Of a stretch of DNA of 64,000 nucleotides, positions 1 through 64,000 are shown piece by piece. Each line of letters opens with the position of its first letter. Within the stretch, counting starts at the first letter, position 1. The position numbers were made by a program, and so were the translations under genes. The stretch is taken from NCBI GenBank assembly GCA_951406725.2, contig OX597823.1, positions 58,714,001 through 58,778,000 of the forward strand, given 5' to 3'. A model generated the notes under the pieces. That model ran no database searches and was not told where the DNA came from. It worked only from the letters and a program-made list of their open reading frames with translations. The DNA is from Octopus vulgaris. Its lineage: Eukaryota.

Positions 1-361
1 TTTAAAATGTAAAAGCCCTGCAGCATTTGTAAAATAGCTTGCTGTTGTTTCAATAGATATTTGTTTGAAAATAATGAATGGTCTTAAAAAAAATTATATT
101 TAAGCATTATACTTCATTACTTCAAAACTTTCGTGAAGATATTTTATCAAGAATTCTTTGTGTGCTTGTCTGTGTGTATGTGTGTATGTGTGTGAGTGTA
201 AGTGTATGTATGTGTGTGTGTGACTTTTGTTATGAAGAAAAAGTAGATATAAAAACTGCCTAGATGATTAGGAAGGAATATTTTTTTCCTTGTGTTTCAT
301 TCTATTTCAATTATGCACACACAAACGCACACACACATACTTACATTTAAACAAAACCAAG

Positions 362-745
362 GATCCGGATAGAAGGCCCAACACCTGTTGCGGAAATCGT
401 TTTCCTCACCATTAAAACCTCACCTCTAAACTGCACTGATTTTTTTTACGCACTTAGGGACCAATTTTTCACCTGTGAGGCATCTCATGTACTGTTCAAC
501 CAAACTGAACTGGCTTTCGTCACTGAAAAATACATGCGACCAGTTGTCGTTCATCCAAAGTACATGCTCGTTGGTAAAGACTAACCTCGGTTTTCGATTC
601 TTCATATTGATGAAAGGTTTAATGGCGACGGAACGGGTATGAAGTCCGACTTCCTCCAAACGACGAGTCACAGTCTTCCGAGATGCCTTCATCGCGTTAT
701 CCCGATTTATTTGGCGAGAAGTTTCTACAGCAGTATCGAAACGGT
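362..745 (-). pseudogene. Tc1-family DDE transposase fragment
   Basis: ORF 426-692 has a Tc3-type HTH segment (TVTRRLEEVGL..KP) and WSHVFFSDES with the first catalytic D. After a frameshift it continues as FRGEVLMVRKTISATGVGPSIRI, similar to Tc1 GGGSVMVWG.IS..GVGPL. No TIRs seen. Confidence 0.85.
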
Positions 746-1035
746 CTCTCTCCTTATATATATATGTATATACATTTGTGTATGTGTGTGTGTGTATGTT
801 TGTGCATTTATGTATATATATATATGTATATACATTTGTGTATGTGTGTGTGTGTATGTTTGTGCATTTATGTATATATATGTATAAATAAGTACTTGGT
901 TTGCTTTTCAGTATTTACCATTAAAGAGGAAAGAATCACTTTTAGGCTAAAGTAAGTTAAGTTGAAAAACATGCATAGAGAGGACGAAATAGTTTTAACT
1001 TTATTCAACTTATATATATATATATATGATATATA

Positions 1036-1222
1036 CAGTAAATCCCAAAAAGAAGAAACACAAGAAAACAACAATGCGAGGAAGCGGTACATATAATGTA
1101 TTAGGAAAATAAAGAAAGGTGGTTTAGCGTTTCGAGCAGATGCTCTTCTTCGGAAATAGAGGAAAGTCCAATAGAAGGGAAGACGGAGGAAGAAAATCGC
1201 CAACGATTCACATTTTGAAATG
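1036..1222 (-). mobile_element. Short Penelope-like element end with a degenerate minimal hammerhead
   Basis: Homologous to 40223-40428. Minus strand 1156-1123 reads ttt CCGAAGA A GAGC atct GCTC GAAA CG C T aaa. The element abuts (TA)n. Confidence 0.6.
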
Positions 1223-1850
1223 ACCGTATGTATCTTGTTATCTGTGATTAATTTTTCTCTGTTTTGGTTGTAACATAACACAGATGTTCGAATAACAGTA
1301 TGGTTAATATTATTTTCACTGAGACCCTCCATCTTTATTCATTAGCCACTATTTTCTGCTGTCATTTTTCCATCTCCCTTCTTCCATCTTTCCCTCTCTT
1401 GTTTAATCTCTCTCTCACCTTTCTTTTGGTTCCTCATTGCCTTGTCTGTTTCCTCTTCCTGTACTCTTCTCCGCAATTTTTTCTCTTATAGAATGCCCTT
1501 TTCATTTCCCATAATTCTACTTACAACGCTTGCTTGATTTTGTTTTTAACAGCTACGCTTTAAATCACTTCATTTTTCACTGCTCCCCAGACACTCTTCG
1601 TTACACCGTGTTCAAGTAATGTCCGAAATTACTTATTTTACTCTCAATATTACATCTCCACAACACTGTCCTTGCTGGTCTCTTTTGTTTTATCCCAGTC
1701 GAAATTCACTGTTTAGCATCCTTTTTTATTTTGTCATTTGTCAGGGTTATATCAGCCGAAAATATCTTGTATTTTCCGTATGTTAATATTGTTATGTCGA
1801 AGCTCCTAATATTTGATTGCACATATTAATCTATTATATATGTATATATG

Positions 1851-1884
<34 letters not shown>

Positions 1885-2029
1885 TGTATGTATGTATGTA
1901 TGTATGTATGTATGTATTTATGCATGTATGTATGTATATATATATGCATGTATGGTTGTATGTATAAATGTAAATATATCTATCTATCTATCTATCTATT
2001 TTTTTCTCTCTCTTTCTCTCTCTCTCTCT

Positions 2030-2074
<45 letters not shown>

Positions 2075-2077
<3 letters not shown>

Positions 2078-2278
2078 TAAAGCCTCGACTATCGCGAGTG
2101 TTACGCACCAAAGCCTCCGACAAAAATAATTAAAATCTGAAATTATAAATACCTATCGACCGCAGAAACCCGGATATACTGAGGAGTCCACGATATAAAT
2201 TTACATATATTAGCCAGAAAAATCCACATTGTACTGAGTGCTCGATAGGTGAACCGTGATATGGTAAAGGATTGCTAT
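2075..2278. mobile_element. pogo/Tigger-like MITE, degraded
   Basis: Begins TA|CAGTAAAGCCTCGACTATCGCG and ends ggtgaaccgtgatatggtaaaggattgctata. Same family as 34046-34263. Confidence 0.6.
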
Positions 2279-2306
2279 ATAGAGAAATATATATATTCAT
2301 ACATTA

Positions 2307-2438
2307 TATCTGTAAAATTAATATGTGACAATTATTCGGCCAGATAACTGAAGACGTGGCGGTGTGGGTTTCCGCCCGACGAAACTCAGAGTTTTATCAT
2401 GGCTACCAAATAATTGTCACGTATTAATTTTACAGATA
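2307..2438. repeat. 33-bp inverted repeat enclosing the hammerhead
   Basis: 2307-2339 matches the reverse complement of 2406-2438 at 31/33 positions. Confidence 0.9.
2343..2398 (+). ncRNA. Type I hammerhead ribozyme motif
   Basis: Stem I GATAA(2343-47)/TTATC(2394-98). Core CTGAAGA at 2348-54. Stem II GT-GGCGG/CCGCC-(CG bulge)-AC. GAAA at 2381-84. Quasi-palindromic stem III ACTC-A-GAGT. Cleavage triplet GUU. Confidence 0.8.
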
Positions 2439-2733
2439 CATTCCTCTATTTACATAATATCGAGGTCTCTTTCATTCTTTTGTTGTCTTAACATTTCTAT
2501 CAATATTAATACATTATATATATATATATATATACACACACATATATATATATATATACATATGTTCTCCTATAGTTATCGCCTCAATGTCCATATTTTT
2601 ACAGTTAATGTCTTGTGTCATGAAACATTTGCCTGACAGAAAATTTGTTTAAATCTACAGGAAAGTTGAAAGCTATTAAAACTGTTGCTAAAATGTTCCA
2701 AAATCGTAGCAAAATGCGCGCACGCACACACAG

Positions 2734-2791
<58 letters not shown>

Positions 2792-4018
2792 GCACACATA
2801 CATATAAATATTACGAACAAGTCGATGCTTCACTCCATTTCTACTCTGTGTTTTAAATAAGATTACACACACCATATGCACACACGTACTCAGACATGTA
2901 CACGAGCACATATAAATACATGCATACACACGCATACACACACACACACACACAAACATCCCCCCACACACATGGGCTCTCAGAGGAGTGAAGGCAAAGC
3001 TAACGTTAGGCTTGCATCTTTTGGTGCCGATTAAAATTATTCCAGTAATCCACCACTGTCGTTTGGAGGAACTGTTGCAAGACCAGAAATGATGCCTTGC
3101 AGTAAGTGTACTTTCTCTTTGTGTCTTGAGAGTAGCGTCTGCGAAGAGTATAGTCTGCCAAGTTTTCGACCCATCAAGGGAAGGTCTTGTGTAAGCATGG
3201 TCAACCCAGACATTTATGTGCATATTCATGACCCACCTTCATCAATGGTGTTCCTGTGAGTTAAGAGATTTGGCTTATGGTTATTTTTAATCTCTTAAAT
3301 ATGATAAGAGCATCGAGTTCCTCTTTCGTGCACGTTAAGGTATCACTCTTTGGGTCAGTGAACGGCATTTTCGCAACACAATACGGGTTCTTCAGAAGCT
3401 ATTCACGAGCATTTTGCTTTCCATTCTTGACTCATATCAGCGAATATTTCGTTGAACAATGCAGCATTTCCTTTTTAAATCCTCGTACATCAACGAGTGG
3501 TCAGATTTTTCATCTTCCTCCGCACATTTCCATTGTTTTCTTGAGCAGAAACTAAACCTAACACTAACCTAATATTAAACCTGGCCACAACCACTAACCG
3601 TAAGTCCTAACCCTAAACTATCACAAAAACAGAGTGTTACCGTCTTCAGTCACCTCATTCTGTTTATCTCTATTTCTAGACGTCCGTATTTGAATAATTG
3701 GCCAATTAATTGCAAAATTTGATTATAATTGTAAATATTATGATTGTAAAATGTGATCAATCTGAATAAAAGAAGATATTCTGATAAGATATTCAGATCG
3801 ATTCTTTGTGTGGGACATGTTTAAGCCCGGAATTATGGGTTAAAACAAGATTCTAATGAAAATAAACACCACCATCCTTCACCTGCTTTATTTGAAAGAA
3901 ACAAGAGAAAGAGTATAGTAGAAATTTCTGTTGGAAGTAAAAATGCAGCAAATTTCTCAAACGAGATGAATGTAAAAGTCTTCACTTTTTCTTTTATTTC
4001 CCTACTCTCAACTTTATG

Positions 4019-4045
4019 CTGAAAAAGTACTCTGTCCGAAACGTT
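4019..4045 (+). ncRNA. Degenerate minimal hammerhead motif
   Basis: CTGAAAA A GTAC tct GTCC GAAA CGTT. G8 is mutated, stem II has one mismatch and stem I is not evident. Confidence 0.4.
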
Positions 4046-4604
4046 AGCTACTCTAATCCTTATTGTGCTCTTACTGTCTTTTTACACATGCTCACACACA
4101 CACACATTATTTAAATATATATATACATCTCTATATGTACATTTATGTATATTATATATATAAACTGAGAGAGTTAGAGGGAGAGATATAGATAGATTAA
4201 TAGATAAATAGAGAGAGAGAGAGAGAGACAGACAGAGGAAGAAAGAGAGAGATAAAGAGGAAAGAAGCAAATTTTTATATCGGATATTTTAAATGAACAT
4301 AGTGTTCTTTCTTCGAATAGACAATTTTTCGCTCTAATTTAATAAAGGCTTGCGAAAAACGGGTTTGTTCATAGGAGGTATTATCAATACAGCTGAAGTG
4401 AAATAGATCCAAGCTGGAATTGAAATCGCAGTGCATTGATAAACAACGCTGGCGATGGGGAATGATGGATTTTTGTTTATGAACATCATACTGCTTAAAA
4501 TCAAATAAGTGCTCTTACCTGGATACGCGTGCACCGCACACATTTATACGCACAGAACATGCACACAGGTACACACTCCACACTCCACACACTGCGACAT
4601 ATAT

Positions 4605-5445
4605 CTTTTACCACTTACTTATTTTAGTCACTAGACTGTGACCATGCTGGGGCACCGTCTGGAAGGGTTTTAATCGAATGAATCGCCCCCAGAGTTTATT
4701 TGTAAGCTTGGTACTCATTCTACTGGTCTCCTTTGCCTAACAGCTGTGTATGGGGACGTAAACGAAACAGCACTGGTTGCCACGCGGCGGTGGTTGACAA
4801 AGGCAAACTCATACACACACATACAAACACTGATACACACAGAAACACACACACAGATACTCAGACACACAGACACACACACACACACACATATATGACA
4901 GGCTCCTTTCAGTTTCCATCTAACAGACTCACTCACAAGGCTTTGGTCGGCCCATGGCTATAGTAAAATACACTTGCCTAAGATAACCACACAGTATTGG
5001 AAGCACTCCGTCGGTTACGACGATGAGGGTTCCGGTTGATCCGAATCAACGGAACAGCCTGCTCGTGAAATTAACGTGTAAGTGGCTGAGCACTCCACAG
5101 ACACGTGTACCCTTAACGTAGTTCTCGGGGATATTCAGCGTGACACAGAGAGTGACAAGGCCGGCCCTTTGAAATACAGGTACAAGAGAAACAGGAAGAA
5201 AGAGTGAGAGAAAGTTGTGGTGAAAGAGTACAGCAGGGATCACCACCATCCCCCGCCGGAGCCTCGTGGAACTTTAGGTGTTTTCGCTCAATAAACACTC
5301 ACAACGCCCGGTCTGGGAATCGAAACCGCGATCCTATGACCGCGAGTCCGCTGCCCTAATCACTGGGCCATTGCGCCTCCACAACCACACAGTAGGACCG
5401 AACATAGAACCATACGGTTGGGAAATAAACTTCTTGCCACTCAGT
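4605..5445 (-). mobile_element. SINE family A (tRNA head, CORE-like segment, internal microsatellite), interrupted by a nested SINE
   Basis: Reverse complement of the copy at 10153-10560. Its head resumes at 5395-5445 after the nested insertion. Confidence 0.85.
4997..5382 (-). mobile_element. SINE family C (tRNA-derived head, tail type 1) with 12-bp target-site duplication
   Basis: Head gtggaggcgcaatggcccagtgattagggcagcggactcgcgg...ggtttcgattccc has A/B-box-like motifs. TSD aaccacacagta at 4985-4996 and 5383-5394. Confidence 0.9.
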
Positions 5446-6505
5446 CACTCATATATATATATATATATATATATATACACTCATACACTGACCATCATAT
5501 ATATCGTCATATACACATTATCTTTCATTAATAGCCTCATGCATTTGCACGGTGATGTAGTCAGCTATCGTGTAGAATCTTTACGAATTACATACATCAT
5601 CATTTTCTGGTTCGAGTGTTGTGCGGTTGAGTTTGTATGTAATACTCCTGTGAGTTGCATGTTGCGGTGCCTGCAAATGTATTCAAGTCAAGTTTAGATA
5701 TATTATTTTTGGTATCAACAGTTCGTCTTTATTTTAGTTTTGTTTGCCTGAAACTCCACTTTAGCTGGAAGCAAATAGCTAAGATTAAAAATCAAGATGG
5801 GAAAATTCTTTTAGCTTGTTTTCTAGATTTCTACAAATGTTCTAGTTATAACCTGATTATAGAATTTCATTATCTCTTGGATGAATGAGAAAAGCAATAA
5901 CGAAACGAAAACAAACAATACAATGCCAAAAAAAAAAAAAAAACCCAATAGAAACAAAGCAACAACAAAAATAAAACACACCTGATATCGATGCAATGCT
6001 GAACAGGCAAACAGTTTTCTGTATAGCCTGTAGCAGTTTTGGTAGAAAATACTTAAGAAAAAAGAAAAAAAGAAAAAGAATGTAAGAAAGAAAAAGAATT
6101 GGTTTCAAGCTGTTAAGAAACTAAAGGTATTTATGTGGAATAAATAATATCTCTTTTGATATAAAGACTTCCAAAAATTTTCAAGCCAAATAGAAAAAAA
6201 AAGTTAATATCAGAAAAATGAAACATAATAGAAATAAAATTAAATATAAAGAAAAATATAATACGGAAATTTTACTTAAAAGCAAATAACCATGCTTTCA
6301 AATTATCTTGATTTTGTATACAATATTCTTTCTATAGCTAACAATTCACGATCTTTATTAATCAGGTCTATTTCAGTGAGTGTAAATGTGTATGAAATAT
6401 ATATATATCCACTTCAATTTCTCCAGCACTGCCTCTCTCTCTCTGCGCACACACTTTTACTTACTAATGCACGCGCATGTTATATATACTTTCTTTCTCC
6501 CTCGC

Positions 6506-6566
<61 letters not shown>

Positions 6567-6572
6567 CATGTA

Positions 6573-6608
<36 letters not shown>

Positions 6609-6964
6609 CTTACATACATGTAGACATACATATACACCGATACACATGTGTGGTTACTCTTTCAAGAATCGAACAAACTGCAAACAACTATGTATGCAAG
6701 CTGTGCCGTAATAATTTTGGCACCAAGAGGGGCTTGAAGATAATCTAGCAATGACTTGTAGGAAGAGGACAGAACAGTGTGGATCATCTGATGCTAACCA
6801 CCGCGTATCGACAAATGCTACAGCAAATACCTCTTCCTAAGAGGAAACCACAGATTATGTGACTAATGCATCCGATAGTACTCATAAGAAACCAAAGGTT
6901 CTGTGGCCCGCTGCTACTGAAAAAAGCAAGAGATAAAAAGTTTGAAAGCAAGTTATGTAAGCAA

Positions 6965-7852
6965 TGGTGTGCATAACATTGGGGACTTCAGTGGGACGAG
7001 CGCAGAGCCATCTGCCATTTCTCCAGTTCACTTTTTGATCCAGGACAAAGTTCTTCTCATCTGATAAGAACCAGAGTATGTCGGGTTCCTCGGGTTGCTT
7101 GAGTTTGTTCAGGAAGCGCTAGTATCGGATCACGAGGTTCTCCCGGGCCTTATCAGACATGTACTGCTCTCTTCTTATAACACAGGATTTGTACCTGATG
7201 TCTTCATGCACCACATGTCTAAGCGTTCACACCTACTTAGGGAGATGATTGGCAATGGCCATCATTGGCTTGCCGGGATTTTCATTAATAATACCTTTGA
7301 TTTGCTGAACAAACTTGACTTTTCTGACACTCTTTGTCCGCCGAGATCGCTCTTCTTTTAGCTACGGAAGAAACAGTCTCGCTAGAGGCCAGTAGCTTTT
7401 TCTGATTTTGAACACAAAGAACCTGACAACATTTAGAAAGTTTATAAGCGCAGATCACTGGGGTGAGCAGCTAAAGTGGCAGCAACAGCAGGCATTTTCA
7501 TCGTCTGCGTTAGATTCGAAGCTTCCCTGTTGGGACTGAACACAGAGAAGGTATGGCGAGCTGGCAGAAACGTTAGCACGCCGGGTGAAGTGCTTAGCTG
7601 TATTTCGTCTGTCTTTACGTTCTGAGTTTAAATTCCGCCGAGGTCAACTTCGCTTTTCATCCTTTCGGGGTCGATAAATTAAGTACCAGTTACGCACTGG
7701 GGTCGATGTACTCGACTTAATCCGTTTGTCTGTCCTTGTTTGTCCTCTCTGTGTTTAGCCCCTTGTGGGTAGTAAAGAAATAGGTATTCAAATAAAGTTT
7801 GTGCCAGTTATGGCTCTTAAACGTTTAGCTCTGAAATAGCTGACACACCCTG
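6965..7852 (-). pseudogene. Tc1/mariner (probably DD37D/maT-like) transposon 5' half, interrupted by a SINE
   Basis: Minus-strand translation IRYKSCVIRREQYMSDKARENLVIRY*RFLNKLKQPEEPDILWFLSDEKNFVLDQKVNWRNGRWLCARPTEVPNVMHT. TIR-like end CAGGGTGTGTCAG at 7852-7840. Confidence 0.8.
7555..7788 (+). mobile_element. SINE family B (central domain resembling the MetaSINE Meta domain), tail type A
   Basis: gagctggcagaaacgttagcacgccggg...gccgaggtcaacttcgcttttcatcctttcggggtcgataaattaagtaccag...agtaaagaaa. About 20 related copies occur in the window. Confidence 0.85.
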
Positions 7853-8624
7853 AATATATATATATCTAATAAATGATGCACCAGCCAAACAAAAATGATC
7901 TCGATGGTGTTCCGTGTGACGTGAAACTGTAAATTCCGCATTAACCTCAACATAAATGACATTTCAAAAGCAATTTTACTTTATATAGAATTTTCTTTAT
8001 TAGAAATATTCATATCATCAGTTTTTATGACAAGCGATTTGTCAACAACTGACGCGATACAACGCAACACCTCACTTGTAGTATGCTGGATATCTTTCAT
8101 CTGTACAGACACAGTTATGAACAAGTTCGCTGGATTTATGGAAAGTGTCACATTCTGAAAACGTTATACAAGCAGCAGATGACAATTGTTTAATTTTGAA
8201 CAACATGTAGAGGTTAATCTTGTACAACGACATTTGGTACTATTAATAAGAATAAATGGTCGAATTGAAATACCATTTATAACATACACGTTTGATTTGA
8301 AATCTATAGGAAGATTTAGATTTTGTGACAAGAGACGTAATGGAGAGCAGAAAGAGAAAAAGGAAGAGAGGGTGAGAGAGATAGAAATAAGAGAGTACCA
8401 AGGAGAGATATTACTAATAGATAATTATATATATATATATGCGTATTTTCTCTCTGTTTCTGTATCTGTGTCTCTCTCTCTATTTTGTTCCTCTCTCGCA
8501 CTCATTCTCTATTCAATATGTATGTATGTATGACTTTCTCCCCTCCTCTTCCTCTGTACACACACACACACACATTTCTTGTTGCTAGAGAAGATTTTAT
8601 TCATATATGCGCGCACACACACAC

Positions 8625-8711
<87 letters not shown>

Positions 8712-8712
8712 C

Positions 8713-8758
<46 letters not shown>

Positions 8759-8872
8759 ATATGTATATTTAGAAAATTATATATACACATTATTACTTAT
8801 TATTAAACACATACACACACGCACACATATACCGAATATATATCGAAAGAGAGAGAGAGAGGGAGAGAGAGA

Positions 8873-8920
<48 letters not shown>

Positions 8921-9364
8921 CCTAAGACAAACAGACAGATGGATAGATAAATAAAAAGGCACATAGATATATACATACGCATACTCTCCCTCGCTCTCTC
9001 TCCCTCTCTCTCTCTCTTTCACTCACACATATACACACATATACAGTGGTATTTCATTGTCGCACACAAGTGTAATACTCCGGCTGACGCATTGAAAGTC
9101 CCAACCAAGACCATTCATTTCTCAAGCACACCAAAGAGTAACGGCTATCTAACATTCTTTACCAGAGACCAACCTAACAATAATCATCTAAGTATCCCAA
9201 GATTGCAAGAGATATCCATAGTACCTTTACTTTGTAAATAGAATTACAGCTATTTAGTCTACCGGGACGAGTTTGAATATACAGCTCGTAAATTCTGGAC
9301 CATGTTTGACAAAATGTTTATCTGGGAGTCGGCTCATATACGGCAACCATATTGCCAACTATCC

Positions 9365-9602
9365 TTTTACTCTTTTACTCTTTTATTTATTTCAGTCATG
9401 TGACTGTGGCCATGCTGGAGCACATCTTTTAGTGGAGCAAATCGACCCCAGGACTTATTATTTTTAAGCCTAGTACTTATTCTAACGGTCTTTTTTTTCG
9501 AACTGCTAAGTTACGGGTACATAAACACACCAGCATCAGTTCTCAAGTGATGTTGGTGGGGGTGGAGGTCAAACACAGACGCACAAACATATACACACAC
9601 AT

Positions 9603-9641
<39 letters not shown>

Positions 9642-9812
9642 CGTATATACAACGGGCTTCTTTCAGTTTCCATCTACCAAATCCACTCACAAGGCTTTGG
9701 TCGGCCCGAAGCTATAGTAGAAAATACTTGCCCAAGTTGCCACGCAATGGGACTGAACCCGGAGCCATGTGGTTGGTAAGCAAGCTACTTACCACACCAC
9801 CACTCCTACGCC
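9365..9812 (-). mobile_element. SINE family A
   Basis: Full-length reverse-complement copy with internal (CA)/(TA) tract. Confidence 0.85.
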
Positions 9813-9846
9813 TATATATATATATATATATGTGTGTGTTTGTGTG

Positions 9847-10146
9847 TGTAGGTGCAATGGCCCAGTGGTTAGGGCAGCAGACTCGCGGTTTCGATTCTCA
9901 GACCGGGCGTTGTGAGTGTTTATTGAGCGAAAACACCTAAAGCTCCACGAGGCTCTGGCATGGGGGTGGTGGCGATCCCTGCTGTATTCTTTCGCCACAA
10001 CTTTCTCTCACTCTTTCTTCTGTTGGCCTGCTCATTTAGCCAGAGGAGTGGCGTCATTTGGAGGCTAAAATAATGCGAAGCGCATTGTGACCAGCGATGT
10101 GTAGCAACATCTGATTGCCTGGTCGGTCGCGGTGATCACTGTGATA
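9847..10146 (+). mobile_element. SINE family C, tail type 2
   Basis: Same head and body as 4997-5382 up to ctcactctttcttc, then an unrelated tail (gcattgtgaccagcgatgtgtagcaacatctg). Confidence 0.85.
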
Positions 10147-10152
10147 TATATG

Positions 10153-10560
10153 TGCAGGAGTGGCTGTGTGGTAAGTAGCTTGCTAACCAACCACATGGTT
10201 CTGGGTTCAGTCCCACTACGTGGCATCTTGGGCGAGTGTCTTCTGCTATAGCCCCGGGCCGACCGATGCCTTGTGAGTGGATTTGGTAGACGGAAACTGA
10301 AAAAAGCCTGTCGTATATATGTATGTATATATGTATGTGTGTGTGTGTGTTTGTGTGTCTGTGTTTGTCCCCCTAGCATTGCTTGACGACCGATGCTGGT
10401 GTGTTTACGTCCCCGTCACTTAGCGGTTCGGCAAAAGAGACCGATAGAATAAGTACTGGGCTTACAAAGAATAAGTCCCGGGGTCGATTTGCTCGACTAA
10501 AGGCGGTGCTCCAGCATGGCCGCAGTCAAATGACTGAAACAAGTAAAAGAGAACAAGAGA
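10153..10560 (+). mobile_element. SINE family A, reference copy
   Basis: tRNA-like head gcaggagtggctgtgtggtaag...ggttcagtccc, CORE-like cttgggcgagtgtcttc, internal microsatellite, and tail ending gactgaaacaagtaaaagag. Confidence 0.9.
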
Positions 10561-10908
10561 GAAAGATATATATATATATATATAGGTTAAATAATGTGGA
10601 GAATCCTATCAAAGATTTGTGCATACATTTGCAGGCTTACGTGGCGAAAACTAATTACATAATGACAAAGACAGATCATGCATTTATAAAGAGGACAATC
10701 CATGTTTAAGTGCACTTTAATACAGCTGCTTCTGTATATGATGGATGAATTGTCATTCATGCACACATAGTGATGTGTCTGTACATATGTATATTCTCCA
10801 TATTCGTACTAATGTGTGTGTGTGTATACATATTCACACATATATAGGTATGCATTTATATATGCATGTGTGTATTTATATGTATATATACATGCACAAA
10901 GACACACA

Positions 10909-10956
<48 letters not shown>

Positions 10957-11310
10957 AAAACGCAAGTTCACACACATATACACATGCACACACACACACA
11001 CATATATATGCACACGTACACACACAGACATATATACATGCATGTACACATACACTCACACCGTACAAAGACACATAAGTAAAGACACGCGCGCGCACAC
11101 ACATACATATATACACATGCATGCATGCGCGTGCGCATACACAAACATATATGTATACACACACATAAATATAATATATATATACATACATGCAAATACA
11201 CATACACACACTGTACACACATATTCATATATTTTCAATACTTCTGCGAGTATAATCATTGAAGTTATATACCTCTAAAACTTTCATATGATATTATAGT
11301 TCTGATTCCA

Positions 11311-11527
11311 GCGGCGAGCTGGCAGAAATGTTAGCACGCCGGGCGAAATGCTTAGCGATATTTCGTCTCTATTTACGTTCTGAGTTCAAATTACGCCGAG
11401 GTCGAATTTGTATTTCATCCTTTCGGGGTCGATAAATTAAGTAGCATTTGCGTAGTGTGGTCGATCTAATCGACTGCACCCCCCCCCCACTCAAAATTTC
11501 GAGCCTCGTTTCTAAAGTAGAAACAAA
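11311..11527 (+). mobile_element. SINE family B, tail type B
   Basis: Same head and central domain as 7555, but the tail is ccc..aaaatttcgagcctcgtttctaaagtagaaa. Confidence 0.8.
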
Positions 11528-13324
11528 TATAGTTCTGGTTCCGTTTCAAATTTTTTTAACAAGTATAATTTCGGCAATTTTTGTTTTTGTGCATTCGTTA
11601 GAAACGGATTTCTAGCTCAGTATTAAATGACTACAACATTAGACATGAAACTGGCGCTGGAGTTGTGTGCATATTAACACCCCGTGTTGGTCTCCCGATG
11701 TATGGCCATTGAAGGATAAAAATATTCCCTCTATAGGCACAAAAATGATCTATTATGTTACATTCTCAAAAACAAAATACAAAAATTAACCTTAATGCGT
11801 AAAATATGAAAGGGAAAATAATTAATTATAGCTGGTTTTACATACTCTTTGCCAATAATTTTTACTGTACCCGATAGTGGTTGAAAAAGACTTGTTAAGC
11901 TTACCTTCTAAGGTCCTTCACGCTACTGAAAATACCTACCCCATTTTACTCTAAAATAGCAACCAGAAATAACGCACAAGTACAAACCTCTACATAAGTC
12001 TGATATGACAGCAAAATGCGTGTACGAGGTTATCTCAAGGCCCTGACCAAGCAGCGCTTCAAATTTGTCTAGTTTCGGGTATTATGTCTCACTATTTGAT
12101 GGGTAATTAGTATTTTCATAAACTGTTGGCTTGCTACACACCGCCATTTACTTCTCAATGTGAGATGTTCCCAATAAACGATGCTGATGGTCAACGAATT
12201 TATGATGCCATGACATATATCCCACGACATCTCAAAAGCTGGTGACACTTTCCGAAAAGAATTTTTCCATAAAATAATCGTTTTGAATACCTGAAATCAC
12301 TGAAACGGATGGCATGACAAATCTATCGCATATGGTGCGTGATAAGGTGAGCTTCTATTCTCAACTAAAAGGTCTTTCCCAGCATTTCTGTGACATGTGT
12401 AAAGAATATTAATCTCATGTTTAATATGTGCTTTAGACTCGCTCAAAATTTTGTTGTGACGTCGAGACATGATCCATACCTCAGATGAATATAACAGGCG
12501 CATGTAATGACGCAAGCGTCGTAGATGCAAGGATTTGTAAATTCAAGTCCCTATCTGACCAGACCCGTTACTTCATTGTCTCAAACACAACTGAAACCTC
12601 AATCCTCAAGTCAAATTTCAAAATTAGTGATCCATTCTCTGAGAAAAGAGGTCAAAATATACAAGAGAATCCAGTACTTAAAATCTGGTTCTTTGGACAA
12701 GTATATTTGGGGCAGGCATAAACAAGAGGTCGTATTGCAGTAACTTCATTCTCTGGCATTAAAGTCATCAGCAGAATTTTGTCACAAGTCAGTGTATTTC
12801 TAAGTCTCTTATCGAAAAGAAGTAGAACTTCTGTTGAGTGAAAAGTTGATGTATAAACAGAGAAAAATATCATATGGAGTTTAATAATAGAGTCACTTAC
12901 ATTGGATGTTAACTCCTCTAACCTATTACCTTAGTTATTCCTGATCAGAAAGATAATGCCATCCTCTATGTTTTGATTCGTTGGCCTGCCAAATCAAAAG
13001 ACACTGTAGTCATTTCAATAAGTTGATAATCGTGTCGCAAAAAAGGGATTGCAACAAGAGCAGTACAGCGCTCAAGTCAGGTGGTCTTTCCATTAGCCTG
13101 TAGGATTCGCATATTCCAGTAGCATATCGGTAGATGTAGCATTCGCGTGTTTATGTTTTCTCACTTTATATTTACTATTTACATGCTACATTTGCTGGTT
13201 CCACTGAAATAAACATTTGTTAGTCGCAATAAAGTAACAGGCGGGTTGTGGGCAAACAACGTTTGGCACACCTTATATGTGTATGTGTGCGTGCGCGTGC
13301 GTCTGTATGTGTGTGTGTAAATAA

Positions 13325-15645
13325 CACTGGTTGACGAAATTAAATGTATTATACTCAATTATAAAATTGACATGTATATACAAAATTAAATGTATTATGA
13401 ATGCAAACCAAATATTTTAGACTAATTTTTCATGCTGCTTTCAAAATTGCACTCCATTTGTATGCAACAAATATCAGTTTTTCAGATGCTACATGCAAAT
13501 ATTTACATATTTGTATATATGAAATCATTAACGTAATAAATAAAGACATATTTTTAGAAAGTTATTGAGTTTATTGAGTTAAAAATCATCACTATCATTC
13601 TACAAAGAGTGAATACACAAAAAAATGGGTCAGAACAAAGTTAGAACAACAGAGTTAGAAACATTGTGATTTGGATTTCCTGCGGTGTTCCTGATCTGGT
13701 TGATCTCAGTAAACTGTCCAGCAATAGTTAACCAGCATACTGTCATACCAGAAGCCTTGGTATGGTCTCCATAGCACTAATGTGCTGGTGAAATATTTCC
13801 CCATGTTCATCAGACATTACTCCAAGGTTATCTGCTAAGAAATCCAGATGGGAGTCCAAGAAGTGAACTTTCAGTGACATGCGACAACCCATTGCTGCAT
13901 TTCCATTAATATTTCAGAAGATTCTTGATACCATTTTTGTAGTCCATCGCCTTCTTGTTGCCCAAGAAATTCTCACAGATCCAATTGAAAGCATTCTATG
14001 CAGGCAGTTCCAGTTCATCCAGTGTTGTCTTGAAGTTGACATCTTTGAGTACTTCTCTAATTTGGGGTCCCTCTTTCAACTTCGCCTGGCATTTATCTTC
14101 ACTAGTGGCTTTACAAATTATTTTATCAGTCCAACCTTTATGTGGAAAGGAGGCAGTAGGTCATTACATGGATCTGCAAGAAGTGTATTCTTGATGTTAG
14201 ACAGCCCTGGCTAGTAGGATGTTTTTGTTGATTTCGTATATTTGTCAGTTGCCCGACTATACCACAGACACAAGAAACAATAGTATTTTGTGAAACCTGA
14301 CTGCATTCCCATTAACATTCCAATGATTTTTAAACCTCTACATATTTTCCATGAGCATCTTTCATAGGCAATGGCGTAAAGTAAAAGTTCCATATTCTCA
14401 TAAGGTTCATGAAGGTGAACGGAGTGTGCAATAGAAATGGAGGGATTCAAATTACCATTATGGAGAAGTACGGTCTTTAAACTTCGTTGTGAAGACTTAA
14501 TAAACAAATGCCACTTTGCAAGATCATGATTTTGTGATAAACATTCAAAAATACCATCGCTGTTATTGCAAAAGCAAAAGTAGCCTTCAATAGAAAAACA
14601 CGTTTGTAGAATCACATTTCTCTGCCGAAAATAAGTTATACGAATACCGTGCTCTAGTAGATACTTCTCCTTCGGTCTTGAAGCCAACACTTCTGCTTTA
14701 TCCTTTGAGAGGGATACGTCTCTGACAAGGTCATTCAGTTCAACTTGGGAAAATTTCTGAGGTTCAAAGCTATCGTCATCAGCCACGTAATCCTCTTCCG
14801 AAGCACTATCGTGACAGTCAGCATCCTCACCTGATGTTTCAATACCATTATCTAGTGGAACTGGAATTGGCAGACTTTCATTGTGAGGCACAGGTCTCAC
14901 TGCAGAATACAAATTAGGATAAACAATTTTGTGTTTATTCTTCCTAGAAAATCCTGTGACACTTACTTTGCAAAAATAACAGTAATTAAAACGGTCTTTC
15001 GGCTCCTTTCATATCATTGGAATGTCAAAGGCATGGACCTCTTATTGAACTAGTCACGTAAGCCATTTGAGCAAGATGAGCAGATAAAATCTAGTGTCCA
15101 TAGCTTGTCCTGATCTCCAGGAGGACAGTCAAAGTATAGCTTATAAATCTTCTTGATCTCTTGTGTTATTGTACGTTTAGACATAACAAAACACATCAGG
15201 ACGATTTCTACATTGTCTTGACAGTGTTAACATTGTAAAACAAGTAAGGAAATAGATACAAATGGTTATACTTATATTGAATTTGAGATAATGAAATATT
15301 TTATCAGACCAATTATGACTGGACAATTTTAGATGTTGAAATACCTATTTCGTCAGACAAAACTTGACTGGTTAATTTAAGATGATGAAATATTGCGACT
15401 GAACTATGCAGCAATGAATAGTGTAGTTTATTTTAAAGGTATGTCTGTATGATGTAAATTAAATAGATACACACACGTCATTAATTGGAATTTCTATATA
15501 ATGCATGACCTAAATTCAAAAATATTTTTCATCTTGAAAACTGTACGCGATGTCAAAAAGCTAATTGTATATTTGAAATCAGCTTTAATTTCTCCACTAA
15601 GTACATTTTGATATATGCTTCATGAAAAATATTTGTTGACCAGTG
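13325..15645 (-). mobile_element. Full-length decayed Chapaev3-like (CMC superfamily) DNA transposon
   Basis: Termini CACTGG...CCAGTG, 3-bp TAA duplication at 13322-24 and 15646-48, and an internal transposase pseudogene. The family name comes from recalled CACTG termini and TWA TSD. Confidence 0.8.
13655..15233 (-). pseudogene. Chapaev3-like transposase, with frameshifts and stops
   Basis: Motifs CRNRPDVFCYV, YSAVRPVPH, SKDKAEVLASR, SLKTVLLHNGN, GFTKYYCFLCLW, MSLKVHFLDSHLDF and SDEHGEIFHQ are readable across frames. ORF 14211-14912 is one piece. Confidence 0.85.
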
Positions 15646-15729
15646 TAATTGATTGCGAAGACAGACTGTACTGTAAGATTTATGTAGCAGGACGATCGTT
15701 TCGGCTTAAAACTGCACTGCTTCTTAGTA

Positions 15730-16480
15730 GGTGGGCCCCACCTTCAAGAGTTTTTAGTTGAATAAATCGACTCTACTTTTTTAGAGCCTGGTGCTCATTC
15801 TATCAGTTTTTTGTCGAAGCACTAAATTACGAGGACGTAAACACACCAACACCGTTTGGCAAACGGTGTTGGGGGATGCAGACAGAAGGAAACACTGACG
15901 CACACACACACAAGCACACATACTTACGCATATATATGTACGACGGGCTTCTTTCAGTTTTGGTCGGCCCGAGGCTATAGTTGCAAACACTCGCCCAAGG
16001 TGCAACGTCGTGGGACTGAACCCGGAGCTATGTGGCTGGGAAGTAATCTTCTTAACAGCCATACCCGCGCCAGGCGTGGTCGTGTGGTAAGAAGTCTGCT
16101 TCCCAACCACTTGATCCCGGATTCAGTCCCACTGCGTGGCACCTTGTGCAACTGTCTTGTACTATAGCCTCGGACCGATGGAAGTCTCGTGAGTGGATTT
16201 GAAAGAGGAAACTGAAAGAAGCCCATCGTATACACACACATATATTTATGCGTGTGTGTCTTTGTGTCTGTGTTGTCCCCCACCCTCGCTTGACGACCGA
16301 TGTTGTTGTGTTTACGTCCCCCTAACTTAGCGAGTGGGCAAAAGAGACTGATAGAATGAGTACTAGACTGACAAAGAATAAATCCTGGAGTCGATCTGAT
16401 CGACTAAAACTATTTGAGGTGGTGTTCCAGCATAGCCGCAATCAAATGACTGGAGCTAATAAAAGAATACAATAATAAAA
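15730..16480. mobile_element. Two SINE family A copies, head to head
   Basis: Minus copy about 15730-16070 and plus copy about 16071-16480. Confidence 0.8.
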
Positions 16481-16487
16481 GAATATG

Positions 16488-17285
16488 CGTGGTCTGTTCA
16501 ATAACTATCCGTACTGTTGCCATTGTAACGAAGCTAAAGCATGCAGAGTAAAGCCGCTTGGCACAGATTGACCTTGCACTCTGTTGTGTATGTGCACTAA
16601 GTTTTAACGTTGTACCTCACTTCCGCTGTTTGCAGAAGTGCTTTGAAGGAAGGTGAATGGCGTGTGATCGTAGCATTAATCATGATAAAGAAAGTTGAGC
16701 AGAGAATCTGCATCAAATTCTGCCAAAACTTTGGCGATACCTGATCAGAGTCCATCGTATAGTCTTCAAAAATTTTTCATCATTCTCGACACAATCAAGG
16801 AGATCTTGTGCTACTGAAACTCGATTGTCTTCTTGGGCAGCTGAAAGCAGTTTTGGCACAAACTTGGCAGACACGCATCTCATACCCAAATGTTCAGTGA
16901 TAATTGACTGAACTGAACCGTAGCTAATCTGCACATCTTCTGATAATTCACGGATGGTGATTCAAAGACTTTCCCTCACAGCTGCACGCACATCAGCGAT
17001 GTTTTCCCCAGTTCTGCTCGTTGCGGGTCTCCTCGAGCGTCCGTCAATATCGACATTATTTTGGCTAAATTGGAAACGTCTGAAGCACGCGTACGCTTGT
17101 GTGGCCCATACACTCTTCTCCATACACTTTCTGCAACCTTTGTGTAGGCCTCTGATCATGAAAACTTTCTCTGTCATGGTCAATGCGACGATCACACGCT
17201 ACACACCTTCCTTCCAAACACTGCTGTAAACTGGAGGCGAGCTCGAACGTTAAACTTAGTGTGCATGCACTGCAGAGTTCAAGAT
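16488..17285. mobile_element. Mariner derivative made of two inverted 5' ends
   Basis: Plus strand 16488-16745 has a TIR-like start and MIKKVEQRICIKFCQNFGDT. Minus strand 17285-16752 has the same 5' UTR, MTEKV, GRSRRPATS and VSAKFVPKLL. Confidence 0.75.
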
Positions 17286-17363
17286 CATATATATATATAT
17301 ATATATATATAAGTAATATTGAATTTCTAAATCTCTCGTAGAGACATGTACGGTGGTGGGGCG

Positions 17364-17468
17364 ATAGAATGGTTGTATACTGTCAATCTAACAAGAACGT
17401 GACAGTAGGGGGTACAGCGGTGGTGTACCCCCTACTGTCACGTTCTTGTTAGATTGACAGTATACAAC

Positions 17469-17476
<8 letters not shown>
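17364..17476. repeat. Perfect 53-bp inverted repeat with 7-nt loop
   Basis: 17364-17416 is the exact reverse complement of 17424-17476. The loop is gcggtgg. Confidence 0.95.
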
Positions 17477-17520
<44 letters not shown>

Positions 17521-17567
17521 GTATGTATATACATATATATATACATAGATTGACAGTATACAACCAT

Positions 17568-17614
<47 letters not shown>

Positions 17615-18399
17615 GTATGTATATACAGATAGATAGATAGATACATAGTACATACATATATATATATATACATACACACACACACACACATATATATATA
17701 TGTATGTATGTCTATATGTATGTATGTATATACAGATAGATATATAAATAGATAGATAGATAGATAGATAGATACATACATACATACATATGCATACATA
17801 CATACATACATACATATATGTGATGTGAAAGAATGCCAATGGATAACAAGACTAAAACGTTTATGCTATAAAAGTTCGGCCCCTTTCATTATAATACTGA
17901 AATACCAGAAGTGTTGTATCCAATTTACAACATATAATAAGATAACAAAACGTCATATATGTACCAACATACCGCTCGCGCCCTCACACACTTGCATTGA
18001 ATGCCTAAACGGAAAGATATATGTTCTCCAGTTATCAATAAATTATATATTTTAAATAAGCAAGCAGGTGATAAAAATGTCTGCACACCCTTAGGTGCTC
18101 ACTTCTTCCACTGATTAAATACAGTACAATTATCTATATGTTCTTGGGACTGCCAATATGCATACATATACACAGAGCTTCCTACATACATACACGCAGC
18201 GATACATAAATAAATACATAAATACTTAATACCTATATATGTATATGCTACCCATTCATATTTCCACATTCACATACACACACTCAACACACAAAGAAGT
18301 ATGTATGCGTGTGAGTTAGTGTGTACATTGTGCACATGTGTGCGTGACTGTATATATGGGTATACATATATGTCAGATTATATATAACATTTTTTTATA

Positions 18400-19513
18400 G
18401 GGATAGTGTTGACTATGACTTCGAAGTTGTAAAAGAAGCTATCGTATGCACTTTCCACAAAGGAGGAAAGGAAGGATCAAAGCAGATGCTAAAAATTACA
18501 AGTCTATCTCATTGACCTCACATGCCAGCAAAGTTATGGAACACTACTATCCAAAAGGAAGCTGATCATGTTCCCAGAAGAATATGTTTTGTTCACTAAC
18601 ATACGTGTTTTCCGCCATTGAAGAAGCTGCCTCACTAAAGCATTGTAACTGGATACTGAAACAACAGCACATCAGCTCCAATATCGATGTGATATACCTC
18701 GACTTTGCCAACGTCTTCGACAAAGTTTATCACAGGATGATATGACACAAGCTACGCGATCTTGATATCGTTGGTAAACTAGAGAAATGATTGCATGACT
18801 TTCTAAAAGTTAGGAGCCAGACAATTGCGACCATTAATGCTCCCTCAGAGAATTTATCAACATTAAACAGATCCCCACAGAGAACTGTACTGGGACCACT
18901 GCTGTTCGGGGTGGCTCTGTCAGACTTGTCCTCATTCACAAAATAAGCCAATCACATCAAATATATGGATGATACAAAATTATCACAAGCAATTAAGGGA
19001 CGCTGAAGATACCTCAAAACTACGGAAAGATTTGAACGCATTATATAAGAGGGATGGAGGAAACAGCATGCTGTTCAATGCTAACAAATTTCAAGCACTC
19101 AGATATTGGCCCGAAAATTGATTGCAATCACAACATGCAGGACCAGGTGATTTTGCAATCCTAGAAAGATAAACGATGCATGACTTGGAAATCCATATGA
19201 ATGACGATGCATCGTTCTAGATGCATATCACCTAGGTAGGAACAAGGTAGAGGGCAGCTGATTGTTTGGATTCTGAGATTATTCAAAACACGGAGAAAGA
19301 AAATCATGTTGTTGCGATGGAGAACATTTGTGCATAGTTGCCTAGATTATTGCTCCCAATTAAGTCGACACAAAGCGGCAAATAAACAACAGAACTGAAG
19401 TAAATCCAACGCCACTTGATTAAGGAGATTTGCCTCAGTACAACAGATAGATTGCCAAGAGTGACCAAAAGATTTGAGGATTTACTCTCTGGAGAGATGC
19501 GAAAGATATGCAA

Positions 19514-19515
<2 letters not shown>
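18400..19515 (+). pseudogene. CR1/Jockey-group LINE reverse transcriptase remnant
   Basis: Motifs NYKSISLTS..SKVME, DVIYLDFANVFDKV, PQRTVLGPLLF, YMDDTKL, FNANKFQ and LDYCSQ, with many stops and frameshifts. Confidence 0.85.
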
Positions 19516-19564
<49 letters not shown>

Positions 19565-19716
19565 AGAAATATAAATATTATTTAAAATAGTATTACTATC
19601 TATCAAGAATAAAGCACAATAAAAAGTAGAATTATAATATACAAAGTGGACATACACGATGTACGTTCATTGATACAAATAGCAGCCGTTAAGCTATCAG
19701 TGCCTGAGGTCCACTA

Positions 19717-19795
19717 GTGGGCTTGGAAAAATTTTGAGTGGGCCTGGGAAAATTTTGAGGGTGCTTGAGAAAACTTTGAGAGGGTCTTGGAAACA
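19717..19795. repeat. About 21-bp minisatellite, roughly 4 degenerate units
   Basis: gtgggcttggaaaaattttga / gtgggcctgggaaaattttga / gggtgcttgagaaaactttga / gagggtcttggaaac. Confidence 0.8.
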
Positions 19796-19828
19796 AGCTG
19801 TTTTTAGTATTCAATTTGTAGTCTTGAT

Positions 19829-20037
19829 CAGCGTTGCGGAAAGATTTTCCCGAAACGTAACAAATGTTTATCTCGAAACGTTACAAACAACGTAACAAAT
19901 AAAATTCCAAAACGTAACAAAAGTTGTATCAAATCTCCGTAACAAATTCCAAAAACGTAACAAAAAACGTAACAACGCATACGTATTGTCAAAAATGTAA
20001 CAGATTTGTTCGGAACGTAACGATGCCGGCAACGCTA
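19829..20037. mobile_element. hAT-type MITE with reiterated CGTAAC motifs
   Basis: TIR CAGCGTTGC/GCAACGCTA and 8-bp TSD gtcttgat(19821-28)/gtcttgac(20038-45). Confidence 0.8.
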
Positions 20038-20510
20038 GTCTTGACTGAATATTTTTCTCAGCACACGCCTCTACAATAATCACATGATTTGCATTTTGAC
20101 CTAATAAATTGTGCAGGGCGGGGAGGGAACTCCACAGCAAGCAGCCTTCAATTTGATTTTCCGTTCCTAGGTTAATCGGAAACAGTGCAATTATTTGGTA
20201 CATTCAATCATAAGAGGTATTTTATTATATTTTTTAGTTTCTATTTTGGCTGGTTATACTCGAGATTGCTCCAATCTGACCAGCCCCAAGGAATAACTAA
20301 GCTAAGAGCACTAGATTCCTTGGAAGAAAGCAGCGAATGTATACAAAAACAAGGACGGAAAAAAACGGACAATGTTACACAAATACAATAAAAATAATAA
20401 CAGGACATAACAATAGGTGTCTTTCGACTAAGGGAGAATTAAATTAAGCTGGCGTGTGTGGAAATGAAGCCTTATGGCAGGGATACAAGACTTCACAGAT
20501 AGAGGGAGGA

Positions 20511-20550
<40 letters not shown>

Positions 20551-20554
20551 GTAT

Positions 20555-20784
20555 GCGTGTGGTGTTTGTGTGTCTGTGTTTGTCCCCCTAGCATTGCTTG
20601 ACAACCGATGCTGTTGTGTTTACGTCCCTGTCACTTAGCGGTTCGGCAAAAAGAGACCGATAGAATAAGTACTGGGCTTACAAAGAATAAGTCCCTGGGT
20701 CGATTTGCTCGACTAAAAGGCGGTGCTCCAGCATGGCCGCAATCAAATGACTGAAACAAGTAAAAGAGTAAGAGAGTAAAAGAG

Positions 20785-20785
<1 letters not shown>
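20555..20785 (+). mobile_element. SINE family A, 3' half
   Basis: Nearly identical to 10350-10550. Confidence 0.85.
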
Positions 20786-20815
<30 letters not shown>

Positions 20816-21086
20816 TTAAACAGCTAGAAGAAATGTTCTTTTGGGGTAAAGAAAAAACGCAGTAACGTCTGTGCTAACGGAACAGCCATGCTGAAGTGGC
20901 AACAGACATTACTCGCCAGGACAGTTACTGCGTTCTTCCCATACAGAGATTTTATAACTAGCTTTTTACTTGTTATATGTGTGTGAATGTGTGTATATAT
21001 ATGTATATATATATACATATACACATATATATATATATTTATACACACACACATATATATATTCATATACACACACACATATATAC

Positions 21087-21147
<61 letters not shown>

Positions 21148-21642
21148 TAACGGGAAGGTTTCTTTGTTATTCTGTTTTCTAGTGACAAAATGTTATTAGA
21201 AAGTTCTAGACTGAAAGGTTTCAGTGTTTCTGAATAAGAAACCAACAATTCAGAAGGGCTAATCTAGTGGTGCATTAAAATTGTTTCATTTTCACCCATG
21301 TACATTAAAATATAATTTATTGAAGCAACTCTTTGGAAATTCATGTTTGTGCTCAATTAACCTCGTATGCCACGCATAGAGTCTCAACCTGGTTCCTATT
21401 CTGTTTATTACCCGCACTTTATCGGTTCTTTGTCTTTCTGTCTGCTTCCGACTCTCTCTCTCTCTCTCACTTTCCTCCTTTCTCTCTGTCTGTCTGATCA
21501 TTCTCTCTCTCTCTCTATCTATCTCTCTATCTTTCTATCTATGCCTCGTCTTCTGTTATTTTGTGAAGGGACATGAAAGCATACAGGCACTGCATAACTA
21601 TTCAATCATATTTGTAAGTATGCATTCAAGTGTACTGTGTCT

Positions 21643-21692
<50 letters not shown>

Positions 21693-22499
21693 ACACACAC
21701 ATACACACACAAACATGCACATACACACGCACGCACACACACGCACACATACTGACACACATACGCACGCTCACACACGCACACACACACACACCTTATG
21801 CACAAACGCACGTATACGTAGGTATATATATACGCGTACACATTGATATATTCATACATATAAATACTTATATATATAATTACTTATTTATACATTGCAC
21901 GCATATGTGCGTATAATACATGTATAAAATATGTGAACGTATAAAATATGTATATATACGTATACACACACGCATATATATATGTACACGCACATATTTT
22001 TACCTATATTATGCGTATATATATGTACATGTATGGTCATCTCTCTCTGTCTCTTTACACACACATACACACACACACACATATATATATGTATATATAT
22101 TAACACACGCAAATATATATATATACACAGTTGTACATATATTTGTATATACGAGTCTCTATATATATAAGTATATAAATATACATACATGTATTTGCAT
22201 ATAAATATATGTACACACACACACACACACACAAAGACACTCACAAACACATACACACACACGCACACACACATAGACACATACACACGCACACGCACAT
22301 AGACTCATACACGCCCCCCCCCACACCCACCCACAAATACGTATCGAAATCTATATACACTGCGACAATAAACTGTAGACGTATTGAAAGCTATATTTAA
22401 ATTTAATTATCATGCATTCACACATTTGTTTTGATGGAAATTATGACATAATTGTAATTCCTAAATCAAAACTTACTGCTTCTTTTTATTCCTCAAATC

Positions 22500-22537
<38 letters not shown>

Positions 22538-22842
22538 CTTTATTTTTCAGTCTTTATTTTATCTTCGTTTGCTTTTTATATTTGTCGCGCATATTCTTCT
22601 CCTAAAAAAGATTATATGCTACATAAATCTTTTAACATTTTTCTGTAGCTACTAAGTACTGGTTAAATATGTTTTATGTTACAGGTCAACTACTTTTATT
22701 TCTCCACACTTCTTAAATATATTTCTTACGTTGTTTGATTATATTTTCTTCTTATGTTTAGAGTGACTTATATATAAACACATATTTATATTATATATTT
22801 GTGCGTATATTATATATTTGTGTGTATGTATATATATATGTA

Positions 22843-22884
<42 letters not shown>

Positions 22885-22889
22885 CACGT

Positions 22890-23255
22890 GCAGGTGTGGC
22901 TGTGTGGTAAGAAGTTTCCTTCCGAACCATAGGGGTCCGGGTTCAGTCCTACTGCGTGGCACCTTGGGCAAATGTCCTCTTCCATAGCCTTGGGCTGAAC
23001 AAAGCCTTGTGAATGGATTTGGTGGAAGGAAATTGAAAGAAGCCCATCGCATGAGTGTGTGTGTTTGTGTATGTGTGCGTGTGTGAGTCTTGGTGTCTGT
23101 TTTTGTCCGTTCCCACCATCGCCTGCTAACCGATGATAGTCTGCTTACGCCCTTAACTCAACGATTAAGGGGACGTAAGCATACCATCACAGCTAGAATA
23201 AGTACCCGATTAAAATTCTTCAAGGCAGTGCTCCAGCATGATCACCGTCTGAGAA
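22890..23255 (+). mobile_element. SINE family A, degenerate
   Basis: Head gcaggtgtggctgtgtggtaag and tail ggcagtgctccagcatg. Confidence 0.8.
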
Positions 23256-23277
23256 GGGAAAAAAAATTATATATATA

Positions 23278-24575
23278 CGAGGGGTGTATGAAAAGTCTTG
23301 AGCCTCAAAAAAACCAAACATGGTAAAGACTTCTGATGATTTATTTTTCAACATAGTCCCCCTCGATGGCTGAACACTGTCTCCAGCGGTGCCGAAGCAC
23401 TATTATCCCGGCGTAGAAGAACTCTTCTGTTTGAGACTTCAAGAAACTGCTTACAGCGTCTATGACGTCATTGTCACTGGCAAAATGGCTACCAAACAGG
23501 GCTTTTTTCATTTATAGAAATAGAGGAATGTCAGAGGGGGCTAAGTCTGGCGAATAAGGCGAATGGGGAACAAGTTCGTATCAACAATCACGAATTGTTA
23601 CCATGGCAACCACTGAGGCGTGGGATGGGGCATTCTCGGGATGAAAAAGGACTCTTCTGGTGAGCATTCCCGGCCTTTTTTCTTTGATTGCTTTTCGGAG
23701 GCGTTTCAGTAGCTGAGAATAATACATCCCTGTCACGGTGTGACTCTTTTCAAGGTAATCAATCAGCAAGACGCCTTGAGAATCCCAAAAGACGGACGCC
23801 ATGACCTTGCCAGCTGAAGGAATGACCCTGGCCTTCTTTGGGGTAGGAGAAGATGTGTGTTTCTATTGCTTTGATTGTTCATGGTTTCAGGCTGGTAGTG
23901 ATGAACCCAAATTTCGTCCATAGTAATGAAACGAGCTAGAAAATTCTCTTCATCGGCTTCAAAAAGTTCCAGATTGCTTGTGGACAAAGTACACCTGGTA
24001 CGTTTCTGTTCAGGAGTCAAAAGGCGAAGGACCCACCTTGCAGAAACCTTTGAGAACCCAAGTTCTTTTGTCACAATGTTGTCTGCTCTTTCAGTTGAGA
24101 TGCTCAGTCTCTCGGCTATCTGACGACATGATATTCGGCGATCTTGCATTATCGTACCAAGAGCAAGGTCAAGGTTGTCCTTTGTGGTTACAGTTGGAGG
24201 TCTCCCTTGTCTGGGATCATCTTCCACACTCTCCCTGCCACGTTTGAATTCATTTACCCAGCGTTTGACTGTTGCATATGAAGGAGAATTGTCTGTTAAG
24301 GTTCTCACCATATCTTCATGGATTTCTGATGGAGTCATGCCTTTCAAATGAAGGCACTTTATGACAGCACGATACTCAGTTTTCACCATTTTCCTTGTAA
24401 ACTCGAAGCTTGTTTATTCAAAAATCTGCAAAAAAAAAAAAAAAAATTAAAATATCAGAATCATGAAAATGAGCAAGAATATTTCGAAAAGACTGTACTT
24501 ACCAGAAAAAAATTGTTTCAGCTATATAGCAGCCCCGTTTCTAGGTTAGGCTCAAAACTTTTCATACACCCCTCA
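23278..24575 (-). mobile_element. Full-length (about 1.3 kb) decayed mariner transposon, irritans-like
   Basis: 28-bp TIRs cgaggggtgtatgaaaagtcttgagcct and aggctcaaaacttttcatacacccctca, in a TA-rich target. Confidence 0.92.
23341..24389 (-). pseudogene. Mariner DD34D transposase pseudogene
   Basis: MVKTEYRAVIK..., WVLRLL (WVPxxL), ITMDEIWVHHYQPET, then a frameshift, MASVFWD, HPENAPSH (second D changed to E), PYSPDLAPSD, an in-frame stop, and GDYVEK* at the end. Confidence 0.92.
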
Positions 24576-24825
24576 TGTATATATATATATATATATATAA
24601 TTCTTATTTGGAACGATGTATCTTAAAGCAGATAATGCTATAAATGATAGCGTGTGAATATAAGGTTAAAAAATCCCCTTTGATAGAAAGAATCGGAAGC
24701 TGCCTCTGGAGATCGAACCCACACATTCTCTAAGCATATATAATTATCTATAAAATACATATGTGTACATATGTACATCCATACACACACGTACAAAATC
24801 TATGCACAGATGCTCACATATATAT

Positions 24826-25040
24826 CTTTTTATTCTTTCTTTTATTTGTTTCAGTCATTTGATTGTGGGCATGTTTGGAGCATCGCCTTTAGTGGAACAA
24901 ATCGACTCAAGGACTTAGTCTTTTGTAAGCCTAATACTTATTCTATCAGTTCTTATGCCGAACCGCCAAGTTACGGAGTCGTCAACACACGATCATCGGT
25001 TGTCAAGCGATGGTGGTGGGACAAACACAGGCATACAAGC

Positions 25041-25072
<32 letters not shown>

Positions 25073-25250
25073 ACACACACATATATACGACGGGCTTCTT
25101 TCAGTTTCCATCTACCAAATCCACTCACGAGGCTTTGGCTGGCGCGAAGCTATTGTAGAAGACATTTGACGAAGGTACCGCGCAGTGGGACAGAACTCGG
25201 AACTATGTGGTTGGGAAGCAAGTTTCTTACAACACAGCCACGACTGCACA
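24826..25250 (-). mobile_element. SINE family A
   Basis: Reverse-complement copy with internal (CA)n. Confidence 0.85.
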
Positions 25251-25289
25251 AAAAATAAGTCCTTAAGCTATAGGTTAATAAGGTTGGCT

Positions 25290-25500
25290 TACCTGATACT
25301 TTGGTGTATATATTCCCCCTTGGACTCTACACTGGTCCGCTGTCGTAGGATTACTAATTTTCGCCAGTTGAGTGGACAGGAGCAACGTGAAATGAAGTGC
25401 TTTGCTTAAGGACACAATGCATCGCCCGGTTCAGGAATTGAAACCACAATCTTACGATCATATGTGCAACGCTCTTCACCACTAAGCCATGCGCCTCCAC
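25290..25500 (-). mobile_element. SINE family D (tRNA head plus CORE-like segment)
   Basis: Minus strand gtggaggcgcatggcttagtgg...tgtgtccttaagcaaagcacttcatttcacgttgctcc. Related remnants near 31880-32110 and 51490-51700. Confidence 0.7.
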
Positions 25501-26595
25501 CCGCACAAATACATATCATACTTTAAGTTTTAGATCGATTCCTCGGTCAGTCTTCCGGCGGTGTTAGCAACTTGAATGAATAAGTCTCACTGTCCGAATT
25601 AAGATGAAAAGAGCTAATCATTGCATCGTCTTAACTTTGATTGGAAATAACGAAGAACAGGGACATAAAATTCTGAGTGACAGAGTGATCTAAGCTGAAA
25701 CTATTACTCTCTATATCAAATATTTACTTGATTAAACGCATCGAGTACTCTTGTACTGTGTTAGCCTCATGTATGATATAATACTATATGTTAATAGTTT
25801 CATATTTTGGTTCAAGGCTAGCGGTTGTGGAGGAAGATACATGACAATTACATCAATCCCAGTTCTCAATTGGTACTTATTTTATCGACTCCGAAAGGAT
25901 GAAAGGTAGAGTCAAACCCGGTGGCATTTGAACTCAGTAATACTTCATTACAATAATAATAAAGCATAATGAGTGTATGTGTGTATGTAGGTGCGCGTGT
26001 ATACATAAGTAATACATACATTAATACATACATACATTTTTATACATACATATATATATATATATAACACCTATACATATTCACACAAACACACACATGT
26101 ATATACAAATATTTACTTGGATATATATCACTGGTAGAAAATAATTTATTTCGAAGAATTATTTTGGCAAAATAAGAAGCAGAATGAAGAATTATAGCTA
26201 ACGTAATGAAGCCTTATTTGAAGAATTATTATTGATGAAAATAACTCACAGTTTAATATTATAACTTATAGATTAAATCTATTTTGATAAATCGTTTAAG
26301 GCGAAATAAGAAAAGTTTTGAAAAAATGCTTAAATAAAACAAAATGTAAAGAATTGCGAATATTTGGTTAATATTCCGATAAGCTAAAACAGTGGTACTC
26401 AATCATTTTCTGTTTATGGACTATTTTGACTCTTTGATTCCTATTTTATTTGGGTGGACTCTCATAACCATTCGATGCTATTTAAAAAAAAGTCTTATCA
26501 GTTTTATAATTAGATATTATTTGGAATTTTATCGTTTTAATTTTTATTGTTTCAGTCCTTAAAGAATTTTGAGTAGGGTGAATCGACCCCAGTAC

Positions 26596-26627
<32 letters not shown>

Positions 26628-28119
26628 TTTTTTTTGGAAGCCAGGTACTTATTCTATCAGTCTCTTTTGCCGAGCCGCTAAGTTATGGGGACGTAAACGC
26701 ATCAACACCAGTTGTCAAGCGGTAGTGGGGAGAAACACAGTAACAAAGAAACATACACGTATATGTAAACACACACACACACATATGCATACATATATTA
26801 TATTATTATATGACTGAACGCCACGCATCTATTTCCAAGTAAGTTTTATTTTAACTTTGATGCGTCACTATTTTATTCTATTCTTTTTCGCTTCCCCTAT
26901 TTTCTTTTCTCTAATTCTTTTTATCTCCCCTTCTCACCCTTTCGTTTTTTCTCTGATCCTTTACCTCTCCCCCTCGCCATTCTCTGTCTGTCCCTCTCTC
27001 TCCCTCACTCTTCCCCCTTTGCTCTCTCGTTGCTCGTACGTGACCATCGGCCATCTTTCTTTCTTTTCCTAACTCGTGTTTCTTTCTTTCTTTCTGATGA
27101 GCTGCAGGGATGAGACACATTCTTGTCTGCCTCTTGTCCAAGCTTGTTCCACCAGCGTTCGCTATACCTCTCCTCGTTTAGGCTTAGTAGCCCTTCCCCT
27201 TTGTTTTCACTGTTCTGTTTTTGTTATCAAATTTGACCCTCCGCAAAATTCCAAATGTTATCGATTTTGCTTTGAGGGAGTAACTGTTTTGTCGAAGGCG
27301 TATCTTGTCGTGAATTGCTCGAAATGAGGAGAAGAAAAACAGTCGAAAACTGATGAAGGGTCGTTCTTTATGTTGCTTGTTTTGTTTTCCATTTGTTTTT
27401 TTTTCGGTTTTCGCATTTCAACATTAAAAAATGACAACTCACAGAGCGCAAAAAACACGACCGAAGTCTTGAATCAGAAGCAAGCTTCTTACCACACAGT
27501 CATGCCTATAAAAATATTGTCAAAATATTTTGTGTATTGTAGAATTATCATCAATTTATTGCTCGTAAATTATAACAACAGAATTTTATATGCATCCCCA
27601 AGGTTCATGTGGATCCTTATTGTGAACCACTAAGAATATGTTTCAGTTGTGGAGGTGCGTGGCTAAATTTACTTCAGCTTCATCGAAGAAGTAAAATTGT
27701 CTCTTTTGTCTTATGTAAGGTCTTCGATACAGGCGAAATGAGACTGATGGTTACGGCACTTTGAATGCTGGTGATTTGCCACGACTGACTGGACATTGAA
27801 CCTGTTCTGTCGATGGCTCTTTTGCAGCTGTACTTTTTTGGCATGGAATGGTGAGTGAGGGGCAAACACACACACATACACACACGCACGTGCGAGCTGA
27901 AATATAGATAGATAAAGAATCGGGGACAAAGGTAACAGATTATTAATTCAACCCAATTGTTACACTGTCCTTTTTATATACGTGAAAAGAGATATGCTCG
28001 CACAGAGAGGGAGAGAGAGAGGAGGGGAAGGAGAGAGGAGGGGAAGGAGAGAGGAGGGAGAGAGGAAGGGAGAGAGAGAAATGGAACAAGAGACGAAGAA
28101 TGAAAGGGAGAGAGAGTGT

Positions 28120-28270
28120 GAGAGCGGTTGTCAAGCGGTCATGAGGGACAAACACAGACACAAAGACACACACACACACACACACACACATATATGTATG
28201 TATATATATATGTATGCGCATATATGTATGCACATACATACACACACAGACATACAAACACACACACACA

Positions 28271-28324
<54 letters not shown>

Positions 28325-28522
28325 CGTACACACACACAACCCTCCCCCACATATATATACGACGGGCTTGTTTCTCTTTCTGTCAAACAAATTCACTCAC
28401 AAGGCTTTGGTCTGCCCTGGGCAATACTAGAAGACACCTGGCAAAGATGACACGCTGTGAGATTGAACCAAGGATCATCTGATTGGGAAGCAAACTTCTC
28501 ACTACACTCCAAAGTCTGCGCC
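28120..28522 (-). mobile_element. SINE family A, degenerate, with expanded internal microsatellite
   Basis: ggttgtcaagcgg, then (CA/TA)n, then cactcacaaggctttgg. Confidence 0.75.
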
Positions 28523-29119
28523 TACAATGATGTCATATAAGAATATGATCCGTTTAGACCATTATCTTGATTCAAAGCCTTGCATAAGACAAATCTCTTC
28601 TTTAAGATCCCGAAAGGTTTGATGGTGGAGTTTAGCTTCTGTTATTTGCTTTCAGCTCACGGTGAAGTAAGGCCACGAAGTTCACGAACATACAAACTAA
28701 GAATCTCTCACAAACACACACACACACTTACACGCACACGCACACACACGCACAGGTACAAACACACATACACACAGAAATACACAGGACTATCAAGTTG
28801 AAAATAAAAAATAAAACAAATAGAATTTTGTTGTCAAATGAGTCAGCCAGAATCGAAATGGAAAGTTTGCTTTTGTGCAAATTTGGTTTACTCGTGGCTT
28901 ATTGCAGTTTTACATATATTTTTGACTAAACGACTGGCAGACATACATAACACGCGCACATACGCTTATGTGCATATACAAATGCAAGCTACATATCTAT
29001 ATGCATACGCATGTGTACATGTACGAAGGTATTTATTTTTATATTTTTATCTATACGCATAAATATATAAATATATGTATATATGTAGTTGTATGTATGT
29101 TAGTGTATACACACACACC

Positions 29120-29160
<41 letters not shown>

Positions 29161-29267
29161 GCATTTAAATATACATACATATATACATATATGCATATAA
29201 ATATACGTATATATATATTCGTATAGATATACATGCATATATATTTACACACACATATATATATATT

Positions 29268-29314
<47 letters not shown>

Positions 29315-29700
29315 GTATGTATATATATATATACACACACAAGTATATTGGTATTTTGTTGTTTTCATATATATATGTTCAATACCCTTGTGTGTTCATC
29401 ACTCAGCTATATAATTGTATATTTTTCTTCTATCGTTAGAGATTCTCATCCTAGTAGTTCTCCTGGGCCTAAGAACATATTTTCTATATAATTCAAATAC
29501 TCTCCTTGTCTAAGTTTCTCTTTGCTTTTTTTCGTTTCTTCCCTGAAGTCACAGACAATTATTTATTGAAATGGCATTGCTTAATTCCATCCCAGCCATA
29601 CATTGATTTTTTTGTTTTTTTTTGTTTTTGCTTCTACCATTCCAATTTCTCATCCTTTACGAATGGTTATTTGAATACCTATGCGTTTTGATGCGTGTGC

Positions 29701-29756
<56 letters not shown>

Positions 29757-30360
29757 TATGTATGTATGTATGTATGTATGTATGTATGTATGTATGTATG
29801 TATGTATGTATGTATGTGTGTGTGTGTGTGTGTCTGTATAGATATATATATACACATATATACGTATATATATACGTGTGTGTGTGAGTGTCTATAAATG
29901 TGCATATATACGTGTGTATGTGCATTTCTACACATGCAAACACACACACAGACATATGTACACGCATCCACATTTATGAATACACGTAAATAATCGTATA
30001 TAAGTGTTTAAGAGTATTGCTGTATATGGACATTAAATCTATTGTGACAATGATTTCTTTCGTGCAACGCTACTTTTTAGTACCAGGGGTGAACAGACAC
30101 AGACAGACAGACAGATAGACGGACACAGACACGCATGCTGAAATATACACATACGGATTAAGAAAATGAAAGAGACTGAGAGATACGACAATTTATTAAT
30201 TGAACCCAGTTCACATTAACACTGTCTGTCTTACACATAAACAGAAATAAGCTTAGACACACTGAACACACACACGTGTACACAAACACATACGTAGTAG
30301 ATATACAAACACGTACAGTTTAACTCTTTCTGTGTAGATCGAAAAAAAAAACTTATGAAT

Positions 30361-30404
30361 AATCTGAATTAATTTTCGAGCATTATTGAGTTCTCATCAG
30401 AAGT
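30361..30404 (-). ncRNA. Hammerhead motif, weak stems
   Basis: Minus strand CTGATGA GAAC tcaataat GCTC GAAA ATTAAT T C. Palindromic stem III AATTAATT, triplet UUC, poor stem I. Confidence 0.55.
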
Positions 30405-30666
30405 GTTTGCATCACTTATCCAAACCCAGAGAAACCAAGCAAGCAGTCAGTTTATATTTACAACAAATCCAGTTGCCAATGAGAATTGGAGCTACTAATT
30501 TGCATACCATAAGTGTTTAATTGTTATTTAATATCTGCGACCTGTCAACGGGGATCTCAGTCCATACGGTATCATGGTATGATACAATATAAGTAAAGCT
30601 ACTGTCGTAGATGCACAAGCATGACAAATTTAACTATTTCTGTGTAGACTGAAAAAATGACGAACA

Positions 30667-30709
30667 TCCTTATTCGATTTTCGAATCTTATCGGGTTCTC
30701 ATTAGAGTT
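30667..30709 (-). ncRNA. Degenerate hammerhead motif, tandem copy 305 nt from the previous one
   Basis: Minus strand CTAATGA GAA cccgataaga TTC GAAA ATCGAA T A. G5 is mutated. Confidence 0.5.
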
Positions 30710-30736
30710 GTCTATATCACGTAACCTAACACATAC

Positions 30737-31137
30737 TCTTTACTCTTTTACTCTTTACTCTTTTACTTGTTTCAGTCATTCGACTGCGGCCATGCTGGAG
30801 CACCGCCTTTAGTCGAGCAACTCGACCCCGGGAATTATTCTTTGTAAGCCCAGTACTTATTCTATCGGTCTCTTTTGCCGAACCGCTAAGTTACGGGGAC
30901 GTAAACACACCAGCATCGGTTGTCAAGCAATGCTAGGGGGACAAACACAGACACACACATACATATATATATATACATATATACGACAGGCTTCTTTCAG
31001 TTTCCGTCTACCAAATCCACTCACAAGGCATTGATCGACCCGGGGCTATAGCAGAAGACACTTGCCCAAGATGCCACGCAGTGGGACTGAACCCGGAACC
31101 ATGTGGTTGGTTAGCAAGCTACTTACCACACAACCAT
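30737..31137 (-). mobile_element. SINE family A, low-divergence copy
   Basis: Close reverse complement of 10153-10560. Confidence 0.9.
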
Positions 31138-32114
31138 ACAGAATTTTGTTCACAACAGCTTTATTGGTTACAAATTTCTAAAGGCCAGAATGTGAATGTC
31201 TTATAAGCAAATATTACAAGTCCTTATTCGAATTTCATCAGTTCTTCAGTTTGATGGCCGACGTTTTTATCCTTCGTTAGTATACATCGACGAAAGATAC
31301 ATATAAACATGCAAAAAATTAATTATTGATAACAGAAGCAGTTACCAAAAGCGACAGAAGCAGATACCAAAAGGTAATCTCTATAGCCAACTTAACATGG
31401 ATGTCTTCGTAGAACACAGGGAACGGCGTTATTAACTTTGAAAGATCCTCCTATAAATGTGCTCGGTCCATAAAAGCACACACATAGATCGTTGCAGATA
31501 AGAATCACCTATCATTGGGCACCAGAATTCACACATCACATTATTTCATTCAACTGAAAATCATCAGTGGGACTCGTCCAGTCACTGCATGTCAGTCAAA
31601 TATCGCTTCTACGATATATATAAAATATCGGTCTCTTTTCAGACACTGATGTCGCAAATATCCAGCAGGCCTATTAGAAATTAATCATTAGTGATGGAAG
31701 CAGTATTAATATCAAAAGATAATCTTTATAGCCAACTTAACATGAATGTCTTGTCAGAATACCGAATGCTGTGTTTCGCAATTGTTCAAAAACATAATTC
31801 AGATAATTAGCTTTTCCAATACAACATGAATTTTCGAAAACAATATGTCACTTTGTCAGTAACGACGTCAAGGATTCCAGCTGATTCGTGCAAAATGACT
31901 GAGCACTCCACAGACGCGTATCGTTAACATAGTTCTCATGGTGATCCAACGTCACACAGAATATGACAAGGCAATTCTTTTGAATTACAGGTCCTACTCA
32001 TTTTTTTTCAGCTGAGTGGGTGGAGTAACATGAAATAAAGTGACTCACTCAAGCTAACAATGCACTACTGGGAATCGAACCCATGATCGTTACGTCGGGG
32101 TCCGAATACGTTAA

Positions 32115-32527
32115 CCTATTTCTTTACTACCCACAAGGGGCTAAACACAGAGAGGAAAAACAAGGACAGACAAATGGATTAAGTTGATTATATTGACCCC
32201 AGTGCGTAACTGGTACTTATTTAATCGACGCCGAAAGGATGAAAGGCAAAGTCTACCTCGGCGGAATTTGAACTCATAACGTAGCGGCAGACGAAATACC
32301 TATTTCTTTACTACCCACAAGGGGCTAAACACAGAGGGGACAAACAAGGAGAGACAAACGGATTAAGTCGATTATATCGACCCCAGTGCGTAACTGGTAC
32401 TTATTTAATCGACCCCGAAAGGATAAAACGCAAAGTCTACCTCGGCGGAATTTGAACTCAGAACGCAGCGGCAGATCAAATACCGCAAAGCATTTCGCCC
32501 GGCGTGCTAACGTTTCTGAAGCTTGCC
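32115..32527 (-). mobile_element. SINE family B, tandem dimer
   Basis: Two body units about 183 nt apart (cctatttctttactacccac at about 32115 and 32299) share one head. Confidence 0.85.
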
Positions 32528-34045
32528 AACTTAATGTACATCACTACATTCCTCGAAAATGAAGAGATTGCATGCAAAGAGACTGGTCAGAAAACACACT
32601 TACTTTACAAATTAAATCTGTACACAGACTTATAAAAATATGAAGTCTTTTTTAAAATCTAGATGCAGGCGAAAGGACTTGTTTCGTTGCTAAAAGTCAA
32701 TGTACATGACTCTCTGTCTCTATCTGTCTGGCTCTGGCCCTGTCTCTCTGTCTCTGTCTCTGTCTTTATCTCTCTGACTGTCTGTCTCTCTGTCTCTCTC
32801 TCTCTCTTTCTCTCACGCAGCCTAGCTTGTATGTAATTTCTTCACAAGATATTGATTAACACGAGGTTATAGTAAATGTTACTTGCCCAATAAATAGTAA
32901 AATGGGAATGAATCTTGAAGCTCATGGCTGAGATACGAACTTCTTAGCTACATAAACATGTCTGCGCATGTTGTTTTAGAATGATTAATGATATACCGAA
33001 ATATTTAACAGCTTGCTGCTGTCTGTATTTGTACGCTAATATATTTATTGGTATCAAACATGAAAAGCTGCGGTATCTGCAGAAAAAGACATGCTTCTGG
33101 AAAAAAATCAGCTGTTCTCTGTTAATAATTCGTAATTCTCGGGCTTAATGATAAGATTGTTATCGGAAATTACTGTACGTTCTTTTGTTGGAAAGTCAGT
33201 TTCGTACTGTGCATTCTTTTGTTGGGTTGAGGACTTCGTGTTCTGCTGGCAGTGTCACCGGTTTAGTATCTGTTGGTGGATATGGAAATAAAAGTGAATA
33301 GATACAACATGGTTAGACGACACGAAGAGTAAGCCTGATATCAAAATTATTTAATAACGCTAGCAAGAATAACCGGGCTACTTCGAATCCAAAATAAATG
33401 CGCATAGTAGAAGAATAGCAAGAGCGCATTAAGTTTACAACAGCAAAGAGGAAAAGCTCCTGCTGCGTATTATTTACTAAAATACGTTTAAAATAGATTG
33501 CATGACAAATCATTTACACAAAACTTATACTGTTTAGTGTAACGAAGGTTCGCCAAGTGTAACTGCCTGTTGGACACATACGTGGCATATTATTAATTTC
33601 TATTCTTCACGAATAAGTATTGCTTATTAGCAATAGGTAACCCTTTGGAAAATGAAAACGGTTATATCCGTTCAAAATTGTATTATCCTTACTTTTCTTT
33701 ATGCTGCGAGAAGTGAGGACATTTCCATTTCCAGTGACGCTTTTTATAAAGGACCATTTTGTTTTTCACGTATTTCATCAAATATCTCTTTAACGAGCAG
33801 AAATCAAATACTTTTTGTGGCGGATATTTAAACGGTGCATACGGGAGATACCGCAAAATGCATTGCAGGAGTAGAAAATATAAATTCGAGTTTTTTTTGG
33901 TGGATAATTTACATCAATATGAGAATGACTATAAATTTTAATTGTGCTGTCAAAGATAGATCAAAGGTAGTTCACAGAGCTACAGTTTTGTTACATTTTT
34001 GCTACACTTTTGCTATGAATCCATATGTGTATGTGCAGTAGAACA

Positions 34046-34263
34046 AAGTAATCCCTCGACTATCGTGGGTTCAAATACCCCTACATGATAGGTGAAAATC
34101 CGCGAAGTAGAAACAATACTGTACTGTATATATATATATTTTTAATTTTATAATTTGTACATATTTATTTTATTATAAATGCAAAGCAACACCCCGGAGG
34201 AATCGACGTAAGCTTAAATAATAAACCGCGATTGGTGAACCGTGATATGGCGAGGGATTACTG
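34046..34263. mobile_element. pogo/Tigger-like MITE
   Basis: Ends AGTAATCCCTCG and CGAGGGATTACTG|TA. Confidence 0.75.
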
Positions 34264-34288
34264 TATAAACACACACACACACACACAC

Positions 34289-34334
<46 letters not shown>

Positions 34335-34594
34335 ATAAATAGATAAGCACGCTCGTTTCAAAAATTGAATGAAGGAATGTGTGTTTTAGTTTTGAGTGAC
34401 ACTATCTGTAATTTGGTCAGCTGTCTTCTACATCCAAGTAGCAAAGGAATCAAGTGCCAAATAAGATTCCTCCTGGCAATCTAAACCAATCCATAACGAG
34501 CGAGTAACAGTATTGTGTAACGTTAAAGCGCTGAGGTACAAGCAGCTGACCGAGACAACCATATTTCTGCACATAGGCTTGCGTACATCTATGA

Positions 34595-34674
<80 letters not shown>

Positions 34675-34817
34675 GAGGGAGAGAGAGAAAGAGAGAGATT
34701 AAGTGTTTGTAAGTGAGCAGGGCAGAGTATACAAGTTATTTGATAAGGAAGACAGGATAAAAGTGAGGAAGACTGAGAAATAAATATGCTACAGGTAGAT
34801 TCACATAAGTTTTTCTC

Positions 34818-35022
34818 TACTAACATATTTATTTGTATATAAACATATTTATCGTTATAACTGTATATTTATTGGTATTTTAACATCTCTAACGGTATAC
34901 TAACATATTTATTGATATGCTTACACATTCATTAGCATACTAACATTCTCATTTGTATATTTACATCTTTATTGGCATACTAACATATTTATTGGTATAC
35001 TAACACGTTTATTGACATACTA
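34818..35022. repeat. About 20-bp minisatellite, roughly 10 degenerate units
   Basis: Consensus close to tactaacatatttattggta. Confidence 0.8.
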
Positions 35023-37469
35023 GAATAAATAATATATTGGATTTCCTAGTCAATAGCTGAAGTAACAGAGCAAGTGAGAAGATGTATTTATTGTGAAGCA
35101 GTGAAGCAACACAAAAGAAGATATCTGCCAAGATTCAGAGATTTTTCTCATTCCATATTAGTTTGACGTACCGAGAAGGAAACATTACACGTATGGTTAT
35201 CATGTACATCAACAAACACAGAAATTTCTGGTTAGAACATTTGTGGCTGTTGTAGGTGAACCGATAAATACCTCTCACTTACTGTCTCTTCTTCATATTT
35301 TGGCATGAAATTGAAGTAAAAACACGCACACACGAATGGACACTTACACACACACGCACACACACACACACACACATGCGCACAAGCGCATGTACACCTG
35401 TTTTTATTCTCAGACGATAATAATAACGATGATGGTAGTGATGATAATTGAACAAATGTTATTGCCAAGAACATGGCGCAGAAGTATTCAAAGTCTAGGT
35501 CTACGGGTGAAACGTCAATGTTAATAAACATTCCTAACATTGGTTCAGAGAAAAAAAAATTATTGGCAAGACAGGAGTGGATAAAGAAAAAAAAATACCA
35601 GTATTTGGCTGGTATTTTCTTATTGACCTCGAAAGGTAAAGAGGATATCTGACTGATTTGAATTCAAAAATATATACTTGCCCTTTTCTGTCGTTGGTGG
35701 ACTGCATTGCAGAGATAGTTGCTCAACCACCTCTTCTGTGTCTAGGATGTTTCCAGAAGCAAATGCAAGCCTTGAAAACATCACTTCTTCACTCATGGAT
35801 ATGTCACGAAGGAAAGACAATCCAATACGTTAGCAGCAACTATGGGACGACAAGGGATTGCAGATATCTACTTTAGGGCCCATTCCTCCGTATTTTCTGT
35901 AGGTGTTCACTACCTTAGCATTCTGTAAATGCTCAATAAATCAACTTATGAAGCAACTGGGGTTTATTGTTATTATGGGCATAGTTTGTACAAAACCAGT
36001 CAGGTCTCTCGTCCTTCAAGTTTGTATTGGTTTGGTACAAGTGCCACAAAGCGAAGTAGTTATCAGGATGCAGGACTTCTACTGAGTTACCTATTCTTAG
36101 ATGTGCAGTGATAGTGCTAGAAAGCCTCCTCTACCCAAGGACTGTTGGGATATGTGAGTGATATTCTTATCACATGCCATGCTAAATAACCATAACTGGG
36201 ATCTTGACAGGTGCTACTCTCTCGTGTCAGAGTAGGCCTGGAAACAATAGTAGCTAGGAGGTGGTTCCACACCCTTCAAATGCCCGGAACTTCCGAACGC
36301 AGTTTAATGGTATATCTAAGATACATTACAAAAACATAAATATCGAAAGACATTTTATCCCCCATTCCACTGTCTTCAATAATGTTAATAATTAAAAAGT
36401 ATAAAAAATAACAACTGTGAAAATGTTTAAGACATTCCGCTTTTTTTACATGTTGATCCTGAACGAGGTAGATTGGTATAATCGTTAGTGTTGGAGAAGA
36501 TACCTAGCAGCATTTTTATTCCGGATGTTCAGCTCTTCGCATTCTGAGCTCAAACCCTGATGAGCTGAACTTTGTCTTTTATCACACCTGGAATCGGTTG
36601 ACAAAATAATGTCTCTGGCTGGAATGATTATAACAGAATTTTTAAAGCGTTCGACAAAATATACAGAATTAGCTTCTGTTCTGTGGCGGCATTGGTGCCG
36701 AGCTGTATCGGTTTTTTGCTACTCTTCTGTTCAATACTGGCAGCGTTGTGAGGGGAGACGTTCTGCATTGGTCATTGTAGGTTCTCCATAAAAAAAAAAT
36801 ACAAACTGCGTTCAGGCTTGCATTTCCGAGAGAAATTGTCCTGTTAGAGTTATATAAAAATCCTTGGACAAAGGAGGCTTTAGTTAGAATCTTGATAATT
36901 GAGTGTCCAGCGTATTCGTCCCAAATTCAATAGTGCCATTTATGTATATGGAGAAGTTTTAGAATATCCAAAAGGTTTCTAGGTTGTGTTGAACAATAAA
37001 ATATGACGTTTCGGACTTTTACAATTCAACAAAGGATAAAAATAAGAGATGAGAGACAAGAGAGATTTTTGGCATTCAAAGAACTTTCTTATTGATTTAT
37101 CTTTGCAGATGCGAACGTTTGCAAAATTTCGCTGAATCTGGAATATATCATATTTATCGCTGTAGATTTCCTTGACAAGAATAATGCGCTTGTCATGCAG
37201 TTTTCTACAGGAAATGCAAAGATGATTTCTTGCTACTTTCAGGTATTACAGTTTTTTTTCAATATGACATTATCCTGTGTACTACCCATTTACTAGGTCG
37301 TCACATCTACCTGGGATTCTGTAAATATAGAACGAAAAGAAATTCCAAGAATTATATTATTCAAGGTTTTAATAATTTCACTAATCCGATTCTATGTATT
37401 CTCGCTTTATTTTAGCGACTCCGAAAAGTTGAATGGCGAAGTGAACTTCTCTAATATATATACATATAT

Positions 37470-37608
37470 TCTTTTATTCTTTTACTCGTTTCATTCATTT
37501 CCTTGCGGCCATGGTGGAGCACTACTTTTAATCGAACAAATCTCTTTGCCGAACCGCTAAGTTACGGGAAGTCAACACACCAACATCGGTTGTCAAGCGA
37601 TGGTGAGG

Positions 37609-37659
<51 letters not shown>

Positions 37660-37825
37660 TATGAATGTATGTATGTATACGACGGGATTTTTTCAGTTTC
37701 CGTCTACCAAATCCCCTCACAAGTCTTTGGTTGGCCCAAGGCTAAAGTAGAAGACACTCGCCCAAGTTGCCGCGCAATGGGACTGAACTCGGAATCATGT
37801 GGTTGGGAAGCAACGCCCGTGCCTA
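37470..37825 (-). mobile_element. SINE family A with an internal deletion
   Basis: gcggccatggtggagcac...gggactgaactcggaatcatgtggttggg. Confidence 0.8.
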
Positions 37826-38072
37826 TAAGTATATATGAAACATTTAATCGTCACTAATCGTGACTAATACTCACACACAAACACATACGAGCACTCACGT
37901 ATGCATATAGGTACAGACAACATGTGTACGAATACATACGTGTGAGTGTGTGCATGTGTGTGTAAATAATCTATATAACCCAAGCCTGAACGAGCCGGAT
38001 CTCTGTGTATGGTCAACAAAATCAAGAGGAAGCAGTGATAAATATATTATATGCGTTTGTATGTGTGTGAAC

Positions 38073-38103
<31 letters not shown>

Positions 38104-38382
38104 CAACAATTGAGGGTAAAATTAATTAATTAATCAATTTCACCAAGTGTTCAGTATGTAAAAGGACCATTTAAGGCGAATTCAAAATATTACATTATAT
38201 AATTAGGGCTTAGTAAAATAAATTACTTTGCCACATACTAAACTTAGTAGAAATAGCAGCCAAAAAAAATTTTCTTAGCATTTCTACTACTTAAAGAAAA
38301 TTTCTCTCAGATAATGTTTACTCCAGACAGCTCACGAAGGTTTGGGGGTAAATACAGAAAAATATCACAAGTACATAGATCG

Positions 38383-38445
38383 TTTGAGTACGTCAACGTT
38401 TCAAGATTAGCCAAATAAAATCAGCATTTCTTTCGTCAGCTCAAA
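38383..38445 (-). ncRNA. Type I hammerhead ribozyme, inverted copy
   Basis: Exact reverse complement of 38941-39003. Confidence 0.85.
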
Positions 38446-38940
38446 ATTTCTTAATTTGGATTTGGAAACACTAAAAAGAAGGAACTTTACCTATCAGCGA
38501 ACTTGTCGCTTCAGATGAACCACTCCAACTAAACAGTGTCAACAAATTCAAAATGCGCAGGCGTAAAATTCTACTAAGTTCAGTATGTGGCAAAGTAATT
38601 TATTTTACTAAGCCCTAATTATATAATGTAATATTTTGAATTCGCCTTAAATGGTCCTTTTACATACTGAACACTTGGTGAAATTGATTAATTAATTAAT
38701 TTTACCCTCAATTGTTGATATTATAATTCATTTCTCTCGGTCATACTGCCTCGGTTCTCGCGGTTAAAATATAATGTTTGCTAGATAGACCACGTGGGTG
38801 GAATGGGGAGTGCAGAATTTTACGCCTGCGCATTTTGAATTTGTTGACACTGTTTAGTTGGAGTGGTTCATCTGAAGCGACAAGTTCGCTGATAGGTAAA
38901 GTTCCTTCTTTTTAGTGTTTCCAAATCCAAATTAAGAAAT

Positions 38941-39003
38941 TTTGAGCTGACGAAAGAAATGCTGATTTTATTTGGCTAATCTTGAAACGTTGACGTACTC
39001 AAA
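38941..39003 (+). ncRNA. Type I hammerhead ribozyme
   Basis: Stem I TTTGAG/CTCAAA. Core CTGACGA at 38947-53. Stem II AAGA/TCTT plus GCTGA/TTGGC. GAAA at 38984-87. Stem III ACG-TTGA-CGT. Triplet GUA, with cleavage predicted after 38997. Confidence 0.85.
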
Positions 39004-39183
39004 CGATCTATGTACTTGTGATATTTTTCTGTATTTACCCCCAAACCTTCGTGAGCTGTCTGGAGTAAACATTATCTGAGAGAAATTTTCTTTAAGTAGT
39101 AGAAATGCTAAGAAAATTTTTTTGGCTGCTATTTCTACTAAGTTCAGTATGTGGCAAAGTAATTTATTTTACTAAGCCCTAAT

Positions 39184-39226
<43 letters not shown>

Positions 39227-39271
39227 GGAATATTTCGAAGGGAATAAAAAATATAAACACTTACCATCTAA

Positions 39272-39344
39272 CTCCTGTACCATGGTTTCAAACTCGATTT
39301 AGCAAATAAAGTAATTTGCCCGGCAAATTTCTCATCAGCGGGAG
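39272..39344 (-). ncRNA. Type I hammerhead ribozyme motif
   Basis: Minus strand ctcccg CTGATGA G AAATTTG...CGAGTTT GAAA CCATGG T A caggag. Palindromic stem III ACCATGGT, triplet GUA, one stem I mismatch. Confidence 0.75.
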
Positions 39345-39943
39345 CGCCAAGATTAACATACAAATACGAGGCAACACAGTGCATGCCTCGTGCTTACATA
39401 TAACTTTTCAAACCCACCGCGTAAGCGCAGTTTTATTTTTTGTCAGCAGCAAATAAAACTAATACCGAGTTGCTTCAAAATATTAGCCCCGAAAATTATA
39501 AATAAATATCAGGGAAGGAAAAATCTCAGAAATTTTTACTACCATTGGCCTAACATGTGGAAAACTAGTCAATAGACTTCGAAATTATCCCTAATAGTGG
39601 GTTGGATTTTGACTACTCCTTCTAGCGTGTTAGATGTCCTATTATAGTAATTTCTTATATGTTTAAATGTACACTGTATTTATATGAATAATATATGGTC
39701 TATTGACTAGTTTTCCACATGCTTTGCCACTGATAGTAAAAATTTCTGAGATTTTTCCTACCCTGATATTTATTAAAAATTTTTGGGGCTAATTTTTTGA
39801 AACAAGTCAGCATTATTTTTCTTTGCTGCCGACAAAATAAAAAAAAGAAAAAAACTGCGCTTGCGCGGTGGATTTGAAAAATTATAATATGTAAGCACCA
39901 GGCATGTACTGTGTTGCCTCGTATATTTATGCTAATCTTGGCG

Positions 39944-40016
39944 CTCCTGCTGATGAGGACTTCGCTTGGAAATATACTTTATTTGCTAACTAGAGTTTGT
40001 AACCATGGCCCAGAAG
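39944..40016 (+). ncRNA. Decayed hammerhead copy
   Basis: ctcctg CTGATGA ... GTAA CCATGG C C cagaag. GAAA and U16.1 are mutated. Confidence 0.6.
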
Positions 40017-40222
40017 TTAGATGGTAAATGTTTTTATTTTTCATTCCCTTCGAAATTATCCTCAATAGTGGTTTGGATTTTGACTACTCCTTCTAGTGTG
40101 TTAGATGTTCTATTATGTCCATCTCTTATGTGTTTAAATGTATACTGTATTTTATTATATATATACATATACATATATATATATACTTACATAAAAACAC
40201 ACACACACACACATATATATAT

Positions 40223-40428
40223 AGTAAATCCCCCAAAACAAGGACAACAAACACAAAAAAAACAATGCGAGGACTTGGTACATGTAAATTATTAGCAGAC
40301 GCAACAGGGAAGGAAAGAAAGATCGTTTAACGTTTCGGGCAACGTTCTTCTTCAAAAAGAGAGGAAAGTCCAATAGAAAGGAAGATGGAGAAAATTCCCA
40401 ACGGTTCACATCTGGTTACATTTTGAAA
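40223..40428 (-). mobile_element. Short Penelope-like element end with a degenerate minimal hammerhead
   Basis: Homologous to 1036-1222. Minus strand 40358-40326 reads ttt TTGAAGA A GAAC gtt GCCC GAAA CG T T aaa. Confidence 0.6.
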
Positions 40429-40429
40429 G

Positions 40430-40465
<36 letters not shown>

Positions 40466-40944
40466 TTTTATTCTTTTATTTGTTTCAGTCAGACTGTGGC
40501 CATGCTGGAGCATCACCTTTAGTCGAACAAATAAACCCCAGGGCTTATTCTTTGTAAACCTAATACCTATTCTATCAGTCTCTTTTGCCGAACTGTTAAG
40601 TTATGGGGATATAAACACACTAACGTCGGTTGTAAAGCAATGGTGAGGGAGACAAACACAGACACACAAACTTATATATATATATATGATGTAAACTCAA
40701 ATTAGGGTATCATATTCATCTAGTTATAAATTCGTCTTAAAACGCGTATACATATATTAATACATATCGACACATATGAATATTAAAAAAATATTTATAA
40801 AACACAAATACATATATAAATATATATGTTAATAAAAAAATCCATGTGGGATACGTATGGAAAAAAGTGTGAGAATTGATAAAAAGAGGCCCAGGAAGGA
40901 CGTGCTTGCGACGCAAGCATCTTACCACACAGCCACGTCTGCAC

Positions 40945-40980
<36 letters not shown>

Positions 40981-40986
40981 ATATAT

Positions 40987-41220
40987 CCCCTACTTTTCTT
41001 TTCCTGTTTGACCCCTCTGTCCGGCACTAGTCGCCATGATAGATCGTTAGCCACTACACAGATTTTTTTCTCTCCTTGTTTTTTTCTGTGTCCCTTTCTG
41101 TAGAAGAGCGTAGGCTCGAAACGTAAAATACTTTTTCTATTCCTGAGCGTTATACTAATACATCTGTTTGTTTTGTACACCACCTGTCTTCGTCTTTTGT
41201 TTTTTTCGTAAACTCTCCCT
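40987..41220 (+). mobile_element. Short Penelope-like element end in (TA)n with a minimal hammerhead variant
   Basis: 41095-41128 reads ttt CTGTAGA A GAGC gtag GCTC GAAA CG T A aaa. (TA)n on both sides. Confidence 0.65.
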
Positions 41221-41241
41221 ATATATGTATATATGTATATA

Positions 41242-41330
<89 letters not shown>

Positions 41331-41345
41331 CTGTGTATGTGTATG

Positions 41346-41379
<34 letters not shown>

Positions 41380-41410
41380 TATATATACATATGCATATAC
41401 ATATATATAT

Positions 41411-41795
41411 ATTCTTTTATTTCTTTCAGTCATTTGATTGCGGCCATGCTGGAGCACCGCCGTTAGTCGAACAAGTCGACCCCAGGACTTATTCTTTGTA
41501 AGCTTAATACTTATTCTCTCGGTGCCTTTTGCCGAACCACCAAGTTAGAGGGACGTAAACACACCGAAATCGGTTGTCAAGCGAGGGCAGGGGGACAAAC
41601 ACAGACAAAAAACATATACACACGCACATATATATACGATGGGCTACTTCCTGTTTCCATCTACCAAATCCACTCACAAGGATTTGGTCGGCTCGAGGCT
41701 ATAGTAGAATATGCATGCCCAAGGTGCCATGGAGTGGGACTGAACCCGGACCCATGTAGTTGGTAAGGAAGCTACTTGTCACACATGCACGCCTG
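41411..41795 (-). mobile_element. SINE family A
   Basis: Reverse-complement copy. A further partial copy lies at 40462-40672. Confidence 0.85.
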
Positions 41796-42064
41796 ATATA
41801 TATATGAAAAGATTTATCGTCACTATTTGTGATTGATATACTCACACAGAAGAACACTCATACATGCATACACACACACATTTTATTTGCTAAACAGAGT
41901 TTGAAACTATGGCCCAGGAGTGTGTGTGTGTTTGTGTGTTTGTGTGTGTGTGTTTGTGTGTGTATGTGAGTATGTATATGTGTGTGTGCGTAAATAATGT
42001 ATATACTACAAACCTGAAAGTGCCGGATTTCTGTGTATGATCAACAAAATCTAGAGGAAACAGT

Positions 42065-42166
<102 letters not shown>

Positions 42167-43199
42167 GTGTGTGTGTGCGTGTGTACACGTACACACATAA
42201 TATATTCATCTCTGTTTCCTCTAGCGTTTGTTGACCTTTGACTCATTACCACACCTATCTCTTAAGATTCTTTTTCTGCCTTCATAAAGAATGAACTCTT
42301 CCTCATACAATTAATTTACATAATAAATTTTAGCTGTCTTCTATTTACTGTTTATTTTTTTAAAAAAAATCGTTTTGCTCGGTATTGATTTCTGATATTA
42401 GTTCACGTCTACAAAAAGTATTGAGAAACATGCCCCGATGATTGATTTAATTTCCAGTTTATGGCAGCAATATATTTTATTCGCTATAGATTAATGAAAG
42501 ACAAAGACTATCCTAGATAGATTTGAACTTGAAATATAAAAGAGGTGCGCCTAAAAGCTGCAAAAATTTTTGACTGACACTCAATTGTGTGGTTCTAGCA
42601 CACCACATCTCCGCCTGTCTTCATTACTATCTCCTCCCACTCTCTCTCATTATTTTAAACTCTCCTTTTCCTCTTAGAAGAAACGGCATATCTAATGTTC
42701 TTTTTTTAATTATTAAATTGACTCGTGTTGACGCAGATAACTATTATTGTCTTTGAATTCTAGTCACTATCTTTAATTATTCCTGATAAGACTTTTGAAA
42801 GAAATTTAAAAAAATAAATATTAAAAACTAAAATTGGTATCACATGTCCTTATCCCTGATATTTGAAATTCTGAACAGCAAGCATAAAATTTAATCAAAG
42901 ATTTTATCTAAAGATTAAATTCGGCTCATAATTCTAGTATCCTCATGTTTTGAATTGAGAAAAAGGTAGTTTAGAATCCGTTTATTATTAGTAGAGGATA
43001 CAGTGGTTGCGCGTTCGAACACTGCGAAAAGAAAGATAGAACATGATTATTGTTGTTATTGTTGTTATTATTACAAAGAAAGGAATAGTGGGAGGTGGTG
43101 AATTCGTTAGAGTATTGGATTAAATTCTTTGCATTGTTTCTCTCGCTTCTTTACACGCAGAGTTCTAATCACACCGCGGTCAATTGTTATTGTACGGTC

Positions 43200-44168
43200 T
43201 AGGCTAAGCACAGAAATGGCACAAGCCCGAGCCAGAGGACGTCACTGAGAACAATGTGGGAGTTTACAATCCAATGTGAGTCCTTAATCGATGCTCGGAG
43301 GACAGACATTATTGTGGTAGATAAAAGGAAAAACAAAACCAAGATAATAGATATTCTTTTCTACTCTAGGCACAAGGCCCGAAATTTTGGGGGTGTATGC
43401 TAGTCGATTAGATCGACCCCAATACGCAACTGGTTCTTAATTTATTGACCCCGAAAGGATGAAAAGCAAAGTCACCTCGGCGGAATTTGAACTCAGAACG
43501 TATAGACAGACAAATTACCTGTTTCTTTATTACCCACAAGAGGCTAAACATAGAGGGGACAAACAAGGACAAACGGATTAAGTCGATTACATCGACCTCC
43601 AGTGCGTAACTGGTACTTAATTTATCGACCCCGAAAGGATGAAAGGCAAAGTCGACCTCGGCGGAATTTGAACTCAGAACGTAACGGCAGACGAAATACG
43701 GCTACGCATTTCGCCCGGCGTGCTAACGTTTCTGCCAGCTCACCGCCTTGTATATACCTATAGATGCACGCATAAATGTGAAAGAGCTGGATAAGATGGA
43801 AAAATACAGACTACACAACGACGAAATTGCAAGGATGTAAGCAATGAGGAGAGTAACTGTTGTCCCAGTAGTTGTAGGGGCTTTCAGAACACTAACAACC
43901 AGGTTCGAGAAATATGTCGGAGAAATTGGAATTGACATGAGGGCAGAGCAGGCCCAAAATTCTGCTCTGGTGGGGAGGGCGAGAATTTCAAGATTGGTGC
44001 TTGAGTGTTGAGTCTCTTCCACGATAAGTTAATATCCAAGTACAAAAGCTAATAATGTGCGGAAAGAGATACTGTGAGACATCTGGCCACAGGCTGCTAT
44101 CCGCTCTCACAGAATCAACCAGAGCAAGTAAGACCGAGATCTGAGAAGTAAAATAATAATGATAATAA
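43200..44168 (+). pseudogene. R4/Dong-like LINE 3' end (restriction-like endonuclease domain), split by a SINE dimer
   Basis: WEFTIQCESLIDARRTDIIVVDKRKNKTKIIDI, then the SINE, then IPIDARINVKELDKMEKY..EIARM*..VVPVVVGA..AQNSALVGRARISRLVLEC*, a 3' UTR and a taataat tail. Confidence 0.85.
43355..43749 (-). mobile_element. SINE family B dimer (head, tail A unit, tail B unit)
   Basis: The central domain occurs twice, near 43445 and 43625. Confidence 0.85.
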
Positions 44169-44600
44169 TCTTTTCTACTATAGGAACAATGCCTGAAGTT
44201 TTGGGGAGGTTTTAAGTCGATTATATCGGCTTCAATGTTTCCCTGGTACTTAGTCTATCGGCCCTGAAAGGGATGAAAGGCGAAGTCGACCATGGCAGAA
44301 TTTGAACTCAGAATACAAGGACGGACGAAATGCCGCTAACCGTTTCACCCGGCGTGCTAACGATTCTGCCGGCTCACCGCCTTAAATAAGCGAGTTAATA
44401 TTTATAACCCTTATAAGGCAGCGAGTCGACAGAATCGTTAGTACGCCGGAGAAAATGTTTACTGGTATTTCGTTCGGCTTTACATTTTAAGTTCAAATTC
44501 CCGGGGTTGATAAAATAAGTGCAAGTTAAGCACTGGGGTCGATGTATTCCACTTTCTCACCTCCCACCTAACTTACTGGTTTTGTTCCAAAATTTGAAGC
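44168..44600. mobile_element. Two SINE family B copies, head to head
   Basis: Minus copy 44168-44384 and plus copy 44416-44600. Confidence 0.75.
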
Positions 44601-45085
44601 CATTATCAAGTTGGTTACTAATAATATTATTAGTAATATATTTATCCATTACTTTTACAGAAATTGTTGAAATTATCATTGTTATTGATTATATTAATAT
44701 TTTTTTCTTTCCTCCTTGTCTTTACCATTGTCACCAACATCATTAACAAACACATCCAGCCTAACCTTATTCAACTTCTTCATAATGATGATGATCATCG
44801 TGGGGTGGTGGTGGTAGGGAATCATCATCATTGTCATCATCACCAAGTTTTTCTTTTTTCTTTTTCTTTTTTGTCTCTCAGAAAACGTACATGACTAGAA
44901 TTTATCCTAGAAGTAGACAATTTAACAATTTAACCATTTATTCTTTTCAAGTTATGAGTGCATTGTCAGTGAAGAGGAAAGGATAAAGCGAAATCACTAG
45001 AAAATGTTAAGGTCTTTTTCTTTTGCTTTCATAAATATATATCTTAAGCGTTTATATTTTTTGTTCCAAAAATATACGTATGTAT

Positions 45086-45151
<66 letters not shown>

Positions 45152-45649
45152 TTGTGTATATACATATATATAATCTACCTTATACTTTTACGTTAACAAA
45201 TGCTCTATTTATTTAAATTTGTTTTATCAACACATTTCAAAATAACAAACAAGCCACGATGGAGAGAAAATACAAACTAGGAAATATGTGAGTGAATAAA
45301 ACAACGCCATCGTTTAAAACAACAACAACAGCAACAGCAAAAACAATTGTCACCCCTTAAAAAAATTTGAATCAAAAAACAACATTATGGTAATATTTTT
45401 TAAAATCTTGGCACATCTGGATAAAAGCATTATCTGGCATATATATTAGAATTTGAAATATATACATATATGTATGTATGTTATATGTTCATGAGCATAT
45501 ACATGTATATTAATGTGAATGCTTGTATGTATATATGTGTATATATATAAATATAAATATATACATATACATATAAATATATATCTATGTGTGTAATAGG
45601 AACATATGTCTCTCTCTAAATATATCGTATATGTATATATGTAAATATA

Positions 45650-45682
<33 letters not shown>

Positions 45683-45724
45683 GTATATATAGACACATAT
45701 ATATATGTGTATATATATATGTAT

Positions 45725-45776
<52 letters not shown>

Positions 45777-46525
45777 GTGTGTATGTGTATATACGAAAGT
45801 CTCAGACAAAACGAAAGAATGAATGAGACGAGAGATATTCTGCATATTTTCATATTATGAAAATATGAAGGAATCTCAAATGCTTTTTTACGCCAAGCCG
45901 CGAACACGCAAAAGCACACAAGAACACACACACATACGCGTGCACGCACGCACACACACACACACATACACACACATGCTAACACACGTACACATACACA
46001 CTCACACACACATGTATAGTTATGCATGTATAAATATCTGATGCATCAGCATGTCCCCCGCCTCTAGCTGAAACCAAGAAAAGAATAGAAGAATATATAT
46101 AAATATATACGATGTCACTGTCTAAAAATATGTATATATTAATATAAGGATAAATGTATATATGATATTGTATTATCTACATATTGCAAGCGAGGTTAAA
46201 CTGCTGTCACACCTGGCGAATGAGTACCCACCACCGAGGGGTACCAATACAGATCGAACCCACGTAGTCTGGCGGTCTCAGATCTAGGGCGGCAGGAGTT
46301 ATCTCCCGTTTGCAAAAGTGCACTGAAAAAACCAGAGATGTCTTACTGGGATTTAATGGTAGTATCGCTATCTCTCAGAAGACAGACACATTAAAGTGGC
46401 CATAAAGAATAAATATACACACACACATACATACATACATACATACACATACATACATACATACATACATACATACATACATACACAGATACATACATAT
46501 ATGTATATATATATATGCATGTATC

Positions 46526-46576
<51 letters not shown>

Positions 46577-47087
46577 TTATTAAAAAAAGAAAGATGGGTG
46601 AATGTAGCAAGGATGGCACGTATGAATGACGAAGCCACATTGAGCATAATCCTATGAACCCAGAAATTGAAAACAGAGGATTACCCACTTGCAAACAAAT
46701 GTGGTAACATATAACAATATTGACCAAGGTTACCGTGGTCTTTTTCGTAGGCTTTTCTTCCCACGGATAAACCTTACTTGCTTTCCCCTTTACACCATAC
46801 CTCATAACACTGTGATACACGATCCCTATTGATCGTTTTTTTCCTCTTCCCCTTTTTTCCCCCTTTTTTCTTCCTTTTTTTTTATTCATTTCTCTTTTCT
46901 TTTGTTGCTTTTCCTTTATTTTTGTTCTTTTTTACCCTTTTACGATCCCTTTTGATCGAAAACCTACGCCACTTTTTTTTTGTTTCTTTTGTTTTTTGTG
47001 TTTTGGTTTTTTTCATCCCCCAAAAGAAAAGCTCGACCTTGTAATTTGTCCTATCTGTGTGCAGCCCTGTGTGGCCAATAAAGAAAC

Positions 47088-47090
<3 letters not shown>
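46577..47090 (+). mobile_element. Tx1/L1-like LINE 3' end in a microsatellite
   Basis: Short ORF end [23 protein letters not shown], a pyrimidine-rich 3' UTR, AATAAA, then (TATC)n. The clade call is tentative. Confidence 0.55.
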
Positions 47091-47123
<33 letters not shown>

Positions 47124-47297
47124 ATATATATAACACACACACATATATGTATGTACATGTGTGTGTGTGTGTGTATCTATATATGCAGTGTTTACGTGAT
47201 GTATGCATACATAGATATCTGTATATACACACATATGTATGTCATATATGTATCTATACACGCACACAATATCTAGCTCTCTCTTCCCCTCTCTCTT

Positions 47298-47350
<53 letters not shown>

Positions 47351-47523
47351 GTGCGTGTATACACACATACAAAATGTTTGGATATATATGTCTATATGCA
47401 TATTAATACACACGCAAGAATATAGTTACATGAGTGTAGACATACATAGACACATACATACATATGTATAGAGATATGTATATGTATATATATACATATA
47501 TATATATACATATGTATATGTAA

Positions 47524-47585
<62 letters not shown>

Positions 47586-47987
47586 TAAAGAGAAAAATGG
47601 AGTGAGTGAAGAGAGAGAAAGAGAGGTAGAGAGAGAGGTAGAGAGAGAGGTAGAAAGAGATGTATACACACACACACACACCTATGTATGCATTTGCATT
47701 CATATATTTGTAGGTAAATATATGTTCTCAGTCGAGTTACTTTCAATCTCTCTTAGTTTATCATTTTGAATTATTTCATTGAATGCATTGCCTAAAAACA
47801 TTTCCTTTCAAAATAAATGAGGCAGAATGTCGTCAATGATGTTAACTATATCGATCATGATGATGCCAATGATGATGTTATGACGGTGATGGTCGACGCA
47901 GACCTTATTGAAGAATTGTTTTCGAGTTTTGTAGTCAATGATATTGTTACAACTATCAATTTCAGTCAAGCACGCACGCACGAACGA

Positions 47988-48018
<31 letters not shown>

Positions 48019-48064
48019 CACACACGTAAACACACACACACACACACACACACATACATATGTG

Positions 48065-48320
48065 CGTAGTGTACTGTTCCATTATTGGTGGGATCAGCAA
48101 AAACAAGTAATCCGTCGAATGAGCCTGGATGATGGCATATAGTACATAACCTAAACATCAGGACATACGAATGTATATGATACTAGGCACAGCATATATC
48201 CTTCGTAAAGCACTTTCAATACAATGGAAATAAGTGCATCACGACAAACCACAGCCCATACTCAAGACATATAGAGCTACCTTTGGTAGTGCAGTGAAAA
48301 CATGATGAAAATATGACTAC
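48065..48320 (+). pseudogene. R4/Dong-like LINE extreme 3' end
   Basis: ILGTAYILRKALSIQ, a short UTR, then (TAA)n. Confidence 0.65.
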
Positions 48321-48322
48321 TC

Positions 48323-48370
<48 letters not shown>

Positions 48371-48403
48371 TATAACAATAATAATAATAATAATAATTAT
48401 AAC

Positions 48404-48454
<51 letters not shown>

Positions 48455-48960
48455 TATAATTATAATGATAATAGTAATAGTAATAATAATAATAATATCC
48501 TCCTCATTGATATGACTGCCCCAATCGATATAAACGTATCTGTTAAAACCTACCAAAAAACTGAGCAAGTATAAAGACCTTGAAATAGAAATTAGCAAAA
48601 TGTGGAACCTGAAGGCCAAAACAATACCTATTGTCGTAGGTGCCCTGGAAATGATAGCAAATAGGGCTGATTGCTACCTAGCTCAGATACTAGGAAACCC
48701 AAAATGGCAGAGATTCAAAATATAGTGCTTATGGGCCTGCCCATTTCCTACGCAAAATACTTTCTATTTAATCTCAAGTTTTAAAACAAACATAATTTTC
48801 TTATGGTTTCTTAAACATTCTCTAGAACAACACTGTGTACAAAACCAAATATAAGGCACCCTAGGCATAACACCAACATGAACTTCCGACTTGTCTCTTG
48901 AGGTCTCTGGATGAGACTTGGAGCCAACTTGTACAAATGTAAAGCAAAACTGAAACATGA

Positions 48961-48992
<32 letters not shown>

Positions 48993-49075
48993 CAACAACA
49001 ACAACAACAACAGCAACAACAACAACAACAACAACAACAATAATAATAATAATAATAATGATTATAATAATAATG

Positions 49076-49124
<49 letters not shown>

Positions 49125-49352
49125 TAATAATAATAATAATAATAATCCTTTCTGCTGCAGTTTCGAAGCTTGAAATTTGGGGGAAGAAATTAAGTCGATT
49201 ACATCGATCCCAATGCGTAACTGGTACTTATTTAATCGACCCCGAAATAATGAAAGACAAAGTCAACTTCGGAGGTATCTGAACTCAAAAGGTAGTGACA
49301 GACCAAATACCACTAAGCTTTGCGCCCGGCGAGCTAACGATTGTGCCAGCTA

Positions 49353-49436
<84 letters not shown>

Positions 49437-49744
49437 GTAATAATAATAATAATAATAATAAAAAATAAAAATAATGATAATAATAATAATGACGACAACG
49501 ACGATGATAATTCAATAATTATAAAAATTATTACTTCAGATTTTCGTCACACGGATAGCTTGGGGGTGGGGGATGAGCCGATTACATCGACCCCAGTGTT
49601 CAACTGGTACTTATTTCATCGAGCCCGAAAGGATGAAAGGCAAAGTCGGTCTTGGTAGAATTTGAACTCAGAACGTAGCGACGGGCGAAATATCACTAAG
49701 TATTTCGTCCAGCATGCTAGCGATACTGCCAGTTTGCTGCCTTG

Positions 49745-49820
<76 letters not shown>

Positions 49821-50113
49821 TGATGATGATGATGATGATGATGATAACAACAGCAATAATAATCGTTATTATTATTATTCTTTTACTCTTTTACTTGTTT
49901 CAGTCATTTGACTGCAGCCATGCTTGAGCACCGCCTTTAGTTGAGCAAATCGACCCCAGGACTTATTCCATGTAAGCCTAGTACTATCGGTCTCTTTCGA
50001 CGAGCCGCTAGGTCACGTGGACGTAAACACAGCAGCATCGGTGGTCAAGCGATGGTGAGGGAGGGCAAACACAGACAAATAAACATATACACACACATGC
50101 ATACATACATACA

Positions 50114-50149
<36 letters not shown>

Positions 50150-50152
50150 TAT

Positions 50153-50204
<52 letters not shown>

Positions 50205-50466
50205 GACTGTCTTCTTTCAGTTTCCGTCTACCAAATCCACTCACGGGTTTGGTTTTCCCGAAGCCATAGTAGAAGACACTTGCCTAAGGTGCCACGCAGT
50301 GGGACTGAACCCGGAACCTTGTGGTTGCTAAGCAAGCTACTTTTACGACACAGCTTACTCCTGCACCTACTACATTAGTCATCATCATCATCATCATCAT
50401 CATCTTCATTATCATCATTATCACCACCACCACCACCACCACCACCCTCCTCCTCCTCCTCCTCAC

Positions 50467-50504
<38 letters not shown>

Positions 50505-50520
50505 ATCATCATCAACAACA
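48321..50520. repeat. Compound trinucleotide field of (TAA)n, (CAA)n, (GAT)n and (CAT)n with nested SINEs
   Basis: Visible arrays interrupted by SINE B (49147-49351, 49535-49743) and SINE A (49878-50368). Confidence 0.9.
48497..48962 (+). pseudogene. R4/Dong-like LINE 3' end inside (TAA)n
   Basis: LLIDMTAPIDINVSVKTYQK/LSKYKDLEIEISKMWNLKAKTIPIVVGALEMI...HFLRKILSI*, flanked by (TAA)n on both sides. Confidence 0.85.
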
Positions 50521-51033
50521 ACTTTGTGAATGATATTACTGGCAGTTACTGTTATGTTTGAACGAAGGATAAACATAAGAATGTTTGCTAACAGTTTATT
50601 CAATAGTAATGAAAATAGAATTGATCCAAAATGTAACAAAAGTATTGAATATTTCACATGCAGTTTCAAAAGACATTTCAAAATATATTAGCCAAATGTA
50701 GGTGATTTCTATATTTTATCATTTTGTACTGAATTTAAAATTATTGAATATATAATTTCATTTTTTTTCTCCTATAAAGCAAATCTTTTATTGTCACAGA
50801 TAATGTTGTTCGCGTACATACTGCTTTAGTTCTTGTTGTTGTTGTAGTTGTTGTTGCTGTCGTTGTTATCAACATGTATTAAATATGCAATTCGTGTTTA
50901 TGCAAACATATACATGGTTTGACACAATGGGAATTTATGGATAAATGTATAAATCAGTAAAAAGAAAAAAAACAAAAACAATTGCACAATCACGCGCACG
51001 TGTTGACACAAAATCACACATTCAGCCAAACAG

Positions 51034-51072
<39 letters not shown>

Positions 51073-51899
51073 CACACACATACACACATGTACACATATT
51101 CTTTCACACATATGCAGAAGTTGCTCAGCTTTACAATTCTACTTTCAGTCTGATTTCTTTGTAGCAATTGCCGTTTGAACATATGTACAATAAATTGATC
51201 GGAGGAATAGTTAAAGCGTCTGATAAAATTTGTTGTCTGCTTCGTTACTGCTGTCTGTCTCGTTACTGAATTTTACATTCTCGGTTCAATTTCCATCGCG
51301 GCCCCCTTTTCCTTCCATCTTTCAGGCATTTATGACTAAAGTAGCATGAAGTACCGGAATCGATTTAATACATACGTACATACATATATACATTCATGCA
51401 TGCATACATGCATACATGGACACATACATACATACACGCACACACATATACATACATACATACATTCATACATACACCGATAGTGCGATGTGTTTGTGAG
51501 CAAGACACTTCATTTTATGTTACTCCAGTTATCTCAGCTGTAGCCAGGTAACCTTGCGACAAACCATCCTTCCGTACTTGGTGAATGCTTGCCTGACTGC
51601 ATAGCTAGCAGGCTGTCATCATTCGCAGCTACAATAATGCAATGAATCGCACTGTGACCAGCGATGTGTAACAAGAGCTGACAGTTTGGCCGATACAGTG
51701 TTACAGTCATTTTATTTTATATTCTCGACTGATAGACATTTTCTGGGTTCTGAGGTTGCGTGGAATACTTCGCATTTTCTAGATTATTTTTCAGTTCTAA
51801 AATTTATTTTAGCCTGGAGTTCGCATCAAGGAATCATCCGAATTTCACGAAACCTTCTTTACTTATTATACTCTTGAAAGTGTTATTGATATATATATA

Positions 51900-53300
51900 A
51901 GTGGAGCTGGCAGAATCATTAGCACGCCGGGCAAAATGCTTACCGTCATTTTGTCCTTCTTTAAGTTCTGAGTTCAAATTATTCCGCCTAGGTCAATTTT
52001 TGCCTTTCCTCTCTTTCGGATTCGAAAAAATAGGTACCAGCTGAGCGCTGGGGGTCTATGTAATCGATTTGCGCCACCCATGAAATTGCTGACCTGGTAC
52101 CAAAATTAGAAAATCAATATGTATTAGTATTTTTTTCGTCACCCTTTTCAAGCATAGCCAGGCTCATGGGCCCGGTTTCCCGTTTTCTGTGGCGTATGTG
52201 TTCCCCCCAGCTGAACGGGACGCCTGTCCATAGCAGCGTTACTCAAGAAACAGGAAGAGAGAGTGAGAGAGAGAGAGTTGCGGCATAAGAGCACAACAGA
52301 GGTCGCCACCACCCCTGTCGGAGCCTTGTGAAGTTTTTAGGTGTTTTCGCTCAATAAAAACACAGAACGCCCGATCTGGGAATCGAAACCGCGATCCTCC
52401 GCCATACATGGGCGTTTGTCTACTTCACAGCAAAGTACAGTGAGTGATTAAAAAATGAGCAGGAGTTTTGTCGTGTGTGTGTTTGGGCAAGCCCAATCGT
52501 ATGAAATATTGTACATTTTTGTAAGTCTATTTTTTATCACTACTTGTAGTATATGTTTCTCTGAGAAGCTATAAGAAGATTTAATCATGACAGGGTCTAT
52601 TTCCTCAATTTGTCACAGTAGTTAAAATATTAATAGCCACTGACTAATATTGCTTTCTAAAATAGTTTTAAGGAGTGGGGAACAGTTGATTATCATGACT
52701 TCAGATTTTAAAGTAGCTAGCTGGCAGAATCGTTAACACGTGGGCCAAATTGCTTTGCGGCATTTCGCCCGTCTCTACGTTCTAAGTTCAAATTGCGCCG
52801 AGGTCGACTTTACCTTTCTCCCTTTCGGGGTCGATAAATTAAGTACCAGTGAAACACTGGGGTCGATATAATCGATTTATTCCCTCCCGCCAAATTTCAG
52901 GCCTTGTACCTTTAGTAGAAAGGATTATGATTTCAGTATTTAAGGTAGCGATGTGGCAGAAATGTTAACACGTGAGTCGAAAAGCTTTGCGCCATTTAGC
53001 CCCCCATCTTTATGTTCTGAGTTCAAATCCAGCCGAGGTCGAATTTATCTTTCGTCCTTTCGGAATCCACGAAATAAGTACTAGTTGCGCACTGTGATCG
53101 ATGTAATCGACTTATCTCCCCACCCAACCATCATAAAATCAAACCTTTTACCTATAACACAGAGTGTTAGGACAGTGTTTGGGTGGTAATTTATTTTATC
53201 AACATCATGAAGATAAAGTTCAAAGTTGACATCAGTGGGAATTGAACTTAGACTGAAGAAATACTGCAACATACTGACGAATCTGCAGATCCATCCACCT
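51900..53300. mobile_element. SINE cluster: family B copies and family C tail type 3
   Basis: Family B at about 51900-52115, 52711-52928, 52941-53130 and 53180-53300. Family C on the minus strand at 52140-52400. Confidence 0.8.
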
Positions 53301-53761
53301 CAGTCAGTGACTGATATTGCTTTCTCCTTCCTACATAAATATTTCAAATATTTCCATTTAGCTTTTTATTGCTCATTGCATGAAACATGCTAACCTTAGA
53401 ATTAATTCAAACAAATATACATATATACATGTATATATATTCACACTCACACACATTTATATATGTAATACACACACACACACATGCGCACACACATCAC
53501 ACACGCACACATGCATACATACATACATACATGTGTGTATGAGTGTGATATGTATGCATGAATTTGCACTCTTATGGTGCGTATGTTTGTGTGTGTGTAG
53601 AACAAAAAGCAGAAATTGTTATACACACACACGCGCATATATATATATATATGATATATTTACACATATCATATATATATATATATATATGTATACATAT
53701 GTATATGCATATGTATATGTATATATATATATATATATGTATACATATGTATATGCATATG

Positions 53762-53797
<36 letters not shown>

Positions 53798-53815
53798 CAT
53801 ATGTATATGCATATG

Positions 53816-53863
<48 letters not shown>

Positions 53864-54319
53864 CACTTGATCTGTATTTAAAAGACCAACGTATGACTTC
53901 ACAGTTATTTTGCTGAATCTCCAGCAATCATGACTGACACGAATGATTTGATTAAAAAAAGAAAAAACATAAGGCAGTCCATTTTATCACGCTTTTCATG
54001 ATTCTATAATATAAACAGATATTTTCTCAAGTAATTTTTACAAGTATTTCTTCACAGTTGTATGATTTGCCAAATGGAAACAACCCCTATTACCAACCAA
54101 TAACGGAAATAATACACCTATTTAGTTGTTCTAACAGATAGAAACAACAGCCAAATTTTCAAGCAATATCCCACTCTTTTATATAAGTAAAAAACAATCC
54201 TTAAGAAATGTGAAACCGAACTGATGCTCTTTCCTTATTAGAGATGACACTACAGATTTTACAAGAGATTTCTGATGAAACCTTTGAATAATAAAATCTG
54301 TTGTCTTTGAATACCATAT

Positions 54320-54637
54320 TCTTTTGTTCATTAGGCACCAGGCTCGAAATTTTGGGGGAGGGGTCCACTCGATTAGATCGACCCAAGTACGCAACTGATG
54401 CTTAATTTATCGATCCCGAAAAGAAAAGTTGACTTCAGCAGAATTTGATCTCAGAGCGTAAAGAAAGACGAAATACCTATTTCTTTACTAACCACAAGGG
54501 CTAAATATAGAAGGGATAAACAAGGACAGACAAAGAGATTAAGTCGATTATATCGAACCCAGTGAGTAACTGGTACTTATTTTATCGACCCCGAAAGGAT
54601 GAAAATCAAAGTCGACCTAGGCGGAATTTGAACTCAC
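54320..54637 (-). mobile_element. SINE family B dimer, 5'-truncated
   Basis: Junction gacgaaatacctatttctttac at about 54467-54490. Confidence 0.8.
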
Positions 54638-54883
54638 ACTATGGTGTGGTAAACTTTCAGACCCTAGTCAAGATTGCGAATTCTCTGTACCCCAGGATGG
54701 TTCAGCTCTTCAACCGTTAAAAGCCACCGTTTACAGAATAAGGATAACAACGTAGCTTTCATGCACGCGCAACCGCCAGTATATCGCGTTGTGGTGGATG
54801 GATCTTCAAGTTGCCACACGCATGCTTAGTAGCTTAGAGTATGCTCGAATTAGAGATTATTCTTTGTGGCGTGAGTCCTGATT

Positions 54884-55048
54884 GGAAGAAGAAGAAGAAG
54901 AAGAAGAAGAAGAAGAAGAAGAAGAAGAAGAAGAAGAAGAAGAAGAAGAAGAAGAAGAAGAAGATGATGAAGAAGAAGAAGATGAAGAAGAAGATGAAGA
55001 AGAAGAAATAGAAGAAGAAGAAGAAGAAGAAGAAGAAGAAGAAGAAGA
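54884..55048. repeat. (GAA)n tract of about 165 bp
   Basis: Seen directly, with a few GAT interruptions. Confidence 0.95.
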
Positions 55049-55792
55049 CAACCACCAGCAATATTTTCTGTACAACAGTAACTACTAAAAGAACACCGAC
55101 AAATTAAGCAGTTAGAAATAACAAACTGCCCTTAAAACAGTATCTTTTATCTTAAAAACGTAGAAACATCGTCGAGCAGGCAGAATAATTAGCACGCCGG
55201 GCAATATGTTTTGCGGTACTTCACCCGTCTACACGTTCTGGTTTCAAATTCCGCCGAGGACAAATTTACCTTTCCTAAATTAAGTACCAGTTGAGTACTG
55301 GGTTTGATGTCATCAAATATACCCCTTCTATAGTAGAAAGGATCTATTTAGGTCATTGTGTCTAAATAATAAAACGTCTAGTCACGAGTGGAACGTGTTA
55401 GATTATACCTAACTTCGATCGGATTAATTTAGGGATGAAACCACAGCAATGAGATTGATCTTTGACAATACAGCTATAAGTTCGAATTTCAATTGAATAT
55501 ATTGTTTCATAGAAATTTTATTTTACATTGAAATATAAAAATATAAAACTTATGTGGAAAGTTGTAAAATAACATATTATGGCTAGAAATATGTCATATT
55601 AAACAAGTCAATAATTTGTTCCAGATACTGTGAAAACGCATGAAAAATACATAAAGCTTAACAGAGTAGAACAATAAAATAAAAATAAAACCAAACACAA
55701 TATGTGTGTGTGTATGTATATATATATATATACCTTTACATACATACATATATGTGTGCATGTGTGTGCGTATGCACATATACATAATACAT

Positions 55793-55869
<77 letters not shown>

Positions 55870-55914
55870 AATAAAGATAGGGAGAGAGAGAGAGAGAGAA
55901 AGGGAGAAGATGCA

Positions 55915-56694
55915 GTGAATAAACTGTCGTCTAAATTATGCAAAATTGCATAAAAATATCTTGAAATACTAAAGAGTAAATTTATTCTATAACTTTATTC
56001 TATAAATTGGCTTCAATCACGGCCTCCAGACGACTTGGGAATTTTCTGTAACTCTTCTGGACGGTTCCCTGGTATAAGTTGGTGAATGCTGACATGATCA
56101 TTGCTTTCAGTTCATCTTTGGTGTTAGAAAGGGTTTTGTTGGTCTCTCGCTCAACTGCACCCCACACATAATAATTAAGCGGGTTGCAGTCGGGGGAATT
56201 AGGTGGCCAAATCTTAGGGGTGATGTGGTCATAGAAATTGTCTGACAGCCATGACTGGATGCTCTTGCTTTTGCGGCATGGTGCAGAGTCCTGTTGCCAC
56301 TCATAGGATTTTCCAGCAGGCACACTCTGCTTCCAGGCACATGATGTAGGTTTTCGTGTTGAGTCTGAGGCCGTGTGGGAAGATGAGTGGAGGCATAACT
56401 TCGCCATCACTCGTGATCACTCCAAACACCATGATGTTGACTTAAAGTTTGATTTTTATCACTCTCGGTACGTGTCCTCAGATTGAAACCCAAACACTCT
56501 GAAATGCCAAGCAGTACAGCATGTTGTTTCCAAATTTCTGGCAGAGTGTGTTTGTCTTGCTGTTTTTTGGTGCTGTTTTTTCTCATAGACGGTACCCAAC
56601 TGACCCTACTATACTATGTAGCGGACCAAATCAAAAATAAACAATACGCATGCGTACAATAAAAAATATAAAATGGCATAATTCACCCATCGCA

Positions 56695-56697
<3 letters not shown>
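55915..56697 (-). pseudogene. Internally deleted DD37D (maT-type) Tc1/mariner element
   Basis: ORF 56000-56410 has WQQDSAPC...WPPNSPDCNPLNYYVWG, with 37 residues between the second D and the third catalytic position (here N). The upstream frame reads MVFGVITSDGEVMPP. Confidence 0.85.
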
Positions 56698-56739
<42 letters not shown>

Positions 56740-57220
56740 AGTGCGTGTATGTGTGTATAGACAGACAGACGGACAAACTGACAGATAGATAAATAGATCG
56801 ATAGACAAATAGAAAGATATAGAGACAAATTTGAACCCCGCCATTCTCATACATATATTCCAATATATTTGCATTTTTCATGAATGAAAACGTATATATG
56901 TGTATGCGTATACACTCACACACATATATGTAATATACACACACACATACACACATGAATAAATAACTTAGGCTAAACAATGGTTAAATAATACTTAAGA
57001 GAAGTAATTCTGAAGTGGAGCTCTTCTTTTAGTGGAAATAATAAAGTAGATTTTACTAGACGTTTGCGATAAAACTATCTTTGAATAATAAAAACCTTTT
57101 GTATTGCAATATCATGTTTTCTATACAAACTGGGAGACAATTGGCAAGACAAACACACTCTGACAAATACTTATGCAAACTTTGAACAATCACAACCTTT
57201 TACATTACATCACACACACA

Positions 57221-57274
<54 letters not shown>

Positions 57275-57407
57275 ATTTGAGTTTGTGTGTAAGTTTGTGT
57301 ATTATTCAGCGCCAAATCTTTATAAGTGACTCATAGGCCGAGAGTTTCATGCGCGGTAATGATCAAAATCAGTTATATATTACGGCGAAACATATTACAG
57401 TATATAT

Positions 57408-57793
57408 TCCTTTTTTTTTCTACTCTAGGCACAAAGCTCGAAATTTTTAGATCGATACCAGTATGCAACTGGTACTTAATTTATCGACCCGGAAAAGATG
57501 AGAAGCAAAGTCGACTTCGGTGGAATTTGAACTCAGAACGTAAAGAGAGACGAAATACCTATTTCTTTACTACCCCACAAAGGACTAAACACAGACAGGA
57601 CAAACAAGGACAGACAAACGGATTTAGTCGATTATATCGCCCCCAGTGCGTAATTGGTACTTATTTAATCGACCCCGAAAGGATGAAAGGCAAAGTCGAC
57701 CTCGGCGGAATTTGAACTCAGAACGTAGCGGCAGACGAAATACCGATAAGCATTTCGCCCGGCATGCTAACGTTTTTGCCAGCTCGCCACCTT
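57408..57793 (-). mobile_element. SINE family B dimer
   Basis: Same head, tail A, tail B layout as 43355-43749. Confidence 0.85.
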
Positions 57794-57964
57794 ATACTAT
57801 AGTATATATTACAGTATTCCCGAACTTTACTTTTCATGTTTTTTCTACTAGACACATCCATAAGTGCACACGCACGTACACACATTCATACACGCACACG
57901 TACTAACATGGACACTCATATATAGAAAGATATCTATATATCATGGTCTATCTATGCATATCTA

Positions 57965-58017
<53 letters not shown>

Positions 58018-58884
58018 CTGTCTATCTATCTATCTATCTACCTATAAAATTGCATATCTATGAAAAGAAGAGGAGAGATGAAATGCTTACTTCATTTGTT
58101 GACAGCTGTTTCGTAATGTGTATTCAGTTACATGAGCGACACTAAAAGCGTGCAACACACACATACATATATCGTATACACATATACAATGCACATATCT
58201 AAATACACAATTGTGATGTAACATAATAAAGCAAATTACTCATTAGAACATTTTTTGGGGCTGTGGAAATCTAGCTCTGCTAAATAAATTAAAGTTGTCT
58301 TATGATATTGTAGCAGATTTGAAAGGTATTTATTAAGTTTCTACACTTTACAGATACTAGAATAACCATATTTGGAACGTATTCAAAATGAAAATAAGTA
58401 GATAAACACAACCAGAAAATGAATGCAGTAAAAACAAAAATAAACTATTTGCTTATCAATTGGTTTATCAAACTTTAGTAGTAGAGCACCATAAAATATA
58501 AAATAAAATAATACAGGATAAATCCGTAAAGTGTAGAATAAAAAATAATATAGGTATATGTATATATTTGCATAAATATATATAACATTGAAAATTACAT
58601 GTATATTAAATATCACACAATACAAATTCATGGTTTACTAAAAATATTCCGCCTCTAGATGAGGTATTCCAATTACAAATGGAAGCTGAAACCAGTTCAA
58701 TTCCGTAGAATCATTGATTCTTGATATTGCCCACACTTTCTTCGCATATAGATTCGATCTTAATTACCATCTGGTAATTGTGACATATATTCTAGAGGCA
58801 GAAATGATTTTAATAAGTCTATAATTTTTGTTGTATGGTATTTAATATACCTGTATTTGACTATGTTGCTCACTTTTAATATGT

Positions 58885-59236
58885 ACTTGCTTACCAACTA
58901 CATGGTTCCGGGTTCAGTCTTTGGGCAAGTGTCTTCTACTATAGCCTCGGGCCGACCAAAGCCTTGTGAGTGGATTTGGTAGACGGAAACTGAAAGAAGC
59001 CCATCGTATATATATATATATATCTCTTAGTGTGTCTGTATTTGTTCGTCCACCATCGCTTGATAACTGATGTTAGTGTGTTTACGCCCCTGTAACTTAA
59101 CGGTTCGGCAAAAGAGACAGATAGAATAAGTACCAGGCTTACAAAGAATAAGTTCTGGGGTCGATTTGTTTGGCTAAAAGGCGGTGCTCCAGCATGGCTG
59201 CCGTCAAATGACTGAAACAAATGAAAGAATAAAAGA
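58885..59236 (+). mobile_element. SINE family A
   Basis: Matches 10153-10560. Confidence 0.85.
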
Positions 59237-59508
59237 CTATATATAAACGTTGCGCATGACGTTGGAATTCAGAATTTGAATGTGTAAATAAAGATTGACA
59301 CATTATTCTTGCCAATCGGGGTACCTGTAAGCTTCAAGGTATGATTTTGTATCAATTTGTATCTATAGGAATATTCTCCTGATGAGAGGAATGGAACCGT
59401 TATGTTGTTTTATATCCATTATTTTTCAATACGGTATATATGTGTGTGTGTATATATGTATGTGTTCATGTATGCATATATATATGTTTTTATATATATA
59501 TATATTCT

Positions 59509-59542
<34 letters not shown>

Positions 59543-59633
59543 CATATGTATACAAATATATATTTTCACACGTGTGCATATAATCATATATATACACACA
59601 TATACGCTTGTGTACATACACCTGCATACATAC

Positions 59634-59683
<50 letters not shown>

Positions 59684-60676
59684 GTGCGTATTTACGATAA
59701 GATCTCCACACAGTTTCTGTCTACCAAATTCACTCAGAAGGCTCGATCCCGATCTGAAGCATAAGACAATTGTACAAACCCTTGGGCTGTGGAAGTCAAC
59801 CCCATTCCACATAGATACAAAAGTGAAAGTGAGCTTCTTAACCATAGAGCCATGCCTGTGTGGTTAAGAAGCCCCCTCTATTTTGAATGAATTCTTTTGG
59901 AAGCTGCTAGTAAACGAATTAGTGCTTCCACTGCAAAAAAGCTTCAACAGAAAGAGGAATGAGAAACAAGCAAAAAATAAAATAATAAAATAAAATAAAA
60001 AATAAAAATGGTAATACAGTTATAGTCCACCATTGTTTTATTTTGTAAAAGTATATATTAATGGTGAAAGTACTCTTCCTTAAATATACTGCTGGGTCAT
60101 TAACGCTCTATATCACTGTATTAGATACTGTGGACTGATGGCAGATGTACGATGAAATTTGTTGATATTTAGCGGTATATAATTGTGTTGCAAAATAAAC
60201 AATGAATATGGCGATAAATATATGTTTTAAATGGCTATCATGACTCTTCCACGACGCAATCTTATTTTTTAATCATTTTCATTTAGACAGTTTTGCATAA
60301 ACATGATTTTGTTTTTATATCACAAGTATAATACAGTGAACAAATCGATAGATTTGTGTGAGACACACTAAATAAGCTAAACAAATACTCCCAACTCAAA
60401 CATAATTAGTACACTAGCGTTGATGTATTCTTATCTACTGCCTACACAAAATTTATAATCTATACTATTCAGAATAATAAAGAAGATTTGGAAAGTTACT
60501 TACAACAACATAAATATTTAACGAGTCATTTTTATACTTAACACTGTCATTCGTAAAAATTCTATACAATCACATGCACATAAGCATACGCATGCGCTTT
60601 TGCACATACACACAGTTACATACATATACACTAACATGTATACACATCTAAAATGGATATATACATACCTTTCCGC

Positions 60677-60897
<221 letters not shown>

Positions 60898-61609
60898 CAA
60901 CAAAAACATTATTTTCTATACCACTATCCACTCAACCACCTAAAGAATATCAGCACTAACAAGACGAAAGACAATAATCAGAAACTTCTCTCCAAAAGCG
61001 GATTGATAACACGAATAACCAGGTACTGTTTGAATGCTGCATGGGCAGTTGAATGCTGGGTACTGGGAAAAATATCTGGAAAATATTGTACTGAGAAGTT
61101 CAATATCGTTACTAGAAGAGCTATTGAAAGTGGAGAAATAAAAAGCAAGCAACAAGTGTGCCACTAAGAAGTTTCGAAACGTGCAAATACTCAGGCAACA
61201 AAAAGCCTCCAAGAAATATGTGGCACTATACTGCTGTGTCAACACCATAGTGGAGCCGTCCATGCCACTGTAGATGAGGAACTTCGACGTGCTACTGTTC
61301 AAAACACTTGCATATTTGCCGAGAACTATATTTGCTGGCTATATTTGTTTCCGGAATACAGGAAATGGAATACAGGTTAATATTATATTGAAGGTATCGA
61401 GACCAAAATGCCAGAAATGTAGAAACACACACTACTTGAGGGTTTTCTGCCTTCATCTTTCAGCTGTACAAAGCCTGAAAATATTTGAACCATTAATCTA
61501 TGTCTTGGATCGTTTCATGATGCTCCACTTGCAAGAAAATGTGCACTATACTCCGACTTGAATACGTACATACACGCACACATCAGTTGGTGAGAACAGG
61601 AAGACATAT

Positions 61610-62049
61610 TATTTAAAAATTTTGGAACATGGTTAGCAAAATAGTGGCAGGTGGTTAAGTCGATTACATCGATCTCAGTACTCAATTGGTACGTATTTTG
61701 ATCCCGAAAGGGTGAAAACGAAAGTCGACCTCGGCGAAATTTGAACACAGAACGAAAAGAGAGACGAAATGCTGCTAAGCATTTCGTCCGGCGTGCTAAC
61801 AATCTTGCTGGTTCACCGCCTTACTACAGGAAACAAATACTGATTTTAAATTTTTGCACTAGGCCAGCAATTTCGAGGAAGGTAATAAGTCGATTACACC
61901 GACACCAGAGTTTCCTTGGTGATTAATTCATGAAAAGATGAAAGGCAAAGTCGACTTTAGCAGAATTTGAACTCAGAACGTAAAGACAGACGAAATGCTA
62001 CTTGGCATTTTGCCTGGCGTGTTAACAATTCTGCTGGTTTACCGGCTTA
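61610..62049 (-). mobile_element. Two consecutive SINE family B copies
   Basis: About 61610-61823 and 61845-62049. Confidence 0.75.
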
Positions 62050-62569
62050 CAATATGAAGCAAGAATTAAAATACAAGATATATTGCTTGTACCATGTTTC
62101 GCCTTGACTTCACTCTACTCAACATAAAGAAAAAATCCTTACACCCTGAAATTTGTGAAATAAATTTTTTTTCATACGTGCAGAGATTGACCGAAATTAT
62201 TCTGGCATTTCTTTCTATTGCTATGATTAAAAAAAAAAAAAATTAAACATAACTTCATATTATAATTCCGATTCATGTATTAGTCTTTTAGTATCGTTGT
62301 TATATTTTTGTAAATTTTCTGTTTGTTTCTCTATTTATATTTATCTCTTTATCTACTAATCTGTTTATCAAACTGTGATGCTTAGTATCTTACGCACAGT
62401 CAACATTTTACCGCATTCTCTCAGCCAGGAATGTCCATTAGAGGTAATTTGTTTTGTTTTGTTTTTATAACAATCTCTGCTTCCCCCAAAACCTCTATGC
62501 ATGATATGTACATAAACACACTACCGCACACAAACACACAGATGTCGGCGTATGTATATACATGTGTAT

Positions 62570-62602
<33 letters not shown>

Positions 62603-62866
62603 CATACATACATATATATATATATATCTACATATGTACATATGCATAACTATATATAGATGCATATGTACATATACGTTTGTATATATATATATATATT
62701 ATATATATATCATATATAGGTGTATATATATATACAAACATATAGGTACGTTTGTATACATATGTGTGTGTATGCATATGTATATATATGTATGTATAAA
62801 TACATACAGACATACACGCATATCTATATGTGTGTGTGCTGTGTGTATGCATGTTTTGTGTGTGTG

Positions 62867-62910
<44 letters not shown>

Positions 62911-63317
62911 GTGTGTGTACGTGCCAGGCAAAATAACTCTGCCTTTCTAGTTTTTGTAAATTTGTCTTTTTTTCACATTCCCCTCTTATTTTTTATGATT
63001 TTTCTAGAAATCATCATACTAACAGAAAGGTCAAAAGCATTATTTCACTTTATTTCTTTTTATGAATGAATATAAGAAATGGTCCTGTTCATTGTTAGCC
63101 TTATAATATGTCATTTTGCTATCGATAAATATGTATAGAGATAATGCACATTTTCAGATTTTTGCTCACAAATGACTTTTAGATATTCATAAAGAATGGT
63201 AAAGAAAGCACATACAAATATAGAACTATGCTCTTACAACTCCCCAAAATTATAGCACGCATAATACATGCATACGTACGCATGCGCACACAAAACGCCT
63301 GCTGAGTACACGAAGGT

Positions 63318-63373
<56 letters not shown>

Positions 63374-63616
63374 GTCTTTGCATGTATATATAATCCTTTA
63401 TATTGTAGGCACGAGACCTGAAATGCTGTGGACGTGAGATAGTCGAATTCATAAACCTTAGTCCTCATCTGGTACTTATTTTATTGACCCCGAAAGAGAG
63501 AAAGGTAAAGTCGACCCTGGCAGAATTTGAATTTAGAAGTATGTCAAAATAATAAGCAATACTTATATAAAGAACAGATACACATTGAAGTACAACCAAT
63601 ATAATTTTGTTTGAAA

Positions 63617-64000
63617 TGCGGCAGCTGGCAGAAACGTTAGCACGCCGGGCGAAATGCTTAGCAGTATTTCATCTGCCGTTACGTTCTGAGTTCAAATTCC
63701 GCTGAGGTTGACTTTGCCTTTCATCCTTTCGGAGTCGATAAATTAAGTACCAGTTACGCACTGGGGTCGATATAATCGACTTAATCCGTTTGTCTGTCCT
63801 TGTTTCTCCCCTCTACGTTTAACCCCTTGTGAGCAATAAAGAAATAAGAAACGTTAGCACGCCGGACGAAATGCTTAGCAGTATTTCGTCTGCCGCTACG
63901 TTCTGAGATCATATTCCGCCGAGGTCGACTTTGCCTTTCATCCTTTCGGGGTCCATTAAATAAGTACCAGTTACGCACTGTGGTCGATATAATCGACTTA
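63617..64000 (+). mobile_element. SINE family B dimer running off the window
   Basis: The second unit restarts at agaaacgttagcacgccgg (about 63847). Confidence 0.85.

Follow-up and report, generated by a model that had tools for sequence, protein, structure and literature searches.

A hammerhead-bearing, inverted-plus-direct insertion in the Octopus vulgaris genome is probably a dead, 5'-truncated Penelope-like element copy

We identified positions 2307–2502 of the window (the whole 64,000-nucleotide stretch of DNA that was analysed) as, with a probability of roughly 0.8, a Penelope-like retroelement (PLE) copy that is dead and 5'-truncated, belongs to a high-copy family, and is composed of an inverted and a direct copy of family sequence. 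The PLE features present are an inverted copy whose junction varies among sister copies, as seen in single-contig joints, a tail at one end, a hammerhead motif, and an AT-rich target. Membership of the family in the PLEs is likely, and we regard it as unproven because no parent ORF was reached. Matches to RT or GIY-YIG domains numbered zero among the 146 of 474 window open stretches that were scanned, with none in the 2307–2502 copy, and the public contigs are covered for only 30 letters beyond the stretch. The features of the locus are as follows.

2293–2306, no strand: likely target-site duplication, left copy, 14 nt (17 nt counting the ambiguous TAT at 2307–2309)
2307–2339, minus strand: inverted, 5'-truncated copy, 33 nt, matching family sequence 2406–2438 at 31/33 positions
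2339–2502, plus strand: direct copy of the end module of the family, truncated at its 5' end, covered by contigs in four of four runs
2343–2398, plus strand: type I hammerhead motif, assessed by pattern, family comparison and fold
2343–2347/2394–2398, plus strand: hammerhead stem I, 4 bp longer via 2339–2342/2400–2403
2348–2354, plus strand: hammerhead core CTGAAGA, followed by the unpaired C2355
2356–2380, plus strand: hammerhead stem II, eroded, followed by GAAA at 2381–2384
2384–2392, plus strand: stem III near-palindrome, 9 nt, with a central mismatch
2391–2393, plus strand: GUU triplet; cleavage is predicted after U2393
2406–2438, plus strand: inverted repeat, right arm, lying within the direct copy, with private substitutions at 2408 and 2421
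2439–2502, plus strand: tail-like extension, 64 nt, at the right end only, covered by family contigs and with a predicted fold
2503–2516, no strand: likely target-site duplication, right copy, with a TA tract coming next

The 31/33 match between 2307–2339 and 2406–2438 forms an inverted repeat that extends on neither side. The initial annotation had reported this repeat around the hammerhead; it was recovered on recomputation, and non-simple inverted repeats of such kind occur four times in the real window and not at all in 15 shuffles. The hammerhead is enclosed by the repeat as had been stated, but the whole unit is not, given that the right arm is internal. Since 64 nucleotides of family sequence lie beyond the right arm, the arms do not constitute terminal repeats; the left end equals family position 2438 and the right end 2502, which leaves an extension at one end only. 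A small hairpin is predicted within this extension at approximately 2443–2466. At 2408 and 2421, 85–98% of contig depth in all four runs carries the alternative letter, which is the one in the left arm, and thus both mismatches between the arms arose later, in the right arm.

The outer boundaries are given by a direct repeat. Positions 2293–2309 and 2503–2519 agree at 16 of 17 letters and are the sole two places in the window that do so at one mismatch or fewer, and when margins of TA tracts were paired at random, with draws less than 300 nucleotides apart skipped, 38 of 3,000 pairs did equally well. Judged by its sequence, this repeat is likely a 14-nucleotide target-site duplication (TSD) plus three ambiguous letters. 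As it flanks the unit, the insertion comprises 2307–2502 and measures 196 nucleotides, which replaces the earlier figure of about 220. The likely TSD directly abuts the left arm, whose outer end recurs as a terminus in the family: 23, 25, and 46 contigs in runs X1, X2, and X4, respectively, end their match at 2305 and continue into mixed TA-rich flanks. The right end of the direct copy is fixed by the direct repeat, and contig ends at 2502–2504 were discounted as independent evidence because 2505–2560 was masked during contig matching. A second cluster of loose contig ends is found at 2487 (36 contigs in X4 and 34 in X6). The direct copy as a whole is likely a PLE pseudo-LTR plus tail.

Short inverted repeats within AT-rich DNA, together with a separate MITE-like element that adjoins at 2075–2280, could suggest that the unit is a MITE or other DNA transposon derivative bounded by terminal inverted repeats, or that part of it was duplicated locally in inverted orientation once it had inserted. 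However, the right arm is internal, with 64 nucleotides separating it from the end, the direct repeat measures 14 nucleotides rather than being TA, and the identical arm recurs in sister copies with different junctions. The MITE reading is largely refuted by these observations, and we consider this group of explanations highly improbable.

The hammerhead itself contains all core letters, as well as the G10.1–C11.1 pair. The intact core, palindromic stem III, and GUU triplet recorded by the initial annotation were confirmed, and a strict hammerhead descriptor, composed after the motif had been seen, finds one match in the window and none in 200 shuffles. Rfam yields no match at gathering score over the whole window, and its hammerhead models are not among the 29 matches obtained at E ≤ 10 over positions 800–4500. 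The earlier proposal that this family is distinct from the others in the window holds: no sister of the 2343–2398 hammerhead occurs elsewhere in the 64 kb, where the one other match falls on the adjoining MITE-like element. In metagenome contigs, two pattern scans for the hammerhead returned zero loci. Separately, a viral scan produced three candidate loci whose matches span only 19–22 nucleotides, and these were judged to be due to chance. We found no paper on the hammerhead of this family in the literature search, although Repbase, Dfam, and supplements, which were outside that search, may contain it.

Sister copies are abundant in public data. Part of the stretch is present in 20 of the 24 public runs listed, from 12 studies, and no run contains half of its words; no RNA runs containing it are listed on record. 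Contigs matching the family number 1,503, 2,721, 4,059, and 2,050 in four runs that carry four organism labels, with contig depth used neither as copy number nor as a truncation gradient. No differences at a level of at least 5% among family contigs are listed at 2339–2367, 2382–2387, or 2389–2406, and therefore the core, stem I, and the palindrome are common to the sisters, with the qualification that contigs were aligned at 80% likeness and that selection for likeness favours apparent conservation of the core. A conserved core among homologues, on which the earlier proposal depended, was thus found in sister contigs. At 2388, the central position of the palindrome, G accounts for 60–83% of contig depth.

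Stem II differs from the rest of the motif in the family comparison. Contig depth drops at 2376–2381, to 81 in X1 versus thousands on either side, insertions are listed behind 2374–2379, and loose ends begin at 2377 and 2380 (24–74 contigs per row). Three spanning sister records are five to six letters longer than the window copy, and by eye, from the loose ends, the family stem II could form an eight-base-pair helix. Because stem II of the sisters is approximately five nucleotides longer, we regard the window copy as eroded, with about five nucleotides lost beside GAAA. Alternatively, the short stem II might be a variant typical of the lineage from which the window comes, since the best public run shares just 0.49 of the words of the stretch.

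The folding predictions are dominated by the arms. The z-score of the fold of 2295–2510 is –7.7 because of the arms, and that of the hammerhead alone is –0.8. The pairing probability of stem I is 0.99 when the left arm is included and 0.00 in 2340–2502 alone, and an active-like monomer fold costs 8.3 kcal/mol with the arms and 17.7 kcal/mol without the left arm. Even with the arms, pairing between the core and the stem III strand is predicted at P = 0.95. Stem III had been described as too tight to fold in a monomer, and its pairing probability of 0.002–0.019 agrees with that description; a three-base-pair stem with a three-nucleotide loop can nevertheless be drawn. In these models the inverted arm clamps stem I, a point in favour of the initial annotation, yet without yielding an active fold, and the hammerhead of this copy is predicted to be inactive as a monomer. 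Neither the five or so nucleotides missing from stem II nor the predicted misfold fits the working ribozyme first envisaged for the window copy. No tandem partner for a hammerhead dimer is present in the window. A hand-drawn double hammerhead of two 2339–2405 strands, with the A15.1–U16.1 pairs omitted, has an energy of –38.8 kcal/mol, compared with –45.4 for a pair of monomers and –49.3 for the dimer folded freely, a comparison that is indicative only, given that fold energies ignore the catalytic core. The arm clamp would be expected to oppose the strand exchange needed by a dimer.

Joints among the sister copies bear on whether the 33-base-pair stem is a fixed property of the family. Twelve joints (nine of the 13 table rows plus three further rows) exit the left arm at 2335–2340 and restart at ten distinct positions from 2378 to 2466, none of them at the cut site, 2394. 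Each joint is represented by one contig, with 20–26 letters on the short side at 80% likeness. In seven of the 12, the known in-between letters differ from the junction of the window copy, and in three of these seven the letters, by eye, prolong the inverted copy by 4, 7, and 17 nucleotides. Five of the 12 restart at 2432–2466, so the direct copy of those five sisters lacks the hammerhead. The other seven restarts fall at 2378–2390, a count that is biased by the stem II deletion of the window copy. Sister arms are therefore joined at other points, and arm length is specific to the copy.

These joints weigh against the idea, put forward initially, of a miniature family in which a fixed 33-base-pair stem caps a working ribozyme. 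In a related form, the fold-back unit with its junction at 2339 would be transcribed and re-copied by a PLE protein as a stable non-autonomous mini-family, with the arm clamping stem I. The recurrence of the outer end of the arm in 23–46 contigs per run would fit this, as would the rise in stem I pairing from 0.00 to 0.99 that the arm brings. Moreover, the in-between letters are undefined in five of the 12 joints, and two of these (restarts 2380 and 2382) could share the window junction and the full hammerhead. On the other hand, the junction letters differ in seven of the 12 joints, no record bridges 2339 among the 32 listed of about 10,500 pieces, stem II is eroded, and the clamped monomer is still predicted to misfold. 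We consider such a mini-family unlikely. To the same degree we doubt that the unit is a self-propagating non-coding parasite of PLEs in which the arm, reaching precisely to the extended stem I, clamps the hammerhead, and that, in general, the folded hammerhead rather than its cut sets the stop of reverse transcription and the template switch, as the seven restarts at 2378–2390 and the lack of any at 2394 might suggest, subject to the bias noted above.

The size and organization of the unit also invite comparison with non-LTR retrozymes, which are defined, in the portions available of PMC7229834 and of bioRxiv 10.64898/2026.07.22.740005, by tandem units. If this were the origin of the copy, it would be a solo monomer of an element with tandem units of 150–450 bp and a circular RNA intermediate, inserted with an inversion. 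The locus resembles metazoan non-LTR retrozymes, as far as they are described there, in its small non-coding unit without an ORF after the hammerhead, type I hammerhead, low GC content, and long TSD (PMC7229834, in part); solo monomers are common, and retrozymes descend from PLEs (bioRxiv 10.64898/2026.07.22.740005, in part). Unlike them, it occurs as a single copy in the window with no tandem neighbour, has ends that miss the cut site, and carries an inverted arm. In addition, none of the 13 rows listed contains a joint that leads from the 3' end back into the hammerhead, and the combination of a long helix II and an extra base is of the PLE type. A retrozyme monomer is accordingly even less probable than the mini-family.

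A truncated PLE copy could have arisen as follows; we infer the enzyme and the order of steps from the literature on PLEs. Acting in trans, a GIY-YIG/RT protein would nick AT-rich DNA, and reverse transcription would start twice within the family RNA, at sites corresponding to 2438 and to approximately 2487–2502. One copy would halt after 33 nucleotides and the other after 164 nucleotides, just past the hammerhead. The RNA template was presumably uncut, as the copy continues across the predicted cleavage position. The two copies would then be joined head to head at a two-nucleotide GG overlap (2338–2339) and come to sit between duplicated target letters. The hairpin would be a by-product of insertion and the hammerhead an inheritance from the pseudo-LTR, while the substitutions and the loss in stem II would have come after insertion.

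Several other elements were observed in the window. A young PLE-type insertion in a TA tract at 38103–39189 is a textbook case of the same layout as 2307–2502, and the earlier proposal of a shared inverted 5' arrangement is supported by it. It has an extension of about 90 nucleotides on the left end only and contains the following features.

38103–38572, inverted: copy nearly identical to the direct one
38575–39189, direct: partial tandem
38439–38389, minus strand: hammerhead
38947–38997, plus strand: hammerhead

Directly after it, at approximately 39230–40060, lies a long imperfect inverted-repeat element with a central non-simple inverted repeat of at least 33 nucleotides. Three decayed minimal hammerhead-like copies without stem III are situated between TA tracts at 1029–1213 (minus strand), 40215–40411 (minus strand), and 40985–41225 (plus strand); the first two are 74% alike and the third is more distant. 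The MITE-like element at 2075–2280 and 34020–34265 has decayed terminal inverted repeats starting with CAGTA, its copies share mainly their ends, and we take it to be of Tigger/pogo likeness. Tc1/mariner transposase fragments (HTH_Tnp_Tc3_2, HTH_48, Transposase_1, and a weak DDE_3) at 426–746, 23584–24413, and 56003–56416, all on the minus strand, provide the only Pfam matches among the open stretches scanned (146 of 474). A 265-amino-acid open stretch at 14211–15008 (minus strand) has no Pfam match and resembles a transposon-derived protein fragment, and a near-perfect palindrome of 113 nucleotides, 96% self-complementary, is located at 17364–17476.

Taken alone, the 2307–2502 copy matters little, as it would be a single case among a great many dead PLE-type end copies. 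The family, however, is a natural data set: given an assembly, thousands of junctions could be used to test for a bias of inversion to the ribozyme fold or the cut site.

The hammerhead shares several features with those of metazoan PLEs as described in part of PMC4209133, where PLE hammerheads have a long helix II, a short helix I, an unpaired base 5' of stem II, and a palindromic helix III. Most such motifs occur singly, as remnants of truncated PLEs, and they show no cleavage as monomers and low cleavage as dimers (PMC4209133). The present motif has a short helix I, an unpaired base between positions 9 and 10.1, the G10.1–C11.1 pair, a palindromic helix III and, in the family, a long helix II. 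It departs from that description in its nine-nucleotide palindrome with a variable central base, its shortened, bulged helix II, and its GUU triplet. According to part of PMC11167929, the PLE hammerhead is protein-assisted, and its cleavage is dispensable for insertion in vitro.

PLE insertions are described in part of PMC8557442 as carrying an inverted 5'-truncated copy and a tail of 30–40 bp at either end, with a bias toward microsatellites; the origin of such structures is termed undefined there. The window is approximately 36% GC and rich in microsatellites; it has the look of animal DNA, with microsatellites and repeats of an octopus-like character. Inverted pLTRs with TSDs of 8–10 bp have been reported in PLEs (PMC3846280, in part), and the tail has been tied to two internal starts of reverse transcription at an AT-rich target (PMC11167929, in part). 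The extension of about 50–64 nucleotides and the TSD of 14 nucleotides exceed these published values, and unlike the EN+ PLEs in the published portions cited here, the 2307–2502 copy is just 196 nucleotides long, too short to display the partial tandem of a pseudo-LTR, with no ORF seen. As in EN+ PLEs (Penelope/Poseidon, Neptune), however, it consists of an inverted and a direct truncated copy placed head to head with two different outer termini, and it shares with them an AT-rich or TA target, a TSD, a hammerhead in the end module, and a high copy number.

What the first reader, a model, noticed from the sequence alone, without database searches (positions are those of the whole stretch)
38100..39191. 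Young fold-back element carrying two oppositely oriented hammerhead ribozymes with intact cores
Seen: a 1.09-kb non-coding insert in (TA)n with layout A-B-A'-C-B'-A'(partial). The arms (153 bp and about 379 bp) differ by only one substitution and one 1-nt indel that I could see. A 59-nt terminal redundancy gives a 564-nt period. B' contains a complete type I HHR (38941-39003: 6-bp stem I, CUGACGA, GAAA, stem III with a 4-nt loop, GUA site), mirrored at 38383-38445. The first stem II pair is A-U rather than the usual G-C. Established: Penelope-like elements carry HHRs in pseudo-LTRs that occur in direct or inverted orientation, and retrozymes are small non-coding HHR retroelements. Inference: this is a recently active non-autonomous ribozyme retroelement. 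Transcription from either strand would give an HHR plus about 380 bp of dsRNA, a potential ADAR or siRNA substrate.
Basis: partly seen in the sequence, partly recalled or inferred. Interest (0 to 1): 0.9.

Follow-up and report, generated by a model that had tools for sequence, protein, structure and literature searches.

The report
Penelope-type hammerhead retrozyme, inverted insertion
This is one head-to-head insertion of a young, 564-base non-coding repeat that carries a conserved hammerhead-ribozyme motif, has thousands of relatives in the genome, and is likely copied into (TA)n runs by a borrowed Penelope-type reverse transcriptase, a known kind of element whose insertions here keep an unusually strict two-ends rule.

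Summary
The element, however, is the 564-nt unit (38628-39191); the fold-back is how this copy landed. The 63-nt hammerhead occurs exactly 239 times in the genome and a shared end motif 5,001 times. Seven related 545-571-nt families (63-90% identical) keep 11 of 11 core bases, with compensatory stems and a self-complementary helix III, which points to dimer cleavage. Copies lie in (TA)n, as tandem arrays of up to 11 units or as head-to-head pairs (51 of 85). Their 3' ends fall at two fixed sites about 95 nt apart, and inverted insertions take one of each (37 of 40). Two intact RT+GIY-YIG Penelope families in the genome follow the same rule with 30-39-nt tails. The 5' ends show no clear pile-up at the ribozyme cut site. 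Verdict: a new member of the non-LTR retrozymes, likely moved by a Penelope-like element. Cleavage, circles and the partner enzyme are not shown. In this copy, read-through RNA is predicted to bury the ribozyme in duplex.

The parts
38076..38103 (.). Left (TA)n target run
   Evidence: (TA)n flanks at nearly all family insertions
38095..38572 (-). Arm 1 (478 nt): unit positions 187-564 then 1-98; 3' end at the distal site D, pointing left
38095..38193 (-). About 95-nt 'tail' (unit 1-98), present on this arm only
38383..38445 (-). Type I hammerhead motif, mirror copy; predicted cut 3' of the residue at 38389
38569..38572 (.). Inversion junction, 4-nt overlap shared by both arms (5' ends at unit 187 and unit 506)
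   Evidence: most family junctions overlap by 0-10 nt
38569..39191 (+). Arm 2 (623 nt): unit 506-564 then 1-564; 3' end at the proximal site P, pointing right
38628..39191 (+). One full 564-nt repeat unit; non-coding (longest stop-free stretch 46 aa on +, 66 on -); folds strongly as a circle (z -5.5)
38579..38706 (+). Conserved cis structure around the two end sites: a long-range stem with an inner hairpin enclosing site P, then an AT-rich hairpin just before site D
   Evidence: 31 pairs, 5 with changes on both sides, 13 sequences; shared motif 5,001 times
38941..39003 (+). Type I hammerhead motif: 6-bp helix I, core, helix II with a 3x3 internal loop, self-complementary helix III; predicted cut after A38997 (unit 370)
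39184..39223 (.). Right (TA)n target run

Best explanation
This locus is one head-to-head insertion of a young 564-nt non-coding repeat with a conserved hammerhead motif (a non-LTR retrozyme), likely copied from RNA into a (TA)n run by a Penelope-like RT/GIY-YIG protein acting in trans. Shown by sequence: the unit, its copy number, tandem and inverted layouts, (TA)n targets, variable 5' ends, two fixed 3' ends about 95 nt apart, one of each end per inverted insertion, both arms from one source, and ribozyme conservation. Inferred steps: (1) tandem loci are transcribed as multimers; (2) two ribozymes pair through helix III and cut; (3) monomers are ligated into about 564-nt circles; (4) a Penelope protein, probably a dimer, binds the conserved end structure, nicks (TA)n on both strands and primes cDNA internally at site P from one DNA end and at site D from the other; (5) cDNA runs round the circle, or through uncut multimer, for a variable length; (6) the two cDNAs join by microhomology. 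Here this gave a 478-nt D arm and a 623-nt P arm. This copy is probably unable to release a circle itself.
For: Family: 239 exact ribozyme copies; the 40 of 1,762 candidates that were scored hold full units at 98-100%. Ribozyme under selection: 11 of 11 core bases invariant in 7 families against 43% for the whole unit; N7 varies (C/U/A); H17 is A/U/C, never G; 93.5% of cells paired and 6 of 17 pairs with two-sided changes, 0/500 shuffles, slid controls 29-39%; helix III self-complementary in families A, B and C. Penelope signature: 51 of 85 insertions inverted, all head-to-head; 37 of 40 with both ends classed have one P and one D end (p about 1e-8); 48 of 49 pooled over families, overlapping set. 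Intact autonomous RT+GIY-YIG families show the same one-arm tail: 5 of 5 inverted copies of the 775-aa family and 2 of 2 of the 781-aa family. A purified PLE starts RT internally at two sites that define the tail, extends both target strands and is predicted to be a dimer (PMC11167929). One source per insertion: arms or tandem units of one locus differ by 0.9% against 2.1% between loci, and subfamily variants agree in 71 of 92 (inverted) and 48 of 68 (tandem) comparisons against 11% between loci. More-than-unit template: 1 of 66 arms ends within 5 nt of the cut site and 33 run 19 nt or more past it; one array has 11 units, 8 of 9 compared units without a substitution; the unit folds as a circle with z -5.5 (A) and -6.1 (B).
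Against: No cleavage, circle or transcript was shown. Only 1 of 9 predicted Xenopus retrozyme dimers cleaved in vitro (bioRxiv 10.64898/2026.07.22.740005), and PLE-type hammerheads are weak (PMC4209133). The base of helix II lacks the usual G-C pair. In the one PLE tested, ribozyme cleavage was not needed and uncut RNA was the main template (PMC11167929), so the data do not require circles. No partner was found: none of three young autonomous families shares sequence with the unit, and their tails are about 30 nt, 39 nt, or absent. Near-symmetric junctions are about three times more common than chance (6 of 48 within 12 nt against 2.1 expected), as fold-back self-priming would predict. A few 5' ends lie just 3' of the cut site (unit 373-380: four arms, four more), so some linear cut templates are not excluded. 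Discordant subfamily variants within loci (21 of 92, 20 of 68) are more than one clean template would give.
Confidence: 0.75

Rival explanations
1. Same element and same Penelope enzyme, but the template is uncut linear multimer read from tandem genomic loci (arrays renewed by template jumps or unequal crossover). The ribozyme would act elsewhere, for example freeing a 5' end or limiting RNA life, and no circle is needed. This rival concerns one step only and overlaps the best explanation.
For: Ribozyme mutants of the anole PLE still insert, and no RNA reads ended at its cut site (PMC11167929). Autonomous families here also form tandems. Units within some arrays differ at several sites. 5' ends ignore the cut site under this model too.
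Against: Selection keeps a dimer-type ribozyme and a unit length of 545-571 nt across families 63-90% identical. The unit is highly self-paired as a circle. Coral, mussel and axolotl retrozymes accumulate as circles (PMC7229834). 5' truncation should shorten arrays each round unless something renews them.
Confidence: 0.3
2. The inverted arm is made by fold-back self-priming of a single cDNA, with the second end set by endonuclease cleavage at the other site, not by twin priming from both target ends.
For: Symmetric junctions are enriched (6 of 48 against 2.1), and further cases appear. Self-priming was proposed for PLE inversions (PMC3846280, passage).
Against: Most junctions are asymmetric (42 of 48). 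In this copy each arm holds sequence that the other cannot supply without an extra central deletion: arm 2 has unit 99-186, and arm 1 runs on past P into the tail. The second end is the 'other' site, not the first site met. Symmetric cases often lie in the unit's own hairpins, where two cDNAs could also anneal.
Confidence: 0.2
3. The unit is a detached pseudo-LTR or deletion derivative of an autonomous Penelope element with a long tail that is still in the genome, not a free-standing retrozyme lineage.
For: Xenopus retrozymes resemble PLE pseudo-LTRs (bioRxiv 10.64898/2026.07.22.740005). Only the best 150 of 6,136 GIY-YIG candidates were scored, so most Penelope families were not seen.
Against: In none of the family loci fetched is a Penelope ORF joined in sense orientation upstream of the unit; nearby ORF fragments are separated by (TA)n or reversed. 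The families are collinear over the whole unit and diverge to 63%, which suggests a long independent history.
Confidence: 0.15
4. A DNA element (MITE-like fold-back or Helitron-like rolling-circle repeat), or an assembly artefact, with a chance or relic hammerhead.
For: The locus looks like a fold-back in a TA target; Rfam gives no hammerhead hit; the junction was not checked on reads.
Against: Junctions are unique per insertion, 5' ends vary and 3' ends are fixed. The one-P-one-D rule is not what read-level fold-back artefacts would give (inference). The ribozyme covaries across families. The unit is held by 19 public runs of 7 studies and 4 organism labels.
Confidence: 0.04

Closest known systems
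Metazoan non-LTR retrozymes (coral, mussel, axolotl: Cervera and de la Pena 2020, PMC7229834; vertebrates: Li et al. 2026, bioRxiv 10.64898/2026.07.22.740005)
   Same: Non-coding tandem units, one type I hammerhead per unit, low GC, highly self-paired circle fold, thousands of copies, autonomous PLEs in the same genome; a mismatch at the base of helix II as in axolotl HHR_Amex2.
   Different: Larger than the 170-400 nt given for invertebrates (within the 51-972 bp range of Li et al.). Head-to-head insertions, two fixed 3' ends and (TA)n targeting are not described for retrozymes in the sections read. Circles and cleavage are not shown here.
EN+ Penelope-like elements, Neptune/Naiad/Poseidon insertion architecture (Craig et al. 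2021, PMC8557442; Arkhipova et al. 2013, PMC3846280)
   Same: 5' truncation, partial tandems, inverted 5'-truncated copy, tail on one end only, (TA)n bias.
   Different: No ORF; the tail is about 95 nt rather than 30-40 nt; no sequence match to the three autonomous families examined.
Poseidon element of Anolis (PAc) in vitro (Frangieh et al. 2024, PMC11167929)
   Same: Two internal RT start sites that bound the tail; AT-rich targets; a hammerhead upstream of the start sites.
   Different: PAc is autonomous, and the paper saw no difference in start site between the two target strands, whereas these insertions pair one site with each DNA end in 48 of 49 cases.
PLE minimal/variant hammerheads (Cervera and de la Pena 2014, PMC4209133)
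   Same: Type I, palindromic helix III, dimer design, extra nucleotide at the base of helix II, opposite-strand pairs nearby.
   Different: Helix III is longer here (3 bp plus loop as monomer, 10-bp duplex as dimer); helix II has a conserved 3x3 internal loop; no G10.1-C11.1 pair next to the core.

Membership tests
Type I hammerhead ribozyme | Core C3-U4-G5-A6-N7-G8-A9, G12-A13-A14, A15.1-U16.1, H17, with helices I-III and open helix I | tested here: met
   11 of 11 core bases invariant in 7 families
Type I hammerhead ribozyme | Helices supported by compensatory change | tested here: met
   6 of 17 pairs with two-sided changes, 0/500 shuffles; the 11 sequences are related and the structure was drawn by hand
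Type I hammerhead ribozyme | G10.1-C11.1 closing pair of helix II | tested here: not met
   A-U, U.U, G-U or A.A at that position; a U.U variant that still cleaves is described in axolotl
Type I hammerhead ribozyme | Match to an Rfam hammerhead model | tested here: not met
Type I hammerhead ribozyme | Self-cleavage 3' of H17 | not testable with these tools
   needs in vitro transcription
Non-LTR retrozyme | Non-coding tandem repeats with a type I hammerhead in each unit, at least two consecutive units | tested here: met
   family level: (24 of 139 arms cross two or more cut sites); the window copy itself has one per strand
Non-LTR retrozyme | No LTR, PBS or PPT; dispersed in many copies | tested here: met
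   PBS and PPT were not searched separately, but ends abut (TA)n directly
Non-LTR retrozyme | Highly self-paired predicted circle | tested here: met
   z -5.5 and -6.1 against 40 shuffles; 62-68% paired in 7 families
Non-LTR retrozyme | Expressed as linear and circular monomer RNA | not testable with these tools
   only contigs were available; needs northern blot or RNase R RT-PCR
Non-LTR retrozyme | Target-site duplication | tested here: inconclusive
   insertions lie inside (TA)n, so a duplication cannot be read
Non-autonomous derivative moved by a Penelope-like element | 5'-truncated tandem and head-to-head insertions with a one-sided tail | tested here: met
   tail about 95 nt, longer than the 30-40 nt described
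Non-autonomous derivative moved by a Penelope-like element | Active RT+GIY-YIG elements in the same genome | tested here: met
Non-autonomous derivative moved by a Penelope-like element | Terminus shared with an identified autonomous partner | tested here: inconclusive
   no match in the families seen; most Penelope candidates were not examined
Autonomous Penelope-like element | RT and GIY-YIG ORF | tested here: not met
   longest stop-free stretch 66 aa
MITE / fold-back DNA element | Fixed terminal inverted repeats and a fixed internal layout shared by copies | tested here: not met
   junctions differ among copies and 34 of 85 are not inverted

The most novel reading that the evidence does not exclude
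This radiation of 545-571-nt retrozymes is a genomic footprint of a Penelope dimer copying one small circular RNA from two fixed start sites, one per cut DNA end. The 'one P end, one D end' rule (48 of 49), a covarying RNA structure that would fold a 95-nt tail into reach, and more-than-unit cDNA together give insertion-level evidence that animal retrozymes are moved in trans by Penelope proteins. Intact candidate enzymes in the same genome make this directly testable.
Probability: 0.35. Interest if true: 0.65.

Novelty: new member of a known kind. Interest (0 to 1): 0.45.

Why it matters
That animal retrozymes are moved by Penelope-like elements has rested on co-occurrence, shared ribozyme type and pseudo-LTR similarity, and the origin of Penelope inversions and tails is still called undefined. 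Here a large, young, non-coding family carries the full Penelope insertion signature, with a countable rule linking the two RT start sites to the two DNA ends, and a short conserved RNA structure that marks the likely protein-binding site. A 564-nt RNA, (TA)n DNA and near-identical intact RT/GIY-YIG ORFs from one genome are all that the published in vitro assay needs. The single locus itself is one ordinary copy.

Tried and rejected
Rfam: no hammerhead hit. Fold of the isolated ribozyme: not better than shuffles. Expression: no RNA holder listed. Three runs guessed to be RNA and one of unknown kind were laid as contigs; they cover the unit, and two contigs (384 and 482 nt) bridge the predicted cut site, but contigs show no ends, strand or level and RNA is only a guess, so this is not used for or against. 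No editing signal can be read from them.

Partner search: 781-aa family (39-nt tail), 775-aa family (about 30-nt tail) and 884-aa family (one 3' end at 18 of 19 ends, no inversion in 20 loci) share no sequence with the unit. Twenty further GIY-YIG loci also gave background scores. Four loci with Penelope fragments beside the repeat (L012, L046, L102, L299) are separate or reversed neighbours. The family of the L012 fragment was not searched.

A roughly 290-nt fold-back found 40 times looked like a self-amplifying MITE, but its centres differ from copy to copy, so I read it as short insertions of an older relative. A cluster of short arms 57-63 nt 3' of the cut site is partly one duplicated segment (L276, L282, L301, L309 share flanks).

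The first 5'-end test (2 of 139 within 5 nt against 2.7 expected) is biased, because loci were picked for an intact ribozyme; one search is the fairer test, but it holds duplicates, one clipped arm and five weakly matched arms. One locus (L118, 81% identity) was dropped by the 85% filter.

The neighbouring fold-back at 39232-40056 is unrelated. Earlier scan findings: none. Literature searches listed no paper describing this family or an end rule in retrozymes; Repbase, subscription papers and the preprint's supplements were not seen and could hold it.

Full report
Observation. The insert lies between (TA)n runs at 38076-38103 and 39184-39223. The inverted arms, the 564-nt spacing of the short direct repeat, the one substitution and the one indel are as described. 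A strict descriptor finds two hammerheads in the 64-kb window, at 38941-39003 (+) and 38383-38445 (-). Rfam does not detect them, and the isolated motif folds no better than shuffles, so the case for the ribozyme rests on comparison with relatives.

The real unit. I number the unit 38628-39191 as u1-564; the predicted cut follows u370. In the own genome (2.8 Gb; organism not given, the flanking short repeats recall an octopod from memory, untested) the unit has 1,762 first-look candidates, and the 40 scored hold full units at 98-100%. The 63-nt ribozyme occurs exactly 239 times, control 0. From 100 fetched loci, 85 distinct insertions remained after removing duplicates and one 81% copy. Nearly all lie in (TA)n. 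Of these, 34 are single-direction, with arms up to 2,026 nt (3.6 units), and 51 are inverted, all head-to-head with 3' ends outward. The window copy is u187-564 plus u1-98 on the minus strand, joined by a 4-nt overlap to u506-564 plus u1-564 on the plus strand. No other insertion shares that junction, so the fold-back is a product of integration, not the element.

Two fixed 3' ends. Arms end at site P (about u562-564, sometimes up to 25 nt further) or site D (about u94-98). Single-direction insertions use P 20 times, D 13 times and another place once. Of 40 inverted insertions with both ends classed, 37 have one P and one D end, 2 have P/P and 1 has D/D (expected mixed 50%, p about 1e-8); 11 others have one unclassed end. 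A motif-based recount over families A, B, C and a chromosome sample, overlapping the first set, gave 48 of 49, with 11 unclassed. This is the Penelope 'tail', described as 30-40 nt and often on one end only (PMC8557442, passages; PMC3846280, passages). In vitro it corresponds to two internal RT start sites; that enzyme extends both target strands and is predicted to be a dimer (PMC11167929, parts 1-2 of 4). The genome holds young autonomous RT+GIY-YIG families. One has 76 of 76 scored copies at 100% protein identity. Its inverted copies carry a roughly 30-nt tail on one arm in 5 of 5 cases, and the 781-aa family a 39-nt tail in 2 of 2. Both have a CxxxxCxxC motif before the nuclease, which fits the Neptune/Nematis description. 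A third family (884 aa) has one end and no inversions. None shares sequence with the unit, so the partner is not identified.

A radiation of families. Diverged end sequences led to family B (562 nt, collinear over the whole unit), family C (558 nt, 335 exact hits of a 21-mer) and others. A shared end motif occurs 5,001 times, control 0, and this pattern misses family B. Seven families of 545-571 nt are 63-90% identical; 43% of unit positions are invariant but 11 of 11 core positions are; N7 takes C, U or A and H17 takes A, U or C. On an 11-sequence alignment, 93.5% of cells pair and 6 of 17 pairs change on both sides (0/500 shuffles; slid controls 29-39%); these sequences are related and I drew the structure, so this is support, not a p-value. 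Helix III is self-complementary in A, B and C, and in A and B it forms a duplex with a second copy (-10.8 and -10.0 kcal/mol) but no fold alone. That is the dimer design described for metazoan type I hammerheads (PMC4209133, passages). The region around P and D has its own conserved structure: a long-range stem with an inner hairpin enclosing P, then a hairpin before D (31 pairs, 5 with two-sided changes, 13 sequences). I infer that this is the protein-binding site and that folding shortens the effective 95-nt spacing.

Template. Arms and tandem units of one locus differ by 0.9%, loci by 2.1%; subfamily variants agree in 71 of 92 and 48 of 68 within-locus comparisons against 11% between loci. 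Both arms therefore come from one source, though the discordant quarter is unexplained. In a sample picked by a motif 3' of the ribozyme, 1 of 66 arms ends within 5 nt of the cut and 33 run 19 nt or more past it (duplicates and weak matches included). So a cut linear monomer is not the main template; the template is a circle or an uncut multimer. For a circle: an 11-unit array with 8 of 9 compared units free of substitutions, strong circular folding (z -5.5 and -6.1), and circles in other animals (PMC7229834, parts 2-4 of 6). Against: cleavage was dispensable for the anole element, 8 of 9 Xenopus dimers did not cut (bioRxiv 10.64898/2026.07.22.740005, parts 1-3 of 5; supplements closed), and a few 5' ends fall at u373-380. 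Junctions mostly overlap by 0-10 nt; 6 of 48 are near-symmetric against 2.1 expected, which leaves room for self-priming in some events.

This copy. On either strand a read-through transcript makes the antisense arm first, and folding places the whole ribozyme in the duplex. With one sense ribozyme per strand it cannot release a monomer. It could still form about 380 bp of dsRNA if transcribed; transcription, host-gene context and editing were not established.

Comparison and verdict. It works like a non-LTR retrozyme moved by a Penelope protein. It meets the sequence-level criteria for that group, but not the Rfam match or the G10.1-C11.1 pair; cleavage and circles are untested. Five literature searches (also PMC8969392, passages) listed no description of this family, or of inverted two-ended insertions in retrozymes; repeat databases were not seen. 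The kind is known and the locus is one copy among thousands. What adds value is the strict end rule, the long tail with a covarying structure, and testable enzymes in the same genome. Novelty: new member of a known kind. Interest 0.45.

Noticed in passing
window 39232-40056: A second, older fold-back (about 825 nt, 78% self-complementary) directly after the right (TA)n run, with a further 82-nt partial repeat to 40129; no hammerhead and no similarity to the unit.
   Followed up: partly
window 2336-2397 (+): Another type I hammerhead-like motif of a different family (core at 2342, G-C closing helix II); a similar motif lies in the flank of a family C locus.
   Followed up: no
L098 (about 5300-5350) and L065-L080, 3' regions: The autonomous families appear to carry variant hammerheads, read by eye: a U4-to-C core in the 775-aa family and a C3-G8 to U3-A8 swap in the 781-aa family and its relatives, each with a palindromic helix III.
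   Followed up: no
L084:768-2207: The 781-aa Penelope family has an upstream overlapping ORF of about 479 codons with no clear Pfam match.
   Followed up: partly
L351-L370: A very young 884-aa Penelope family with a 6.17-kb unit, a microsatellite-rich 3-kb 3' region, a single 3' end in (TA)n and no inversions in 20 loci.
   Followed up: partly
L102:676-1677: A truncated Penelope ORF ends and is joined, with no (TA)n between, to a reversed retrozyme arm that stops at unit 149; possibly a template switch or a deletion.
   Followed up: partly
L118:1822-2200: A copy only 80-81% identical to the unit, with many small insertions, yet with a perfect 63-nt ribozyme.
   Followed up: no
L316-L345: Short (about 290 nt) head-to-head insertions of an older relative that lack the ribozyme region and have variable centres; the two read in full (L068 and one in L100) keep one P and one D end.
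   Followed up: partly
L276, L282, L301, L309; L037-L040 and L190/L298: Retrozyme insertions duplicated with their flanks as parts of larger segments.
   Followed up: partly
window 23765-24413 (-) and 14213-15008 (-): Open frames of 216 and 265 codons; the first looks like a mariner-type transposase N-terminus (recalled, not searched).
   Followed up: no
window 37454-37700, 40448-40690, 41389-41480: Copies of an abundant short interspersed repeat next to (TA)n runs; SINE-like by recall.
   Followed up: no
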